Shown in pieces: positions 1 through 64,000 of a DNA stretch of 64,000 nt. A program made the position numbers and the translations under genes. The DNA comes from a virus (Duplodnaviria; Caudoviricetes), in IMG/VR virus record IMGVR_UViG_3300045257_000280, positions 1,377 to 65,376 of that record. One strand, given 5' to 3'. Positions within the stretch are counted from its first letter, which is position 1, and each line of letters starts with the position of its first letter. The notes below the pieces were generated by a model. That model had not been told where the DNA came from. It saw only the letters and a list, made by a program, of their open reading frames with translations, and ran no database searches.

Positions 1-51
1 AAACCACCGAAGGCACCGACAGTTGCGGACTTTGCTGCGTGGCTGGAAACA

Positions 52-3000
52 ATGCCAGCCGACAAAGAATACGTCTGGGGGCGACCTTCTGTCTGTGCTC
101 TTACTCTATATTTAGAAGCACGCGGTTTTAAGGCCGCTGGCAGCTATTGGTATATTGCCCAGGAACTCTGCATGGAGCGCGAAGCAATGAAAAAGCCGCG
201 AACATTTGGTGGCCTTCTCAACCGAGTACGCGCGGCGCTCAGTTAATATCAAAAAAGCAGGAGGGCACCGTGGATCGCGAATTTACTGGTGAGGAACTAC
301 ACCGCCTCGTTCTTGACATTGAAGCTGCGATCGGTCGTAACCGCGCCGGTATGACGCCGCTGGGACAGGCTGTTACAGACTTGGCCGAATTAACGCTGTC
401 GCGTGACCGAGCGCAAAAGAAAGCCGACTGACGATGACTATGCCGGCATCGGCGAGCCGCCGTACAACCAACTCCGCACCTATATGGACGGAGTGGCCCC
501 AGAGTAATCTTGGGCTGTTCGGCGGCTCACCCATGCTGGCGGCAAACGCCGAGTTAACCGGGAGCAACAAATGAGCCTCAGCTATTTCGAGCGCGCGATC
601 ATCGCCGAGCTTCATGGCATCATCGGCAAGAGGATTCGCGAGAAAGACCTTTTAGAATGGCAGACACGAAAAATTGCAAAACAGGACGGCGAGCGCGTCA
701 TTCACATTCCGCGGCTCGAAGTGTGGGTTGCTATACCGGACACGATCAAAGTCAAGTCGGCGACATTTACCTGATTACTGTGGAGAACATCATGGCCTGC
801 ACACATGAATTTTGGCAACGCGAATCGTTCGTGGCGACAGATGGCGCTTGCCCGCTATGTGCGGCCGCCCAACACGAAGCCGACGCGCGTAAGATTGCCG
901 AACTCGAAGCCGGCTACGAAATCCAAATGCGCAAGTGCGACGCTGCCCAGGCAAAGAACGAATCCGACCAGAAGGTGATCGCGGCGTTGAGGGAAGCGCT
1001 TTTAGATTTGCTGCCACTCATCGAGAGAGCAAATGCAGGCCATGAAATTTGCTGGGAAGGATGTGGGTATGGAATCCGTCGGCTTCTAGGCATTAATGAG
1101 CAGTCAACCGATGAATGACGCCGAACAGTTACGTGATTTGGCCGCCAAGATTCAGCAGATTACCTCTGCACATCCGGCCTATAGCATGGTGCATGAGCGT
1201 GTCCGAATATGGATCGAGGACTTGTGCATCCGTGCTCGGGTTCTGGAACTGACGTTACAGGTGCCGAGAACGGACGACAGATAAGCGATAAACAGGAACA
1301 ATCGATGAAAAACTGGCTTGGATTGCAGTGGTACAATCTGACGGTACCCTATAAGAATTGGCGCATCCGCCGCATGTGGCGGGCTGATCCGAACCGCCCC
1401 AGTCATTGCCCGCAGATTGCACCGATGAGTTGGGCCACATTACAGCGAATGGCAAAGAAGGCCGAAGAACTTGGGCTACATAGTCGATAAAGGAGAAGCC
1501 ACATGCACCCATTAGCTTTGACAGGGCATCCCAATGGAGCCAACGGGATGAAAGCCGGCGACCGCATTCTTTACACGATTGACGGTCGAACGGGTATTGC
1601 CGATGAATTTCTCCCCGATGGCGATGCTTTCGTGACATGGGACGATGGCAGTTACGAGACTGTCCACTGGAACCATCTGCTTCCTGCAAATGGCCAATCA
1701 GCAGGGGAATAAAATGTCCAGAGCCGTAATGAATAAGCGAACAACAGGGAACTGTCATGAGAACTTTCCAGATCGAATGTGGACGGCACAAAGATGTCGT
1801 GCAGGCTAAGAATCCTTCATCTGCTTGGCACAAGGTTGTTGGTAAAGCCGCTGACGGCTTTGGTAAGTTAGCGCGCTTCCGGGAGTGTCTGCCAGCTACG
1901 GCCGGCCGTAAATATCGTGCTGGATGGCAGCCCTGGAACTACATCACGCCACGCGCCCTCGATTTCGGCGAGACCAGCCCCTACGCATAGCTTTGTTGTT
2001 GGCCAATCAGCAGGGGAATAAAATGTCCAGAGCCGTAATGAATAAGCTATTCATGATCCTTTGCGGCTCCTTGGTTTTTGCTGCACTCATTGGCGCGCTG
2101 TTTCATGATCCAAAGGACATCGAGCATGCCTATAGGATGTTTGCGCTGCTGGGCTGTGCCGGTCTATTTGCTATAGCCGCTGCAATCGCGCAGTAACAAG
2201 AGAACTGTCGGGATAAGCCATGCTGAATCAAATCGCAAAAATAATCCAAGATGAAGTCACTAGCGGCGAAAGCTCTTGGGACACAATAGCGTTGCGTGTT
2301 CTTAACGCTTTGCGCCAACCATCAAAGGCAATGGTGGACGCAGTGTCGTTTCATAGTGGCAAATATTCTGCCGAACCTACGACAGACGGCCAATGGTTGA
2401 TCGTTGACCTTCATCGCAGTTCGCCCGGAAAGAAACTCGCTGATCCTGATGAGGCCCACGATTTGGCCGCCGATCTTGGCTCGCTTGATGCTATCAACGC
2501 CATGATCGATGAAGCAATTCGCAGCGACTAAACAAGAGTTAGCAGGAATGACCACAACTGATCTTCGCATCATCGTGAAAGGATTGTTCCATGATGGGCT
2601 CGACACGGAACGACTCACTGAGACCGGCCGCCGGGAACTCCGCGCTGCGTTCGACAAAGTTCTTGAACTCTACGACTCTATTTTGGCATCCGACCGGGCC
2701 ACGTCTCGAATATCAAGACGGGATTCTACACGTTGAAGATTTGAATCCTCAGATCAAAACGCAATGGCGCATGTCCCGTGCTGAAATGATAGGACTCGGC
2801 TGGCGCTGCATCATCGCCGCACTAAAGACAAGTTAACCGAAGGACTAAAACAATGAGCGATTTTGTTCCTTGGCTTCGAGGTCTCGCCGACAAAGGTGGC
2901 AAGGGAGTGGTCAATAACATCGATGCTCGGTGCCTTGGGCGCGTTGCCGATGAAATCGAGCGGCTTCGAGCGGAGAGAACGGTTACCCTGAGCGAGACGT

Positions 3001-3514
3001 GGGCAAAACAAGCGGCTGAAATCGAACGCCTTCGTCCATTCGAGAAGTTCTACAACGACGCGGTGGCGGCAGAAACCAGCCGCCGTGAGAACGTCGCCGG
3101 CTGGCGGCGATAACCCAAAGGGGCTTGAAATGAACATCGACGAAGCCGCAAGCGCGGTACAACGTGAGTTGCAGCGATTGCGCGAATTGGCATCCACGCT
3201 CAACGCCCAGGTGGAAACTTACCGCATTTCTTACGAGATTGTTGCCCAGGAAGCCGAGCGGCTGCGGGTCGAGAGTGAGCGCGATCATCGGCTGATCGAC
3301 AAGGCCGAACGAGAGCGCGATCTAGCCGAAGCCACGCTGACCGCCGTGGGCAAGCATCTGGTTGAGTATCGTCGGGCAACGAGGGGAGAGCCCAATGAAG
3401 TTTCTACTCAACCACGGCCCGCTGCTGGTAGCCCTTATGCCCCTCGGCCTCGGGTGCATGCTGTGGCTGGCCCTCCCGTGGCTATTGCGAAGGATTGAGA
3501 GGCCAAACGAGTGA
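52..3514 (+). other. Array of ~14 short, tightly packed early/accessory phage ORFs (e.g. 270-431, 571-774, 792-1118, 1111-1284, 1305-1490, 1548-1712, 1757-1990, 2023-2196, 2220-2531, 2853-3113, 3130-3498, 3395-3514)
   Basis: Consecutive co-oriented 40-140 aa ORFs, most preceded by GGAG/AGGA-type RBS. No family recognised. Confidence 0.7.
1691..2047 (+). repeat. 48-bp direct repeat (1691-1738 and 2000-2047) flanking ORF 1757-1990
   Basis: TGGCCAATCAGCAGGGGAATAAAATGTCCAGAGCCGTAATGAATAAGC is present twice. Confidence 0.95.
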
Positions 3515-3652
3515 ACTGACATACGTCAGCACACACGTCAGCAGCACGCCGCCGAGGATGACGAGCAGCAGCCGCCACCGGATGTACTTGTACATATGCG
3601 GCATCGGTTCCTCGTCGGGCAGTTTGGCTCTAATCCCAAACTGACGGCCCAT
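3482..3652 (-). CDS. Small single-TM membrane protein (56 aa)
   Basis: Manual translation MGRQFGIRAKLPDEEPMPHMYKYIRWRLLLVILGGVLLTCVLTYVSSLVWPLNPSQ; lies at the end of the lysis operon. Confidence 0.5.
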   Translation of the reverse strand: MGRQFGIRAKLPDEEPMPHMYKYIRWRLLLVILGGVLLTCVLTYVSSLVWPLNPSQ

Positions 3653-3726
3653 GTCAGCGCCGCTCGGGCGCGATGATGCTCGGCGTTTCCATCCTGTCAG
3701 GCGGAATAGGCGCTATTCGGCTTTCG

Positions 3727-3945
3727 TTACCCAAGCCTTGGAAAGTGCATGGAGCCGCCACCCCCCGCGAGCAGCGTCAACGCGCCAATCAGACACAGGA
3801 TGAGAGCGATAGCCCATATTGCCCGCTCGACCGGCTGGGGCAGCGCCATGAACAGCTTGACCACGTACAGCGCAATCCAGACGACGCCGAGCAGGATGAT
3901 GACGCCGATAAGCAACCACAGGATGGAGATTGCAAGTCCTATCAC
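3727..3945 (-). CDS. Small two-TM membrane protein (holin-like/accessory lysis)
   Basis: 72 aa, almost entirely hydrophobic, two TM stretches; GGAGAGG RBS upstream. Confidence 0.7.
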   Translation of the reverse strand: MIGLAISILWLLIGVIILLGVVWIALYVVKLFMALPQPVERAIWAIALILCLIGALTLLAGGGGSMHFPRLG

Positions 3946-4054
3946 GGTTTCCTCTCCTTCGGTTTCAAGTCATCTACTCTAACCATTACCGGCCCACATT
4001 CGTTGCAACTATGCTTATCCAGTTTAGACACACAGCCCTACATCTTGTGTTTGG

Positions 4055-4255
4055 TTACGCCGGGAACGCGGCGATGCGCTGCGACAGGATGCTCGAATAT
4101 TCGGCCATCGCATCGAACTGCCTGCCCAAGCGCCTGCGCTCATCGTCCGGGAGGGTCTTAAAAGTCGGGTTTGTTTCGATGAAAGCTTTCAGTTTGTTGA
4201 TCTTTTCGTCCAAATCCTTCTTTTCGTCCACGACTCGTTGCTGGTGCGGCTGCAT
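4055..4255 (-). CDS. Conserved small phage coiled-coil protein (resembles crAss001_48-related family)
   Basis: MQPHQQRVVDEKKDLDEKINKLKAFI...QFDAMAEYSSILSQRI, a widespread phage motif recognised from memory; GGAG RBS before ATG at 4255. Confidence 0.65.
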   Translation of the reverse strand: MQPHQQRVVDEKKDLDEKINKLKAFIETNPTFKTLPDDERRRLGRQFDAMAEYSSILSQRIAAFPA

Positions 4256-4577
4256 TGTGGTGTCTCTCCATGGTGGGCTTCCAAGATGCCGGTGCATTCG
4301 CCCACAAATCGGGCACTGGCACGTTTCGTCCGGGAGCGCGCCCGTGATCTTAAGGTGATGATCGACGGCGCGGCCGGGAAAATCCTTTATCTGCGTTGGC
4401 TTCAACATCTAGTAGGTCTCAGCGTTTGTGTGTGGCAACCGGATAAGCATGGTTGCAGTCGTAATAGTGCGCCGCCTCGTCCTTTGTCGGGTGTGGCTCG
4501 ATCCGTGATAGTTTGATCGCCGCCCCGCAGTTCGGGCGCTTTCCATTCGCGGGCAAGTGGATGGACGGCATTGGTCA

Positions 4578-5087
4578 TCATATACCGCGATGCAATAGTG
4601 CCGATGTAATCAGCGCCGCGATACCGATTGCCCCGACAATGTAGGCGCCGACTGTCGCCCAATCCTTGCGGCCCAGGTCCGCAATGCGCGCTTTTAGATC
4701 GTCGATCTTCTCGTCCAGGCTGTCGATCTGCTTGGTGAATGCGGCGCCGGCCTTGTCGATGGCAAGCGTGTTGGATTCGTTCTGCGACTTCACCGCAGCT
4801 TCGGCCGCCTTGAACGCGGCGGCGAGGGCGATGTCGCGCATGGTGAATTCGGTTTTGACACCGACGAACTTTTCTTCCAACAACTCGCGAAGGTGTTTGA
4901 GCTTGTCATCCGTCAGTTCTGGGATTTCCTCGACGATGGCCCGCATGCGTTCTTCGTCTTTGATAAGTCCTTCAATCTGGACTTCGAAGAATTCCTTGAT
5001 CTCCTTCTTCGCAAGCGCGACCGCATCCGTAGTGAGCTTGGTCGGATCAGGAACCGGAACGGAGCCGCGTTTCTCAAGTTCGCTCAT
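4578..5087 (-). CDS. Coiled-coil protein with C-terminal TM helix (lysis-cassette membrane protein)
   Basis: Heptad-rich body, C-terminal WATVGAYIVGAIGIAALITSALL. Confidence 0.7.
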   Translation of the reverse strand: MSELEKRGSVPVPDPTKLTTDAVALAKKEIKEFFEVQIEGLIKDEERMRAIVEEIPELTDDKLKHLRELLEEKFVGVKTEFTMRDIALAAAFKAAEAAVKSQNESNTLAIDKAGAAFTKQIDSLDEKIDDLKARIADLGRKDWATVGAYIVGAIGIAALITSALLHRGI

Positions 5088-5416
5088 CGATGCCCGTCTC
5101 GTGCCCCGTCAGAATTGCCGCCTGCTCCGCCGCCGACGCCTGTGCGGGGAAGCGAATTGAGAGATTCGAGTTGCGCACTGATCTTGGCGAGAGAGGCAAT
5201 CATCTGCTTGACCTGCTCGTCCTGCGCGGCATTGTGCTTTTGAATCTCGATCACGTCGGAAGCTGCTTTATCGTACATTGGAAACTTCGCATTGGTGTAC
5301 GCATAGAAGCCGCCAGTCATAAAAATAACCGTGATAACTGGGATCAAAAGGACGTTCACCGCTGTTCCCGCGTTCCAGACGGAAGCTATAGCAGACTTTT
5401 TATTTTTCGTACCCAT
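5084..5416 (-). CDS. N-terminal TM plus coiled-coil protein (i-spanin-like topology)
   Basis: Start MGTKNKK at 5416; TM AVNVLLIPVITVIFMTGGFYAY followed by an amphipathic helix. Confidence 0.6.
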   Translation of the reverse strand: MGTKNKKSAIASVWNAGTAVNVLLIPVITVIFMTGGFYAYTNAKFPMYDKAASDVIEIQKHNAAQDEQVKQMIASLAKISAQLESLNSLPRTGVGGGAGGNSDGARDGHR

Positions 5417-5418
5417 AC

Positions 5419-6099
5419 TTAAGTCCCGGTACTTAAGTTTTGCAGCGCATACCCCGCCGCAATGGACGCCCGCGCGGCCCCGAGCGAGTGGCCGGTGAAC
5501 ACGACCTCGTCGGCGCCAGCGACCAGCGGCTTGATGTCGATCCACGCGTATTCCATGCCGATCAGGAAGCCGCCCCACATCGGCCCGAACGTGGCGTGGG
5601 GTACGGATGGCGCGAAGCCGACCAAATCGCGCAGCCAATCGAGCAGGCTTTTCGATCCCTGGAAAACCACATAGGCCGTATTACCGTGAACCTTGATGCC
5701 CCACTCGACACCGGCCGTGCTCTGCCGATGATCCCAATCGATAGGTGTGTCGTCGGGATAGGCATAGATGCCACGGCACAATCGCGCGCAGTCGATGTGC
5801 AGGTAATTGTCCGCCACTGCGCGAATGCCGGCGTCGTACAAAACCATATGGTGGAAGCGAAATACTCCGAGCGGGTCATTGTCGGCGGGCTGGGCGCTGA
5901 CAAATGACAATTCCGTGGGATGGATAAAATTCAATTTCAGTGCGGGGATCGCGAACGGCAAATCCGTCACGCGGTCATGCTGCAACGGGCCGGTGCGGTT
6001 GCAGTAGCTCACGCTCTCGTCGAGCTTGGAAAGTAGCCCGGCGAACGTGGATTCGCCGGGCTTCGGTTCGCCGAATACTATGCGGCGGATGAGGGGCAT
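5419..6099 (-). CDS. Class-3 lipase / alpha-beta hydrolase, circularly permuted
   Basis: VVFQGS..DWLRDL and TGHSLGAARA nucleophile elbow near the C-terminus; FGEPKPG, DRVTDLP and FIHP/FHHM motifs at the N-terminus. Confidence 0.8.
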   Translation of the reverse strand: MPLIRRIVFGEPKPGESTFAGLLSKLDESVSYCNRTGPLQHDRVTDLPFAIPALKLNFIHPTELSFVSAQPADNDPLGVFRFHHMVLYDAGIRAVADNYLHIDCARLCRGIYAYPDDTPIDWDHRQSTAGVEWGIKVHGNTAYVVFQGSKSLLDWLRDLVGFAPSVPHATFGPMWGGFLIGMEYAWIDIKPLVAGADEVVFTGHSLGAARASIAAGYALQNLSTGT

Positions 6100-6100
6100 A

Positions 6101-6328
6101 TCACTTAAACTGAGCGCCAGCTTTGTTGGCAATATCGTGGAGCGTCATCGATATTCTGCCATCCAAAGTTTGCTCCATGCAATAGATGCAACGACCCTCT
6201 CTCCTAGTTCCGCGCCTGCCGCAGTTGCAACTGGTGGGAGCGCGGCCTTTCAGCATTTCGGGTGATCCGGTCGTCACCGGAACTCCCTTTACCGCTTTCG
6301 CGTCGTGCGGCCCCATGTTACAGCCCAA
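6101..6328 (-). CDS. Small Cys-containing hypothetical protein
   Basis: 75 aa with CNC and CIYC; fills the gap between the barrel and lipase genes. Confidence 0.45.
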   Translation of the reverse strand: MGCNMGPHDAKAVKGVPVTTGSPEMLKGRAPTSCNCGRRGTRREGRCIYCMEQTLDGRISMTLHDIANKAGAQFK

Positions 6329-7124
6329 AATCGTAGTTCAACCCGAGCCCGTACTGCGTGCCCATGTTGGCCCCGGCATTGACCGTCAGCGGTGCGCCGT
6401 TCGTGGCGAACACGTTGCCGAACGTCATGCCCTTGACCGGGAAGGCAACCCACGCATAGGCGTCAAGCGCTCCGCCGTTGCACTTGCCCGTCGCGTCAAG
6501 CGTGCACCAGATGAAGCCCGACTTGACCATCGGGGCGAGCCCGACAGTTTGCCCGGTAGCCGCACCGAAGCGGCCATCGATGCCAAACTCGCGCAAGCCG
6601 CCGCCGACATACTGATGCGGCACGCCGACCGACACGTTGCTTGGCAGGACCGGGGTGAAGCTCGGGAACAGCGACGCGGTGCCGAGATTGGGCAGCACGG
6701 CGAAGATGCGCTGGATCAGCTCGAACCCAACGTCGAATTCCTGCGTGGCGTGCCAGCGCTGGGCAACGAAGGCGCTGGACCCGCTGGCGCCGGGCGTGGC
6801 GGCAGCAACATTGGTGCCCTTGATGTTCGACCAGCCGCCCTCAATCTGCACTCTCCACCATCGTTGCGGATTGGCGGACAAGTAGCCGCAGGCGCCGTCG
6901 ATAGAGCCGCCAGTTGCCGTCAAACCGCCGCTTACGAGCGACGTGGCAAACAGATTAGTGCCCGAGACATTGGACTGCGCGACATCGGCCTCAGTGCCGA
7001 CGCCGCAGTACCAGGGCGAGGATGCCGGTGCGGTGAACGGTGGCGCCTTGACCGGCATATCCGCCGCCAAAGCCGGGACCGCCAGCGCAGTCAGCGCGGC
7101 GGCAAGGATGAGAGAGATTCGCAT
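6318..7124 (-). CDS. Outer-membrane beta-barrel protein (Omp25/RopB-like)
   Basis: Sec signal ..ALA|ADMPVKAPP typical of rhizobial OMPs; alternating beta-strand pattern; C-terminal YGLGLNYDF; strong AAGGAG RBS. Confidence 0.8.
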   Translation of the reverse strand: MRISLILAAALTALAVPALAADMPVKAPPFTAPASSPWYCGVGTEADVAQSNVSGTNLFATSLVSGGLTATGGSIDGACGYLSANPQRWWRVQIEGGWSNIKGTNVAAATPGASGSSAFVAQRWHATQEFDVGFELIQRIFAVLPNLGTASLFPSFTPVLPSNVSVGVPHQYVGGGLREFGIDGRFGAATGQTVGLAPMVKSGFIWCTLDATGKCNGGALDAYAWVAFPVKGMTFGNVFATNGAPLTVNAGANMGTQYGLGLNYDFGL

Positions 7125-7205
7125 GGTGTAGCTCCTTTTGGGTGACTTTACAGAACCACACTACACCTAACTACCAGCCTCGCCTGTTACCCAAAAACCA
7201 CACCG

Positions 7206-7529
7206 TCAGGATTTCGTTGCCTGCACGGGAGCTGGGGTCGCAAGCGCTGCCCCAACGGGAACCGCCTGAGCGACATTGACGGCCGCAACCGTCGTGCTGC
7301 GGTTCGTGACGCGCTTGAGCGCCGCCGCGACCTGCTGCTGCCCGGTCTTTTGCCACCATGACCAGCCGGCGCCGACCGCCCAAACCGCGATGCCGCTGCC
7401 GATGGTGACGAAGCTGCTCTCGTCGGCGCCGGGATGAATTGCGCCGACAGTTACGAGCGAGCCAGCGATGCCCGTCAGCACATGACGCGCGGTGAGACCG
7501 GCGACGAGTTCGAGTGTTGAATCTGCCAT
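7206..7529 (-). CDS. Holin
   Basis: 107 aa, ARHVLTGIAGSLV and GIAVWAVGAGWSWWQK TM segments; directly downstream of the endolysins. Confidence 0.75.
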   Translation of the reverse strand: MADSTLELVAGLTARHVLTGIAGSLVTVGAIHPGADESSFVTIGSGIAVWAVGAGWSWWQKTGQQQVAAALKRVTNRSTTVAAVNVAQAVPVGAALATPAPVQATKS

Positions 7530-7538
7530 GTTAGGCTC

Positions 7539-8024
7539 CTACGGATGAATTCTGGCTGCTTGGACGTGCATAGCATCAATCGATCCAGCCGACCAGTCGC
7601 CGCCCCAAATCCACCCCTCGTCCTTGAAGGCTTTGATGAGTGGGCTGTCGTCGGTGAACAAATGGTGCTGCGAATGCTGAGAGTTGTCGGAAGCATCCCA
7701 GTCTATTGCGGCGGCGAAGGCGTGCATCGACATGATGTGACCACCTCGGATCGGCCGGAAATTATAACTGCCGTCGTATTGATCGTACCGCAGTTGCTTG
7801 ATTTTGTCCGCGTCGTGGCCAACGCCATCCCACACGACGTTGAGAACGCGGGTCAGGCTATCGGCGCATTTCTTGTTGATAAGAATGCTACCGATGTGTT
7901 CCGTTCCCATAAATAGAGGCCACGGACAAACAACCCGTGTGGTATTTGACTCCATCCATCCAGGTTGAGACGGGTCGCCATAGAATTCGACGCAGGCGTT
8001 TTGCAGCGGCCATGTGTTCATCAT
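7539..8024 (-). CDS. M15-family peptidoglycan endopeptidase (endolysin)
   Basis: GSYNFRPIRG, SMHAFAAAIDWD, WGGDW..DAMHVQ zinc-ligand motifs. Confidence 0.9.
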   Translation of the reverse strand: MMNTWPLQNACVEFYGDPSQPGWMESNTTRVVCPWPLFMGTEHIGSILINKKCADSLTRVLNVVWDGVGHDADKIKQLRYDQYDGSYNFRPIRGGHIMSMHAFAAAIDWDASDNSQHSQHHLFTDDSPLIKAFKDEGWIWGGDWSAGSIDAMHVQAARIHP

Positions 8025-8575
8025 TTGCTCACCATAGCGATACATTGTGCATCAACACGTTCGCGCCTGGCACTCCAACCGCGGCCGTATTTGGCCCATC
8101 CCGGCTGCGTGCGTTTTTTAGCGATCCACTGTTCTCCGATAGCGACGATCATTTCCTTCGGATCTTTCGCTACGATAGCCGCCAGAAGCTGGTCATCAAA
8201 CTTGCCGGTGTGGGGCATTCTGTCGACACATAGTTCAAGGAGGTTGACACCGCCGTTTGGGCCTAGATTAGTGAACACGTCGGCACATCGCACATCCACA
8301 CCGGACGGCAGTTCGTCAAATCTCATCTTCGGCAACACCCATTGCGAGTAAAATTCGACGGCCTGATCCTGGGTCAGATTGACGATGTCCTGCACGGTCG
8401 CAAGCGGGCGGCCTCTGGACTTGTTGAAATCCGTTAGCGCATCAACTGATACGCCAAACCGCGAAGCGCCGCCGGGCTCGCCATGGCCGGGCGGCGTGCC
8501 GGGAGGATTCTGATTTAATTCCGGCCCTTCTGATTCAAGGATGCCATTGATAGCGATGATTTCATTGGCCTGCAT
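8021..8575 (-). CDS. Glycoside hydrolase family 108 lysozyme with PG-binding C-terminus
   Basis: ILESEG...EPGGASRFGV, LTQDQAVEFY..W, LPSGVD, NLGP, KYGRGWSAR. Confidence 0.85.
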   Translation of the reverse strand: MQANEIIAINGILESEGPELNQNPPGTPPGHGEPGGASRFGVSVDALTDFNKSRGRPLATVQDIVNLTQDQAVEFYSQWVLPKMRFDELPSGVDVRCADVFTNLGPNGGVNLLELCVDRMPHTGKFDDQLLAAIVAKDPKEMIVAIGEQWIAKKRTQPGWAKYGRGWSARRERVDAQCIAMVSK

Positions 8576-8625
8576 GCGCTATCTCCATCGCTGCGCGTTC
8601 GCGGCCTTGAGTGCGGGGATGTTGG

Positions 8626-10536
8626 TCATGGCAGCACCCTTATGGTCAGCGACACGTCGGCAGTGGCCGCCGCGCCTTCGACATTTGTCACGCGGAAATA
8701 AAGCGTGTTGGGAGTAGCGAGCGACGCCGCAACAGCCGAGATCGTGGATACGCCAGCGGTGGCCTGTGCATTATTGGCGGTCTGATCCGCGGTAGCTGAA
8801 ACCGTAATCGCGGTGCCGCTCGCAAGCAACGCTTGTCCGCCACCGGCTGTCGCCGTGAACACGCCAAACTGCGCAGTTGTCAGGCTGTGGCTGGCATTTG
8901 AGATATTGGCGAAGTGCAGCAAAATCCGCGTAAACCCGGCAGGCATCGTGAAGGCGAGCGCGGTGTCGGCGATGGCGTTGAAATTTACTGCCAGCGCCGT
9001 GGCAGTAATGTACGCCTGCTCAAGACTCGCCTGCGCCTGTGCGACTGTTAGATCAATTGGCGCGGCTGGGCTGCCGGTGTTGTTGCCCTTGAAGGTATTG
9101 GCCGCCATATTGGCCAGCTTCGCATTCGCGACCGAAGCGGCTTGCAGGTTATAGGCTGCGGTTTGGAGATCGCCAGCATCCGTCTGCGTTCCTTGAGTAA
9201 GAGATGACGCCACATTGCCGGGGAAGAATGTATCGACAGCAATCTGTCCGGTGTAAATATAACTGTTGAGAGCCACTACTCGTTGGCCCGTTGTTCCAGC
9301 AACACCAGCACCAGAAATTGTAGCGCTGCCAAAGTTTGCAGTGGCGTCAGTCAAGAAAAGAAATTCGCTCCCCCAAACTACCGCAGGATTGATTGTAATA
9401 GTTCCAGTCGCGACTAGATTTGCTCCACTCGTAACTGCGGCGTGAATTGCAATGTTTGAGTTGATTGTTTCGTTACCAAGATTGGTGACGGCACCCAATG
9501 TTATGCTGATGTGTCTGCCGTTCGTGCCCCACGATCCCCACACGACGTTGTTTATGTCGGCGATGGAAAATTGTGCCGCGGTAACGCCGAAGGAATTATT
9601 ACCCCCGGTAAGAGTTACGCAATTAAGTGAGAGTTCCCCACCGTCTTTTACGAAAATTCCAAGATCATTTGCAGGTATGGCAAGAACAACGTTTGCAGGC
9701 GAACCACAATTGCCGGTAACTGTGGTTAGGATTGAAGAACTGCCGCCCTCATTTCCTTGTATAGAACAAAGCGCATTATGAGAATCGACACTATTATAGG
9801 TGCCATCCGCAAGAATTATATTTAGATTAGCGCGGGTAAGAAATGTCGCGATGGAATCTCTAAGACTACACGCCCCCTTCAACGTACACGGCGTTCCAGA
9901 AGCCATGCAGGTGTTGTTGGTATCGTTACCGGTCGGGCTGGCGTAGAGGTTGAGGCCGCCGGCTGGGGCGAGTGGAACGCCGCTATCTTTCAGCAAAACA
10001 CCTGTCGTGCTGTCCCACAGCGGAATGTTGCCGACAACCGACGAGTTCGGCCCGTACACGATCCCGGTCGGCGAATTGCCGCAATCCTTCAGCAGCGTGC
10101 CGGCTGTGTTATTCCAGCAAGCGAAATTACCCGAGATCGAAGAAACCGGCCCCACCACCCCCGAGGTCGAGAACGGGAATTGGTAGATCACACCGTTGAG
10201 ATTCAGACTGAGCGGCAGCGCCGCGTCGGTGCCGAAATTCTGCACCGTGATGGTGGCGCCGCCCGCGTCGGTCGCGCCTAGGCAAATTTTCTGGGATCCG
10301 GCAGCCGAAGATAAGGCGCTCCACGCGCAGATTGTTTGACCTTGGCCTACCGTGCCGATCGAGGTGAGAAATGGAATCGCAGCCGTGCCGCAATCTTGCG
10401 CGATACCGTTAGTTGTGACACACCAAGCGTGGGTTGGTGTCACGTTCCCCGATTGTTTGATGGCCGTCCCAGTCTGCGCCGAAGCTACGCAGCAGCTCGC
10501 CAATAAGGCGACGGTGACGCTAAGGCAGCGGTTCAT
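8626..10536 (-). CDS. Tail fibre/spike-like protein with N-terminal export signal
   Basis: 636 aa, G/S/T/N-rich; repeated GPxSSxxGN..W..TxGxLLKD unit; [14 protein letters not shown] start of a beta-helix-like region; [13 protein letters not shown] fibre motif; signal [21 protein letters not shown]. Confidence 0.75.
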
Positions 10537-11011
10537 AAAAACAGCTCACATTCGCCGTCGCCGCGACGCCTTGCGCCGTCTGCGTCCGAAAATAGATCGT
10601 GGTGTCGTTCAGCGCAATCGTGTTCTGATTCACGATCGTCAGCGACTGCATATTGTTGTTGGTGTCGCCCAAATTGGTGCTGATCGTACAGGCAGTCGCG
10701 CTCGCCACAATATTGACACCCGCGGCGGCGGCCTGCGTGTAGACGCTACAAGTTGCGGTGGTCAAAGTGCCTGATGCGCCCGAGATCAGGATCCGGTTGA
10801 TGCGGTAGCGGGTGAACCCGGCTGGCAGATTGATGGAGATCGGGTTGTCGGTATTTGCGGCATTGAAATTAACGCCCAGAATCGTCGATTGGAGCTGCGA
10901 GTAGGTGTTGGCGAATGAAAAACCGGCGTCGCCAATTACTCCATCGGTTACAGCAGCCATCAAATGGCCGGGAGTGACGCTGCCGGATTGAAGAACCGAT
11001 TGGGTGCTCAC
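10520..11011 (-). CDS. Small virion/fibre-associated protein, paralogous to both ends of the 8626-10536 product
   Basis: [10 protein letters not shown]-terminal motif and [21 protein letters not shown]-terminal domain; GTG start. Confidence 0.7.
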
Positions 11012-11069
11012 GGCACCCCCGGCATCAACTGCACCACGATGTTTTCGAGGGTCATGGTGTCGGTCGCCT

Positions 11070-12230
11070 TTAGCTGAGTGGGAGGATTTGTATAGTCACA
11101 TTCGCGGTAGCCGCTGATCCTTGAGCATTTTGCACCCGAAAATAGATAGGCGACACGTTGTAAGACGTTGCCGATGCGCCAACAATTCCTGGCGCCTGCG
11201 CATTATTCGTTGTGTTTTCTGACGCGCTCGAAAGCGTAACCGCTGTTCCCGATGCTACCATCGCGGTCCCCGCCCCACCCGCAGCAGAAAAAACACCAAA
11301 TGTTGCGGTTGTCAGCGAAGCGCTCGCGCCAGAGATTATGACGAGGTTTAACCGATAGCGCGTGAAACCAGTCGGCAGCGTGATCGTGATCGGATTGTCG
11401 GTATTGGCTGAATTGAAATCGACTCCTGAAATCTTAAACAACAGCGTGCTAAGCGCGAGATTCGCCTGCGCCCCCGCAGTCGTCGTCGCGCCTGTGCCGC
11501 CGTTGGCGATAGGTAACGCGACATTCGGATTGACCGAGAATTTCGTATAAGTCAGCGGATCGGTGCCGACCGTAGCAACCGCCGAAGTCAGCAGCCATGA
11601 CGTAGTGCCGTTCACCGTGCCGTTAACGACCGGAATGGCCCCGGTATTGTTGATATCGCTCGGCGCATCGTAATCGAGCGCGCGGGTCAGGATCGGCGGC
11701 AGGATGCCGGTCTGCAACTGCGTGACGTAATAGACGCCGTTGAACGCACCGGACGGCGATTGGGTATCGTTCTTAATCAGGACGCGCTGATTGAGCGCCG
11801 TGAAAGTGAAGCCATCGACAGTAAATGCGGTATTGACAGAGCCAGTGAAGAACGCGCCGATCCCGGCAGCGCCGTTGTTATAGGTCAGCCCGCTGGTGTC
11901 CGAGGCTTGCGTGGTCGCGGCTTGGACGGCGACGGCAGGGTTGACGCCCGCGATGGCGTTCGCGACCGCCGTGGTTGTAAATGACGTGGTCGCGATTTGA
12001 GTGGTATTGGTGCCCGCCGCAGCCGTTGCGGCGGTAGGAGCGCCAGTTAGCCCGACCGACGCTTTGATTGTCGGATTTGGAAACGTACCCGTCAAATCGC
12101 CACCGGCTGCGCCCGTAGTGCCGCCGCTAACCGCATTTGGCACGCCCATGCCAGATTGGTTAGGAACTTGCGCGTTAGCTGGCGCAAAAAATGCCGAGCC
12201 TACAAATAGAAAAAATCGCCGAGCGATCAT
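11070..12230 (-). CDS. Tail fibre-like protein with N-terminal signal-like peptide
   Basis: Start MIARRFFLFVGSAFFAPANAQ overlaps the upstream stop; LTGAPTAATAAAGTNTTQIATT fibre repeat; VQAATT..NQRVLIKN..NGVYYV..LTRA.D fibre domain; shared C-terminal domain. Confidence 0.75.
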   Translation of the reverse strand: MIARRFFLFVGSAFFAPANAQVPNQSGMGVPNAVSGGTTGAAGGDLTGTFPNPTIKASVGLTGAPTAATAAAGTNTTQIATTSFTTTAVANAIAGVNPAVAVQAATTQASDTSGLTYNNGAAGIGAFFTGSVNTAFTVDGFTFTALNQRVLIKNDTQSPSGAFNGVYYVTQLQTGILPPILTRALDYDAPSDINNTGAIPVVNGTVNGTTSWLLTSAVATVGTDPLTYTKFSVNPNVALPIANGGTGATTTAGAQANLALSTLLFKISGVDFNSANTDNPITITLPTGFTRYRLNLVIISGASASLTTATFGVFSAAGGAGTAMVASGTAVTLSSASENTTNNAQAPGIVGASATSYNVSPIYFRVQNAQGSAATANVTIQILPLS

Positions 12231-12661
12231 TTCGCGTACTCGGCATCGATGGTGGCGGTTCCGGTCTGCTGGATGAATCTCAAATTCGCCAACGTGGTGG
12301 CACCCGAGAATGCCGCGCATTGCCCCGCCGCTATGGGCATCCCCACCGAGGAAGTTGGCGTCGTGGTGCCATCCCAGGTCCATCGCACTCCTTGGGTCTC
12401 GGCGCACACCACCGCGTAGGTGGCGCCAGCCGGGATCGTCAAAGCAGTTGAGGACACGACTCCCACGGCGTTTTGTGAGGGTGTGAGGGGTGTGTAGGCG
12501 TAAGGCGCCCCACCCGTCACGGCGAGCGGTACGCTCGTGGCACACGGTGCCCAATCGTTTGGTGCCGCCAGGCCGGTGGGGCAAAAGAGTCGAACGCTGG
12601 CCTGGGCGTGCGCAAGACTTGGAGCGAGCAACAAACAAAGAAGTGCGAGAATCCTGATCAT
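12227..12661 (-). CDS. Signal-peptide-bearing beta-rich protein
   Basis: MIRILALLCLLLAPSLAHA|Q; LTIPAGATYAVV..VRWTWDGTTPT..G.PI motif typical of phage decoration-type proteins. Confidence 0.7.
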   Translation of the reverse strand: MIRILALLCLLLAPSLAHAQASVRLFCPTGLAAPNDWAPCATSVPLAVTGGAPYAYTPLTPSQNAVGVVSSTALTIPAGATYAVVCAETQGVRWTWDGTTTPTSSVGMPIAAGQCAAFSGATTLANLRFIQQTGTATIDAEYAK

Positions 12662-12942
12662 GCGCGCCTCACCAGATAATTCGCCGTCAGGACGAACAAC
12701 GCGTAGATGGTCAGCGACACGATCTGATAGATGTCCGGCTTAGGGGTGAGATACCACAACCAGAACGCCGAGCCGACCGTGAGCAGCGGAAACACCGATG
12801 CGAACGCGATCAGCGCCCGCTGCGACAGAGCCTTAAGACCCAGCCGCAGCATCTCGAAGCCGACCTGATCGGCGTGACCCGCCTGCCCGCCTTCGGCGGG
12901 TTCAGTTTCGGGAACGACTTCAAGCCGGAATGGTTCGGCCAT
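12658..12942 (-). CDS. Two-TM membrane protein
   Basis: MAEPFRLEVV start with GGAG RBS; two hydrophobic segments. Confidence 0.6.
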   Translation of the reverse strand: MAEPFRLEVVPETEPAEGGQAGHADQVGFEMLRLGLKALSQRALIAFASVFPLLTVGSAFWLWYLTPKPDIYQIVSLTIYALFVLTANYLVRRA

Positions 12943-13162
12943 TCGGGGTCTCCTTGTCGGCATCGGCCATTTGGGTACGCAAATCCTCGATGGTCGGCTC
13001 GTCAGAGTCGCCACCGCCTTTCGGCTCGACCTTTTTCAAGGCCGCATAATAAGGTGTCAGGGATTTTAGCGCATCTATGCGAGTTTGGATAGGGGTGTCG
13101 TCTTTGAGCGCTTCCAGAGCGGTTTTTTGTGCCAATTTCTCAATATCTTGGAGGGTGGTCAT
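12920..13162 (-). CDS. Hypothetical protein
   Basis: 80-aa ORF coupled to the upstream ejection gene (ATGA overlap). Confidence 0.6.
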   Translation of the reverse strand: MTTLQDIEKLAQKTALEALKDDTPIQTRIDALKSLTPYYAALKKVEPKGGGDSDEPTIEDLRTQMADADKETPNGRTIPA

Positions 13163-16113
13163 TGCGCGGTTCCGCCCATCATCAGCCCCTGATTGGGTGT
13201 CTGGAATTGCGATTCGCCGACACCTGCGCCAACCGCGCCGCCGATCTTCATCCTCTGCTGCACGGTCTCGCGCACCATCTCGCGCGCCTGCTCGTTACCC
13301 TTCAGTCCCTTCGCCATCCAGCTTATGAACGCCGGGTTGTTGGCCAGATCGGTGATGAACTTGAAATACTTGCCCAGCATCCAGCGCCCGGCCGCATCAA
13401 GACCCGGAACGAGTTTACCCGCCGCCTTGCCGAGCGGGATGCTCGACCACGGATGCTCGACCTTCGACATTGCCGCAAGCCCGCCCGCCATGTTGGTGCC
13501 GAGCGAACCGCGTGTGCCCATCAGAAAGTCCATCTCGCGCGCGAGCGTTCGCATCTGATCGAGGCTCACACCCGGAAACATGATGCGTTGCACTTCCTCG
13601 GACACCTTCGCCAACTTGGTGCCGGGTGTCAGCGATCCGGTGAGAAGTTTTTGTGCCCAGGTCTGGCGCAACAGATTGAATTCCGCCGATTGCGGGCCGA
13701 ACTTGCTGGCTGTGGCGATGATCAAGTCCTCGCTGCCGAGAATCTTATCCACGGCCTCGGACGCGCCGACCGATTCATCGTACAAAAAGTCCAGCGGGTT
13801 GTTGGTCTTCAGATGCTTGCGTGCCAGGTGCTTGGTGTTGGCCAGCTTGCTGTCGATAGCGCGCACTTCCTTGGTCAGCACACCAAGCGGATCGGCTTTC
13901 GCCGCCGCTTTTGCCGCATCCGCCGCTACTTTGGCTTTGCTGATGATGTCGCGGATCGTGTCGCCCGGCCGCGCCGGAACTTCCAGCCGTCCGGCCAGCG
14001 CTTCAATGTTTTGCGCCTGCTCCAACAACTTCTGGGTCACTTCCCGGCCATGGACCGCTTCGAGCATGCCACTGCGATAACGCTCCAGCACCTGCGAGAC
14101 GAAGCGCCGGCCATCGATCTGGCCGGTGAGCGACTTCGATTGCTCCAACATCTCGCTCACGTCGGCTGCCTTGACGCCGGCCCACAGGTTGGGACCGACC
14201 ATCTCGGCCACTTTCTTGGTCAAGTCCGAGCGGCCTTCCTTGACGATGGTATCGAACAGCACCTTGGGATCGGCCGGCAGCCCGGCATCGAGACCGTCCA
14301 CGACCGCCTGGATGCGCTTGTCGTTGAACTGGCCCATGTTCTCACGATAGAAATTGTCGGCCTCGCGGAGTTGCTTGGCGGCGGCTTGCAGCTCGGGCAC
14401 CGCATTCGCGTCGTTGAGAATCTCATCGACCCGGTTGGCGAAGAACTTGAACGTGCCCTGCTTCACGTCGGGCGTCAGATTCAAACGGTTATAGTTCGAA
14501 CGCAGCGCCGAGCGCAAGTTATGCAATTGCGCCCAGGTCGGTTCGACCGGCTCCTTCTTCCAACCCTCGACAATGTTGCCTTCCTTGTCGGTCGCCCGCA
14601 CGCCCGCCATGTCCCGCAACTGCTTGACGATCGATGGATACTCCTTCTCGAACCCCTCGGGCATCTGCTCCAGAAATGCGCCCGCGCGCTCCGACAAGCC
14701 GCTCACGTCAGGCTTCAGTCCGCCCGACAATTCTTCGGCCTCGCTGTACATCTTGTTGGCGCGCGTCATGATTCCCGCGCGCATCTTCTGAATTTTCTCC
14801 GCGACCTGTTGCCACAACGAGCCGCTATTGTGCCCGGCCTTCACCGCATCCATGGCGGCGCGGCTCGACGTTTCGATCTCCTGGAACCCGGCATCGATCA
14901 CCTTCTGGGCGGCGTTGCGCGCCTCGCTGGCGGCGGCTTCGAGCTGCCGGGTTTGGCCTTCTTGCGTCTTGACTTTTTCCTCGACCGTACCGGCAATCTC
15001 GGTGCGGCGCGCTTCGAGCGTCGCCCGCAATTTCTCATCCGCCTGGCGCAATTCGTCACGAGTGCGGCCCAGCACGGCCTCGCCCGCGCGCTCGGTCGAG
15101 ACTGCGGCCTCGGGTTCGGTCAACGATTTGATCTTGGAGGTGTCGGCTCCAAGCCCTTCGAGAATTTCCTTACCGGATTTCTCGTAATGCCCGGTTGCGG
15201 ATTCAAGCAACGGGTCCTGGGTGCGAAATGCCGGATCGAACCGCTCGGCGATATTGATGACGTGCGGGGCTTCCTTCATGTGGGCCGAGGGTGGCACCAG
15301 CACGTCCTTTTCCCGCAAGGCCGACGCCTGCGCGGCTCCCTCGGGGGTCTCGCCCAGGAAGCCCGCCACGGCCTTGGGGAGCGCGTTCTTGACCGCACCC
15401 TTGATGGCAGGCGCCACTGCCGCCAGCCCGCGCCCGGCCGCCGTACCGACACCGCCAAACAGGCCCGCCATGCCCAACTCGCCGGCTTCCTCGGTGCCGG
15501 TACGGTCGTACACCCCCGCCAGCGCCATGATGGCGTCGTTGAAACCCTGACCCGCCATGGCCCCACCAGCGCCGCCCGCAACCCCACCCGCGAAGGTGCC
15601 GGGGCCGGGCGCTACCGCGGTGCCCCCAACCGCACCCGCGACTTCGCCCGCGATCGAGCCGAGCACCGGGGCCGCCTGGGCGGCGATAAACGAGCCGGGC
15701 GACTTGTTATAGCCGCGAGCGCGCCGCAAGGTGCCGTCTTCATCGACGTACATCTCGCCGGTCTGCTTGTTGGTCTTGACCTTGCCGGGGTAGCCGCGTT
15801 CCAGCGCTTTCTTGCGCTCGGAATCAGTGACGCTCATATTGTAGAGTGTCTGGGTGGTGAAATCGAGATCGTCGTACTTGGGGGACGTGCGCGTATTACC
15901 TTCAGGGTCGATGTAGGGCACGCCTTCGGGCAGCGACGCGTACTCGCTCGCATCCTTGACCCGGTACGGCTTGGTGCGAGTTTGCCCCTTGGGGTCAAGA
16001 TAATCTTCGCCGGCCGGCACCGCGTCGTAGGATTTGGTATCGGTCACGCTCGGCAACTTGAATTCAAGTTCCGGTACGACACCTTCGGTGCTGCTGATCA
16101 GTGCTTGAGCCAT
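13159..16113 (-). CDS. Large internal virion/DNA-ejection protein
   Basis: ~984 aa, helical, Ala/Gly-rich hydrophobic patch; third gene of the ejection trio downstream of the tail genes; start MAQALISS. Confidence 0.7.
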   Translation of the reverse strand: MAQALISSTEGVVPELEFKLPSVTDTKSYDAVPAGEDYLDPKGQTRTKPYRVKDASEYASLPEGVPYIDPEGNTRTSPKYDDLDFTTQTLYNMSVTDSERKKALERGYPGKVKTNKQTGEMYVDEDGTLRRARGYNKSPGSFIAAQAAPVLGSIAGEVAGAVGGTAVAPGPGTFAGGVAGGAGGAMAGQGFNDAIMALAGVYDRTGTEEAGELGMAGLFGGVGTAAGRGLAAVAPAIKGAVKNALPKAVAGFLGETPEGAAQASALREKDVLVPPSAHMKEAPHVINIAERFDPAFRTQDPLLESATGHYEKSGKEILEGLGADTSKIKSLTEPEAAVSTERAGEAVLGRTRDELRQADEKLRATLEARRTEIAGTVEEKVKTQEGQTRQLEAAASEARNAAQKVIDAGFQEIETSSRAAMDAVKAGHNSGSLWQQVAEKIQKMRAGIMTRANKMYSEAEELSGGLKPDVSGLSERAGAFLEQMPEGFEKEYPSIVKQLRDMAGVRATDKEGNIVEGWKKEPVEPTWAQLHNLRSALRSNYNRLNLTPDVKQGTFKFFANRVDEILNDANAVPELQAAAKQLREADNFYRENMGQFNDKRIQAVVDGLDAGLPADPKVLFDTIVKEGRSDLTKKVAEMVGPNLWAGVKAADVSEMLEQSKSLTGQIDGRRFVSQVLERYRSGMLEAVHGREVTQKLLEQAQNIEALAGRLEVPARPGDTIRDIISKAKVAADAAKAAAKADPLGVLTKEVRAIDSKLANTKHLARKHLKTNNPLDFLYDESVGASEAVDKILGSEDLIIATASKFGPQSAEFNLLRQTWAQKLLTGSLTPGTKLAKVSEEVQRIMFPGVSLDQMRTLAREMDFLMGTRGSLGTNMAGGLAAMSKVEHPWSSIPLGKAAGKLVPGLDAAGRWMLGKYFKFITDLANNPAFISWMAKGLKGNEQAREMVRETVQQRMKIGGAVGAGVGESQFQTPNQGLMMGGTAQ

Positions 16114-16114
16114 G

Positions 16115-17830
16115 TCACTTCTGAATCGGATCGCTTTCCCACGGCTTATCTTCGGTCTCGACAGGCGCAGCGGCTGGCGAGACGGTCGAACCGCCCAGCG
16201 CTGCCGCATCGCGATCGCGAATGACCTTCAAGCGCTCTTTCAATTCTTTCATCGCTCGGAGCGTGTTGGCCGTAGTGTCGCCCAGGCTCAAACCCGCGAT
16301 GATATCGCTGATATGAGCAGCCTCAGCCGACAAAGGCCGTCCGGTTTTCTGGTCGAGCAAGAGGCGTGGCCCCATGAGCTGCAATTGCGAGATGTCGCGC
16401 ATCATCTGCACGCGATCGGTCTGGTTCGAACCCAGAAGGTTGCCGACACGCTCGCCGACCCGCGTAGCTCGCCCCGCCACACCGGCCGCCCCCACATAGC
16501 GGTTGAGCGTCTTGTCGATGCCGTCGATCAGCTTGAGCGCATCGTCGTACTGGCCGATGTGTGACTTGGCATCGAGCGCCTTGTTGCCGGTGACGGGCGG
16601 CGCCGTCGCCTCGGTGGCCTTTTTCAGCGCTTCCTCGCGCGTGTAAAGCTTGTCGGTCGCCGGATTGGTTTGCTTCATCAAGTCTTCGACAAGCTGAGCC
16701 TTTTCCTTTGCAATGGACGGCGCCGCGCTGGACGGTTTCTGCGCACTCGATATATCACCAATAATCTTGTTGTGGGCGGCGTCGCGTTCTTCCTTCGGGG
16801 CGTCGGGGTTTGCCGCATCCCACGCATCCATCTGCTTCTGCATTTCGTTCATGGCGGGATTCGCCCGTCCACCGTATCGCGCTCGCGCCACGCCACTCAC
16901 CGCATCCTGAATCTTTTTATTCTGTTCCTCAATCGACAAGTCGCGGAAACCCGGTTGCGCCACCAGCCCATGGACGACGATTTCTTCCGGTGTGCGCGGC
17001 GCCGTCATGATCATGTCGGCATCAGCGGCTGCCTGGGCGATCTTCTGCGGGTCCTTGCTGTCGGCACGAAGCGCGTCGAACACCTGGCGGCGTATCTCGT
17101 TGTTCTCGATCAGCTCGGTAGCCTTGACGTGATCGACCCGCACCTTGTCGAGCGCATCGCGCGCCTCGAAATACTGCTGGTTCATGCCATTTTCCAGCAA
17201 AACCCGCATGCGCTGATCGTTGAACCGCGACGTGAGCGCGAGCGCCTGTGCGCGCCATTCCTCCATATTGGAGGATCGCAACTTATCAATCTGGCCGAAC
17301 TGCTTTTCTTCCAGCTCCATGCGCTTCTCGACCAAACGACTATTTTCCTTCCAGGCGTCGAACGCCTTGTGATAGTCGTCCATCTTGCCCGCATTGATGG
17401 CGTTCATGGCGGCGGCGCCCGCATTGAGGGCCGAGTTCATCGGCATGGCGGTAAACGCCGAACCCAGCATGGCGATCACGAAGCCCGGCGAGCCGAACTG
17501 CTCCCACAGGTCCGTTTTGGTCTTCTTAAGTTCTTCGCCTGCGTTCCACGGCTTGAGTTCGCTCGCAGTCGCGCTCTCCACACTGATAATATGATCCATC
17601 CGGCCCCGATATTCCTCGTCACGCTTCGCCTGCATGGACGCCATGCCGGCCTCGGCGCCGATCTTCTGGTCCAACAACTTGGTGTCGGCATCGAGGATCG
17701 ACTTGTACTTCGGGTCGCCGGTCAAATCGTCGAAACTGCGGGAAGGCTGATCGGGTGTCGAATCCTTGCCCGCCATCGCGCCGGGAGGCGGCGCATTGGC
17801 GTCGGTCGCGGTGTCAAACGCATTGCTCAT
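16115..17830 (-). CDS. Internal virion/ejection protein
   Basis: 571 aa helical protein with a hydrophobic segment GFVIAMLGSAF; syntenic position. Confidence 0.65.
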   Translation of the reverse strand: MSNAFDTATDANAPPPGAMAGKDSTPDQPSRSFDDLTGDPKYKSILDADTKLLDQKIGAEAGMASMQAKRDEEYRGRMDHIISVESATASELKPWNAGEELKKTKTDLWEQFGSPGFVIAMLGSAFTAMPMNSALNAGAAAMNAINAGKMDDYHKAFDAWKENSRLVEKRMELEEKQFGQIDKLRSSNMEEWRAQALALTSRFNDQRMRVLLENGMNQQYFEARDALDKVRVDHVKATELIENNEIRRQVFDALRADSKDPQKIAQAAADADMIMTAPRTPEEIVVHGLVAQPGFRDLSIEEQNKKIQDAVSGVARARYGGRANPAMNEMQKQMDAWDAANPDAPKEERDAAHNKIIGDISSAQKPSSAAPSIAKEKAQLVEDLMKQTNPATDKLYTREEALKKATEATAPPVTGNKALDAKSHIGQYDDALKLIDGIDKTLNRYVGAAGVAGRATRVGERVGNLLGSNQTDRVQMMRDISQLQLMGPRLLLDQKTGRPLSAEAAHISDIIAGLSLGDTTANTLRAMKELKERLKVIRDRDAAALGGSTVSPAAAPVETEDKPWESDPIQK

Positions 17831-19033
17831 TTACGCCGCTTGCTGTTGCTGGCCGCGATTGCCACCATTGATCGCCGCGGCGAAATTGGCGAGCGCCTTG
17901 GACATCGAGTCGTTGAGTTCCTGGTTGAGCTTCGAGAGCTGGATGGGAATCTCGGCCGACAGGCTGGTGGCCGACAGGCCCGCCGACAGCAGCGAATTCG
18001 CGGTCTGGACCATCTGGTTTCCGGCTTGCGAGAGCTGCTGTTCGAGCTGGCCCTTGAGCGCCAGCGACTGCTGATCGACCGCCGCCAAATCCTGCTGAAG
18101 CGCCGAGTTCTGCTGCGGGTTGGTGGACATGCCGCGCGCCGCATAGCCCTGGATCACCCCCGCCTTGGCGGCGGCGATCTTCTGGTCGAGCTGCGACTGA
18201 AATTCCTGCGGCAGCGTCCCGCTCGACAGGTACGACATCAGCGTGTTGCCCTGACTGAGCAACGGCTGGGCGGCACCAAGCTCGGTTTGAGCGATCTGGG
18301 CTGCTTGGTCGGCCTTGGCCTTTTCCGAGGCGTTGAGCGCATTGAGCTGCTTTTTCTGCTGGTAGCCCTGGTAGCCCGCCAGCCCCAGCCCGGCCGCGCC
18401 CACGAACGGGCTTGCGGATTTCAGCGCGCCCCCAACCGCCGAGACACCGCTGCCCAGACTGTCCAGGATGCCCCCACCGCCCGCAGCGGCGCCCGCTGAG
18501 CCACCAGCGCCCCCGCCAGCAGCACCCAAGTCGGCGCCGGCCTCCACCGCCTGCCCGGCTATGCCCCCCGCTCCTGGAGCCGCCGCAGGCAGCGCGAACG
18601 CATCGGCAGCCCCTGCGCCCCCAATGGCGCCGCCGGACGGCCCTGCAAACGCCAAAGCGTCACCCGGCAAGCCCCCGGCTCCACCCGCACCAATAGCCGC
18701 GTCAATAGCTCCCAGCGCATCCCCACCGGCTGCCACACCTCCCGCCGCGTCCGCAGCCGCCCCCACATCTGCAAAGACATCCGCGCCCGCCACCAAAGCA
18801 GGGTCTAGGGCCGCATCGGCACCCAGCAGCGCACCGCCGCCCGCCAGGAACGGCAAATCGGCGCCGAACGTTAGGGCCGTAGCGGCTGCGGCCGGAACTG
18901 CGATTTCGAGGTCCTTAAGCCAAGATGGCTGCTTGGCGAAGTCGTGCCCGGCGTCGTTGAAGATATTGCCGGGATTCAGGTCATGCCCGAGGTTGCCGAA
19001 ATTGCCTTTGAAAAGATCCGAAAAAAACGAGAT
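17831..19033 (-). CDS. Gly/Ala-rich ejection (pilot) protein, probable ATC start
   Basis: The frame stays open to ATC at 19033, 5 nt after GGAGG, giving (M)SFFSDLFKGNFG...; Gly/Ala-rich N-half, Gln-rich helical C-half. Confidence 0.7.
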   Translation of the reverse strand: MSFFSDLFKGNFGNLGHDLNPGNIFNDAGHDFAKQPSWLKDLEIAVPAAAATALTFGADLPFLAGGGALLGADAALDPALVAGADVFADVGAAADAAGGVAAGGDALGAIDAAIGAGGAGGLPGDALAFAGPSGGAIGGAGAADAFALPAAAPGAGGIAGQAVEAGADLGAAGGGAGGSAGAAAGGGGILDSLGSGVSAVGGALKSASPFVGAAGLGLAGYQGYQQKKQLNALNASEKAKADQAAQIAQTELGAAQPLLSQGNTLMSYLSSGTLPQEFQSQLDQKIAAAKAGVIQGYAARGMSTNPQQNSALQQDLAAVDQQSLALKGQLEQQLSQAGNQMVQTANSLLSAGLSATSLSAEIPIQLSKLNQELNDSMSKALANFAAAINGGNRGQQQQAA

Positions 19034-19042
19034 GGCCGCCTC

Positions 19043-19621
19043 CTATGGGATGCCTAGCGCGGTGCAGATACGTTGGTGTTCGCCGGCATTTTGATTGAGC
19101 CACTCCTGAAACTGATCAGGGTCTTCGAAGTCTACCTCAAGCAGATTCAAGCCGCTAGTGCCCAGGAGGGCATTGATTTCGTTGTGCATCGTCTGATGCC
19201 GGAAAAGCCACATGCCGCGATCGTTCGAATTCATCGGGCTGAGCTGGTACTGGGTAAGAGACTTCACATTGGCACCCGGCCCAAACAGGATATCGTCGCC
19301 GCTACCGATATTGCCCGCGGCGGGAATCCCCATCTGCACCTCGGTGCCGTTGAACGCCGTCACTTGCGTTCCATTCGTGATCGCCGAAGGCGTGGTGGTG
19401 TCGCTGATCGTCATGCCGTCTTGAATCGTAGCGGGCACCGCATTGAACTGCATCACCGAATTGCCCGCCAGCGTGCCGATATTGGTCGCAATCGTAAACG
19501 TGATTTGCTGCAAGCGCTGACCGGCCGCCACGATATCGAAGTGATTGGCCTGATGGTTGAACGCCCAGGCGTCCAGTTCTTCCTGAGTCGTAGGCAATGT
19601 GCTGAGAGCAGGCAGGCTCAT
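19043..19621 (-). CDS. Tail-associated structural protein
   Basis: Start MSLPALSTLP overlapping the upstream stop; W..NH..H motifs at both ends around a beta-rich insert. Confidence 0.6.
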   Translation of the reverse strand: MSLPALSTLPTTQEELDAWAFNHQANHFDIVAAGQRLQQITFTIATNIGTLAGNSVMQFNAVPATIQDGMTISDTTTPSAITNGTQVTAFNGTEVQMGIPAAGNIGSGDDILFGPGANVKSLTQYQLSPMNSNDRGMWLFRHQTMHNEINALLGTSGLNLLEVDFEDPDQFQEWLNQNAGEHQRICTALGIP

Positions 19622-21951
19622 CCGCGGAATCCTACGTCTTCGACTTCGACTTTGGCGCTGATCAGCGCCATGTCGGCCGCCGAGGTTAAAAGCGTGAAGC
19701 CGGTCAGCACACCCTGCTGGCCGATTGCCTGCGGGGGCGTGACGAAAAATCCCGTGCCGGTCGGCCCCGCAATGGCGTAATGCTGCTGGTTGGTAAATCG
19801 CGCGCCTGTGCCGTCGATCCCGACCGCATCGACATACAAATCGATTTGAGTCGTGCCGGTAACGCTGTACGCCTGCCACAAGCTCCAGAACCGCGAGTCT
19901 GCCTTGGTGGACTCGTAACCGCCCGGCTCGTCCCATAGTTTCGTCACCGCCGTCTTGGTGAACGCCGTCGTAGGTGTCTGGAACAACGGATAAAGCGCGT
20001 TGCCGTCCGTGCCCCACGCCGTATAGACCGAATTGATCTCCTGGCCGCAGATGAAAGTCAGCGCCAGATTCTGGGTCGAGGTCCACCAGACACGGCCATT
20101 GAACATCAACAATTTGGTGGCTTGCACCAGAGTGAGCGGATCGATGATCGTCACCAGCACCATCCAGACCCGCTTGCCGAAAATCGTCGCCTTAGCGGCG
20201 CTGAGCTGCACGTTGTTGAAGTTGGCAACCGAGTTGTAGACACCATCCAGCGCTTCGCTCTTTTTCTGAAACGTACCGCCGCTGGACACGAAGATGCCGG
20301 CCGAATTGGCGACCAGAATGTCCGATCCTAACGTCGTCACCGCAGCCGGGTAGGGTGTACCGACCTCGGGGTCGCTATTGTTTTGCGTGAATGTCGTCGT
20401 CGGATTGCCGCCCTGCGGCGTGTTGGTGACGACGCCCGAAATGTAATCCATCGACGAGTCGCCAATCAGGAACAAAAAACCGTTGGTCGAGATGGCCTGC
20501 GAATAGCCGATCTTGGTATAAGAATTATTGGTCTGCTGCGAGCCGCCGCCCGCGCTGGTGGCAAAGTTGGAGACCGAACCCGGAGCGGTAAAATTGAAAT
20601 TGTTGCCATTGAAAACCCAGACGTGACCCTGATAGGTCTCGACCGCGGTGCCGCTCACCCCGAACGGCATCAGCGTCACGGTGCCAGCTGCCGTCGTAGC
20701 GGTATCGACAACTACCAAGGTGGGCGGCGTGTTTGAACCGTAGACGCCACCGCTTTTTATCGTCGTGCCCGTAATCACCCCCCCCGCAATCGTCGGAGTA
20801 ATGACCGCCTGCGACTGCGGGTTGCCGCCGGCCGAAACCGTAATAGTGGTGGCGGGGCTGTAGTTGGAGCCGCCGTTGCCGATTGTAACACTGGAAACAA
20901 AATAAGAGCCGGTATCGATGACCGTGATGGTGGGAAATAATGGCGACGCACGAAGTGTCCAGTAATAGTAATTCGGATTTCCTGGATCGGCGGCACGCGT
21001 TGCCGAATTTATCACACCACCACTTTGAGTGACTACGAGGCCAGGCGGTCCCAGATCGGAAGAACCAACATTATTGCCCCAACCGGAATTTGCCGGCGCC
21101 GCATTAAACCCCGCGGTGACATTTACATCGTAGCCGGTGCCAGGAGTCGTGAGAGTGATGCCGGTGCATTGATAAAGGTCGTAGACTCCAACTGAGGTGA
21201 ACAAAGTAAATATGCCGGCAAGCGCGCCACCCGACCCACCTGCTGCGTGCGTGAGCACAGCCGTCAGCGCCCCGCTAGTGCCCGCAAGCGTGCCGCCCGT
21301 GAACACCAGCGTCGCCACGTCGCCCGGCAAATAGCCGGTGCCCGGATTGGTCATGATGACATTGGTAACGACGCCGCCACCGATCGACGCCACGAACGAC
21401 GCGCCATGACCGTTACCGCCGGTCGCCGTCACCACCGGCACGGATTGATAAGCATTGCCCACGTTGGTCAGTGTGACTTGCGGCGCGAGCGTGCCGGCCG
21501 TGTAGAGCAGCGCGCCATCCCAAAGCCAGTAACCGTTGGTCTGGTTGGCGACGATGATCAGATACTGCGATCCCCACTGGGAGATTCCGATATTGAGAAT
21601 ACTGGGAATCGCGATGGTGGCGGCAGGTAGAATTGTTACGGTCGCGCCCGTACTGGTGTTGATCTGGATGGCGGCACCATCGGAGCGAAAAACGACCGCG
21701 TAGGGCGTAGCTCCAAGATTGTAAAAACCGAAATCGACCAACGTGGTACCGCCCGGCACCGTATATTTGGCAGCGCCAGTGCCGTAAAGTGTGCGCAAAT
21801 CACGCGGCGCCAGCGGCATGAAGCCGTCGAGCCAATACGCCTGCTCGTCCGGCACGCCCGGCCGGGTCGTAGCGGTTTGCAGCCCGCCGAACTTCTCGAA
21901 GGTCAGCGCCCCGGTATCAGACGGTTGCTGTTGTGGCTCACCTTCGGGCAT
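19618..21951 (-). CDS. Tail tubular protein B / stabilisation (nozzle) protein with inserted repeat domain
   Basis: 777 aa, beta-propeller-like segments, inserted TNxGxGY repeats; position after the adaptors. Confidence 0.7.
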   Translation of the reverse strand: MPEGEPQQQPSDTGALTFEKFGGLQTATTRPGVPDEQAYWLDGFMPLAPRDLRTLYGTGAAKYTVPGGTTLVDFGFYNLGATPYAVVFRSDGAAIQINTSTGATVTILPAATIAIPSILNIGISQWGSQYLIIVANQTNGYWLWDGALLYTAGTLAPQVTLTNVGNAYQSVPVVTATGGNGHGASFVASIGGGVVTNVIMTNPGTGYLPGDVATLVFTGGTLAGTSGALTAVLTHAAGGSGGALAGIFTLFTSVGVYDLYQCTGITLTTPGTGYDVNVTAGFNAAPANSGWGNNVGSSDLGPPGLVVTQSGGVINSATRAADPGNPNYYYWTLRASPLFPTITVIDTGSYFVSSVTIGNGGSNYSPATTITVSAGGNPQSQAVITPTIAGGVITGTTIKSGGVYGSNTPPTLVVVDTATTAAGTVTLMPFGVSGTAVETYQGHVWVFNGNNFNFTAPGSVSNFATSAGGGSQQTNNSYTKIGYSQAISTNGFLFLIGDSSMDYISGVVTNTPQGGNPTTTFTQNNSDPEVGTPYPAAVTTLGSDILVANSAGIFVSSGGTFQKKSEALDGVYNSVANFNNVQLSAAKATIFGKRVWMVLVTIIDPLTLVQATKLLMFNGRVWWTSTQNLALTFICGQEINSVYTAWGTDGNALYPLFQTPTTAFTKTAVTKLWDEPGGYESTKADSRFWSLWQAYSVTGTTQIDLYVDAVGIDGTGARFTNQQHYAIAGPTGTGFFVTPPQAIGQQGVLTGFTLLTSAADMALISAKVEVEDVGFRG

Positions 21952-21954
21952 TCA

Positions 21955-22416
21955 TCACACCCGAACGAACTGCTGTTGCTGGTTGAAGATGCGGCCGATT
22001 TTGTCGCGGATCAGGTCGTGGGGAACGTCGCTCATTTCTTCGACAAAAATCTTCTCGATGCCCTGCGGTTTGGCCCAGCGCGCGGCCTCGGCGTAAAACT
22101 CCGCGCCTTCCTTGGCGTAACCCTCCATGACGAACACGAAGCGCTCGATGATGACGGGTTTGGGTGCGAGCGAGTACACGCTGGTGAGCTGGAACAGCGC
22201 GACACCGTGATCCTGATAGAGAAACAGGTTGGCGTTGTCGTACAGCAGCGTGCGAATCCAACCCAGAATGTTGCGGTCGGTCAGATTCGGGTAGGCGTTT
22301 TTGAGACGCGCGAGAATCCAGGCCCCGTGCGTGTCGAGATCGGGAAGCGCGAAGCGGCGCAAGGACGAACGGATTTCGGGTTCGGGTTCGGGTTCTTTGA
22401 GGGCGGTTGCGGGCAT
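21955..22416 (-). CDS. Tail-region protein, GNAT-like fold suspected
   Basis: Start MPATALKE with GGAG RBS; IIERFVFVMEGY..GAEFY..AARWAK pattern; podoviruses commonly carry such a gene here. Confidence 0.5.
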   Translation of the reverse strand: MPATALKEPEPEPEIRSSLRRFALPDLDTHGAWILARLKNAYPNLTDRNILGWIRTLLYDNANLFLYQDHGVALFQLTSVYSLAPKPVIIERFVFVMEGYAKEGAEFYAEAARWAKPQGIEKIFVEEMSDVPHDLIRDKIGRIFNQQQQFVRV

Positions 22417-22464
22417 TAAACAGTCTCCTTGACAGGGTGATAATTGGGTGCTACATAGAAGCCC

Positions 22465-22602
22465 ATGTACCACTCAGCAAAACAATCAGTAGTCCTCACC
22501 GCCCCGCAAATCAAATGGCTCCAAGAAGAAGCCAAGCGATTGGGCATCACCGTATCAGACCTAATCAGGCGGATTATCGATGAGAAACGTGAAGCGCTTT
22601 GA
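22465..22602 (+). CDS. Ribbon-helix-helix (CopG-like) DNA-binding protein, 45 aa
   Basis: Manual translation MYHSAKQSVVLTAPQIKWLQEEAKRLGITVSDLIRRIIDEKREAL; overlaps the start of the downstream endonuclease. Confidence 0.7.
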   Translation: MYHSAKQSVVLTAPQIKWLQEEAKRLGITVSDLIRRIIDEKREAL

Positions 22603-23296
22603 TAAAACATGTGCAGAATGTCAGCAACCATTTGTTGCCAAGCGGATAGACAAACGATTTTGTTGCCGTACTTGCTATCACCATCAACGAGACCGTCACC
22701 CTGATGATACCCGCGAAACCCCCAAGGATGCCATCTGTGGACTTTGCAAAAAGCCTTTTGTAAAAATAAAACGAAACCAACGGTTTTGCTCGCGGATTTG
22801 CTATAAAACTGCGTGGCCAAAATTGAATCGAGAAAAGCATAACGCTCGCTACACAAAACGCTATCGAGACAAACCTGAATGGTACGCCGAACGAACGCCA
22901 CGCTATACAAAAACACATCGTGCAAAAGTTCTAAGCTCTCGGCCATGGTCTTACCTATTAGCTTCGCGACGTAACGAAGCTAAACGTAGAAATTGGATTT
23001 TCGATTTAGACGATGCTTGGGCATGCGCACGTTGGACAGGACGATGCGAACTAACTGGAATCGAATTTCGCGTAAATGGCAAAATGGGGCCGCAACCATT
23101 TTCTGCGAGTCTTGATAAAATAGAACCCTCCAAAGGATACACAAAAAATAATTCGCGATTCATCTTGTGGGGATGCAACGCACTAAAAGGCGTTGGCGCC
23201 GACGAAGATATGTACGCTATTGCATTGCGGATCACGAAAACATCCCCGTCAATTGTAAGTGCATATGCTGGAGCAATTCTAGCCCTCCCAGGATGA
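22580..23296 (+). CDS. HNH-like homing endonuclease with N-terminal zinc fingers
   Basis: CxxC...FC..C repeats; GRCELTG, SASLDKIEPSKGYTKNNSRFILWGCN; antisense to the structural operon. Confidence 0.8.
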   Translation: MRNVKRFDKTCAECQQPFVAKRIDKRFCCRTCYHHQRDRHPDDTRETPKDAICGLCKKPFVKIKRNQRFCSRICYKTAWPKLNREKHNARYTKRYRDKPEWYAERTPRYTKTHRAKVLSSRPWSYLLASRRNEAKRRNWIFDLDDAWACARWTGRCELTGIEFRVNGKMGPQPFSASLDKIEPSKGYTKNNSRFILWGCNALKGVGADEDMYAIALRITKTSPSIVSAYAGAILALPG

Positions 23297-24230
23297 ACGG
23301 CAAAACGTAGCGTCCGTAAGGATTAACTGCTCGACCAACTCTTGCGTAATTAGAATATCCTAAAACTCGACGATCAAACTGTTCGTGGAAATAGCGAGCA
23401 GCGTTCAAATTTTGCATTTCCTCAAAGGCCATAGCAGCACCAAAATATGGTATTGCATCCGTCCACGGTGCCGGCAACGCTTCAACAGATTGGTCGTCGA
23501 TCAAATCGCTAGGAAGTACACAACAATCCCATTCCATCTGATACGTTTGTGAAGGCAGCGGATAAAAAAACAATGACCCTGCTGCGCCTTGCCCAAACTG
23601 AGAAAAGAACATAGGAACATATTGGAAGGTCAGCGGGTACTGTCGGATTGCCGATTCATAAACCGACCATGCGTAACACGGTAAGGAATAGCGATAATTC
23701 GCATATAAAATACTGACTCCGCGAACAAAGAGAATGCTGTCCACTCCTGGAAAATTGCTCAAATCAATATTTGCAAAATCGTACCGCTCCTGACCTTGCA
23801 ACAACAAATTCATTGGCGACATAATTGGTGTCGCAGTTGCGTTCTTTCCAGTCGTATCTGTAATAGTCATGATGGGCTGGAAGTACCCGATCCCGCCATC
23901 TTGGCTAAAAATAGAAGTAATGACACCGCCAGAAACAATTGCAGTCGCCGTTGCCTGACGCCCATTTGGATTGGGAATTTGTCCGCTCGCAAAATCAGGA
24001 GGCGTGATCGTCAAAGTAGGAGTTGTCGAATACCCCGTACCTCCGTTTGTGATTTTCCAACCTTCAATCGAACCAAAAATCGGTGGCTGGATTCTTATAC
24101 ACTGCGCCCGCATGGCAATCTCGCGCCGCGCCCTGTTGATATACTCGGCCAAATTACCAATATCGAGATTCTGCTGCTTCTGATCGCGAGCGAAGCGCTG
24201 CACCATCGCGATATATTTGTTTAACGCCAT
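23232..24230 (-). CDS. Head-tail adaptor / tail tubular protein A-like, with inserted domain
   Basis: YINRARREIA, GQERYDF, LFFYPLPSQTY, LPAPWTDAIPYFGA. Confidence 0.75.
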   Translation of the reverse strand: MALNKYIAMVQRFARDQKQQNLDIGNLAEYINRARREIAMRAQCIRIQPPIFGSIEGWKITNGGTGYSTTPTLTITPPDFASGQIPNPNGRQATATAIVSGGVITSIFSQDGGIGYFQPIMTITDTTGKNATATPIMSPMNLLLQGQERYDFANIDLSNFPGVDSILFVRGVSILYANYRYSLPCYAWSVYESAIRQYPLTFQYVPMFFSQFGQGAAGSLFFYPLPSQTYQMEWDCCVLPSDLIDDQSVEALPAPWTDAIPYFGAAMAFEEMQNLNAARYFHEQFDRRVLGYSNYARVGRAVNPYGRYVLPFILGGLELLQHMHLQLTGMFS

Positions 24231-25006
24231 CAGGCCGCCCCGACCTGCGGGCCGCCGACACCAAGCCGGTTGCTCCTAAAGGGATCAGACGCCTGTTCGA
24301 ACGCATACATATTCACGTCGGGATTGGCGGCATTGCGCGCCCGCTGCATGAATTGCTCGTACAGCGCGTAGAGCTGTTGAGCTTGCTGGATGCGCGCTGA
24401 AGTTTGCGACGCCATCAATGCCATGTAACTTGCATAATAGGGCACAGCATCCGTCCACAAGTACGGCAGTGCCTCCACGTCGGTATCGGCCGTGAGCGCT
24501 TGCGGGTATGCCGTGCAGTCGCAGTTGAGTACATACGCCAAATCGGGAAGCGGATCGATGTAAAAGCTGCCGCTCGACATCGTGCCGGTCCCGATGCCGG
24601 TAATCGAGCCTTGACCGGAACTGCCTTGCGAATATTGTGCCCACTCCTGAGGTTCACCACTGGTCGGCACTGGCTTATTAAAACGCTGGAAGTCAAACCA
24701 TTCCCACGATTTTCCGCGAATCCACTTCTGGCCGGTGCCGACGTTAAATTGAATCCGGCGCACGTTGATCGCACCTTGGATGCCGGTCGTGGCGACGACG
24801 CCAAAGCTGATGCCCGAGAAATTATAGGCACGTTGGCCGATCACCGCCGAGATCGTGCCGATCGCCCGGATGCAGCGGCCTTCGCCCGCCACCTGGCCGC
24901 GAGCAACGTTTATGTACGTGGTGAGATTCGCGGTCGTATACAGCGCCGACGTGGCAGCCGGATTTTGTAAGAGCTGATTGGTTAGCGCGAGATATTGGGT
25001 CAACAC
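24230..25006 (-). CDS. Head-tail adaptor, paralogue of 23232-24230
   Basis: YINVARGQVA, GQRAYNF, FYIDPLPDLAY, LPYLWTDAVPYYA. Confidence 0.75.
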   Translation of the reverse strand: MLTQYLALTNQLLQNPAATSALYTTANLTTYINVARGQVAGEGRCIRAIGTISAVIGQRAYNFSGISFGVVATTGIQGAINVRRIQFNVGTGQKWIRGKSWEWFDFQRFNKPVPTSGEPQEWAQYSQGSSGQGSITGIGTGTMSSGSFYIDPLPDLAYVLNCDCTAYPQALTADTDVEALPYLWTDAVPYYASYMALMASQTSARIQQAQQLYALYEQFMQRARNAANPDVNMYAFEQASDPFRSNRLGVGGPQVGAA

Positions 25007-25031
25007 GGCAAGACACCTCTACCGTGCTATA

Positions 25032-25283
25032 TCACGGCCCCACATATCTGAGTATCGGATTCGCAATCGTGGACCGCTCCGCGTCGAACTCGTACCAATG
25101 AAGCGAACCGTCCGGCCCCTGAACCAGCACCTGATCGTTCGTCCGCATCGCTTGGTGGCGCCCCTGCCCGACGCCGGTCTGGATGCCGGTCGAAGACAGA
25201 TCGGGGATATTGTAAGTCTTGGCGGTCGGCAGGTTCATACCACCGACCGCATATCCAGTTTGGCTGAGCGAATAGGTCGCCAT
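25032..25283 (-). CDS. Small structural-region protein
   Basis: 83-aa ORF abutting the upstream gene. Confidence 0.6.
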   Translation of the reverse strand: MATYSLSQTGYAVGGMNLPTAKTYNIPDLSSTGIQTGVGQGRHQAMRTNDQVLVQGPDGSLHWYEFDAERSTIANPILRYVGP

Positions 25284-26459
25284 TTACGGCGCCGGCTGGA
25301 GGACCGCGATGTCGGGTACGCTGCCCATCACGAACGCCACGGTGCCGACCGTGCCGGCAGCGCCTACCGCCATCGGCCAGGCCGCGCTGGGCGCCGCCAG
25401 GAACAAGCCGCCGTCGTAGATCACGCCGGGAGCGCCGGCCGAGACCGACGTGTTGGCGCCCGTGATGCCGATATTGACCGGCCGCGGGAACCACGACAGG
25501 TACTTGAAGTTCGGCGTCTGGGTGATGGTGCCCTGAGACGGCACACCGCCGACCGCGAAGACCGGCGTGTTGCCGGTGCCGTAGCCGATGCCCGGCCCCG
25601 AGACCGTCGCGGCCGTGATGGTCTGCATGACCACTGCCGAAACCGTCGCGGTAACACCCGCGCCCGTGACCGCGAGCGTGATGGCGGTCGGGGTGATGGG
25701 AACGCCCGGATTGGTGCAAAGCACCTCCGTAATCAACCCCGCGTTCGTCAGGCTGAACGCGCAGGTCGCCAGCGTGATGCCGGTCGAGATGTTCGGATCG
25801 GTCGGCACCGGCAGGAGCGCCACATTGGCGGGGGCGGACGGATAGCCAGCGCCTTGATTGACGAAGGTCACGCCGGTCAGCACCACGGTGCCGCTGGAAA
25901 TGCCCACATAACCGGACGCCGCGACGCCGCCGATGCCATTGGCGTTGCCCGAGGGGCCGGGGGGCTGCGGAATGAACAGGATCGGCGCAATGCCGTAGCC
26001 GCCGCCCACGCTGGCGACCGAGCCGCCCGTGAAGGCAAGCGCACCGCCGACGATCGGCTGCCACGTCGAGGTGCCGCCGGTCGCGATGACGGTCGTGGTC
26101 GATTGGACGTAGGACGCGCCCTGGCTGGCGATGAAAGCGCCAACCGGGCAGCCGGTCAGATTGGCGATGCGCAGGTTGTAGCCGTCGCTGGTGATGTGAA
26201 ACATGCCGCGATGATAGGGCGCACTCGCTGCCATGACCCAAAGGTTGGTCAGTGGATCTTTGATCTGAAACACCAGATAACCGCCGAGACCGATCTGCCA
26301 GTCGCCGGCCGGAATCGGGAGCGTCTGACCGGGAGCCAGGCAGACGCGGCTGGTGGCGAAGTCGTAGGGGGCATTGATGCCCGCAAACGAGATTTCCGAA
26401 GGATAAAGATTCTGCGGAACTCCAAGGCCGATGCCAGGACCTGAAAGGGGGCTGTTCAT
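25284..26459 (-). CDS. Minor capsid/decoration-type protein
   Basis: 391 aa G/A/T/V-rich beta protein directly after the MCP; AGGAAAG RBS. Confidence 0.6.
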   Translation of the reverse strand: MNSPLSGPGIGLGVPQNLYPSEISFAGINAPYDFATSRVCLAPGQTLPIPAGDWQIGLGGYLVFQIKDPLTNLWVMAASAPYHRGMFHITSDGYNLRIANLTGCPVGAFIASQGASYVQSTTTVIATGGTSTWQPIVGGALAFTGGSVASVGGGYGIAPILFIPQPPGPSGNANGIGGVAASGYVGISSGTVVLTGVTFVNQGAGYPSAPANVALLPVPTDPNISTGITLATCAFSLTNAGLITEVLCTNPGVPITPTAITLAVTGAGVTATVSAVVMQTITAATVSGPGIGYGTGNTPVFAVGGVPSQGTITQTPNFKYLSWFPRPVNIGITGANTSVSAGAPGVIYDGGLFLAAPSAAWPMAVGAAGTVGTVAFVMGSVPDIAVLQPAP

Positions 26460-26468
26460 GTGCTTTCC

Positions 26469-27509
26469 TTAAAACTGTGCGCCTTGGATTCCGTAGAGGT
26501 TCGCGCCCGACGACGACTTGGCCGACACCACGTTGTAGCCGACCACGACGACGCCTTGCTGGCCGATCTGGCCGAGCGGCACCAGCGAGTAGAAGCCGCT
26601 GAAGTCGAACGCAGCATCTTCTGACAGGTACATCGCGGTGTATTTGGTGTTGACCGCAAAGGCGTTGCCCTTCGGACAGAAGTGGTCCTGGAAAATCGGG
26701 ATGCCGTTGACGTTCAGGTTCGGGAAGCTCGACCGGACGGCGGTGTCCATCGTGTAGGTATTGCCCGGATTGACGAACTGCTGCTCGATCCCGATGAAGT
26801 CGTTGTTGAGCGTCGCGTAATCGCCAGGCGACATCACGATGAAGGTCGGCGCTTCGCCGCCCGCCCCGTTGGTGATGTAGGAGATCACCGTCGCCATGTT
26901 CCTACGGGTGAAACCCGCCGAGAAACTGAACAGCGACGCGCTGTTGGTGTTGATGTACTGGCCCTTGAAGGCCGTATTGCCGGCAGCGTTGCGGTTGATG
27001 CCGCCGTAATTCGGCACGTTCGTGCCGTCATCGAACGCGTCATAGAGACTGTTCGGATAAAGCGGGTTCGAGCTGTTGTTCAAGAACATCAAGCCGGCGA
27101 AATTCTGCTTGGTGACGGCCGCCACGTCGTTCATGCGGGCCTTGAGCTGACTGATTTCGCGCTCGGTCGCCTGGATGATGGTCTCGCCGAACGGTAGCGG
27201 CACCGGCACCACCCAGTAGGCCAGATTCCATTGGCCGTTCTGGATTGCCGGGATGATCTGCGGTGAGTTGAAGCCGCCACCGTAGCCGGTGAACTGGCCT
27301 TGGACCATCGATGCAGCCTGCATCGGAATGGTGATCTGGTTGAGACCGCCCGCGGCTTTTTGCGCGTTACCCATCATGTAGAAAAGCATGGGCGAGCCGA
27401 AGTAGATTTGCACGAACAAACGGGGAACAAAAGCCCTACGTGTAGTGGCTGCCAATTCACTATAAAGTGCCCCCGCAGCCGGCGCAACACCTATACCTGG
27501 AAGCGGCAT
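26469..27509 (-). CDS. Major capsid protein
   Basis: 346 aa; YGGINR, APTFIVMS, NGIPIFQDHFCP HK97-fold motifs; strong AGGAG RBS; after the scaffold. Confidence 0.85.
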   Translation of the reverse strand: MPLPGIGVAPAAGALYSELAATTRRAFVPRLFVQIYFGSPMLFYMMGNAQKAAGGLNQITIPMQAASMVQGQFTGYGGGFNSPQIIPAIQNGQWNLAYWVVPVPLPFGETIIQATEREISQLKARMNDVAAVTKQNFAGLMFLNNSSNPLYPNSLYDAFDDGTNVPNYGGINRNAAGNTAFKGQYINTNSASLFSFSAGFTRRNMATVISYITNGAGGEAPTFIVMSPGDYATLNNDFIGIEQQFVNPGNTYTMDTAVRSSFPNLNVNGIPIFQDHFCPKGNAFAVNTKYTAMYLSEDAAFDFSGFYSLVPLGQIGQQGVVVVGYNVVSAKSSSGANLYGIQGAQF

Positions 27510-27583
27510 CCCAAAATCTCCTATTTACTTGCACAGCATTCCATGCTATTCCCACAGCTGTCAGACCAACAGGAGATAGCAAG

Positions 27584-28381
27584 ATGCCAATTACCAAGAT
27601 TTGCGAGCGTTGCAGCCAACCTTTCAAAGTTCGGCCGCGTGACGCCGCTCAGCGCTTTTGTGGAACGCCGTGCAAAAAAATCTATGAAGCCGAGCATGGA
27701 AGACAAAACGCGATAGTGCCGGTGGTGGACTTCACCTGCAAAGTCTGCGGGGAGCCGTTCAGCTACAAACCCGGAGCCATTCGCGCCTACCAAAAAAAGT
27801 GGAACAAGCTGCCACAATACTGCTCGACAAAATGCGGCGGTATTGGCCGCAAAATGGACGAGCAAAACTGGGATGCAAAATGCGTACAGTGCGGAAACCC
27901 AATTCCGCTCGAACGCAAAGAAGATGGAACGATTCGCTACGGCACTTCGTTGTGCAGCACCGAATGCCGTTCGCTTTTCAGGCGCCTGTCGTACCAAGCC
28001 AGACATCCTGACCAGCAACCCACTCGTCAAAAAGGCCGCCACGGATACGTGCGGCTGATTGTACCCGGCAAGAACGGCGAACCTTCCCGTGATACGCTCG
28101 AACATCGACACGCGATGGAGCAGAAAATTGGTAGGATGCTCTACGAGAACGAGACCGTCCACCACATCAACGGAATTAGAACCGACAACCGAATTGAAAA
28201 CCTCGAACTCTTTTCGAGCCGACATGGCCCCGGTCAACGCGTCATCGACAAGGTGCGCTTCGCAATCGAAATGCTCCGGTTGTACCCGGAATTCGCGAAA
28301 GCAGAAGGTGTCGCGCTCGTCAAACATCTTACTGCCGACCCCCACGAAACTCTTTCAACGCCTTCATCGCCTCTTGGGTGA
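27584..28381 (+). CDS. HNH homing endonuclease with zinc-finger repeats
   Basis: GYVR..EHRHAME..GR.L..NETVHHINGIRTDNRIENLELF; three CxxC/C..C fingers; antisense between scaffold and MCP. Confidence 0.9.
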   Translation: MPITKICERCSQPFKVRPRDAAQRFCGTPCKKIYEAEHGRQNAIVPVVDFTCKVCGEPFSYKPGAIRAYQKKWNKLPQYCSTKCGGIGRKMDEQNWDAKCVQCGNPIPLERKEDGTIRYGTSLCSTECRSLFRRLSYQARHPDQQPTRQKGRHGYVRLIVPGKNGEPSRDTLEHRHAMEQKIGRMLYENETVHHINGIRTDNRIENLELFSSRHGPGQRVIDKVRFAIEMLRLYPEFAKAEGVALVKHLTADPHETLSTPSSPLG

Positions 28382-28922
28382 CGAGCGACTCACTTTCACC
28401 GCGCGTCTCCAAGAGTTTCTTGGTGTAGTTCTCGTCCTGGGTGGACGGTTCGGTAAAGTCCCACCGGCCGAAATGGCTGGACGGCGTGGCAGGCGCGACC
28501 TGCGCACCGTGCAGATTCTCATAAGCGGGCGCGGCGAGCATCGGATCGATGATGCCTTCCTTCTCGCGGAATTCGTCGAGCGCCTTGATACCGTCTGCGG
28601 TCCAACCTTGCTGGAGCAGCTTGGCATTGCCGGCTTCGACGCGCCGTTGCAGCGTTTCGAGCTTGGAATTCTTCTCGCGCTCGGCCTTGTCGTCCTCGAT
28701 CTTCTTGTTCAGCTCGTCGATCTTGGCCTGAAGCTTCTCGACCGGCTCATTCACGGTCTTCTCGTTGTCGAGCCGCGGCGTCGGGGCATTCGGATCGACG
28801 AGCTTGCGCGCCTGCTCGACCAGCAGGGCGGCTTTCGGATGCGCCATGATCTTGCGGACGGCCGCGATGGTTTCCTGGCCGTTGTTGAATTCGAGTTCGT
28901 CAACCTCGATGGTCTTGCCCAT
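28329..28922 (-). CDS. Capsid scaffolding protein (putative)
   Basis: Charged coiled coil upstream of the MCP. Confidence 0.65.
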   Translation of the reverse strand: MGKTIEVDELEFNNGQETIAAVRKIMAHPKAALLVEQARKLVDPNAPTPRLDNEKTVNEPVEKLQAKIDELNKKIEDDKAEREKNSKLETLQRRVEAGNAKLLQQGWTADGIKALDEFREKEGIIDPMLAAPAYENLHGAQVAPATPSSHFGRWDFTEPSTQDENYTKKLLETRGESESLVTQEAMKALKEFRGGRQ

Positions 28923-28925
28923 GGG

Positions 28926-29111
28926 TTACTTCCCGCCCGTGGTGGAGCCGGCGTTCGGCACATGGCTGATGGTAAGCTTGTCGGACTTGCTCTGACTCGG
29001 CAGATGGCTTTTGCGCCCGCCAATCTCGTTCACGTCGAGATCGACCCGCACGGTCTGGTCATCGGCCTTCATCGGCACCGTCTTGGCGGAATTCTGAAAA
29101 AGGTTCGGCAT
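28926..29111 (-). CDS. Small head-region protein
   Basis: 61 aa, AGGAG RBS. Confidence 0.6.
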   Translation of the reverse strand: MPNLFQNSAKTVPMKADDQTVRVDLDVNEIGGRKSHLPSQSKSDKLTISHVPNAGSTTGGK

Positions 29112-29113
29112 GG

Positions 29114-29287
29114 TTACGCTCCTGATTTCCTTCGAACCGCCCCCGGCCGAATATTCGACACGTCCATCTCGGACGTTTTCTTGCAGCCCGGCAAGCGCGA
29201 TGCCACGTACTCATCGATCGCCGCGCTCACAACCCGATCGGTCGAGCAGACGATCTCCGGGGACACCTCGGTTTTGAACACGCTCAT
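29114..29287 (-). CDS. Small head-region protein (57 aa)
   Basis: Manual translation MSVFKTEVSPEIVCSTDRVV...RKSGA; ATGA overlap with the upstream gene. Confidence 0.55.
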   Translation of the reverse strand: MSVFKTEVSPEIVCSTDRVVSAAIDEYVASRLPGCKKTSEMDVSNIRPGAVRRKSGA

Positions 29288-29667
29288 GCGGCAGCCGCCT
29301 GTTGCTGGCTGCCGCCCTGCTTCTGGGCCGCCATGGCTTTGAGCTGCTGGACCTGCTGGTTGTTCTGTCCCTGCTTCATCGCCGTGGCTTCGAGCTGGTT
29401 GCGATTGGCAGCCGGCGTCATCGAGCCTGGCGGTACGAACTTGGCCAACTTCTTGATCATGTCGAGCAATGCCTGACCGGGTTCGGAATTGGCACCGAGA
29501 AGCGGCAGGGCATCCTGGAGATTCTGAAGGGCAACGCCCAGCTTCTGCAACCCGGCCGCCTCGTGACCGCGGTTAGCAGTCGGCGCGACGGCCGGCGTCT
29601 GACCAAAAGGAGCTTGCGGCGCTTGAGGGGGTTGACCGGGAACAGGAGCTGGGGTGCCATCAGGCAT
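29284..29667 (-). CDS. Pro/Gln-rich head-assembly region protein
   Basis: Start MPDGTPAP follows the micropeptide stop. Confidence 0.6.
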   Translation of the reverse strand: MPDGTPAPVPGQPPQAPQAPFGQTPAVAPTANRGHEAAGLQKLGVALQNLQDALPLLGANSEPGQALLDMIKKLAKFVPPGSMTPAANRNQLEATAMKQGQNNQQVQQLKAMAAQKQGGSQQQAAAA

Positions 29668-29671
29668 GGGC

Positions 29672-29719
29672 TTACTTGCGGCCCTTGCGATGCTTGCGCT
29701 TGCCACGAGTGAACTGCAT
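29672..29719 (-). CDS. 15-aa basic micropeptide MQFTRGKRKHRKGRK
   Basis: GGAG RBS 7 nt upstream of ATG; first ORF of the head operon. Confidence 0.6.
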   Translation of the reverse strand: MQFTRGKRKHRKGRK

Positions 29720-29877
29720 TTGCGTTCTCCGTTGCGAGGTTGCTTCGCGTCAGGCCCCGGATGGGCACCGACATCAAGACACTATCCTCCCGTAACGGAT
29801 GAAAGACCTAGTTTACTTCTCTGAATTATAGTGTATTTTACTTGCGTTCCGTTGCTGTCAGTTCCCGTCAGGAAAAA

Positions 29878-30084
29878 ATGGCGCCTGCAAACGGCCAAAA
29901 GAAAAGTCGCCGCTTCATATCGTCAAAAGAAGCGGCCGACGAACTCGGCGTGTTGCCATCCACTGTCTGGAGATGGATCCGGGAAAAAAAGAAAAACTGT
30001 TTTCCAACGAAGCGCGTCGGGCAAAAAATACTGATCCCCCGGCAAAAATTCGAAGACTGGTGCGAAACTACCGACACCATTTAG
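29878..30084 (+). CDS. Excisionase/MerR-like HTH DNA-binding protein
   Basis: ISSKEAADELGVLPSTVWRWI..FP.KRVG.KILIPR..FEDW. Confidence 0.8.
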   Translation: MAPANGQKKSRRFISSKEAADELGVLPSTVWRWIREKKKNCFPTKRVGQKILIPRQKFEDWCETTDTI

Positions 30085-30092
30085 AGGATTCC

Positions 30093-30434
30093 ATGCACAG
30101 CATCACAGTCGTATTCGGCCCCGCATCGCTGCGTTTTTTGTTTCGGAGCAAAGAAAGAACCGAACAGTTCCGCGCTTTCCGTACCGATCACCCGACCCAG
30201 GACCTAATCATCGACGACGATTTCGGCCAGCATGCCGAGATCAAGGCATTGTCGATCCACGGCATCGTGATCGAGGATTTGGATCAGTCGAAAATGTCGG
30301 CGGTGGAGATGATGCTGCACGACGCACGAACGCGCGCCACCGCTCAAAGCCGCGCGCAATCCGATACGCAATTACGCTCGGCAGGACGCGGGCCTTCGGT
30401 GCTTACCCCGATGGGCGGAATGAACGGCGGCTGA
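30093..30434 (+). CDS. Hypothetical protein
   Basis: MHSITVVFG start with GAGG RBS. Confidence 0.6.
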   Translation: MHSITVVFGPASLRFLFRSKERTEQFRAFRTDHPTQDLIIDDDFGQHAEIKALSIHGIVIEDLDQSKMSAVEMMLHDARTRATAQSRAQSDTQLRSAGRGPSVLTPMGGMNGG

Positions 30435-30435
30435 T

Positions 30436-32184
30436 TTACTTATGATGCCCGCCACCCTTGGCGAGTAGCTTGTAGGCCGCCTCGGGATCGACTTGAAGCA
30501 GTTTCTCGAACATCGCGTGCTCGCTCTCCTGCTTCTTGCGAAACGCCTGAATGGCGGTTTCCTTGTTGGGCAGTTGGGTGTTGTTAATGACGAATTCCCC
30601 ATCGACGATCCCCCGCGCGTTCGCCGCAAACACCAACTGCTCGTTCTCGTCCGCGAATATCGGCGACGACGAATGGCTGTCCACCGTGACTCGCCAATCG
30701 TCCGGCAAGTCTGACAACAGAAAGCTGGTTTCCTCCACGTCTTGAATCGGCTTGTCGGCCTTGGTCCAATAGCGTTGCGGGTCTTTCAATTCCATGAGCG
30801 TTAAAGTCAAATCCGCCGCCGCCGCGCATTGCTGCTCGACCAGAAGCGAACGATCCCGCAGGTCCGGCGAAGCGGTCTTCATCAGCGTATTGGCGTGCGA
30901 TCCGGCCCGCACCCCCGGCTCGCCCTGGCCCTGCATGATGGGTGGGAAACCCAAGATCGTATTGATGGTCTCCATCAGCCACTTGACCATTGGCATAAGT
31001 TCGGGCGGGATTTTCGGTGTCAAATCCTCGACCTTTGCGCCCATACCAAGATTGACGTAACCAGCCATGCGGGCCTGGGCGTAAAGCTCATCGGTCATGC
31101 CGGTCTCGCCGGAAAAACCGAGAAACTTGTCGATCTGCACCCCCATGAGGCGACGCGCGTCGTCGCACCACGCCGACAGCAATTGCTGCGGTTCGATCAC
31201 ATCCACCAACTCGCTGCGCCCCCAAATCCAGTCGGTAGTCTCGTTGGGCTGGATAATCCGGTACGGCTGAAGACGTGAATTCTGGGCGAGAAGATTCTGC
31301 TTGCGGGTCACCACCTCGTCGCGGCCGACTTTCGTGTGCAACGGCGTGATCAAGATATCAGGCTCGATCATCTGGATGGTGGTGTAATCCTTCTCGTCCT
31401 GCACCCACAATTCGTGCATCTGGATCACGTCGGGCGCGATGGTGGGTCCCATCAGCGAGTAATTCGGATCGCTGTTGAGCTGCACGATACCACCCGGCAT
31501 CGAGCTGATCGCCCCGCCGGTATTGAGCTGCGAGGTGGACAGCACCTGATGGAAAAACGAGTTCGGTTCGGAACCGGCGTCGCCACGGGCGGTATGCGAA
31601 CGAATGCGCTCAAGCAATTGTTTGGCGGCCGGCATTCGCCAGATGCGTTGCCAGACTTCCTCCAGCGTGAGCGTCATGGTTTCGCAAATGACCGGCTGCT
31701 CGTCGAGCGGACGATCCTCGCGCCACACCCCCATGTTCCACGGCATCACCAGCCGATCCTTGTAGACCGGCTTGTCGTCATCGTCCGTGACCGACCATTG
31801 TTTGAGAAAGGTGGCGCCGTACTTCAACGCCTCAAAAGCGCCGCGGCCGAAGGTGTTGCCGGTGCCGTTGCGTTCCCAATTGAGCGTGAGCTGCTTGGCA
31901 ACTTCCTGGCCGCGCGCGTAATTGTTAGCCGGTTGCGGGTGGTCGAAGCTAAGCGAAAATTTCAACTCGACCGGACTGAAAAGGTGCGCAGCCGTCCTTT
32001 TCAGGCTCGGATTCATCATATTGACGAGCGCCTTGGTGCCGTCGTACTTGCCAGTCTCGGCGATGGCGTTGAGAAGCCGATAGTACGACTTGCGCATGCC
32101 TACGCTGACACGACACTTCTCGATCCAATCGTTGACCTGGACGATCAACTTGGCGTGGTTCGATTCTAAACCGCCTGGAATCAT
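30436..32184 (-). CDS. Portal protein
   Basis: 582 aa downstream of TerL; WIWGRSELVDVIEPQ, ILGFPPIMQG..G.RAG motifs of P22/T7-like portals. Confidence 0.8.
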   Translation of the reverse strand: MIPGGLESNHAKLIVQVNDWIEKCRVSVGMRKSYYRLLNAIAETGKYDGTKALVNMMNPSLKRTAAHLFSPVELKFSLSFDHPQPANNYARGQEVAKQLTLNWERNGTGNTFGRGAFEALKYGATFLKQWSVTDDDDKPVYKDRLVMPWNMGVWREDRPLDEQPVICETMTLTLEEVWQRIWRMPAAKQLLERIRSHTARGDAGSEPNSFFHQVLSTSQLNTGGAISSMPGGIVQLNSDPNYSLMGPTIAPDVIQMHELWVQDEKDYTTIQMIEPDILITPLHTKVGRDEVVTRKQNLLAQNSRLQPYRIIQPNETTDWIWGRSELVDVIEPQQLLSAWCDDARRLMGVQIDKFLGFSGETGMTDELYAQARMAGYVNLGMGAKVEDLTPKIPPELMPMVKWLMETINTILGFPPIMQGQGEPGVRAGSHANTLMKTASPDLRDRSLLVEQQCAAAADLTLTLMELKDPQRYWTKADKPIQDVEETSFLLSDLPDDWRVTVDSHSSSPIFADENEQLVFAANARGIVDGEFVINNTQLPNKETAIQAFRKKQESEHAMFEKLLQVDPEAAYKLLAKGGGHHK

Positions 32185-32717
32185 CGGCCGCTAAACCTCG
32201 CCTGAATCGAATCCATAGCCCGGATACCTGCACGCGGCTGGATGCCTCGGATAGTCTGGCCGTTCACCGTAATGGCCCCATCGGCGGTGCCGGTATCGAT
32301 CGGCGTAGCCGAACCCGTAAAACCTGATTGACCTCCCCGAGCCTTGATCATGTCCATCTGTTTGGTGACTTCGTTCACCACCGGAATGGCCGCAACCTCG
32401 CCCTCGCGGGTGTTGTCCTTCAAATTAGTCACCTTAAGGTGCGACATCTCCGACACTGGCACACCAGCAAAATGTGCGGCAGCCTCGGCACGAGCTGCCG
32501 ATGACTCTTCGAGTTGCCGGTAGCAACCATCGGTCGCCTTGGTCTTGGCGCTACCGATGAACGGCGCCGAGATGACGATCACACCATTCTCATCCGCTTC
32601 CTTCGGCTTGGCCACGTAGTCGCAGCCAGGAAGCGGACAGCGCTCAGGTAAGTCCATTGCCGGGTCCCAAGGAAATGCCTTGCGGCAACCGGGGCACCGG
32701 ATTTGAAACCGACTCAT
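32181..32717 (-). CDS. Zinc-ribbon protein
   Basis: CPGC...CPLPGC at the N-terminus; between TerL and portal. Confidence 0.65.
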   Translation of the reverse strand: MSRFQIRCPGCRKAFPWDPAMDLPERCPLPGCDYVAKPKEADENGVIVISAPFIGSAKTKATDGCYRQLEESSAARAEAAAHFAGVPVSEMSHLKVTNLKDNTREGEVAAIPVVNEVTKQMDMIKARGGQSGFTGSATPIDTGTADGAITVNGQTIRGIQPRAGIRAMDSIQARFSGR

Positions 32718-32896
32718 AAAAAATTCACTGTCATCAGGATTGGCTGTTCGTCCCTTCGCATTGCTGCTTCGCGCACCTCAGCTTCTTTTGCGTAATGCCG
32801 GTAGCGTTCTCTATCGCTTTCGGCTAAATACTGCCATCGAAGCCCAGACAATGTGGCGATACGGACGGCTCTATCTTCTAGGCTAATATTGCTCAT
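32714..32896 (-). CDS. Hypothetical protein
   Basis: Short ORF with GGAGG RBS, coupled to the TerL stop. Confidence 0.5.
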   Translation of the reverse strand: MSNISLEDRAVRIATLSGLRWQYLAESDRERYRHYAKEAEVREAAMRRDEQPILMTVNFL

Positions 32897-34809
32897 CTGT
32901 ACCTCCAACTTGCTCGTTGCATCTGCCGTTGCGTAGTCAACCGCTCGATCCGCTTCGCCTTGAAGAACTGGCTCAACTGATTCTGCTGGAACAGATAAAC
33001 CTGATCGGTCAAGGTGAGCCTCTGCCGCGCCGCTTCCGCGTCCCTAGTCCGGTTAGTGTTGATCAAGTTGCGCCTGACCTTTTCTTCCCAACAGTGGACC
33101 GCGAAAGCCATTGCCATAACTCGATCATCTTTAGACCCTGACGGGACGCCGATGATATCTCCATCACTGGCGTCTCGCGTGACCCGCGTCATCTCCTTGA
33201 TGACCTCGGCCGATCGAATGCGTAGCTTACCCACAGAAACCACGTTGCGCAACTGTTCGAGCATCTGTGACTTAGTGCGCCGGTTCGTCTGAATGTGATA
33301 ATTAAACCCTGCTCCCATAGAATCCACGCGGTTATAAACGTAAGTCTTCACATTACGGAAGACATCCTGAAGCCCTTTATCGCGCACTTCCTTGGACTGA
33401 TAGCCGTTCTCAAGTTGAAATTTTAGACCCTTGAGAGCGCTGAAGACCGCTGCTCCCGGCCCATTCAATTCTAGTGCGTACCGCACCTCGTTCCCAGCTG
33501 AGCCGTACCAACCAAGTAAACTGGCAATGACCCACGCGAGGTGCTGGGCGGTAATCAGCGGCCAAGCATACTCAGCCACCTGATCAAGACCGTCCGCGTA
33601 GCAACGACAAACCTGGATGGCCGAACGAGCATTTGTTTCGGACGTGCCAAAAGCCGGATCAACGCCGATCACATACACGCCATCATTGGAAGCTGGTGGC
33701 TCCCACACCTTCAATTCGATCATCTTCTGATTCGGAGCTTTTAAAACCTGCGTGTAGGCAAACTCGTCGAGCACGATATACATATGCGTTTGGAAATTGT
33801 CGCTAACATTAGCGTTAAACTGGTCGGTCAATTTTTCGGGCGCGAAAAACACCGAACCAGTCTGTTGAAATGCCTCAGATTCTGTCCACGGTTGCTCCTG
33901 TATTTTTAATGGGTTGCCCTCAAATTTTGCATCGGCATCACCTTCCGGCTGCGCTGTAGGATCCATTTTTCGCCTAATCCAACAAAGAGCCTCCATCATA
34001 ATATCATGGTCATAAAGTTCTTTGACTTGTTTAATCTTACGCGCTTCTTCCTCACTAGGCGGCGTTTCGCCGTATAATTTAAAATCGCGGTGATAGCGCG
34101 AGATGCTTTGCGATTCCTTAGACCACCAACCAAGGAAGATGCACTTGCAATGATACGGATCATTGCGGGCTTCTTGCCACATGGTCTCCCACGAGTTGAA
34201 CCCGCGAGCTGTCGATTCGTAGATATAAAGCCGATCAGGATTAGAATCGGACAGCGAATTTTTGAACGACTCCAAACCTTCATCGTTCTGCCAAGAACAC
34301 AATTCCGAGCAATGAGCCAAAGACAAGCCGACCGATCGGCCAAGCGTACCGCTGGTCTTGGTCTGCTTCACACCGGCCGACATAAAAAGAACTTTGGAGT
34401 CATTGCTTAGCGTAAGACCGCCACGGTTATTTTGCTTAATCGACGGAAATTTTAGAGAAGCAGGAAGCTCGTCAATCATTACCTCGATCTCAGCACGAGC
34501 CTCGTTCTTGTTCTCAGCCGAATCAAAAACAATGGCACCCTTCAAACCGGGATGAATACCAATCAAGAAAATACAAAGCGCTCGGATGATCGTGCTGATC
34601 CCGAGCTGCCGGCTTTTCAAAATGTAGATGTCGTGAATGTCGTTTTCCAGCGCATCAAAAATCTCGGTGATCGCTCGACGCTGCCCGTCGTATAAATTCC
34701 GCCCAAGGCAAATTCGACCCGCGTCCTTAGAATTAACCCAGCAACAATTTAAAAATTGGTAGAACGCTTTTTCAGCGGCTACGCGCTTTGCGTGTGGCCA
34801 TCCCGCCAT
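32893..34809 (-). CDS. terL: Terminase large subunit
   Basis: ILKSRQLGIST (Walker A), AHCSE (Walker B), YESTARG (motif C), YVIGVDPA and DDRVMA nuclease motifs. Confidence 0.93.
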   Translation of the reverse strand: MAGWPHAKRVAAEKAFYQFLNCCWVNSKDAGRICLGRNLYDGQRRAITEIFDALENDIHDIYILKSRQLGISTIIRALCIFLIGIHPGLKGAIVFDSAENKNEARAEIEVMIDELPASLKFPSIKQNNRGGLTLSNDSKVLFMSAGVKQTKTSGTLGRSVGLSLAHCSELCSWQNDEGLESFKNSLSDSNPDRLYIYESTARGFNSWETMWQEARNDPYHCKCIFLGWWSKESQSISRYHRDFKLYGETPPSEEEARKIKQVKELYDHDIMMEALCWIRRKMDPTAQPEGDADAKFEGNPLKIQEQPWTESEAFQQTGSVFFAPEKLTDQFNANVSDNFQTHMYIVLDEFAYTQVLKAPNQKMIELKVWEPPASNDGVYVIGVDPAFGTSETNARSAIQVCRCYADGLDQVAEYAWPLITAQHLAWVIASLLGWYGSAGNEVRYALELNGPGAAVFSALKGLKFQLENGYQSKEVRDKGLQDVFRNVKTYVYNRVDSMGAGFNYHIQTNRRTKSQMLEQLRNVVSVGKLRIRSAEVIKEMTRVTRDASDGDIIGVPSGSKDDRVMAMAFAVHCWEEKVRRNLINTNRTRDAEAARQRLTLTDQVYLFQQNQLSQFFKAKRIERLTTQRQMQRASWRYR

Positions 34810-35437
34810 TATAAATCGCTTGCTGGAACGACCAGCCCTTTCGGTACATCCGACTTCGAATAGCACTATAACTCAATCCAAGCGCCCTACAAGCCTGTTT
34901 CAAAGCCATCTTCTTGCCGCCATATACTACCCAAACCGTATTCCGTTTATTATTAGCCTGAACAATCCTCGTCGCCCAGAGGCAATTAGTAGGACTGTAA
35001 TTTTTTAAACTGCTTTTTCGTTCAATCGAATATTCAGCGCTAGGCCGCTCGCCCATGTCTTCTAAAAATCGTACAAAACCACCGTCGCCACGCCATCGGC
35101 TGCAAACGCGAATTCCTCTTGCTCCATAGTATTTATAAGCCTTTTCTTTTTTATTGTAGCACCTTGTCAACATGCCAACCCAAAGTCGGTATTCAACAGT
35201 TTTTGCTTTGCCGTGGGTCGTATTGACTTTGAGCAAAGCTCGCCGAATGCCACACCCGCACGTAGTCGTAAGGCCCGCCCGAAGGCTATAGCCCTTCGTA
35301 ACTTTAAACTTGCCGCAGTCACATTCAACGCGCCAAAGACTATCACCTCGGCCCTTCTCAGGTCGTCCTTCGTAGGACAAAACCCGGAGTTTACCGAAAC
35401 GTTGCCCAACCAAATTATAGTATGGAAGTCTGCTCAT
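34772..35437 (-). CDS. HNH-type homing endonuclease
   Basis: LVGQRFGKL, CDCG, TCGC, M..RCYN, YGARGIRVC.RW, F..FLEDMGERP, SIER, NYSPTNCLWAT..QANN. Confidence 0.88.
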   Translation of the reverse strand: MSRLPYYNLVGQRFGKLRVLSYEGRPEKGRGDSLWRVECDCGKFKVTKGYSLRAGLTTTCGCGIRRALLKVNTTHGKAKTVEYRLWVGMLTRCYNKKEKAYKYYGARGIRVCSRWRGDGGFVRFLEDMGERPSAEYSIERKSSLKNYSPTNCLWATRIVQANNKRNTVWVVYGGKKMALKQACRALGLSYSAIRSRMYRKGWSFQQAIYNGGMATRKARSR

Positions 35438-35575
35438 TAGACTTTATCGCACAAACAAACTTTTATGTCAAGTTGCTAAGCCCCGCCGCCAAGCACCGTC
35501 TTGACTATTTTCGGAACCAAATTTAACTTCGAGCGTTATCCACCGGCATAACTCTAACCCCAGAAGGAAATCCCA

Positions 35576-36034
35576 ATGACTACCAAGTTCGAGGACGCCG
35601 TAGCGGCCCTCAAAGCCCAACACTTCGAGTCCCCCGAGATGGTGCAAGTCCTCGAACTCATGGTCGAGCAAAACGAGCGCATCAAGAACCTCGAAGCCGG
35701 AAATCTGGCCAACAAGCACGCCGTCACGGTACTGGACGCCGCCTCCCAGGCCCACGGTGTCTCGATCGGTTCGCTCGCTCAGGACCGCAATACCCACGCG
35801 CAACGGCTCGCCGAAGTCGTCGCGGCACCGGCAGCCGACAGCAAGAAGGTCGAAGACCTGGAGAAGCGCGTCACCGCCGTCGAAGGCGCGGTCGGCTCCA
35901 AGGTCTGGAAACGGGCCGAAGCACCAAAGCCGATCCTGCCGCTGGCCGATCCGCTCAAGCCCGAGGTGGAAGCCAAGCCTTCGATCTTGCCGAACTTCAT
36001 GCAATCCAAACCGGCCGAAACAGCGGCCGTTTGA
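35576..36034 (+). CDS. Coiled-coil hypothetical protein (own transcription unit)
   Basis: Strong AAGGA RBS, high-GC3 codons, followed by a terminator. Confidence 0.7.
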   Translation: MTTKFEDAVAALKAQHFESPEMVQVLELMVEQNERIKNLEAGNLANKHAVTVLDAASQAHGVSIGSLAQDRNTHAQRLAEVVAAPAADSKKVEDLEKRVTAVEGAVGSKVWKRAEAPKPILPLADPLKPEVEAKPSILPNFMQSKPAETAAV

Positions 36035-36057
36035 TTCGCATCTGGTCTGGCTCAAGA

Positions 36058-36085
36058 GGAACCCGCCGCGAGGCGGGTTTTTCTT
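36058..36085. terminator. Intrinsic terminator between convergent genes
   Basis: AACCCGCC-GCGA-GGCGGGTT followed by TTTCTT. Confidence 0.85.
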
Positions 36086-36323
36086 ATCGCGCCCCAAACG
36101 TCCGCGACTGCAATTTTTTCTGGTCGATCTCCGCAATAGCGGTTTGAATTCGCGTCAGGATGGTGGCCCAAAACTGGCCCTCGTCCTCGGACGCATCGAG
36201 CACCAGCAATTCGACCGGCTTGCCACCGCCCGGAGGCACGACCACGCAGGCGCCGCCGAACTTCGCATCGGCGTTGTGGGCGATGCGGAGCGACATGGTG
36301 TTGAAAGGGTCGGATTCTTTCAT
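36084..36323 (-). CDS. Hypothetical protein
   Basis: 79 aa with GAGG RBS. Confidence 0.6.
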   Translation of the reverse strand: MKESDPFNTMSLRIAHNADAKFGGACVVVPPGGGKPVELLVLDASEDEGQFWATILTRIQTAIAEIDQKKLQSRTFGAR

Positions 36324-36522
36324 ACATCCTCGGTTTCTTTTGGTGTTGAATCTTCCGCAAGCGATTTTTTAACCGCCGACAAATAAGGTTCGGCCAAATT
36401 TTACAAATCAATCTTGTGGTAAATATAACCCGTTTCCGTAAAAGGCCACGGCCCTTCACTTTCAATCCGATAGGATGTAAAGCGGTAACCAGTAATTGGA
36501 TCGGGCTGAACAAATTTTTTCA

Positions 36523-36738
36523 TCAAACGTACCTGTGGGCATAAATCGGCTTGATCTCACTGTTGAGAAACGATCCGACCGAAGCGGCATTGGCGCAAGA
36601 CTGCGCCACGTCCTCGGGCACGCCCGAGTAGGCCGAAGTCTTGCCTGACTTCCACGTTATCAGAAGTTCCTCTTTGTCGGCGTCGTAGGCGACCTCGCTG
36701 ACGTTGGAGCTAAAAACCGATTGGGACCAAGTTGGCAT
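36523..36738 (-). CDS. KTSC domain protein
   Basis: SSNVSEVAYD..L.I.W.SG..AYSGVP...A.SVGSFLNSEIK. Confidence 0.9.
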   Translation of the reverse strand: MPTWSQSVFSSNVSEVAYDADKEELLITWKSGKTSAYSGVPEDVAQSCANAASVGSFLNSEIKPIYAHRYV

Positions 36739-37094
36739 CAATGCCCCCTCATGTTGCTCAGCATAATGTCCTCAATAATTGGCAGAAGCACATCGTCTCT
36801 ATCTTCCACCGTCTCGGTCGAAAAAAGCAAGAACGGAATTTTCAAAATCTGCGGCTTGCGCGGATCGTAGAACACGTTGTCCTTCGGCACCCGCCACAAC
36901 AGAATGCGGCGACGATCCTTGTTGTGGTCACCTAGACTCCAGAATTCCCCGTCACATTCTGGCAAATAGCGAGTCAAATGCGTCTTCGGGTCGGTTTCCA
37001 AAACCAAGATCGGTTTGCGGATATGCGCAGCCCGATCTGGGTGGTCGGCGAACCACTGGCCGTCCGAATCGGATTTGACGAGCGTGACCGTCAT
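36738..37094 (-). CDS. Hypothetical protein
   Basis: Start MTVTLVKS overlapping the FkbM stop. Confidence 0.6.
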   Translation of the reverse strand: MTVTLVKSDSDGQWFADHPDRAAHIRKPILVLETDPKTHLTRYLPECDGEFWSLGDHNKDRRRILLWRVPKDNVFYDPRKPQILKIPFLLFSTETVEDRDDVLLPIIEDIMLSNMRGH

Positions 37095-37912
37095 ACGTAC
37101 TTCACCACCGCTCGGGGCCACGCGTTGCCGACTTTCTCCACCGTGGAGAACAAAATGTTGACGGTGCCGGTCTGATCGTTCGGCTCGAAGATCGTGGTCT
37201 TGTCGGGCACCAGGGTAGGCAGTTCGCCGCCGCGGTACAACAGGAACGTCGAGTAGCCCCACTCGCGCATGAAGCGGCGCAGGCGTTCCTGGGACGACCC
37301 CATGCCCTCCAGGGCCTTGGTGTTCAGCTCGCAGACGATGAACGGGCATGCCGACACCAGATGCTTGGTAGCACCCCGCAGGGCGTGTTCCTCGGCGCCC
37401 TCGATGTCGAGCTTGATGAGCCGCGGCGACGTCGCCCAGGTGCTCAAGGTCGTGGCCTGCAATATCTGCTTGCGCATCATCGGCTGGAAGTCGGCCAGCG
37501 AGTTCATGCCGCCATGCTGGTGATAGTGCAACGTCACATGCTCGTTGGAAGACCACAACGGCCGCTCGCAAACATCGACGTTCTTGATGGCGTTGAGTTT
37601 AAGATTTTCCTTCAGCTTCGGCAGGTTGTTGTCGCCCGGCTCGACCGCCAGCACAATGCCGTTGCGATCGACGAGCTGCGACATGACGAGGGTGAAAAAT
37701 CCAATATTAGCACCGCCGTCGATGGCGAAGTCGCCGGGGCGCAACACGCGCGTCATCAAGTGGACGACCTCGGGTTCGGGGCAGCCGAAGCGCTGCATGC
37801 AGATCATCGTGTCGGCGTCCGGCCCATAGGCCGGGTCGTAGGTCATCTGGAACGCAAACTCGCGTTCGTTGATGGAGAATTTTATGTCAGCTATTTGCTG
37901 TGTGGTAGGCAT
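37091..37912 (-). CDS. FkbM-family SAM-dependent methyltransferase
   Basis: AIDGGANIGFFT, AVEP, LIKLDIEGAEEHALRGA. Confidence 0.92.
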   Translation of the reverse strand: MPTTQQIADIKFSINEREFAFQMTYDPAYGPDADTMICMQRFGCPEPEVVHLMTRVLRPGDFAIDGGANIGFFTLVMSQLVDRNGIVLAVEPGDNNLPKLKENLKLNAIKNVDVCERPLWSSNEHVTLHYHQHGGMNSLADFQPMMRKQILQATTLSTWATSPRLIKLDIEGAEEHALRGATKHLVSACPFIVCELNTKALEGMGSSQERLRRFMREWGYSTFLLYRGGELPTLVPDKTTIFEPNDQTGTVNILFSTVEKVGNAWPRAVVKYV

Positions 37913-38054
37913 GAGCCTTCAACTGCTGGGCAGCCTCTTTGAGTAATTCGCAAAGCTCGTAAGTCTCAATATCCGAGCCGTGCGCGCCCCAAATCTTACG
38001 CTCGTACTTTTTGCTTGCGCGTTCCAGCTTGTCGATCAACTGTTCCAATCGCAT
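37887..38054 (-). CDS. Small hypothetical protein
   Basis: MRLEQLIDKL.., GGAGAAGG RBS. Confidence 0.45.
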   Translation of the reverse strand: MRLEQLIDKLERASKKYERKIWGAHGSDIETYELCELLKEAAQQLKAHAYHTANS

Positions 38055-39426
38055 CGACCTTCTCCCTGAGCGCATCGGTGATTCTTGCGAACACCCGGTT
38101 CCACTGCATATCGCGATCCTGGCGGAACAACCGGTGGGTTTTGCCATACCAGAGCATCGGGCTATCGCCATGACCGAGCCGGTAGTCGTGAGCGTGAAAC
38201 GAGTACGGTATCCACACCTCTTTGCCGACGTGGCCCGCGATATGGGCAAGCGCCGACTCGCAGCAGATCACCAAATCGAGATGCTGGAGGATCGCCACCG
38301 TGTCGGTCACATCCGAGACCCACGGAGACAGATCGCGCACCAGCGACTCGCAGCACCACGTCGCCAGATCCTGCTTCTTCTCGTCGATCTGAAGCGAGTA
38401 GAGCTGGATGCCCGGCGCCCGGTAGAGATCGAGAAAGTGCAGCATCGGGAACGAGCGCCACATATCGATGTCGTTCTTGGCAGCACCGGCCCATTGGATG
38501 CCAACATGGAGCTTCACGTCCGGCACTTTCCACGAATCGGTCATGCCGTAGACCGGAAGTTTGGTGTGGGGCGTCGATTTTATTGCCCCATCGGTGAGCT
38601 GCAAGGCAAACGGCAGGCTCACGAACGTGGTCCACACATCGGCGGTCGGGTACGAGGTCGAAAACGGCGTAAAGCTGACGTTCTGAAAATGGCAGAAGGT
38701 CTCGGTGAAAGCCCGCATGAGCGCCGGCTGCACCATGCAATGCAGGAACTTGGCGCGCTCGGCGGCCAGCGGGATGAAGCGCGCGAACGAAAGCGTGTCA
38801 CCCAACCCCTGATCGGCTACCAGAAACACCTGCAAGTCCGGCTCGCCTTGCCAACGCGGGTACGGGTAAGTCATGTAATTCTGCAAGCGTTCGGCGAAAC
38901 GCGACTCGAAGAACTGGAAGCCCTCGGCGTACTGCTCGTTGAACAAAAGCGCGAACGCCAGATTGAACTGGACCGCCGTGTTGTTGGGCGCCAGCTCGTG
39001 GGCTTTCCAGGCGGCTTGCACGGCCGCGGTACGCTCACCGAACTTGCCGTGGGCGTTCGACAGATTGACCCACGCGAGCGCCATGGTGGGGTCGATATCG
39101 ATGGCCTTCTGCGAACATTCCAGCGCCTGCTCAAGCTCGCCGATCTGCATGCAGCGCCACGCCATGTTGGACAGCACCTTGACCCTCTCGTCGGAGCCGA
39201 GGTCGCCGTCGAGCGCGCGGCGGTAGCAGGCGACAGCCGAATGGAAGCGGTTGAGATCGCCGTTGTGGTGACCGTTCGCGGCCCAGCCCTGGCCAAAAGT
39301 CGGATCGACCAGGCAGGCAGATTGGAACAGCCCGAACGCGTGGGTCGCCCAGGTCTCGTAGGAACGATCCTGGGTAGCCTTGTAGCCGGCGTTGAAGAAA
39401 GTTATCGCCTGCGATCTGTTACCCAC
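37996..39426 (-). CDS. TPR-repeat protein fused to a GT9/heptosyltransferase-like glycosyltransferase
   Basis: N-terminal TPRs; DQGLGDTLSFARF, SLPF.L, VGIQWAG, LYSLQ, DT.AIL.HLDLVI..ESALAHIAG. Confidence 0.88.
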   Translation of the reverse strand: MGNRSQAITFFNAGYKATQDRSYETWATHAFGLFQSACLVDPTFGQGWAANGHHNGDLNRFHSAVACYRRALDGDLGSDERVKVLSNMAWRCMQIGELEQALECSQKAIDIDPTMALAWVNLSNAHGKFGERTAAVQAAWKAHELAPNNTAVQFNLAFALLFNEQYAEGFQFFESRFAERLQNYMTYPYPRWQGEPDLQVFLVADQGLGDTLSFARFIPLAAERAKFLHCMVQPALMRAFTETFCHFQNVSFTPFSTSYPTADVWTTFVSLPFALQLTDGAIKSTPHTKLPVYGMTDSWKVPDVKLHVGIQWAGAAKNDIDMWRSFPMLHFLDLYRAPGIQLYSLQIDEKKQDLATWCCESLVRDLSPWVSDVTDTVAILQHLDLVICCESALAHIAGHVGKEVWIPYSFHAHDYRLGHGDSPMLWYGKTHRLFRQDRDMQWNRVFARITDALREKVDAIGTVDRQAGTRKQKVRA

Positions 39427-40121
39427 TACGCCGCCTCTTTCTGCAACAACCGCTGCACCTGAATCACTTGCCACGCTTTTCCTGAACGCGTCGGGTAGTG
39501 GGTGCTGAGATACTTCGCAATCCGGTTAGGCCCGTGTCCGCTCTTGGCGGCCTTCTTGGCCCATGCCTTTGCTTCCTGCTCGCGCGCATCTTCCTCAAGC
39601 TGGGCGTCGCGACCCTTGCCGACAACCCGGAAGCCGAGCGGCACGCCGCCGCCCATGAAACCGCGCCGGGCACGCTTGCCGCGGCGGCCTTCCTCGGTGC
39701 GCTCGCGGATGCGGTCACGTTCGAACTCGGCGAAACACGCCATGATGGAGAAAAACATCTTGCCGACGCCATTGCCGGTAACGGGTTCGCTTGAGATATC
39801 GATCAGCACCAGATCGACGCCTCGCTGTTTCAATTCCTCGGCGGTCTGCAACGCGTCGATGGCAGAACGGAACAGGCGGTCCATTTTGCTCGCAACGATG
39901 CAATCACCTTTCTGGAGCGAGGCGAGCATTTCCTTACCTTGCAGGCGGAAAGCGAGCGGAATCGAACCGCTCGTGTCCCGGTCGATAAAATTCACGCAGT
40001 CCTTCGAGGAAACGCCCCGCATGGCCGCCAGCGCACGACACTTTTTCAACTGCTCGGGGATCGAGACAGCGCCTTCCTCATCCTGACCAAGAGTGCTGAC
40101 GCGAGCGTAGACGAAGATCAT
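39426..40121 (-). CDS. Serine recombinase (resolvase/invertase family)
   Basis: YARVST, D..TSG, SKMDRLFRS, FAEFERDRIRERT, GG.VPLGF. Confidence 0.93.
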   Translation of the reverse strand: MIFVYARVSTLGQDEEGAVSIPEQLKKCRALAAMRGVSSKDCVNFIDRDTSGSIPLAFRLQGKEMLASLQKGDCIVASKMDRLFRSAIDALQTAEELKQRGVDLVLIDISSEPVTGNGVGKMFFSIMACFAEFERDRIRERTEEGRRGKRARRGFMGGGVPLGFRVVGKGRDAQLEEDAREQEAKAWAKKAAKSGHGPNRIAKYLSTHYPTRSGKAWQVIQVQRLLQKEAA

Positions 40122-40145
40122 AGCATATCTCCCATGTAGTACAAC

Positions 40146-40174
40146 ACACTACACGTCTGTTTTATGCAAGTCAA
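40146..40174 (-). promoter_or_regulatory. sigma70-like promoter of the recombinase gene
   Basis: TTGACT-N17-TAGTGT on the minus strand. Confidence 0.65.
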
Positions 40175-41165
40175 CCCTGCGATGCCAGCTTTCCAAGCTG
40201 CGCCGGATACCATCGGTGAGCGAGACCCGGCACTGATAGTGCTGCATCATCTGGTGGATGTCGGCCACGCGGCTGAAAACGCCCTCGGGCTTGTGGGGAT
40301 CGTTGCGCACGCTCGCGACACCGTTCGGCCCCGCGCCCGCGCAGGCAAGAACCAGCTCGGCCAGATCGAAGAACGACGTAGGGATGCCGCTGCCGAGGTT
40401 CATCGCAGTGCCGGGTTTCAGCTTGTCCTTGGTTTGCAGCACGCATTCCACAATGTCGTCGATGTGGATGAAGTCGCGCTGCTGATCGCCGCTGCCCCAT
40501 ACCATCACGGGATTCACGTTCTCGACGACGCGCTTGCAAATCGAGGGGAAGGGGTATGAAAGATTTTGATCTTCTCCATATCCACCGAACGGCCGGTAGA
40601 TCACCACGTCGAGACCGTATTTCTCCACGGCGAACTTCGCCAGGTACTCGCCGGTCAGCTTAGCCCAGCCGTAGGTCATGTCCGGCTTGCCGATGCGCGT
40701 GCCGTCGAAATGGACGAGATGTTCGGCGAGCGCGCAGTGATTGTCCTTGGTCTGAAGCTCCAGCGGGTAGACGGCCGAGGACGAGAAGTAGACCACCTTG
40801 GTCTTGGTGGCGCGGCAGAGCGTAAGCCAGTGAAAAAATTCTGCGTCGATGCTGAGATCGGTGGCGACCGCCAGCGGGTCTTCCTCGATTTTTATTCTGC
40901 CGCCCACGATGGCGGCGCAATGGATGATCAGGTCGAAACGGTTGGCGGCCCACAAAGAGCCGGGACCGGCGCCCAGCATCCAGGCGCGCACGTCGCTGAT
41001 CATAAGCTGAAAGCGTTCGAGAGATTGCGGCTGGAACATCCAATCGTGACGCTCCATGCCGGACGAAAGATTATCCACGGCCGCAACCGTGTGGCCGTCG
41101 TCGAGCAGGCGGCGGACGAAGGCACGCCCCACGAACCCATTTGACCCGGTGACCAAGCACTTCAT
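40149..41165 (-). CDS. NAD-dependent nucleotide-sugar epimerase/dehydratase
   Basis: VTGSNGFVG, HCAA, FSSSAVY, YGWAK, VWGSGDQQRDFIHIDD. Confidence 0.93.
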   Translation of the reverse strand: MKCLVTGSNGFVGRAFVRRLLDDGHTVAAVDNLSSGMERHDWMFQPQSLERFQLMISDVRAWMLGAGPGSLWAANRFDLIIHCAAIVGGRIKIEEDPLAVATDLSIDAEFFHWLTLCRATKTKVVYFSSSAVYPLELQTKDNHCALAEHLVHFDGTRIGKPDMTYGWAKLTGEYLAKFAVEKYGLDVVIYRPFGGYGEDQNLSYPFPSICKRVVENVNPVMVWGSGDQQRDFIHIDDIVECVLQTKDKLKPGTAMNLGSGIPTSFFDLAELVLACAGAGPNGVASVRNDPHKPEGVFSRVADIHQMMQHYQCRVSLTDGIRRSLESWHRRVDLHKTDV

Positions 41166-41359
41166 TTTACTACTCGCGCTACTTGCGAAGCATTGTGAAT
41201 AAAAAGCCGCCCGCATGAATCTTCTACAACGCAGCGCACTTTACTGTTTATTTTCAAAAATACCGCAACTATATGCCCTTCGTACTGATAGTCACTTCCG
41301 TTCACCTGTACACGATGATTGACAAACTCGTTTATATTAAAAAGTTCCTGATCGGTCAC
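41162..41359 (-). CDS. Small SH3-like hypothetical protein
   Basis: AT-richer 65-aa ORF with YEGHIVAVF..RCVVED..LFIHN. Confidence 0.55.
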   Translation of the reverse strand: MTDQELFNINEFVNHRVQVNGSDYQYEGHIVAVFLKINSKVRCVVEDSCGRLFIHNASQVARVVK

Positions 41360-42669
41360 AACTCCACCCTCCCATGTGGCAAAGTATTCCAGTCGAACTT
41401 GAACCCGCCTACGGCGGGCTGGTCGTCGCGGCATCGAATCGCGTAGAAACAGCAGCCCGGACTCGTCATGGTGATGCGGATGGTCCGGTAGGTGCAGTTG
41501 CCCGGTATGGTCACGGCGATGAGCTGGCCCTGCGGTCCCTCGGGCGGCAACACGGGACGCGAGTCGAAACCCGAGGCTTCATCGACGATGTGGACCTGTC
41601 CGCCTTCTTTCCCACCGCCCAGCATGACCTCGCAGGGGCCATAGACCGGAATGAAAATTCGTGAATCGAAGTCGTCCTGATGGTTGTCGGCGATCCACCC
41701 GAACGGGCCGAAGCCAGGGGCGTCGCGGAGTTTCCACGATCCCTCGTAGCGTCCGCCAAGTGCCGCAATCTGGTGAGCGAAGATGGTCTGGCCGCGGGCA
41801 GTGTCGCGATGGAACAGGGAGTCGGGAAGGATGAGTTTGCCTTCGCGAATTTGCTGGAGGCGGTCGCGATAGGTTTCGAACAGCTTGTCGTCGATACGGT
41901 CAGTGACGGGGCCGGTTGCAATCGTCAGTCCTTGTTCTTCAAGCGGCGGCACTTGGCCGAGCATCTGGACTGGCGATGGCGTGAGTGCCAGGGATGCGTA
42001 GCCGTGGCTGGCGAGCAGGGCGTCCCATCTCCAGTCACTTACGAGAAAATGTTCGGAGCCGCGGAAAGCCCAATAGGCGCCAATGTCCGTCGAGGTGAGC
42101 TGAGCGAATACCGCGCGGTTCTCGGTCGTCCATTGAGTGCGGTACTGGTTGAGCACGAGCTGGGCGGCTTCGCGAGTGAAGATCACCATACCAGCGCCGA
42201 GGTTGTGGCAAATCGCGTAGCCGGGGCGCTGGATCAGGATGCGGTCCTCGTAGCAACGCGCGCTGACGGCGCCGACTGTGAGGCCATCCTGGGTGCCTTG
42301 CTCGAACAGCGCCATGGTTTTGTCGAACCAGCCGTTTTCTAAAAGCACGTCGTTTTCGACGAGGCCGATGTAGTCATACGCTTGGTCTTCTGCCGAAAAG
42401 CCCTGCGCGTCGTTCTTCAGTACGCGCCCCATGCCGAGCATTTTGGACAGCGCGTAGATGATCGCTGCGCCCGAGCCGCCGGTCACATCCTCGTGCATCG
42501 CCAAATGCTGATTGCGCGCTTGTAAACATGCATACGCTATGCCCTCGCGGGTCTTACTTCCATCAACCCAATGCAGATCGAATTTGCCGGGCTGCAACAG
42601 CGGCTCGATCGACTGGCGGGACAGTTCGGTTCTGTCGCAAGTGCTGAAGGCGATGGCGACGCGGTTCAT
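41356..42669 (-). CDS. GT-A fold glycosyltransferase with C-terminal beta domain
   Basis: AIAFSTCDR, WVDGS, YIGLVENDVLL (DxD-like), AGMVIFTRE. Confidence 0.75.
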   Translation of the reverse strand: MNRVAIAFSTCDRTELSRQSIEPLLQPGKFDLHWVDGSKTREGIAYACLQARNQHLAMHEDVTGGSGAAIIYALSKMLGMGRVLKNDAQGFSAEDQAYDYIGLVENDVLLENGWFDKTMALFEQGTQDGLTVGAVSARCYEDRILIQRPGYAICHNLGAGMVIFTREAAQLVLNQYRTQWTTENRAVFAQLTSTDIGAYWAFRGSEHFLVSDWRWDALLASHGYASLALTPSPVQMLGQVPPLEEQGLTIATGPVTDRIDDKLFETYRDRLQQIREGKLILPDSLFHRDTARGQTIFAHQIAALGGRYEGSWKLRDAPGFGPFGWIADNHQDDFDSRIFIPVYGPCEVMLGGGKEGGQVHIVDEASGFDSRPVLPPEGPQGQLIAVTIPGNCTYRTIRITMTSPGCCFYAIRCRDDQPAVGGFKFDWNTLPHGRVEL

Positions 42670-42941
42670 TTGTGCTTACGCCGTTTCTTGGACGCTTTGC
42701 GGGCACGCTTATCTGCGCCGACAAACTCGCCTCGCGCTTCGCGGATGATCTCGTTGATGAAAGTTGGCGGCGGGTTGACGATCGGCTCAAGCGCGTCCGG
42801 CTGCACTTGGACATTCAAATGCTTAAGGATTGCATCCTGGCGCCACTGAATGCCGCGAACGATATGCTTGATCGAATCCAACTCGTTGCCGATCATGCGA
42901 GTAAGATTTTCAAGAGCCTGAGTCCGTTGTTTTGCATTCAT
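42666..42941 (-). CDS. Hypothetical protein with basic C-terminal tail
   Basis: ORF coupled on both sides. Confidence 0.55.
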   Translation of the reverse strand: MNAKQRTQALENLTRMIGNELDSIKHIVRGIQWRQDAILKHLNVQVQPDALEPIVNPPPTFINEIIREARGEFVGADKRARKASKKRRKHK

Positions 42942-43930
42942 AACACTGCCTCGCAATCCTCATACCACGCCATCGCGGCCTCCAGCTCCGGGCCTTTCCA
43001 ACCTTCGACCAAAATTCTGCACTGCTCAACCACGCTACCAGCCCGCAAAGGCGCGCGCGCCAGATAGTCGGCATACTCGACGATGTGGTCCACGCCGTAG
43101 CGCTCGGCTTTGAGATCGTTGAGCAGCGGACGAGGGGCGCGGGCGTGATAGGCCATGGGGGGGCCGTAGAACGTGTACAGATTGCGCTCCTGCATGATGC
43201 GGCGCATCAGCATAGACGCGAAGATGTCGGTGTTTCTTTGCTGCGCGAAGTAGAACTGGGCGAACGCGGGTGCCAGCTCGGCGCGGAAGATCGTGAACTG
43301 GGAGTTGAAGACCGCGTGAGCGGCCGGATCGACCACGAAGCCCGAGCGCAAGATGTCGGTGACGCCCGTGACGATCGGGCGGTTGGCGATTGCCGTGCAG
43401 GCGTCGGTGTCGGGGACACCCAAGATGATGCCCTGCGCAGCGCCGATCTGGACGTTGCAGGCACCATGCACTTCCAAATAATAAATTTGGTCGTAAGGTA
43501 TGCCGCGAGCGAGAGTAGGCGGCAACGCGAACGAACTGTGGTCGAACCACTGCTTGGGCGCGCCGAGTTTCAACCCAGACCACTCGGTAAAGAACAGCAT
43601 GTTCCAATCAAAGAAGGGGTCGCTGGTAGGGAGCATATCGTCATCGCAAGACATGATCAGGTCCGGCTTCCACTTCATAGCTTCGAGCAGCGCGAAATTC
43701 CTGCGGCTGTCGGTTTTCCAGCCGATCAGTTCGGACGACTTGTAGTTCTTGCGCTGCTGATCGTGGGCGCTCAGATAGATGCAGTTGGGGATGGATTCAC
43801 AAAAATCGTAAGTGGCTTCCGGCGTCTTGAGGTCGGCGGCGACGAAGAACATCACGTCGGCGTCGAATGCGCGGTAGAGCTGGAGGACGCGCGGGACGTT
43901 GATGGTGGTGGTTATCAGCGCGACCTTCAC
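42938..43930 (-). CDS. STELLO/RGP (GT75)-like glycosyltransferase or nucleotide-sugar mutase
   Basis: ITTTINVP, VAADLKTP, RRNFALLEA, IMSCDDDMLP, RGIPY, PDTDA, FNSQ. Confidence 0.75.
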   Translation of the reverse strand: MKVALITTTINVPRVLQLYRAFDADVMFFVAADLKTPEATYDFCESIPNCIYLSAHDQQRKNYKSSELIGWKTDSRRNFALLEAMKWKPDLIMSCDDDMLPTSDPFFDWNMLFFTEWSGLKLGAPKQWFDHSSFALPPTLARGIPYDQIYYLEVHGACNVQIGAAQGIILGVPDTDACTAIANRPIVTGVTDILRSGFVVDPAAHAVFNSQFTIFRAELAPAFAQFYFAQQRNTDIFASMLMRRIMQERNLYTFYGPPMAYHARAPRPLLNDLKAERYGVDHIVEYADYLARAPLRAGSVVEQCRILVEGWKGPELEAAMAWYEDCEAVL

Positions 43931-44100
43931 TTCTGTTCCTCCCCCGGCTTGTTGTGCCTCGCCTTCATGTGCGCCGAGCGCCACTGTTCGAGAATCATCA
44001 CGATCATCTGGCTGAGCTTGCGGTTGTCGGCGTCGGCGCGGCGGCGCAGGAAGTCCTTGAGCATCTTGGGGATGCGGATCGAGGTCGGTTGGTTGTACAT
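43927..44100 (-). CDS. Arc-like ribbon-helix-helix regulator (57 aa)
   Basis: Manual translation MYNQPTSIRIPKMLKDFLRRRADADNRKLSQMIVMILEQW...; coupled to both neighbours. Confidence 0.75.
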   Translation of the reverse strand: MYNQPTSIRIPKMLKDFLRRRADADNRKLSQMIVMILEQWRSAHMKARHNKPGEEQK

Positions 44101-44345
44101 CAGCTAGGCAAGCCCCGCAGATGGTCGGCGCACAGATGCTCGCGCAATTCGTAGCTCGCGTCGTAATCCTCGCTCGGATCGATTGGCGAGATAACCAGTC
44201 TGTCGTCCTCAGTGTAGCCGATCAAATAATGCACGATACCCGCCACGTCGATCTTGCTGCCCAACGGGAATTCCTCAGCGAGCTTCTGCACGCATTCCGG
44301 TCGTGTCTTCAACCATTCGACAAATGCTGGGGCGGGGGTTGCCAT
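44100..44345 (-). CDS. Hypothetical protein
   Basis: MATPAPAFVEWLKTRPECVQKLAEEFP... Confidence 0.6.
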   Translation of the reverse strand: MATPAPAFVEWLKTRPECVQKLAEEFPLGSKIDVAGIVHYLIGYTEDDRLVISPIDPSEDYDASYELREHLCADHLRGLPS

Positions 44346-44364
44346 AGAAGTCTCACCAAGAAAG

Positions 44365-44475
44365 TGATTTGCCGCGTCGTAGCGAAGCGAAGACGGGAGG
44401 CCGGGCAGCACTGGTGCAGACATGGGAGGGAAGGCTGCCCGGCTAGCGCCTCGCGGTGGGGACCCCAAGGCGCAG
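44365..44475 (-). ncRNA. Structured leader or small RNA with C-rich anti-SD loop (candidate)
   Basis: Follows a promoter; GCGCCU/AGGCGC stem, and a 10-bp GCCGGGCAGC/GCUGCCCGGC stem with loop CUUCCCUCCCAUGU. Confidence 0.4.
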
Positions 44476-44479
44476 AAGC

Positions 44480-44508
44480 AGTGTAGTTTGTTGTAGTTTT
44501 TAAGTCAA
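44480..44508 (-). promoter_or_regulatory. sigma70-like promoter of the glycan operon
   Basis: TTGACT-N17-TACACT. Confidence 0.7.
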
Positions 44509-44804
44509 GCCCCGCCGATACCACCGGGCGAAGATAGCGTTCGGACGTTGCTTGGCGCAGCATCTTCGCCGCGACCGTCGATCCAATCGTCGTAATTCTC
44601 GGGCGGCCGGATCCCAACCTCCATCAGCTCGCGCGAGGTGAAGGGCTTGTTGGGATCGCGGAACTCGATCTGCGGGGGCCGCGGGGTGAACAGGCCCGCC
44701 AGGAAAGAAGAAAAAGAAAGCAAGAAAATTCCGGCGACGAGGTAGTCGTTGAGGATCAGGGCGACGGCTGAGCCGACCAGAAAGAGGGGGATGAGGGTTT
44801 TCAT
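44505..44804 (-). CDS. Two-TM membrane protein
   Basis: Hydrophobic N-terminal half. Confidence 0.6.
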   Translation of the reverse strand: MKTLIPLFLVGSAVALILNDYLVAGIFLLSFSSFLAGLFTPRPPQIEFRDPNKPFTSRELMEVGIRPPENYDDWIDGRGEDAAPSNVRTLSSPGGIGGA

Positions 44805-45001
44805 TTGGGCTGTGCCTTGTTGATGACCGCAGTGGCCTGCTCGTAAGCATCGAGGGCGAGCTTGAAGCCGCGCTCGAAGCGGTCGATCGGAGTGGATTTG
44901 TCTTGGGTGAAAAGTGGATTGGCGAGGGATTGGATCAGGGTTTCGAACAGTTTCGAGAGGTGGTCGTCTAGGGATTTGTCTAGGGCGGGTTTTAGGTTCA
45001 T
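44801..45001 (-). CDS. Hypothetical protein
   Basis: MNLKPALDK.., coupled ORF. Confidence 0.55.
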   Translation of the reverse strand: MNLKPALDKSLDDHLSKLFETLIQSLANPLFTQDKSTPIDRFERGFKLALDAYEQATAVINKAQPK

Positions 45002-46254
45002 GGCGAAGCCTGTGCGGGTTGAAGCGTAGCGCTCGGCACTGAAGGCGTCAAACCGCACCGCCGCTCGGCCATCTGGACGTAGTCGGCGTTGAGTTCAATC
45101 AGAATGGCGTGACGATTTAATTTGTTGGCCACCATGCCGACCGTGCCGCTGCCGGCGAAGGGGTCGAGAACCACAGAAGATTCGGGGGAGCCAGCGAGGA
45201 TGCACGGCTCCACGAGATCGGGCGGGAAGGTGGCGAAGTGAGCTTCCTTGAAGGGCTTGGTGGTGATGGTCCAGACCGAGCGGCGATTGCGCTTTGCGAT
45301 ATCCCACGTATCTTCTCGCCGATCAGGACGGTGCGTGCCAACGGATTGCCCTGGGAAAACTTCCGCGCGTTTAGAATTGGCACGCTTAAAAGAATTGCGA
45401 GCACTGCGTCCAACCGCCTTCATGGCGCCATTCGTTTTACCTGGTACGCGCTCGCTGCCGTGCTGCTGAGCGAGAGTTGGCTGCGATAGTCGCGCTTTTG
45501 TAGATTCAGTCGTTGGTTCCGAAATGGCATCCGAATCGAAATAATATTTCGGCGCTTTGCTCAGCATGAACAGGTACTCGTGCGACTTGGTGCAACGGTC
45601 GCGCACGGATTCGGGCATCGGGTTCGGTTTTGCCCAGATGATGTCCTGCCGCAGATACCAGCCATCTTGTTGGAGAGCGAACGCTACGCGCCAGGGGATG
45701 CCACAGAGGTCTTTGTGTTTCAGTCCTGGCGTGCCGCGCTTCTTGCCAAATTCCATCGGCACGTCGTTCCACCCCGGGCGCTCGGCAGCAAATTTTCCAC
45801 CGCCGCCTCGGCCGCCGCCCACGTAGGAGTCGCCGAGGTTTAACCAGAGCGTGCCATCCGGGCGCAAGATGCGACGAACTTCGCGGAAAATTTCTACGAT
45901 GTGCTCGACGAACGCGAGCGGCGTGCTTTCGAGGCCGAGCGCGCCGCGCCAGGCGCCGCAAATATTGCAAGTCGCATCCGTGCGCCAGCGCGCATCCTTC
46001 AGGCGCTGTGCGTTTTGCTCGCCGGCTTTCGAGAATGCTTCGGCGCAGCCGTTGGATTTTGCCGCCGAGTTCTCGGTGTACCAGCGATGCTCCACGAAGT
46101 CGTGCGCGCAGGATTCGACGCCGCCCCAGATTTGCGCTTCGCCACCGTAATTTCGAAGCCCCCAATACGGCGGCGAGGTCACGCAGGTCTGGATGCAATT
46201 GTCCTTCAAGGATTTGAGGACAGTGAGGGCGTTGCCTTGGACGATTTTGATCAT
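44998..46254 (-). CDS. Orphan DNA methyltransferase (N4-C/N6-A, beta class)
   Basis: TSPPYWGLR, WLNLGDSY, DIIWAKPNPMPES, HFATFP, VLDPFAGSGT. Confidence 0.95.
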   Translation of the reverse strand: MIKIVQGNALTVLKSLKDNCIQTCVTSPPYWGLRNYGGEAQIWGGVESCAHDFVEHRWYTENSAAKSNGCAEAFSKAGEQNAQRLKDARWRTDATCNICGAWRGALGLESTPLAFVEHIVEIFREVRRILRPDGTLWLNLGDSYVGGGRGGGGKFAAERPGWNDVPMEFGKKRGTPGLKHKDLCGIPWRVAFALQQDGWYLRQDIIWAKPNPMPESVRDRCTKSHEYLFMLSKAPKYYFDSDAISEPTTESTKARLSQPTLAQQHGSERVPGKTNGAMKAVGRSARNSFKRANSKRAEVFPGQSVGTHRPDRREDTWDIAKRNRRSVWTITTKPFKEAHFATFPPDLVEPCILAGSPESSVVLDPFAGSGTVGMVANKLNRHAILIELNADYVQMAERRCGLTPSVPSATLQPAQASP

Positions 46255-46331
46255 CGGGCAAGCATATTGATGATGGTGCCGATTAGGAAGCACAAGGAAC
46301 CGGCGAGATAAAAATAATTGGCCATGCGCCA

Positions 46332-46360
46332 ACCGTAACGCAAACTACAATGTAGTGCAA
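46332..46360 (-). promoter_or_regulatory. sigma70-like promoter with palindromic operator ACTACA-A-TGTAGT
   Basis: TTGCAC-N17-TACGGT upstream of the methyltransferase. Confidence 0.55.
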
Positions 46361-46730
46361 GCACCGAAATTTTTACTGGAAAAAATTTTTTGGCTGGGGG
46401 AATACGAGTAGCGCTGCCTGAAATCCTGGTTGAGCTAGGACCATCGCACCCGCGAAACGAGCGGGGTGCCGGCGCCTGGTGCTAAGTCGATTAGGTCCGG
46501 TGTAGTACATCACGCGAATGTGATCTGGCGCGCTCGATCGGCCTCGATCGCACCTATACCCCTACCCCTATAACGGCACGGCCTAGATAATCCGGCATGG
46601 TGCTTACGGTGTTGTAACAAAGTAAGCCCGCTCCCTGGGACGCTCCAGCTCCAAAGACCTAGGAAGCCGCTACCAGGCGCGACGCGGATCCCCGCTGGCG
46701 CCGATCGGCCGGCTTTGCTACCGATTCGCC

Positions 46731-47132
46731 ATGCCAGAGCTGCAACGGAATTTCGCGCAAGCCACGCGGACAGACGTGCTTCAAGACGTAGCCGATCGGT
46801 TGCCAAAGCAAGTCGCCCTACCGCTTTTTGAAGCCGCTTTATTGCGCCTAGGATTGTCAGGGAATAACGCGGAAGTGACGGCGCTATTCGCTGGCCGCGC
46901 CACATGGAATCAAATCAGGGATTGGCGCCGTGGCCGCAATCGCGTGCCGAAATGGGCATGGGATTATTTAGGTGTTTTGCTTGATCGGATGATAGCCGAC
47001 GCAACAGCAATTCGCGTCAGCACGGCTAACCCGCCAAACGTCGCCAAAGGACAAGGCTCGCACCGCAACATCGCCGCCTGGAACGCCCGCCGCGCGGTCC
47101 TACGCTCTAAAAACGAAAAGGCCGGCGGTTAA
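46731..47132 (+). CDS. Putative HTH DNA-binding protein
   Basis: ATWNQIRDWRRGRNRVP resembles an XRE recognition helix; terminator follows. Confidence 0.45.
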   Translation: MPELQRNFAQATRTDVLQDVADRLPKQVALPLFEAALLRLGLSGNNAEVTALFAGRATWNQIRDWRRGRNRVPKWAWDYLGVLLDRMIADATAIRVSTANPPNVAKGQGSHRNIAAWNARRAVLRSKNEKAGG

Positions 47133-47143
47133 GCCGGCCTCTC
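47117..47143. terminator. Terminator hairpin between convergent genes
   Basis: AAAAGGCCGGC-GGTTAA-GCCGGCCT. Confidence 0.7.
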
Positions 47144-47169
47144 GCAAAGTCTTACCAGCGCACGGCGCT

Positions 47170-47436
47170 TCACGCTTCGCCGCGGTCAATCTTCGCCAGA
47201 TGCTCAAACAAAGCCGGATGCAACGCTCGCGCCTCTGCCTCGCTAATAGGCTTCACAAACAGCGCGGGGTCGAACCAAAACGTGTCAACCTCTGCCGTGT
47301 TGTTAATCGTGCGCGCAGCACCATACCCGAAATAATGCCCCATAAAATCCGGGTCATCATCTTCGATCGGCCAATTATCAGGAATGAAAATCACCGTCGA
47401 TGATCCGCGTTCATCATGCTGGTAATACTTATCCAT
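47170..47436 (-). CDS. Early hypothetical protein
   Basis: 88 aa with own RBS and promoter. Confidence 0.6.
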   Translation of the reverse strand: MDKYYQHDERGSSTVIFIPDNWPIEDDDPDFMGHYFGYGAARTINNTAEVDTFWFDPALFVKPISEAEARALHPALFEHLAKIDRGEA

Positions 47437-47544
47437 GACTCTCTCCCTTGCTGGTATTCAATCCACTACTCTCTATCAAACCGCAAGTCAACACGAAAAA
47501 AGGGCGCCCCCTAGAGCGCCCTCGTTCGCGGGACAGTCTTGGCG

Positions 47545-47697
47545 CTACCTTTTGCGCTGGTGTGACAGTCCTCCGCGTGCCGCCAATTCCTCAAACGCTT
47601 CCCGCTTTATACGTTCCACGTCCGCCTTGATCTCAGCATTTGTCGGCTCGCGCCCGAGCTTGGCGCGCAACGCCTCATAGATGGTTGGCTTACGCAT
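47545..47697 (-). CDS. Early hypothetical protein (50 aa)
   Basis: MRKPTIYEALRAKLGREPTNAEIKADVERI..; terminator hairpin follows at ~47497-47523. Confidence 0.6.
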   Translation of the reverse strand: MRKPTIYEALRAKLGREPTNAEIKADVERIKREAFEELAARGGLSHQRKR

Positions 47698-48025
47698 GGC
47701 GCTTCACCGCGGCGTCCTGCCGCGCCATTTCGGCGGCAAACTCGTCGCGGTGCGCGCGACTGATTCGCCGGCATACTTTCGGCCGGTAGCCGACGCTCAC
47801 CAGCTCCGCGAGCAAATCCTTATATTCCTCGGGCTTCGCTGCACGCGTCGAATAGTACCATTCCCAAGAACAGCCCGAATGCTGCCCGACATGCGCGTAA
47901 CACGTCATCTGCAATCCCGCATAGTCGTTCGAAATTGTCGGGAATACGGCCGTCACATCGCCTTTGAATTTTCCGCTTCGCTCCGCGCGGAACACCACTG
48001 GGGTAAATTCCTTATCCGATTCCAT
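47690..48025 (-). CDS. Early hypothetical protein
   Basis: TPVVFR..AVFP..TCYAHVGQHS..Y..L..EL..GY, a recurring phage family motif. Confidence 0.7.
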   Translation of the reverse strand: MESDKEFTPVVFRAERSGKFKGDVTAVFPTISNDYAGLQMTCYAHVGQHSGCSWEWYYSTRAAKPEEYKDLLAELVSVGYRPKVCRRISRAHRDEFAAEMARQDAAVKRHA

Positions 48026-48084
48026 TGCACTCTCCCATTTCCGATCCCTTTACTCTCTACCTCTCCGCTCCCATTGTCAACAGC

Positions 48085-48117
48085 AAAAACCCGCGGAGCT
48101 AACCGCGGGCTTTTCTT
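48085..48117. terminator. Intrinsic terminator
   Basis: AAAACCCGCGG-AGCTAA-CCGCGGGCTTTTCTT. Confidence 0.75.
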
Positions 48118-48131
48118 GCTTCCTTTCTGGC

Positions 48132-48350
48132 CTAACCTTGCGCAAGGCGCATGGCCTCGAACGCCAAGTGCAAATCCTCATCCGCCTCGATCTTGGCGTA
48201 ATACGAGTCGCGCAATTCCCCGAGATTGCTCAACGCCGCACGCGGCACATCCCACCGTGAGTCATAGCCGGCGGCGCTAACCGCTTGGCTAAACGCCACG
48301 TCGGCGTCATGCGCCTTGCGGTACAGGTTGATAAATCCCTCGGTCGTCAT
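48132..48350 (-). CDS. Early hypothetical protein
   Basis: GGAAGGA RBS. Confidence 0.6.
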   Translation of the reverse strand: MTTEGFINLYRKAHDADVAFSQAVSAAGYDSRWDVPRAALSNLGELRDSYYAKIEADEDLHLAFEAMRLAQG

Positions 48351-48435
48351 GGTCCTTCCCTTCTAAAACCCGCTCCAAACCCGTTCTAAGGGGCGCCAAG
48401 GGGGTTTGGCTTGGCGCCTGGTGCTTCCTAGGCCG

Positions 48436-49005
48436 CTACCGGCCGCTCACCCAAGTATGCTTACCGGGCTTTGCCGGATCGTGGGCACCATGCTGGCCTA
48501 TCACGGCGCCGAACGCCTTGACCGAAGGCTTCACCGTGCACTTGCCGCTCAACGCGTCGCCAAGATCGACCAGCGTTTGCGTACCCTCGTCCGGATCAGT
48601 AACCCACCACTTGCCCTCGTCCCAGACGTAAGTAAATTCCGTCCAGGTGTCGGCTTCCGGCCACACCGCTTGCAACGTGTCGCCAACCTTGCCGGCTTCG
48701 TGCGCGATCAGCTCAGCTTTCGTTTTTGCGATCTCTTGGCACCACATCCCGACCGCACGATCGCGAGAGTATGAAACGCAATGTCCCTCAACCTTATGGT
48801 CGAAAGTGTGCCCCTTGGGCTTCGTCACGCTTGGCGCAAGGCTCGACAAATTTCCCAGCGCCACAAGTGCCTCGACATGTTTTTGATCGGTGTAAGAATC
48901 GAAAAGGATTCGACCGTTGTGCGAGAGGTAGCCGTCCCAATGGCAATAAATCCGAGACCACTTACCGTCCGCCCGATGCACGATGATATTGCTTCGCGTT
49001 CCCAT
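48436..49005 (-). CDS. Conserved early phage protein (MGTRS..YCHWDGY family)
   Basis: MGTRSNI..IYCHWDGY..NG..L..Y..LG.LS.L motif. Confidence 0.75.
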   Translation of the reverse strand: MGTRSNIIVHRADGKWSRIYCHWDGYLSHNGRILFDSYTDQKHVEALVALGNLSSLAPSVTKPKGHTFDHKVEGHCVSYSRDRAVGMWCQEIAKTKAELIAHEAGKVGDTLQAVWPEADTWTEFTYVWDEGKWWVTDPDEGTQTLVDLGDALSGKCTVKPSVKAFGAVIGQHGAHDPAKPGKHTWVSGR

Positions 49006-49092
49006 TTCACTCTCCCATTGGTTCACTTTCCGCCTTTTCCTTTACTCTCTACTAGAGGGGGTGTCAACTGGTATTTTGCGTTTCCCGGCCGG

Positions 49093-49287
49093 CTGAAGGG
49101 TTCTGAACACTGAAGGGTTTGTTTTCAGTCGCGAATCTTATGTGCGATTCCTCCCTTATGCCGCATAGATAAGAAAGCAAGAATTGGCCTCACATGTGAG
49201 AATAAACTATTCATTACTATTCAACCATTCAGGAATATAATAATATCAATGGCTTATACTGAAGGGTCCTGAAGGGTCCTGAAGGGT
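49093..49287. repeat. Iteron-like CTGAAGGGT repeats flanking an AT-rich tract; probable replication origin
   Basis: Copies at 49093, 49110, 49259, 49269, 49279, plus an inverted copy at ~49406; AT-rich 49200-49260; abuts the primase 3' end. Confidence 0.7.
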
Positions 49288-51695
49288 TAGGGGTGCCAAT
49301 CGGTCAAAGTATTGCGCCAAGGCCATTGTCCGAATTTAACTGCCCACAGGCGTCTAGCTTCAATTAAATTCGGAAAACGCCAATAATTTCCATTTTCGCG
49401 GTGCAACCCTTCAGCCCCGAAGCCTCGAAGGAATCTCCCCAAGGCGGTTGCCGATGCCTCTTTTAGCTTCGGAACATCGTCGCGCGCGCGGTCATAAACG
49501 GTTGTTGCCGGGATCACTCCATGAGTCGCGTCGGGCTTGCCAGGCAACACACCGCTTTGCAGTACCGACTCCCACCACTCATGGCGCGGATCCAGGCTGC
49601 GCGCCTTCTGTTCCGCGAGCGCGGCGGTGCGGACAATCTTTCGCGGATGCCAGCCCTTCAAATCGTAGGCCAGTAGATCGTGCAACATCGCCGCCAACCC
49701 GCCGCTCACCATCTCGGCACGCAACGCTGCGAAGTAGGCTTCATCTCCCATGCGCGACGACGACACCTCGAACACCGCGTATCGACGTTCGTCGTGACTC
49801 GCCGGCACCACCCATTCGGCATTTGCCGCCATGATGACGTGTAGCCGGTTTTTCCATGCCGTCGCGTCGATACCCTTTTGCTCGATCATCAGCACCGGCT
49901 CGGTGAGCATTCCTTTGAGCACCGCCTCGCCGTGCTTGTCGCCGGCCCAGAATGCCTCGTCGGCGAACAGGAACAGGCAATTACGCAAATGCCCGTTGAA
50001 GGCGCCGACGAGGTGCTTCGAGTTGAAAATATGCAAGCCGTGCTGCCCGAAAATCTGCCGCATGGCGTCCGCGAATGTCCCTTTCCCTGACCCTTTGCCG
50101 CCCTTGAGCACCAGCGCCGCCTCGGCGCGCTCGCCCGGATGCTGCACCGCCCAAGCGGCCCAGCGCGCGATGTAGTCCGCGGACGGCCGATCGCCGGCTG
50201 CCAGCACGTCGAGGATGTGAGCGCGCATCAGCGGCCAAGCGCCGGGCTTCGGCTCGATCGCGAAGCCTTGCCACAGGTTGAGCACCTTGCCGGGCAGCTC
50301 GCGCTCGCCGTTCGGCACGAGGTCAATGCCCTCGAAGGTCCGCCGATGACCCCATTTGAGCCAGTACGCGCCCAGCGACTTCACTTCTTCGACCGTCTGC
50401 CCGTCCTCGTCTTGGCTTTTCAGCGTGACGTATTTGTGAGCATACCTTTCGGAAAAGCTCTTAAAGCTCTGGAAAGACGGCACCTTTACGGTGCGATCGA
50501 CCTTGCTATCGACCCAGGACATGACAAGGCACTTGCCCCCCAAATCACCGATTGCGGCGAACTTTTGATTAAGTTTTATAAGGGGGTTGCCGGGTTTGTC
50601 TAAATCTATTTCGGCGAAAAGTTGCGCTAGGCTCTTGTGTCCGTTGAATTCCTCGGCGCCGGGCTTAAAAAACTCAGGTTCTTGTGGTGTCTCTTTAGCT
50701 TCCGGTGCTAAGTTCTGCTCTGGCACCATTTTCGGTTCGCGCGAGGGAATCGTGAAAGTCGGGTCTATCTCGCGCGCTTCGTGAACCAGGGTGCCGAAGC
50801 CAATCGCATTCGGCGGTGAATTAGCGTAATGCTGCCAACGGGCTGTAGTGGCATCCTCGTCGTATTTCTTGCTCTTGGCTGATAGCATGTGGAACATCGA
50901 CAGCCCATAATCGGCGCCGCCCGAGGCTGCCCAGATCGCCATGCCGAGCCGGTTCCAGTCCTCCCAGCCACGGTTGTCATTGGCGATCAGCGCCACGACT
51001 GCCGCAAGGTCATCGGGATCCGGCAGTTCCTCCATCCCATCAGCCGCTCGATCGGCCAGCCGGGGCAGCGCGCCAGCTCGCAGGTATTCGGGCACCTTGG
51101 CATCGCTGTGCGCTGTGCGCTTGGCGCCGCCCGGTCGCGCCCGGAACCAGTCGAGCATCCACGCCGGCATGTCGCTTATGTCTGCACTGGCGTCGAGCCA
51201 GTGGTAGCGCTTGCCCGAGGCGTGCATCGATGGCGGGGCTACCACTAGTCCGCCCTCGCCTCGGATATCGAGGCCAGCGCCGCTATTTGTGGGTGCTCGA
51301 TTGGCGTACAGATAGAGGTGCCGCCCGCCGCCTTCGCGGCCAGATACAGCCATCAAGGTAGGGTCGAGCTGCCGGCCGGCCAGCAACTGCCTTAACGTTG
51401 CTACGCCCTCGGCGCCGTCCACATCCACTACGGCCAGCTCGCCGCCTGTGGGGAGGCCGAGGTTGCGGCGCTCGCCCTTGACCCCATCGAACCAAGCATG
51501 GATTTGTGCCGGTTCGCAAGAAGCCGCGGCGAATGCCTTGCCGGTGCGAATGCAGGGGTGTTTGCCCGGTGAGTCGCATGCAGCGCCGCGCTTGCAGCGA
51601 CAATGCCCTGATTCGTCAATACCGTAGAGAGGAAGGACCGGCCAGCCGCGAGCGCCGTATTGCAATGCTGCTTCTAGTATGCTGGGCGAAGCCAT
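49287..51695 (-). CDS. Bifunctional primase-polymerase + PriCT-2 + SF3-like helicase
   Basis: GWPVLPL, PGKHP, VVDVDG, GRHLY, DIRGEGGLVVAPPSMH; W..LGMA..W..F; GGKGSGKGT, FADEA, ERRY. Confidence 0.92.
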   Translation of the reverse strand: MASPSILEAALQYGARGWPVLPLYGIDESGHCRCKRGAACDSPGKHPCIRTGKAFAAASCEPAQIHAWFDGVKGERRNLGLPTGGELAVVDVDGAEGVATLRQLLAGRQLDPTLMAVSGREGGGRHLYLYANRAPTNSGAGLDIRGEGGLVVAPPSMHASGKRYHWLDASADISDMPAWMLDWFRARPGGAKRTAHSDAKVPEYLRAGALPRLADRAADGMEELPDPDDLAAVVALIANDNRGWEDWNRLGMAIWAASGGADYGLSMFHMLSAKSKKYDEDATTARWQHYANSPPNAIGFGTLVHEAREIDPTFTIPSREPKMVPEQNLAPEAKETPQEPEFFKPGAEEFNGHKSLAQLFAEIDLDKPGNPLIKLNQKFAAIGDLGGKCLVMSWVDSKVDRTVKVPSFQSFKSFSERYAHKYVTLKSQDEDGQTVEEVKSLGAYWLKWGHRRTFEGIDLVPNGERELPGKVLNLWQGFAIEPKPGAWPLMRAHILDVLAAGDRPSADYIARWAAWAVQHPGERAEAALVLKGGKGSGKGTFADAMRQIFGQHGLHIFNSKHLVGAFNGHLRNCLFLFADEAFWAGDKHGEAVLKGMLTEPVLMIEQKGIDATAWKNRLHVIMAANAEWVVPASHDERRYAVFEVSSSRMGDEAYFAALRAEMVSGGLAAMLHDLLAYDLKGWHPRKIVRTAALAEQKARSLDPRHEWWESVLQSGVLPGKPDATHGVIPATTVYDRARDDVPKLKEASATALGRFLRGFGAEGLHRENGNYWRFPNLIEARRLWAVKFGQWPWRNTLTDWHP

Positions 51696-51726
51696 GCCGA
51701 CAACCCCTTGACGTACCTCGGGCGTT

Positions 51727-51960
51727 CGGCTAAATGAGGACTGCGACCTCCCATCTAGCCGTGCAACGAATCCAAGCCCCCGCCACCGTGCGGGGGTTTT
51801 TCATACTCGTCCCGATTTGCAATTTGGTCAAGGACGAAGCCTTGACGGCTTGTTTTAGCCGTCAGGCGTGTTAGGCTCCCTTCGACGCAGTAACTCCCCC
51901 GCTTCTTTGGTTTGTCGCCAGCGAAGCCAACTCGCCCGCCGCAAGGCGGGCATTTTTTAT
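51727..51960 (+). ncRNA. Highly structured intergenic region with two terminators (candidate ncRNA)
   Basis: Stems CGGCTA/TAGCCG, CCCCCGC/GCGGGGG+T5, TCGTCC/GGACGA, TGACGGCT/AGCCGTCA, GCTTC/GAAGC, GCCCGCC/GGCGGGC+T6. Confidence 0.45.
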
Positions 51961-51962
51961 GG

Positions 51963-51993
51963 TTGACAGGGTTCTTGGCTTGCGGTAGAGAGT
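51963..51993 (+). promoter_or_regulatory. Rightward early promoter
   Basis: TTGACA-N17-TAGAGA(GT); shares TAGAGAGT with three leftward early promoters. Confidence 0.65.
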
Positions 51994-52017
51994 GAAAATC
52001 AACAATGGGAGAGTGAT

Positions 52018-52224
52018 ATGGCCAGTGAATACCAATTCGGGCAAAACTATTGTGTGATCGGTCCAGTTTCGGAAAGACGTACATGGGTGTCGGCAAAAAA
52101 TGCTGCGGTTGAACACGCCAAAACGCTTTTGCACGGAAGTAATTCTCAGGAATTGCTCGTCGTAAAAGTCGTAGCACGTGTACGCAGAGCAACGCCGCCA
52201 ATTGAGGTTATCGACGTAAAATGA
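52018..52224 (+). CDS. Hypothetical protein
   Basis: GGGAG RBS. Confidence 0.6.
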   Translation: MASEYQFGQNYCVIGPVSERRTWVSAKNAAVEHAKTLLHGSNSQELLVVKVVARVRRATPPIEVIDVK

Positions 52225-52475
52225 CCTCCAACGCAAAATCCTGGCGTGAATCGCTGAACCTCTCGGTGGCCGACCTCGCCCGCCTGTCAGGCTACAGCGA
52301 GAACGCAATCCGTTGGGCCGAGAAGGGCATCACGCCCCCTCGCACCGCCGCCCACATCGCCGGCAAGCAGAAATCCAAGAAGATCCCGCAAAAGGTCTGG
52401 CAGCGGTTTCGCAATGTCTGCGCGGGCGTCGAGGCGCAGTTGCGCGCTGGCAAGCGCTTTAACTTTGGGGAGTGA
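52221..52475 (+). CDS. XRE-family HTH regulator
   Basis: WRESLNLSVADLARLSGYSENAIRWAEKG. Confidence 0.85.
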   Translation: MTSNAKSWRESLNLSVADLARLSGYSENAIRWAEKGITPPRTAAHIAGKQKSKKIPQKVWQRFRNVCAGVEAQLRAGKRFNFGE

Positions 52476-52476
52476 C

Positions 52477-52632
52477 ATGGAAAACGAAGTAGAACGGCTT
52501 AAGTTGCAACTCCGGGAAGCCGCGCAACGATTTCTGGATGTTGCCGATATTCTCGAAAAAGAAAAAGACTATAATGCCGTTGGTTTTCTTCGAGCCAGCG
52601 GAAAGCGCTATATGCAGGAAGCGGAAAAATGA
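52477..52632 (+). CDS. Hypothetical protein
   Basis: GGGGAG RBS, 51 aa. Confidence 0.5.
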   Translation: MENEVERLKLQLREAAQRFLDVADILEKEKDYNAVGFLRASGKRYMQEAEK

Positions 52633-52699
52633 TCTACTTTCTCACCGCCCACCTCGTCTCCGCGGCGCTCGTCGTCGGGTTGGTTTGGCTTGTGTGTCG

Positions 52700-53029
52700 A
52701 TGTCAACGCGGCTGACCAACAAGCGCTATCGCTGCCCGTGCTGCGGTCAGCTTACGCCGCAGCTTGTCGGCTTCAACGGTGCCATCGTCAAGCTTGGCCC
52801 GAACCAGCAGGCGCTGTTCAACGTTCTCAAAGCGTCGCCGCACGGCATCAGTTGCGCCGCCATTCGCGAGCGCATTTTCACTTCCAAGCGCGACGGCGAC
52901 ACCTATTGCCACAACATTGTTGCCGTCACCACGCATTACGTGAACAAGAAAATTGCCAAGTTCAAGCCGCCGCTCAAGATCGTCTCGACCGGCGGACATG
53001 GCTCGATTTACCGGCTGGTGCGGTTGTGA
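52700..53029 (+). CDS. Winged-helix protein with CPCC motif
   Basis: CPCCGQ, L...QQALF.VL, NIVAV..HYVNKKI, G..YRL (OmpR C-terminal-like). Confidence 0.65.
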   Translation: MSTRLTNKRYRCPCCGQLTPQLVGFNGAIVKLGPNQQALFNVLKASPHGISCAAIRERIFTSKRDGDTYCHNIVAVTTHYVNKKIAKFKPPLKIVSTGGHGSIYRLVRL

Positions 53030-53556
53030 AGATTATCTGCCTCGACTTCGAGACTTTTTATTCGGACGATTACACGTTATCTAAAATGACGACTGAATCG
53101 TATATTAGAGATCGGCGTTTTGAAGCACATGGCGCCGCGATTCGTTGGGGATGGGCTAGTAATTTACATGATAAAGGTGAAATCGAGTGGTTCGATGAAC
53201 CCAAGCTTCGCGACTATTTGCGTAGTGTCATCGATTGGGATGAAACAGCCATCCTAGCGCATCACGCCGCTTTTGATGGCCTTATTCTTTCGCATCATTA
53301 TGGTGTTCGACCTAAATTTTGGTTTGACACCCTTTCGATGGCTCGTTTGGTGATCGGAAATCATTTGAGTGTTGGGCTAGATTCACTTGCCAAGCATTTT
53401 GGACTCGCAGCTAAAAATATTCCTTACAATTTGTTTCGAGGAAAACATTGGTATGAACTTTCGACAGATGTGCAAAAACAAGTTGCAGATGGCTGTTGTC
53501 ATGATGTAGCTTTGACGTGGCAATTATTTGAAAAATTTATAAAAGGTACTTATTGA
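53026..53556 (+). CDS. DNA polymerase family A, 3'-5' exonuclease part
   Basis: LDFETFY (ExoI), AHHAAFDG (ExoII), CCHDV (ExoIII). Confidence 0.88.
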   Translation: MKIICLDFETFYSDDYTLSKMTTESYIRDRRFEAHGAAIRWGWASNLHDKGEIEWFDEPKLRDYLRSVIDWDETAILAHHAAFDGLILSHHYGVRPKFWFDTLSMARLVIGNHLSVGLDSLAKHFGLAAKNIPYNLFRGKHWYELSTDVQKQVADGCCHDVALTWQLFEKFIKGTY

Positions 53557-54050
53557 TGCCCCACAAAGATCCAGCTAAACGCAAAATTTATGCTGCCGAG
53601 TGGTATAAAAAACACTACGCAGAAAATTCTGCTAAATTAGCAGCATTATATAGAGCTAATAAGGGATATTATAAAGCGCGCAGTCAGCAGTGGCGTAGCG
53701 AAAATCACAAACAAATGTTGGCCACGTTGCGCGAGTATCGCCGAGATAATTATGAACGCATAATGATTATTGCTGCGCGCCGACGCGCAAAAGAAAGAGG
53801 TGTTGCTTTCGATCTTGATGAAGCTGATATTTTTATTCCTTTTGAGTGTCCCGTTTTAGGTATTCCATTGTTGCCTAGTAGTAATGGCAAATGGTCTCCT
53901 GGTAGCCCTTCGCTTGATCGTGTTAAGCCAGAATTAGGATATGTAAAAAATAACGTGCGAATAATTTCGTGGAGAGCTAATCAATTGAAACGCGACGCAA
54001 CATTGGAGGAACTTGAACGTATCGTAGAGTATATGAAAGGAAAACGCTAA
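53556..54050 (+). CDS. HNH-like endonuclease splitting the polymerase gene
   Basis: ARRRAK..G..F.L, CPVLGIPL, SPSLDRVKPELGYVKNNVRIISWRANQLK. Confidence 0.88.
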   Translation: MPHKDPAKRKIYAAEWYKKHYAENSAKLAALYRANKGYYKARSQQWRSENHKQMLATLREYRRDNYERIMIIAARRRAKERGVAFDLDEADIFIPFECPVLGIPLLPSSNGKWSPGSPSLDRVKPELGYVKNNVRIISWRANQLKRDATLEELERIVEYMKGKR

Positions 54051-55450
54051 TGGGCGTTCCTTTTCCACACGAAGAATTATTTGTTATTGATACGGTAATT
54101 CGGTGCTTTACTGATCCAGTGCTGCGCGCCGACACCGACATACTTGCCCGTATCTGGGAGAAAGAGGAACATGAAAAAGCGTCGCGCCTCGCGGAACTCG
54201 GCATCGAGGCGGCCGAGCTTCAGTCCGCAGACAAGTTCGCTGCTCTCCTACGCGCGGAAGGAATCGAGCCGGCAACTAAGAACGGCAAGGTGGATAAAAA
54301 GACTGGCAAGCCGCGAGAAATTTATCAATTTGCCAAGAACGACCCTTTCATGGAAAAATTGCGCGAACATGATTCGCTGCGTGTTCGAACGCTGGCGGAA
54401 GCGAGGTTAGGTGAGAAATCTACACTTATGCAGACCCGCGCCGCCACGTTGGGCTGGATGGCAAGTCGCGGACCTCTGTGCGTTTACTTGCGCTACGCTG
54501 GCGCTGGCACGCTCCGAGTGTCCGGCGGCGATGGCGCAAACTGGGTCAACTTCAAACGTGCTTCGGATTTGCGACGCGCCATCATGGCGCCTGATGGCCA
54601 CCTGCTCGCGCCGGTCGATGCTTCCCAGATAGAGTTTCGCGTTTGCATGTACTTGGCGGGACAGGAGGACGAGCTGGAAGTGCTGCGCAGTGGCGGCGAT
54701 CCTTACGTGGATATTGCGAGCGAGTTCTACGGTGAGCGCATCTACAAGGCTTCCAAGGACGATCCGCGGCGTTTGGAGATGGAGCAGAAGCGCGGCGCCG
54801 GCAAGCAGGCCAAGCTGATGTGCATCTACGGCGCGGCTGGCGGCCAATTCCGCAAGACCGCGAAGGCTGGTCTCTACGGGCCACCCATCGACATGAGCCA
54901 GGAGGATGCCGACCGCTTCGTCGATCTGTTCCGCCGCACCCATCCAAAGGTCTGCGACCGCAAGATTGGCTACTGGGCACAGGCCGAGGTAGCGTTGCGG
55001 CGCCTCGCCGATGGCTCCACAATGCAGTGGGGACCGCTGACGATCCGCGATCATCGCATCTACCTACCCGCAGGCCAGCCACTGATCTACGACACACTCG
55101 AATGGCACATTCCAGGTTCGGATGAGGACGTGCGCGAGTTCGAACTAAAAGGTTTTTGGCGCATGAAGACCCGTCACGGCTGGAAAAAAATGTGGGGATC
55201 GAAGCTGACACAAAATATTTGCGAGGCGGTTTCGAGGGTGATCGTTTCGCAAGCCATGAACCGCATAACTGCCAAGGGTTTCCGGGTTCTCAACTGGCCT
55301 TACGACGAACTCCTGATACTGCTTGACAACGATGGACACCAAGAGCAACATCTTCAAGAGTGCATCGCGGAATTCGAAAGAGAAGTTTCGTGGTTGCCGG
55401 GGTTGCCGTTGGCGGCGGAAGGATCGTTGGGGGAGAGGTATAGTAAATGA
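54050..55450 (+). CDS. DNA polymerase family A, polymerase part
   Basis: T.R.SG, DASQIEFRV (motif A), R..GK..L..IYG (motif B), YDEL (motif C). Confidence 0.92.
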   Translation: MGVPFPHEELFVIDTVIRCFTDPVLRADTDILARIWEKEEHEKASRLAELGIEAAELQSADKFAALLRAEGIEPATKNGKVDKKTGKPREIYQFAKNDPFMEKLREHDSLRVRTLAEARLGEKSTLMQTRAATLGWMASRGPLCVYLRYAGAGTLRVSGGDGANWVNFKRASDLRRAIMAPDGHLLAPVDASQIEFRVCMYLAGQEDELEVLRSGGDPYVDIASEFYGERIYKASKDDPRRLEMEQKRGAGKQAKLMCIYGAAGGQFRKTAKAGLYGPPIDMSQEDADRFVDLFRRTHPKVCDRKIGYWAQAEVALRRLADGSTMQWGPLTIRDHRIYLPAGQPLIYDTLEWHIPGSDEDVREFELKGFWRMKTRHGWKKMWGSKLTQNICEAVSRVIVSQAMNRITAKGFRVLNWPYDELLILLDNDGHQEQHLQECIAEFEREVSWLPGLPLAAEGSLGERYSK

Positions 55451-55742
55451 TTTTAGGAGAAATCACCGAGTACATCTTGCCAGAAACCGACTTGTACCAC
55501 GAGAATCATCCTTTTCATTGGTTGGTGCTGGAAGAAATCGAGGAATACGAATTAGCAATGGCTGCCGCGTGGGAAGAATTCAAATGATTTGTCGCTACGT
55601 TCTTCACGAACGGGTGCTCGACTATCTGATGTGCGGGTGGCATATCCTGATTGCTGACCTTGGACCGAATCATCGCGAATTCTCGGTGATGTTGGCGTGG
55701 CTGTGTGACTGTAAGATGGTGGAACCATGTACACAATCGTAG
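55447..55742 (+). CDS. Two small coupled ORFs (55447-55587, 55584-55742)
   Basis: Manual translation; ATGA overlaps. Confidence 0.45.
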
Positions 55743-55999
55743 ACGACGGCGACGAGATCAACATCCGCGCCACGATCACGCAGCGCTGGGAACTGGCCGA
55801 GCTGGTGACGAAGCTCCAGCAGCGCGTCGATGGAATGCCGGTCAACATTACGACGCCAATGAGTGGCGGTACAGGTTCGGGAGTAACAGCTAGCGTTATT
55901 GTGGAAGATGGCGCGGTTACCAGCATTGGCAATGCGTTTCAATCCACCGAAGGCTACGACAAGATCGACGTAAACCAAAGGGAGCAAGACCATGAGTGA
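55727..55999 (+). CDS. Hypothetical protein
   Basis: 90-aa ORF in the operon. Confidence 0.55.
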   Translation: MYTIVDDGDEINIRATITQRWELAELVTKLQQRVDGMPVNITTPMSGGTGSGVTASVIVEDGAVTSIGNAFQSTEGYDKIDVNQREQDHE

Positions 56000-56384
56000 A
56001 GAACCCGATCCGTTCGCAGCCTTCAAGGAAGGCCAGCCGCCCGCACAGGCCGACCCGCCTGCGGCGGGCAAGAAGAAAAAGATCGCGCGCAAGCGCAACG
56101 GCAAGGTGACGAAGACAGTCAAGACGATACAGCCTTCATCTTCCGGCTACAAGAAAAGTGATAAGGTAACGCTGACGGTCAAAGCCGTCGTTCCAAAAGA
56201 AAAGAAGCCGCGCAAGAAGCGCCAAGCCAAGGAATTGCGACTGCCCATCAGCACACTTTTGGAGATTGGCAGTTTGAGCGACGAGGAATCCGGTGCGCTG
56301 CTCTCGATCGGCGCCGGGCTGCAAAAGCTGCCAAAACGCTCGCGGCAGAAGATCACCGTGGCTCTCTCCAAGATTTTCTCGTGA
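55992..56384 (+). CDS. Lys-rich putative DNA-binding protein
   Basis: KKKKIARKR and KKPRKKR tracts; GGAG RBS. Confidence 0.6.
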   Translation: MSEEPDPFAAFKEGQPPAQADPPAAGKKKKIARKRNGKVTKTVKTIQPSSSGYKKSDKVTLTVKAVVPKEKKPRKKRQAKELRLPISTLLEIGSLSDEESGALLSIGAGLQKLPKRSRQKITVALSKIFS

Positions 56385-57082
56385 CCCTCCAGGACGCCGA
56401 TCCGGGCGACATACCGGCCTTCCTCGATCGGCGTCCGTTCGTGGGGACGTACACTAACCTGCAAGGATTCAAGAACTGCGAACACCAGATGTTTCGCAGG
56501 TACATCAAGAAAGATCAGAAATTCGTCGAGACCCCCGAGATGGCGTGGGGCAACGCGGTCCACACCGCATTCGAGAAGCGCATTGGCAAAGGCCAAGTGC
56601 TGCCCGATAATATGCGCCAGTGGGAACATTTCGCTCAGCCGTTCGACAAGTTCACCGTGCTGGTCGAGCAAAAGTGGGGCATGACCGAGCAGGCGCGTCG
56701 AACTGGGTTCTTCGATAACGACGTGTACTTCCGCGGCAAAGCGGACGCGGCGATTATCGAGGGCGAACGCGCGATGATCAACGATTTCAAGACAGGCGGT
56801 TCGAAGTACGAGGATCCGTTCGAGCTGGCCACCAATGCGCTTTTGCTCAAGGTGCAATTCCCCGAGGTGAAGAAAGTCGTCGGCCGCTATATCTGGCTCA
56901 AGGAAAATCGCGCCGGCCAGATGCACGACCTGTCGGATTTCAAGGGAACCTGGGGCGAGGTGCGGCGCCTGATGGGGCTGATTGCCGAGAAGCGCAAGAG
57001 CGGCAATTGGGAAAAGAGGAAGTCGGGGCTATGCTCATGGTGCTCAGTGGAAGACTGTGAGCATTGGAGGCCGCGAACGTGA
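56381..57082 (+). CDS. PD-(D/E)XK (RecB/Cas4-like) exonuclease
   Basis: F..C, G..VH, VEQK, RGKAD, NDFKTG, C-terminal CSWC..CEH. Confidence 0.88.
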   Translation: MTLQDADPGDIPAFLDRRPFVGTYTNLQGFKNCEHQMFRRYIKKDQKFVETPEMAWGNAVHTAFEKRIGKGQVLPDNMRQWEHFAQPFDKFTVLVEQKWGMTEQARRTGFFDNDVYFRGKADAAIIEGERAMINDFKTGGSKYEDPFELATNALLLKVQFPEVKKVVGRYIWLKENRAGQMHDLSDFKGTWGEVRRLMGLIAEKRKSGNWEKRKSGLCSWCSVEDCEHWRPRT

Positions 57083-57408
57083 AAACCCCCGAAGGCTATG
57101 AGAAGGACGACATCTGCAAATATCTCGTCTCGCTAGCGAGCTGGCACTTCCGCCCGTTCATGTCGGGCTACGGCAAATCCGGCGTGCCCGATATCGTGGC
57201 ATGTGTGCCGATGACTATTACGCCCGAGATGGTGGGGATGCGGGTCGGCATCTTTACCAGCATCGAGGTCAAGCGCGAAGGCAAAGCGCCTACGGCGCTC
57301 CAGAACACCCGCATGGCCGAGATCAAGGATAGTGGCGGCTTTGCCTGTTGGGGCACCGCCGAGCGCGTCATTCCGATCTTGAAGAAGTTGCCTTACGCGG
57401 GAGAATGA
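57079..57408 (+). CDS. VRR-NUC domain nuclease
   Basis: SGVPDIVAC, SIEVKR, PTALQ. Confidence 0.88.
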   Translation: MKTPEGYEKDDICKYLVSLASWHFRPFMSGYGKSGVPDIVACVPMTITPEMVGMRVGIFTSIEVKREGKAPTALQNTRMAEIKDSGGFACWGTAERVIPILKKLPYAGE

Positions 57409-57659
57409 CGATGGAATATTTTCTTCTGGTTGATCCTGGATTTCCAAACCAACGTACTCACGTTGTTATCTATAAAAAAGAAGGCGAGCGCGGTGGACGA
57501 CTTATTCGCCGCGAATATTGCGATTCGCTAGAGCTGGGAAAAATTGCCAATTGGCTCTCAGAACTCATACAGCAATACGGAATGGCTTCGATGTTTATCG
57601 AAACTAACGGCCCTGGCAAAATGTTGTTACAATTGTACGAGCAAAAATACTGCCAATGA
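57405..57659 (+). CDS. Small RNase-H-like fragment protein
   Basis: LLVDPG..THVVI and FIETNGPG resemble terminase nuclease-domain motifs; AT-rich. Confidence 0.45.
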   Translation: MTMEYFLLVDPGFPNQRTHVVIYKKEGERGGRLIRREYCDSLELGKIANWLSELIQQYGMASMFIETNGPGKMLLQLYEQKYCQ

Positions 57660-59269
57660 CCGATTTCTACTTCGACCAAAAGCGCAATTTGCTGATCTAC
57701 CCGAACACCTCGCGGTTCACGACCAACCAGATACGCAACGCGATCCCCGAGGCGCGCGAGATCAACGGATCGTATCTGGCGGTGCCGAGGAATCTCAGGA
57801 ACTCGCAGGTGCTGCGGCTTTTCAACTATCCTGTAGCGCCCGTTATCCACGATCAAAACTACGATTTTCCAATCGAACCTGGCCGTAAGCCACTGCCTCA
57901 CCAGAAGGTCTACGCTAACTTCCAAATTCTGCATCCGCGCTGCCACAATCTTGGAGATCCTGGCACAATGAAGACGCTCGCCTCGTTGTGGGCAGCGGAG
58001 CGTTTGATGCAGTGGCATAAGCCGGGCAAGTTTCGCGCGCTAATCGTGGCGCCGCTTACCATTCTGGATACTGTTTGGGCGAGCGCCATTTTTAAGAACT
58101 TTCTTAGCCGTCGATCGTTTGAAATATTGCACGGCACGGCCGACAAGCGCAGCCGTCTACTGGCGGCGAAACCGGACTTCGCAATCATAAATTACGAAGG
58201 CGTGGGCATCGGCACGCACACACGCAAGAAATTTGAACTAGGCGCTCTTGCCCAGCAGATCATGGAGGACGGAGATATCAAACTCATCATCATCGATGAG
58301 TCGCGCGGCTACGGCGATTCAACTTCATTGCGTAGTCGCGTAGCACGCGTTGTTTTTAAGCAACATCCTTATATGTGGATGCTTTGCGGAAGCCCAACGC
58401 CGCAAGCTCCTACCGATTGCTACGGCATGGGCAAGCTTTTAAACAACGCCCAGGGCAAAAGTTTCCGCACGTTCCAGATGGAAACGATGACGAAAGTTTC
58501 GCAGTTCAAGTGGGTGCCTCAACGCGACGGCTACCGCAAAGCAAAGCAACTCCTGACCCCGGCCGTGCGCTTCGGGTTGGACGAAATATGGAATGGACCG
58601 GAACAAACTATTCAGCAGCGCGAAGTGGAACTGACCGACGAACAGAAGAAGCTCATGGTCACGCTCAAGCGCGACCTGCAAATGGCCGTGAAGAACGGCC
58701 AGCTCATTACTGCCGCCCACGAAGGCGCCGCCCGCCAGAAACTATTGCAGATTAGTATGGGGGCAATTTACGATGCGAACCACCGGGCGCACGTCGTTGA
58801 TAGCGCCCCTCGCCTGCACGAACTCGATCAGATCGTAGCCAGTACCCAGCGAAAAATCGTGGTGTTCGTGGGCTTGACGAGTATCGTACACTTGGTATAT
58901 AAGCATCTCTCAAAACACTGGCGCTGCGGAATCATCAATGGCGAAGTTTCCCAAAAGAACCGCGCGGAAGAAATTAGGCTATTTGCGTCGGAACCGAATT
59001 ATAAAGCGGTCATCGCGGATCCCAGCGTGGTCTCGCACGGCATCAACGAGTTCGTGGTCGCCGATACTGGGGTGTGGTACGGGCCGGTGGACAAGGTGGA
59101 CGACTGGATACAGGGTAACAAGCGCATCCGGCGTCCTGGCCAATTGTACCCTTCAACAATTTTTCAAATTGTGTCTAATAAGACTGAGAAGGCAATTTTT
59201 CAGCGACTGGAACGAAATGAAACTTTGCAAGGGTTGATGTTGGATATGGTGCGGAAAGGTGAACTGTGA
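57656..59269 (+). CDS. SNF2-family helicase
   Basis: PLPHQ, DPGTMKT, LIVAP, IIDES, LCGSP, Q...RIRRPGQ. Confidence 0.9.
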   Translation: MTDFYFDQKRNLLIYPNTSRFTTNQIRNAIPEAREINGSYLAVPRNLRNSQVLRLFNYPVAPVIHDQNYDFPIEPGRKPLPHQKVYANFQILHPRCHNLGDPGTMKTLASLWAAERLMQWHKPGKFRALIVAPLTILDTVWASAIFKNFLSRRSFEILHGTADKRSRLLAAKPDFAIINYEGVGIGTHTRKKFELGALAQQIMEDGDIKLIIIDESRGYGDSTSLRSRVARVVFKQHPYMWMLCGSPTPQAPTDCYGMGKLLNNAQGKSFRTFQMETMTKVSQFKWVPQRDGYRKAKQLLTPAVRFGLDEIWNGPEQTIQQREVELTDEQKKLMVTLKRDLQMAVKNGQLITAAHEGAARQKLLQISMGAIYDANHRAHVVDSAPRLHELDQIVASTQRKIVVFVGLTSIVHLVYKHLSKHWRCGIINGEVSQKNRAEEIRLFASEPNYKAVIADPSVVSHGINEFVVADTGVWYGPVDKVDDWIQGNKRIRRPGQLYPSTIFQIVSNKTEKAIFQRLERNETLQGLMLDMVRKGEL

Positions 59270-59763
59270 AACTAACAGCTAAATACGCACGTCAGATTTT
59301 ACGCTACGATGAGCGTACTGGTTTGTGCTATTGGAAACAAAAAATACACAAGCGCATTCCAATCGGTGCTTTAGCTGGTTCAACGCATCGTAAATATGGC
59401 TACGTCTACATCACGATCCGACAAATTCACTACAAAGCGCACGGCTTAATTTGGTTTATGAAAACTGGCCGATGGCCGCGTTGCGACGTAGATCATATTA
59501 ACGGTAAGCGCTCAGATAACCGTTGGAAAAATTTAAGGCTGGCTACGCGCTCACAAAACTGCGCGAATGGTCGGTTGCGCGATCATAACACTTCTGGTTT
59601 TAAAGGTGTCTCGTGGGATGCGCGACGCAAAAAATGGCGCTCTAGAATTAAAGTTTTTTACCGAGAAAAATGGCTTGGTTATCACACATCGCGTAAAGCT
59701 GCTCATGCGGCGTATATCGCTGGCGCGCAGCTACATTTTGGAGAATTTGCCCGTGCCCGATAA
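59266..59763 (+). CDS. HNH endonuclease with AP2-like domain
   Basis: VDHINGKRSDNRWKNLRLATRSQN; SGFKGVSW..KWR..A..AY..A..HFGEFA. Confidence 0.93.
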   Translation: MKLTAKYARQILRYDERTGLCYWKQKIHKRIPIGALAGSTHRKYGYVYITIRQIHYKAHGLIWFMKTGRWPRCDVDHINGKRSDNRWKNLRLATRSQNCANGRLRDHNTSGFKGVSWDARRKKWRSRIKVFYREKWLGYHTSRKAAHAAYIAGAQLHFGEFARAR

Positions 59764-60157
59764 TTTTACCGCCGATCAACTCATCAAAGAATACCGCACG
59801 ATCGACGATTTCGTGACGAAAGAAACTGCGCGCTTTACTGAACATCTGAAACCTCGCAAAGAGCGCATGGATATTATCAAAGGCATTTTGCTCGGCATGA
59901 TGAACAACGCTAAGCTTAACAGCTTGCCAACCAACGAAGGTGTCGCTTATATTTCTACGATCATGACGCCGAAGGTTATTGATCGAGACAAGTATCTCGA
60001 CTTCATCAACGAAAACTGGGATGCTATCGGCAATGAATTGCTCCAAGTAGGACTTCCTCAAAAAACAGCTTTGAAGACCTACATGGAAGAACACAACGAT
60101 GCACTCCCACCAGGAGTGGAAGTCTCATACTTTAATCGCGTGAACATCAAACCCTGA
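59753..60157 (+). CDS. Conserved replication-region protein
   Basis: Helical N-terminus, LPPGV C-terminal motif; typical gene upstream of phage SSB. Confidence 0.6.
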   Translation: MPDNFTADQLIKEYRTIDDFVTKETARFTEHLKPRKERMDIIKGILLGMMNNAKLNSLPTNEGVAYISTIMTPKVIDRDKYLDFINENWDAIGNELLQVGLPQKTALKTYMEEHNDALPPGVEVSYFNRVNIKP

Positions 60158-60168
60158 AAGGAACTTCA

Positions 60169-61098
60169 ATGGCTACCCAACTGCCCGACCACCTCGCCAA
60201 GACTCAACTCCCCCGCCTCTCCGACCGTGCCACCGAGGGCATGGGATCGGCGATGCCGCCGCACGTCAGCATCCGCGGCAATGAATTTACCCTTGTAGAC
60301 CAAGCCGGCGAAGAATTCTCGGTCGAAACCAAGCACCTCGACTGCGCCATAATCGATATGAGCGACGTGATGTGCAAGCTGTTCTACGACGCCGCATGGA
60401 CGCCCGACTCCAAGGACCCGCCGCTGTGCTGGTCGGCTAACGGCATCGGCCCTTCCAAGGAAGCCATCCAACCGCAGTCGCCGACCTGCCAAGCGTGTCC
60501 CAACAACATCCGGGGTTCGGCAGTCTCGAAGCTCTCAGGGGCCTCCATCAAAGCGTGCCGCGACGAGAAGTGGCTGGCCGTCATCGTGGACGGCTTCAAG
60601 GACATGGTGTTCCAGTTCCGGGTGACGCCCGGCTCGTTCAAGAACTGGATGGCCTATTCGGAGAAGTTCAAGAAGCAGCCGTTCGATCTACGCGACGTGA
60701 CGACACGGATGCAGTTCGAAAAGGACAAGAACGGCGTGGTGACGTTCGCGCCGGTCAACTACCTGACCCCCGAGGTCACGGCATTGCGCAACAAGCTAGT
60801 GCTGGGCAAGCAAACGGACGGCATCGTGGGCCGGCTCGATCAGCCGATCCAGGGGATGCTGGCGGCGCCTGCCGCACAGGCCCAGCAAGCGCTGCCTGCC
60901 GGGCAGCCCCAGCAGGAAGCTCCCAAGACCCGCGGCCGTCCCCGCAAGCCTGCCGAGCAGGCTGCGCCCGAGAACGGCCAAGGCACCATGGCCCCCTTCC
61001 GCCCCGAGGCCGCGCCGAACTTCGGCATCCAGGCCGACGCGCCCAGCCCGCCGGCCGACATGGCGGCTGAACTGGACACGTTCTTCAAAACGCCATGA
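60169..61098 (+). CDS. Single-stranded DNA-binding / annealing protein (putative)
   Basis: P.CWS.NG..P, C..CP.N..GS, KAC motifs; low-complexity tail ending in ELDTFF; strong RBS. Confidence 0.65.
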   Translation: MATQLPDHLAKTQLPRLSDRATEGMGSAMPPHVSIRGNEFTLVDQAGEEFSVETKHLDCAIIDMSDVMCKLFYDAAWTPDSKDPPLCWSANGIGPSKEAIQPQSPTCQACPNNIRGSAVSKLSGASIKACRDEKWLAVIVDGFKDMVFQFRVTPGSFKNWMAYSEKFKKQPFDLRDVTTRMQFEKDKNGVVTFAPVNYLTPEVTALRNKLVLGKQTDGIVGRLDQPIQGMLAAPAAQAQQALPAGQPQQEAPKTRGRPRKPAEQAAPENGQGTMAPFRPEAAPNFGIQADAPSPPADMAAELDTFFKTP

Positions 61099-61367
61099 CA
61101 TTCCAGGATCGTCTCAGACGTTGTATGAAGTCCGGCAATCTCACGGTTGCCGACCTCGCCCGCTGGTTCGAGCGCCCGGATCCCACCATGCGGTCGTGGG
61201 TAGAGCAGGGTGTCGAGCCTGGCGGTGGGCCGATCGACGCCGCCTTGGCGCGTGCGACGCTCGACAAGCTGGAGAAGCTGATCGCGCGCAACAGCAAGTT
61301 TCCGGTGCCGCGTTTGTCGCCGCGCAAGCGTATCGCGTACTTGCGGGAGTTGAGGGCGTCAGCGTAG
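61095..61367 (+). CDS. HTH DNA-binding protein
   Basis: LTVADLARWFERPDPTMRSW..G.EP. Confidence 0.7.
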   Translation: MTFQDRLRRCMKSGNLTVADLARWFERPDPTMRSWVEQGVEPGGGPIDAALARATLDKLEKLIARNSKFPVPRLSPRKRIAYLRELRASA

Positions 61368-61507
61368 ATACGACAGGATAGCAGGGAAAATCATGGCCTT
61401 AGCCGACGACATCAAGCGCGCCGAAAACTCCCACATCTGGGAGCGCGAGACGAACGAACACTATGTCGAGCCAGAATGGTGCTCGCGCCGGCTATTCGAT
61501 GAGGAGG

Positions 61508-62200
61508 CGTTTACCGGCGTTTATATACTTTGCAAACTACGGGCTACGACTGGTATCTAGAGGAGGAATAAAAACCCCAACAAATCAAGCCGTTGATGGG
61601 TGCGTGCTACTATATGTAGTACTTTACAAGTCGGCACATACTCAGTATATTATTGGCCGCTCAGCTTTTGGCTTCTCCTCCTTCAGCACATGCTGAAGCA
61701 AGGCATGATGATGTTTTTGAGCTACCTCGCACTGGGAGTGGGGTTACTGTTCACTGCTCTGCTTTTGCGTCTCGCAATAAAGCTCTTGCGGGTTGACAGC
61801 ATCGAAGGGGAAAAAAGTGTCTCGCGTGCTTCCTCGATCAAGGAAGCGATCCGGGGGCGTGCACGTATGCACGAAGACTGGATACCTGACGCTCGGGTTA
61901 AGGGCGGGATGATTTACAACAAACGCGCGAAAAGGTTAGAAATCAGCGGTCGTCTCTCCGACGAGAGCTTCGACCGTGTCTTCGATTGAGCCTGATTGCA
62001 AAGAATATCCATATGCAGGGTGGCTGCCGTCAGTAAACGGCCGGCTATCATTTAGGCATGTCGGCGAAGCTAGGCATCCTTCTCAAGCAACCTATGCGAA
62101 CGTTACAACGCCAACGAAGAGGTACATCATTGCCTTTCAAGAGCGGCGTCTTAGTGACCAGCTTTTTCGATTTATCACGCACATACTCTACCGTTTACCG
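61508..62200. mobile_element. Insert bounded by 9-bp direct repeats CGTTTACCG (61508-61516, 62192-62200)
   Basis: Direct repeat seen; lower GC; carries a TM-protein ORF; no transposase. Confidence 0.7.
61690..61989 (+). CDS. N-terminal TM protein carried on the insert
   Basis: MFLSYLALGVGLLFTALLLRLAI plus soluble tail; start uncertain. Confidence 0.5.
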   Translation: MLKQGMMMFLSYLALGVGLLFTALLLRLAIKLLRVDSIEGEKSVSRASSIKEAIRGRARMHEDWIPDARVKGGMIYNKRAKRLEISGRLSDESFDRVFD

Positions 62201-62915
62201 ACCCAATCTTTGATCCGGCTTGTGGGTTTGGAACTATTCTGAAATCCGCCACGGCGGCCGGCTACGAGACATGGGCTGGTGATATTGCGGATCGTGGCTA
62301 TCCCGGCACGATGGTGCGCGATTTTTTTAGCATCCGAGAAAACGACGCTGACATCGTCAGCAACCCGCCGTTTGATCTATTCAAGCCCTTTGCGCTTCGC
62401 GCATTGGAGGTCTGCTACGAGAAGGTGGCCCTAATCTGGCTCGTGCGGACGCTGCCGGCAGCGCGCTGGCTGCAAGACACGCCGCTCGCCCGAATCCTGT
62501 TGCTCACCCCACGGCCTTCTATGCCGCCTGGGCACGTCATCGCACGCGGCGAAAAGCCCGGCGGTGGCGAGCAGGATTTTTGCTGGCTCATCTGGAATAA
62601 GAATCACAAAGAAATGGAGAATCCTTCGGGACAAGTGGAATGTAAAAACGATGCCGTGGTCGGACGCCATCGGCATCGAAGAAGTTCCGAGAGGAAATGA
62701 CGTGCCTGGAATTGTCTGCTGGTTCACGCGCGGCTGGAATTCCAAACTCGCGGCCGAGCAAATTGTGGCGTCTCACAACGCTACGCTCAAGACCGCAAAA
62801 GCCGAGTAACTGAGGTTTAACAGGCACTTCCGGCTGTAACAGTTCGTGATTAGACATATTCGCATATTAGCGTACAGTCTAAATCATCGAAACGCCGAAC
62901 CCAAGAGGGACTAAA

Positions 62916-63107
62916 ATGGCCAAGCAGATGACTTTCGTGACCGCGATGCGCGACTACTTCAACGCTACGCCGTCGCTGTTCACTAGCGAGCCGCTCAAGC
63001 AGACGCCTAGCGAATTTCTGCAGGAGATGAAGAAACTCACCGACGGCGACAAGGCGTGGTATCGCGAAAATCTCGGCACGGCCGGCTACGATATCGTCAA
63101 CGCCTGA
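62916..63107 (+). CDS. Hypothetical protein
   Basis: GAGGGA RBS, promoter-like AT tract upstream. Confidence 0.65.
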   Translation: MAKQMTFVTAMRDYFNATPSLFTSEPLKQTPSEFLQEMKKLTDGDKAWYRENLGTAGYDIVNA

Positions 63108-63108
63108 T

Positions 63109-63312
63109 ATGCCCATGACCGCCGCCGACGTTCGCACGATGCTCAAGGACGCCTGCCGCAAGGCCGGCACGTCCGCCGCATGGGCAGCCAAGCATGGCCT
63201 ATCCCAAGCCTATGTGAGCGACGCGATCAATGGGCGCCGCGACCCCGGCCCGGCAATCTGCAAGGCGCTGGGCATCGAGGCTGGGGTCAGCTACCGGAAG
63301 GTGAGGTCATGA
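63109..63312 (+). CDS. Cro/XRE-like HTH protein
   Basis: SAAWAAKHGLSQAYVSDAINGRRDPG..ICKALG. Confidence 0.85.
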   Translation: MPMTAADVRTMLKDACRKAGTSAAWAAKHGLSQAYVSDAINGRRDPGPAICKALGIEAGVSYRKVRS

Positions 63313-63397
63313 GCGACAAACTTTTCACCGAAACCGACTATCTCGATTGGTACACGCGGCTGTTTCTGCCGACGCGGCAACGGAAGGAAGCCATATC

Positions 63398-63592
63398 ATG
63401 AGACTCACGGAAACTCGAAAACAATGGACTCACGATGACACGCGCGATGTGTTGGACCGGCCGCATGCCTGTTTTTGCATCGGCCCCCAAAACGGTGAAT
63501 CCTTATGTCCGTGCCGCATGAGGCAGCAACATCGCGAGCGGCAGAAAATGCGCCAGGAAATTCTCGAAGAACTCGGGATCAAGCAAAAGTGA
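63398..63592 (+). CDS. Small Cys-motif protein
   Basis: ACFCIGPQNGESLCPCRM. Confidence 0.6.
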   Translation: MRLTETRKQWTHDDTRDVLDRPHACFCIGPQNGESLCPCRMRQQHRERQKMRQEILEELGIKQK

Positions 63593-63654
63593 CAAGCCGG
63601 GAGAACACCCATACCGTGCAGCGGATGCGGATGGAAAAGAGCAAGGAGGCTTAG

Positions 63655-63870
63655 ATGAAAAACGGAAAGCAGAAGCGAATGACTACCCGAGACCGGCAGC
63701 GGGCAAAGGCGGCGTCTGCAATGCCAGAAGTTAAAAGACTTGTGAAGCGATTTGGCCGCGCTGCGGTAGGAAACTGTTTGGGCAAAATTGCCGCATGGGA
63801 GCGCGAAGCTAAGAAGCTCTCCAAGATGCGCAGTGAAGTCGCTCAACTTGAACGGCGGCTGCGCGTCTAA
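63655..63870 (+). CDS. Hypothetical basic protein
   Basis: GGAGG RBS. Confidence 0.65.
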   Translation: MKNGKQKRMTTRDRQRAKAASAMPEVKRLVKRFGRAAVGNCLGKIAAWEREAKKLSKMRSEVAQLERRLRV

Positions 63871-64000
63871 GCGGATGGAAGCCCGTGGAACGACAAAATA
63901 GTTCGCGTGTGGTGATCGGTATTTGCGTCGACAGTCGGAAAAGCACGATGAAGCGACAATTTGAAATCACACGCGGTGGAGCAAAACACGCTATCGCCGC

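Follow-up and report, generated by a model that had tools for sequence, protein, structure and literature searches.

Fibre and tailspike-like phage proteins with conserved secretion leaders probably fold outside the cytoplasm

According to the textbook, a tailed phage completes its virions inside the cytoplasm. The locus described here raises the question of why three of the four genes in the fibre position of a phage structural operon begin with signal-like leaders, and where the encoded proteins would fold and act. The window, i.e., the whole 64,000-nucleotide stretch that was analysed, covers nearly all of a 65,376-bp virus record, which is complete and carries terminal repeats. All features quoted in an earlier sequence-only reading, which had proposed that these proteins are exported and oxidatively folded, were found where it had placed them, on the minus strand. 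Judged from sequence comparison, the leader-bearing host-recognition proteins probably fold outside the cytoplasm, the site of particle building, since relatives throughout keep the secretion signals.

The block is located downstream of large internal or ejection-type proteins and upstream of lysis genes, with all of its genes on the minus strand. It is preceded by E (12658..12942), a 94-aa protein without a match to any Pfam or PHROG family, whose two hydrophobic stretches (19-residue windows; residues ~42-63 and ~73-91) agree with the two-TM gene described earlier. Next come A (12227..12661), a protein of 144 aa with the N-terminus MIRILALLCLLLAPSLAHAQ and a leader comprising codons 1-19 (12605-12661), and B (11070..12230), a 386-aa fibre protein whose leader comprises codons 1-20 (12171-12230) and whose N-terminus, from the true ATG start at 12230, reads MIARRFFLFVGSAFFAPANAQ. 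The starts of A and B are fixed by ATGA overlaps, each ATG overlapping the stop of the gene ahead (E for A, A for B). A 522-aa TTG-start form of B in the ORF list is spurious; in the source record's own gene calls B is P0077, of 437 aa. The B-C spacer holds what is left of an older B-type fibre gene, namely a stretch of its 3' end (11008..11067), which in translation is identical to the C-termini of P0079 and P0080 at 17 of 18 residues, and its TGA overlaps the GTG start of C (10520..11011), a leaderless paralogue of 163 aa. The ATG of D (8626..10536), a tailspike-like protein of 636 aa with a leader in codons 1-20 (10477-10536), is positioned 17 nt ahead of the stop of C and is preceded by a GTGAG box. 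Homologues of E precede the fibre block in loci L004, L005, L007, L013 and L019, and the first leader-bearing gene is coupled through ATGA at five of six loci (the window, L004, L005, L007 and L019), while C and D overlap as ATGA in L013 and L019.

As modelled, D is a tailspike-type beta-helix protein, in which a conserved N-domain (aa 21-155; 10072-10476) is followed by a right-handed beta-helix (aa 195-450; 9187-9954) predicted with pLDDT >95, a fibre-motif linker (aa 459-506) and a jelly-roll tip (aa 508-636; 8629-9015). Foldseek aligned it to the tail fibres of Agrobacterium phage 7-7-1 (9rkv) and the tailspike of Acinetobacter phage P1 (6e1r) at E<=5e-4, as well as to 68 viral models at E<=0.001. 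Throughout the D family the N-domain is conserved and the distal parts are swapped. The leader of B is followed by a Gly-rich region, a fibre repeat, a knob domain (aa 87-250; 11481-11972) and a jelly-roll tip (aa ~263-386; 11073-11444). Residues 87-349 of B align with residues 251-501 of 9efk chain AE (E 1.9e-17), a domain thus shared with chains of the solved portal-tail complex of Legionella phage LME-1, and the knob matches, at 34-39%, proteins annotated as tail fibres in Pelagibacter and Synechococcus phages. Moreover, B is 90% identical to the leaderless P0080 over aa 45-235, and the leader-bearing P0079 is 74% identical to P0080; among viral loci, such near-identical fibres occur three times with and eight times without a leader.

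The sequence-only reading had ascribed to C the same N- and C-terminal modules without a signal, which is borne out by alignment. An N-terminal QSG-VTPGH motif precedes a jelly-roll tip domain (aa 40-163; 10523-10894), the motif agreeing with that of D at 11/26 positions (E 6e-4), and the C-terminal part matching that of D (38% over 149 aa, E 5e-18) and the tip of B (51% identity). The AF2 model of C (pLDDT 74) contains a beta-sandwich at 40-163 and found only generic jelly-roll or CBM-like structural matches (Z<=8.6). C is leaderless in all seven homologues, window included, and is situated directly upstream of D in each of the six loci having C. The ~100-aa C-terminal domain of A is a member of an extensive family carried by phages (1405 representatives at E<=0.001) with Atlas neighbours that are 94-100% viral, and A had no Pfam, PHROG or cultured-phage match. 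No cultured relatives of the phage were found: gene G and A had no match, and the portal matched two uncultured records only, at 27-28%.

The criteria applied for Sec export and signal peptidase I cleavage were a positive n-region, an h-region of ~7-15 residues and small residues at -3 and -1. The N-termini of A, B and D are n-h-c leaders that end in small-x-small and are followed by Gln. Their hydrophobic cores measure 10-15 residues, a length typical of cleaved signals and not of membrane anchors. Under a crude heuristic rule of our own, used in place of a trained predictor, A, B and D pass as signal peptides and C and E fail; hence three of the four fibre-block proteins are positive versus three of the 60 other window proteins (one-sided Fisher p = 0.0018), the latter comprising the outer-membrane barrel, a membrane protein of 99 aa and a call that is probably false. 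Among 20 other structural or lysis proteins the rule gave no positive. The three leader-bearing genes noted in the fibre position are confirmed, and the leader of B, previously regarded as weaker, is not weak.

In homologues, whose counts are not independent because they are related to each other, SP-like N-termini were called for 35 of the 39 best matches of D (43/75 overall), for 112 of the 150 A homologues listed out of 1405 representatives (E<=0.001), and for 39 of 119 matches of B. The leader sequence drifts across divergent homologues and the n-h-c pattern stays. Leader-bearing homologues feature Gln at +1 in 38/43 (D), 29/39 (B) and 75/112 (A) cases; in the outer-membrane barrel of the same phage group, Ala occupies +1 in 66/70 and Gln in none. 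In addition, a small-x-small-Q site is located 3-6 residues ahead of a QSGxVTP motif in all 26 sequences with the motif, and the same motif is found 3-6 residues after Met-1 in all seven leaderless C proteins. Since the motif opens the N-terminus of leaderless C, the leader constitutes an addition to a real N-terminus. In D, no in-frame start exists between the leader and the conserved QSGNVTP motif. Those refuting conditions of the earlier reading that could be checked came out in its favour: the leader is retained in homologues, and translation begins with the leader, not downstream of the hydrophobic stretch.

The LASC lipobox reported for D is indeed present but is not conserved: a lipobox-like site, scored as [LVI][ASTVI][GAS]C where the h-region ends, occurs in 13/26 D-type leaders, 5/26 have no Cys at all, and the leaders of A and B contain no lipobox. 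Conservation thus does not support a lipoprotein reading of D. The Tat consensus is S/T-R-R-x-F-L-K. B contains RRFFLF, and the leader-bearing P0079 is devoid of RR; for B and for L013:11106-12461, NCBIfam at E<=1 listed no Tat-signal model, short models possibly having been filtered out. The latter, a neighbouring gene in one relative, is the only such gene that looks Tat-like by eye.

Cysteine content follows the leader. In the window, the mature parts of A, B and D contain 4, 0 and 12 Cys, respectively, and leaderless C contains 3; all four Cys pairs and the fibre motifs quoted earlier are present. The mature Cys count is even in 39/43 leader-bearing homologues of D, 28/31 of B and 102/104 of those of A that have Cys (taken from the 112 SP-like among 150 listed homologues), whereas homologues without a called leader split even/odd as 7/20 (D), 18/32 (B) and 8/18 (A). 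Moreover, the C39/C49 pair of D is either complete (15) or entirely absent (9), a single member never occurring. Export is supported because the leaders are conserved, Cys parity is even with the leader only, the C39/C49 pair covaries and the cleavage motif precedes a C-like N-terminus; this also favours the oxidative folding proposed earlier. On these sequence features, export of A, B and D is considered likely.

Several known systems resemble the block in part. T5 Llp and Cor of T1/phi80 are small exported lipoproteins encoded beside the receptor-binding gene, which block the receptor and, by acting on it, protect progeny or exclude superinfection. The block would likewise encode exported phage proteins beside receptor-binding genes; Llp and Cor, however, are unrelated to fibres, whereas A, B and D (144-636 aa) are homologous to fibres or spikes and have no conserved lipobox. 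B and D align to fibres and tailspikes of podoviruses (LME-1, 9EFK; Acinetobacter P1, 6E1R; Agrobacterium 7-7-1, 9RKV), whose genes are similarly located at the end of the structural operon and whose distal domains are swapped modularly. In the excerpted text of PMC12407071 these are described as particle parts and no leader is reported; A, B and D, on the contrary, have conserved cleavable-type leaders and even Cys counts. Phages of Porphyromonas gingivalis carry Sec signal peptides obeying the 'Bacteroidetes Q-rule', with predicted cleavage exposing an N-terminal Gln as here (Matrishin et al. 2023, PMC10367356); yet the excerpted account treats the rule as a property of the host phylum and lists capsid proteins, spanins and five unknown genes but no tail fibres.

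Two bacterial systems are exported. The MAT fibres of Bdellovibrio bacteriovorus, according to the excerpts of Caulton et al. 2024 (PMC10769870), possess a signal peptide, a conserved beta-rich N-domain of ~130 aa, which has no structural homologue in the PDB and is proposed to bind an envelope element, and a variable fibre, and they work outside the cytoplasm. The D family matches this layout as architecture only; MAT fibres are encoded by chromosomal genes of the predator and displayed on its surface, whereas the genes here belong to a phage structural operon and contain no S74 domain. WceF of Pantoea stewartii, as presented in passages of PMC7949094, is a trimeric beta-helix resembling tailspikes in fold; it is exported by Tat and acts on the exopolysaccharide of the cell that makes it. 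A tailspike-type beta-helix can therefore be an exported bacterial protein, and D is predicted to have the same fold class; wceF, however, belongs to a host EPS cluster and encodes a Tat signal, while the leader of D is Sec-like.

Under the preferred reading, the four genes would form a short-tailed-type phage's distal module for host recognition. Expressed in the late phase of infection along with the structural operon, A, B and D would be translated from the leader ATG, threaded to the periplasm by host Sec and cut by signal peptidase I after small-x-small, leaving an N-terminal Gln. Periplasmic folding with disulfide bonds would then yield D as a beta-helix with a jelly-roll tip, B as a fibre knob with a D-like tip and A as a small Cys-bonded beta domain, while C, which has no leader, would stay cytoplasmic. 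Taken together, these steps of translation, export and folding are likely. As a guess regarding their fate, the periplasmic pool would not be built onto cytoplasmic particles but, from lysis onwards, would bind or cut glycans on the envelope and debris of the host itself in the form of free trimers; receptor destruction or masking and clearing of polysaccharide would stop the loss of progeny on dead cells. The whole chain, including this free role, is assigned a probability of roughly 0.4.

A free, non-virion role is suggested by the retention of leaderless C in every relative, by the 995-aa leaderless fibre that occupies the same slot in L013 and, by analogy, by exported bacterial proteins with these folds (MAT fibres, WceF). 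Since the tips of D relatives often differ from that of C, a decoy model that needs matched specificity is weakened. Other features suggest the opposite and favour A, B and D as the real fibres and tailspike of the particle, which would be exported, cleaved and disulfide-bonded and would join the tail at holin lesions or lysis, where the earlier reading saw leaderless C as a possible dock: the genes are placed and translationally coupled within the structural operon, the conserved N-domain and swapped distal parts of D are typical of particle-docking proteins, the knob of B also occurs in a fibre seen on a virion by cryo-EM and is common to chains of the LME-1 complex, fibres that are otherwise nearly identical occur in leader-bearing and leaderless forms, and the genome search found no long leaderless fibre, the 163-aa C being the only leaderless receptor-binding candidate. 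The preferred reading is also weakened by A and B, in which no enzyme-like domain was found. Nevertheless, the virion-fibre alternative is doubtful. Until lysis, the inner membrane would separate the particle from the fibre, leaderless C is always kept, and no docking partner was identified. As regards a tail-docking (adaptor or nozzle) domain, the block's proteins matched no known virion-anchor domain, and their N-parts yielded no Pfam, PHROG or PDB sequence match and Atlas scores all <0.9. Furthermore, no published precedent was found, the literature search returning no paper that describes export signals on phage tail-fibre genes. Somewhat more doubtful still is its extension to the whole clade, which would complete its virions outside the cytoplasm by adding fibres and tailspike, trimmed to N-terminal Gln in the periplasm, to finished particles at lysis.

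Surface display, in which the D-family N-domain would bind a host-envelope element and the infected cell, debris or vesicles would carry phage adhesins or depolymerases, accords with the MAT-fibre layout (an architectural likeness only, from the excerpts of PMC10769870), but it is improbable, given that neither a signal for outer-membrane targeting or secretion nor, in the block, an S74 chaperone domain was recognised, and that a late lytic operon leaves little time for a surface function. Equally improbable is the absence of any export, with the hydrophobic N-termini serving as uncleaved assembly or anchoring helices or being bypassed by internal starts during the usual cytoplasmic assembly: although codon 27 of B, just past the leader, is an in-frame ATG and the same fibre bodies work leaderless elsewhere, A and D have no internal start ahead of their conserved N-terminal motifs, the leader starts are coupled by ATGA, and neither the invariant pattern with its small-x-small-Q site nor the Cys parity that follows the leader fits.

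Returning to the preferred reading, fibre and tailspike modules with conserved export signals, even Cys counts and an N-terminal Gln rule suggest periplasmic folding for part of the equipment with which this phage group recognises its hosts. Should the proteins become part of the virion, its assembly would include an extracytoplasmic step, Sec, signal peptidase and Dsb would be host-range determinants, and pipelines that discard signal-positive proteins as non-structural would miss receptor-binding proteins. If, on the other hand, they stay off the virion, soil phages would encode a widespread class of secreted, fibre-like proteins that bind glycans or act as depolymerases and influence events at lysis. 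Either way, to use such fibres or depolymerases in recombinant form, one would have to remove the leader and provide for oxidative folding.

Three of the four proteins encoded by the fibre block on the minus strand, namely A (12227-12661, 144 aa), B (11070-12230, 386 aa) and the tailspike-like D (8626-10536, 636 aa), begin with a putative secretion leader, while the fourth, the paralogue C (10520-11011, 163 aa), is leaderless. All features of this block quoted in the sequence-only reading were found in the sequence. From the sequence evidence, A, B and D would probably be exported and subsequently undergo oxidative folding in the periplasm, a reading to which a probability of roughly 0.8 is assigned. 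The openly accessible papers and abstracts searched do not describe tail-fibre modules of tailed phages that bear secretion signals. The leaders were scored with a crude heuristic of our own, which asks for a charged n-region, an uncharged hydrophobic core and small residues at positions -3 and -1. By this rule, 3 of the 4 fibre-block proteins are signal-peptide-like versus 3 of the 60 other proteins of the window (one-sided Fisher p = 0.0018), the latter being the outer-membrane barrel, a membrane protein of 99 aa and a probable false positive; among 20 other structural or lysis proteins there was none.

The expectation that the leader should be kept in homologues was borne out for the D family, in which 43 of 75 members are signal-peptide-like, including 35 of the 39 best matches. 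In the four misses among these 39, the hydrophobic stretch lies further in or, in the homologue P0037, an apparent fusion or frameshift is present, and the leaderless family matches mostly have only the short fibre motif in common with D. Rhodobacter phage proteins that carry this motif are likewise leaderless and are located among replication genes. In the A family, 112 of the 150 representatives listed comply with the rule, as do 39 of 119 members of the B family, the remainder of which are classic leaderless fibres. Moreover, a small-x-small-Gln sequence stands 3-6 residues ahead of the QSGxVTP motif in 26/26 motif-bearing sequences, and in 7/7 leaderless C proteins 3-6 residues separate Met-1 from this motif; owing to this equal spacing, the predicted mature end of D corresponds to the natural end of its paralogue. 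Although the cleavage site was chosen blind to the +1 residue, Gln occupies this position in 38/43 (D), 29/39 (B) and 75/112 (A) leader-bearing homologues, as opposed to the phage-borne barrel family with Ala in 66/70 and Gln in none. With respect to disulfides, the number of mature cysteines is even in 39/43 (D), 28/31 (B) and 102/104 (A) leader-bearing homologues, against an even/odd split of 7/20, 18/32 and 8/18 in those without a called leader, the proteins of the window having 4 (A), 0 (B), 12 (D) and 3 (C), and C39 and C49 covary, both being present in 15 sequences, neither in 9 and a single one in none; since the homologues are related, leader and cysteine counts do not represent independent events. 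Set against these patterns, a complete lack of export is rather unlikely. Among 25 of the 27 Pfam families matched by 54 other proteins, no disulfide oxidoreductase, signal peptidase or glutaminyl cyclase encoded by the phage was found. As to the type of leader, the LASC lipobox pointed out in D is not supported by conservation (13/26), which speaks against a lipoprotein reading of D; likewise, the twin arginine (RR) of B is not conserved, which speaks against a Tat reading.

The stop codon of E, a 94-aa two-TM protein preceding A, overlaps with the ATG of A in an ATGA, as does the stop of A with the ATG of B, while the ATG of D lies 17 nt inside the 3' end of C and is preceded by a GTGAG box. 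The ATGA overlap between E and the first leader-bearing gene recurs in 5 of 6 loci (the window, L004, L005, L007 and L019), the exception being L013, where the first slot after E is taken by a leaderless 995-aa fibre. Longer forms of B with 522 aa (ORF list) and 437 aa (the source's call, P0077) extend back into A in another frame, P0077 starting 51 codons upstream of the ATG of B (12231-12383, minus strand). Both are regarded as mis-starts because homologues strongly conserve the C-terminus of A as read in the frame of A, and the P0077 mis-start probably hides the leader of B from automatic annotation. Codon 27 of B (12150-12152, minus strand) is an in-frame ATG situated six codons past the predicted cleavage site and has no obvious ribosome-binding site upstream; a start at this codon could give rise to a leaderless isoform laid out like the leaderless fibre protein P0080. 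A corresponding bypass of the A and D leaders was rejected, as no in-frame start precedes the conserved motifs.

The same fibre body occurs both with and without a leader. For instance, the leader-bearing P0079 and the leaderless P0080 are 74% identical, and B is 90% identical to P0080 over 191 residues. Among 11 usable viral loci of the knob domain, 3 carry a leader and 8 do not, with upstream stops close by; of the 13 loci in total, L028 and L033 were left out, their matches beginning right at the edge of the contig. In addition, B and C are separated by a 58-nt spacer (11008-11067, minus strand) that corresponds to the final 20 codons of an older fibre gene of the P0079/P0080 type, 17/18 residues being identical, and the TGA of this relic overlaps with the GTG start of C. 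Hence, the distal half of B has been replaced by the jelly-roll tip domain.

The N-domain of D is encoded in 17 viral loci. The order of a 571-aa protein, G, the small genes F and E, the fibre block and the lysis genes is kept in five loci (L004, L005, L007, L013, L019), and C directly precedes D in five as well (L004, L005, L006, L013, L019). After correction of starts, and leaving out greedy ORF sets, in which B was mis-called and A or D dropped, leader-bearing genes account for 4/5 of the fibre block in L004, 3/4 in L005, 1/1 in L007, 2/8 in L013 and 3/5 in L019. Adjoining the D homologue of L013 is a gene (11106-12461, plus strand, 451 aa) whose product shows a twin-arginine-like leader by eye and an NCBIfam GTA_spike_fiber domain (E 1.6e-45).

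The underlying virus record comprises 65,376 bases with direct terminal repeats, of which the window covers 1377-65376, and is rated 100% complete. On the minus strand of the window, starting near 35 kb and ending near 4 kb, structural and then lysis genes follow in order: a weak terminase match, the portal and head and tail genes, three large Cys-free proteins (341, 571 and 1016 aa, the largest of which weakly matches a tape-measure PHROG), F and E, A-D, and finally a GH108 muramidase, an M15 peptidase, a holin-like protein and an outer-membrane barrel. At E<=1e-5, this barrel (6318-7124, minus strand) has 73 homologues, many of them encoded on 64-74 kb contigs, and thus travels with phages of that size class; the source of one homologue labels it 'opacity protein-like surface antigen'. 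Pfam matches at 37000-44000 (minus strand) include an NAD-dependent epimerase, a GDP-mannose dehydratase-like protein, an FkbM methyltransferase and TPR repeats, consistent with a glycan-building module. At 44505-44804 (minus strand), among early or glycan genes, lies the gene for a 99-aa protein whose N-terminus resembles a signal or a membrane anchor. GC content is 0.544 at 8001-10000 versus 0.58-0.61 on both flanks, and gene D, unlike most genes, fails a GC3>=0.6 filter; its acquisition may be recent. A tblastn search of 50,697 phage records gave no match and no cultured relative for either G or A, and the portal matched two uncultured records (27-28% identity); a viral-contig scan with the single protein A found nothing. 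The host search over genome contigs gave one 1.9-kb MAG contig as sole match and assigned no host; a Bradyrhizobium-like host is conceivable.

Regarding the nature of the proteins, Pfam and PHROGs gave no family for A, C, D, E and F and only weak PHROG matches for B, an NCBIfam search returned nothing meaningful, and sequence searches of the PDB with D and with the tail proteins of 777, 332 and 258 aa yielded nothing at E<=1. A belongs to a family of small proteins with 1405 representatives at E<=0.001 and viral Atlas neighbours. B, C and D have a C-terminal beta-sandwich tip of about 120 aa in common, which is given no family name because the C model has no Foldseek match in the PDB at E<=0.001 and, in the wide VIA comparison, only generic jelly-roll or CBM-like ones (Z<=8.6). 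Residues 87-349 of B align to chain AE of the 18-chain PDB entry 9EFK (E 1.9e-17), described as the portal-tail complex of the Legionella phage LME-1, which includes six tail fibre trimers (PMC12407071). Chain AE is presumably the LME-1 tail fibre, and B also matches proteins annotated as tail fibres in Pelagibacter and Synechococcus phages. That A, B and D join the particle at lysis is doubtful; the predicted complex of C with D residues 21-160 (score 0.00, mark 0.32) weighs neither way on binding. Surface display of these proteins, in the manner of the exported mosaic adhesive trimer fibre of Bdellovibrio, is improbable.

The model of D (pLDDT 75) consists of a leader helix (2-19), a modest N-domain, a beta-helix (195-450) at pLDDT >95, a linker with the [13 protein letters not shown] motif and a beta-sandwich (508-636). 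In the ESM Atlas, all scores of the N-domain were <0.9 and structural TM <0.35. Foldseek matched D to tail fibres of Agrobacterium phage 7-7-1, the tailspike of Acinetobacter phage P1 and pectin-active enzymes, and 68 viral models matched, many of which bear names such as tail spike, tail fibre or pectate lyase. Tentatively, A, B and D would act, once exported, as free glycan-binding or glycan-cutting proteins on the host envelope and debris at lysis.
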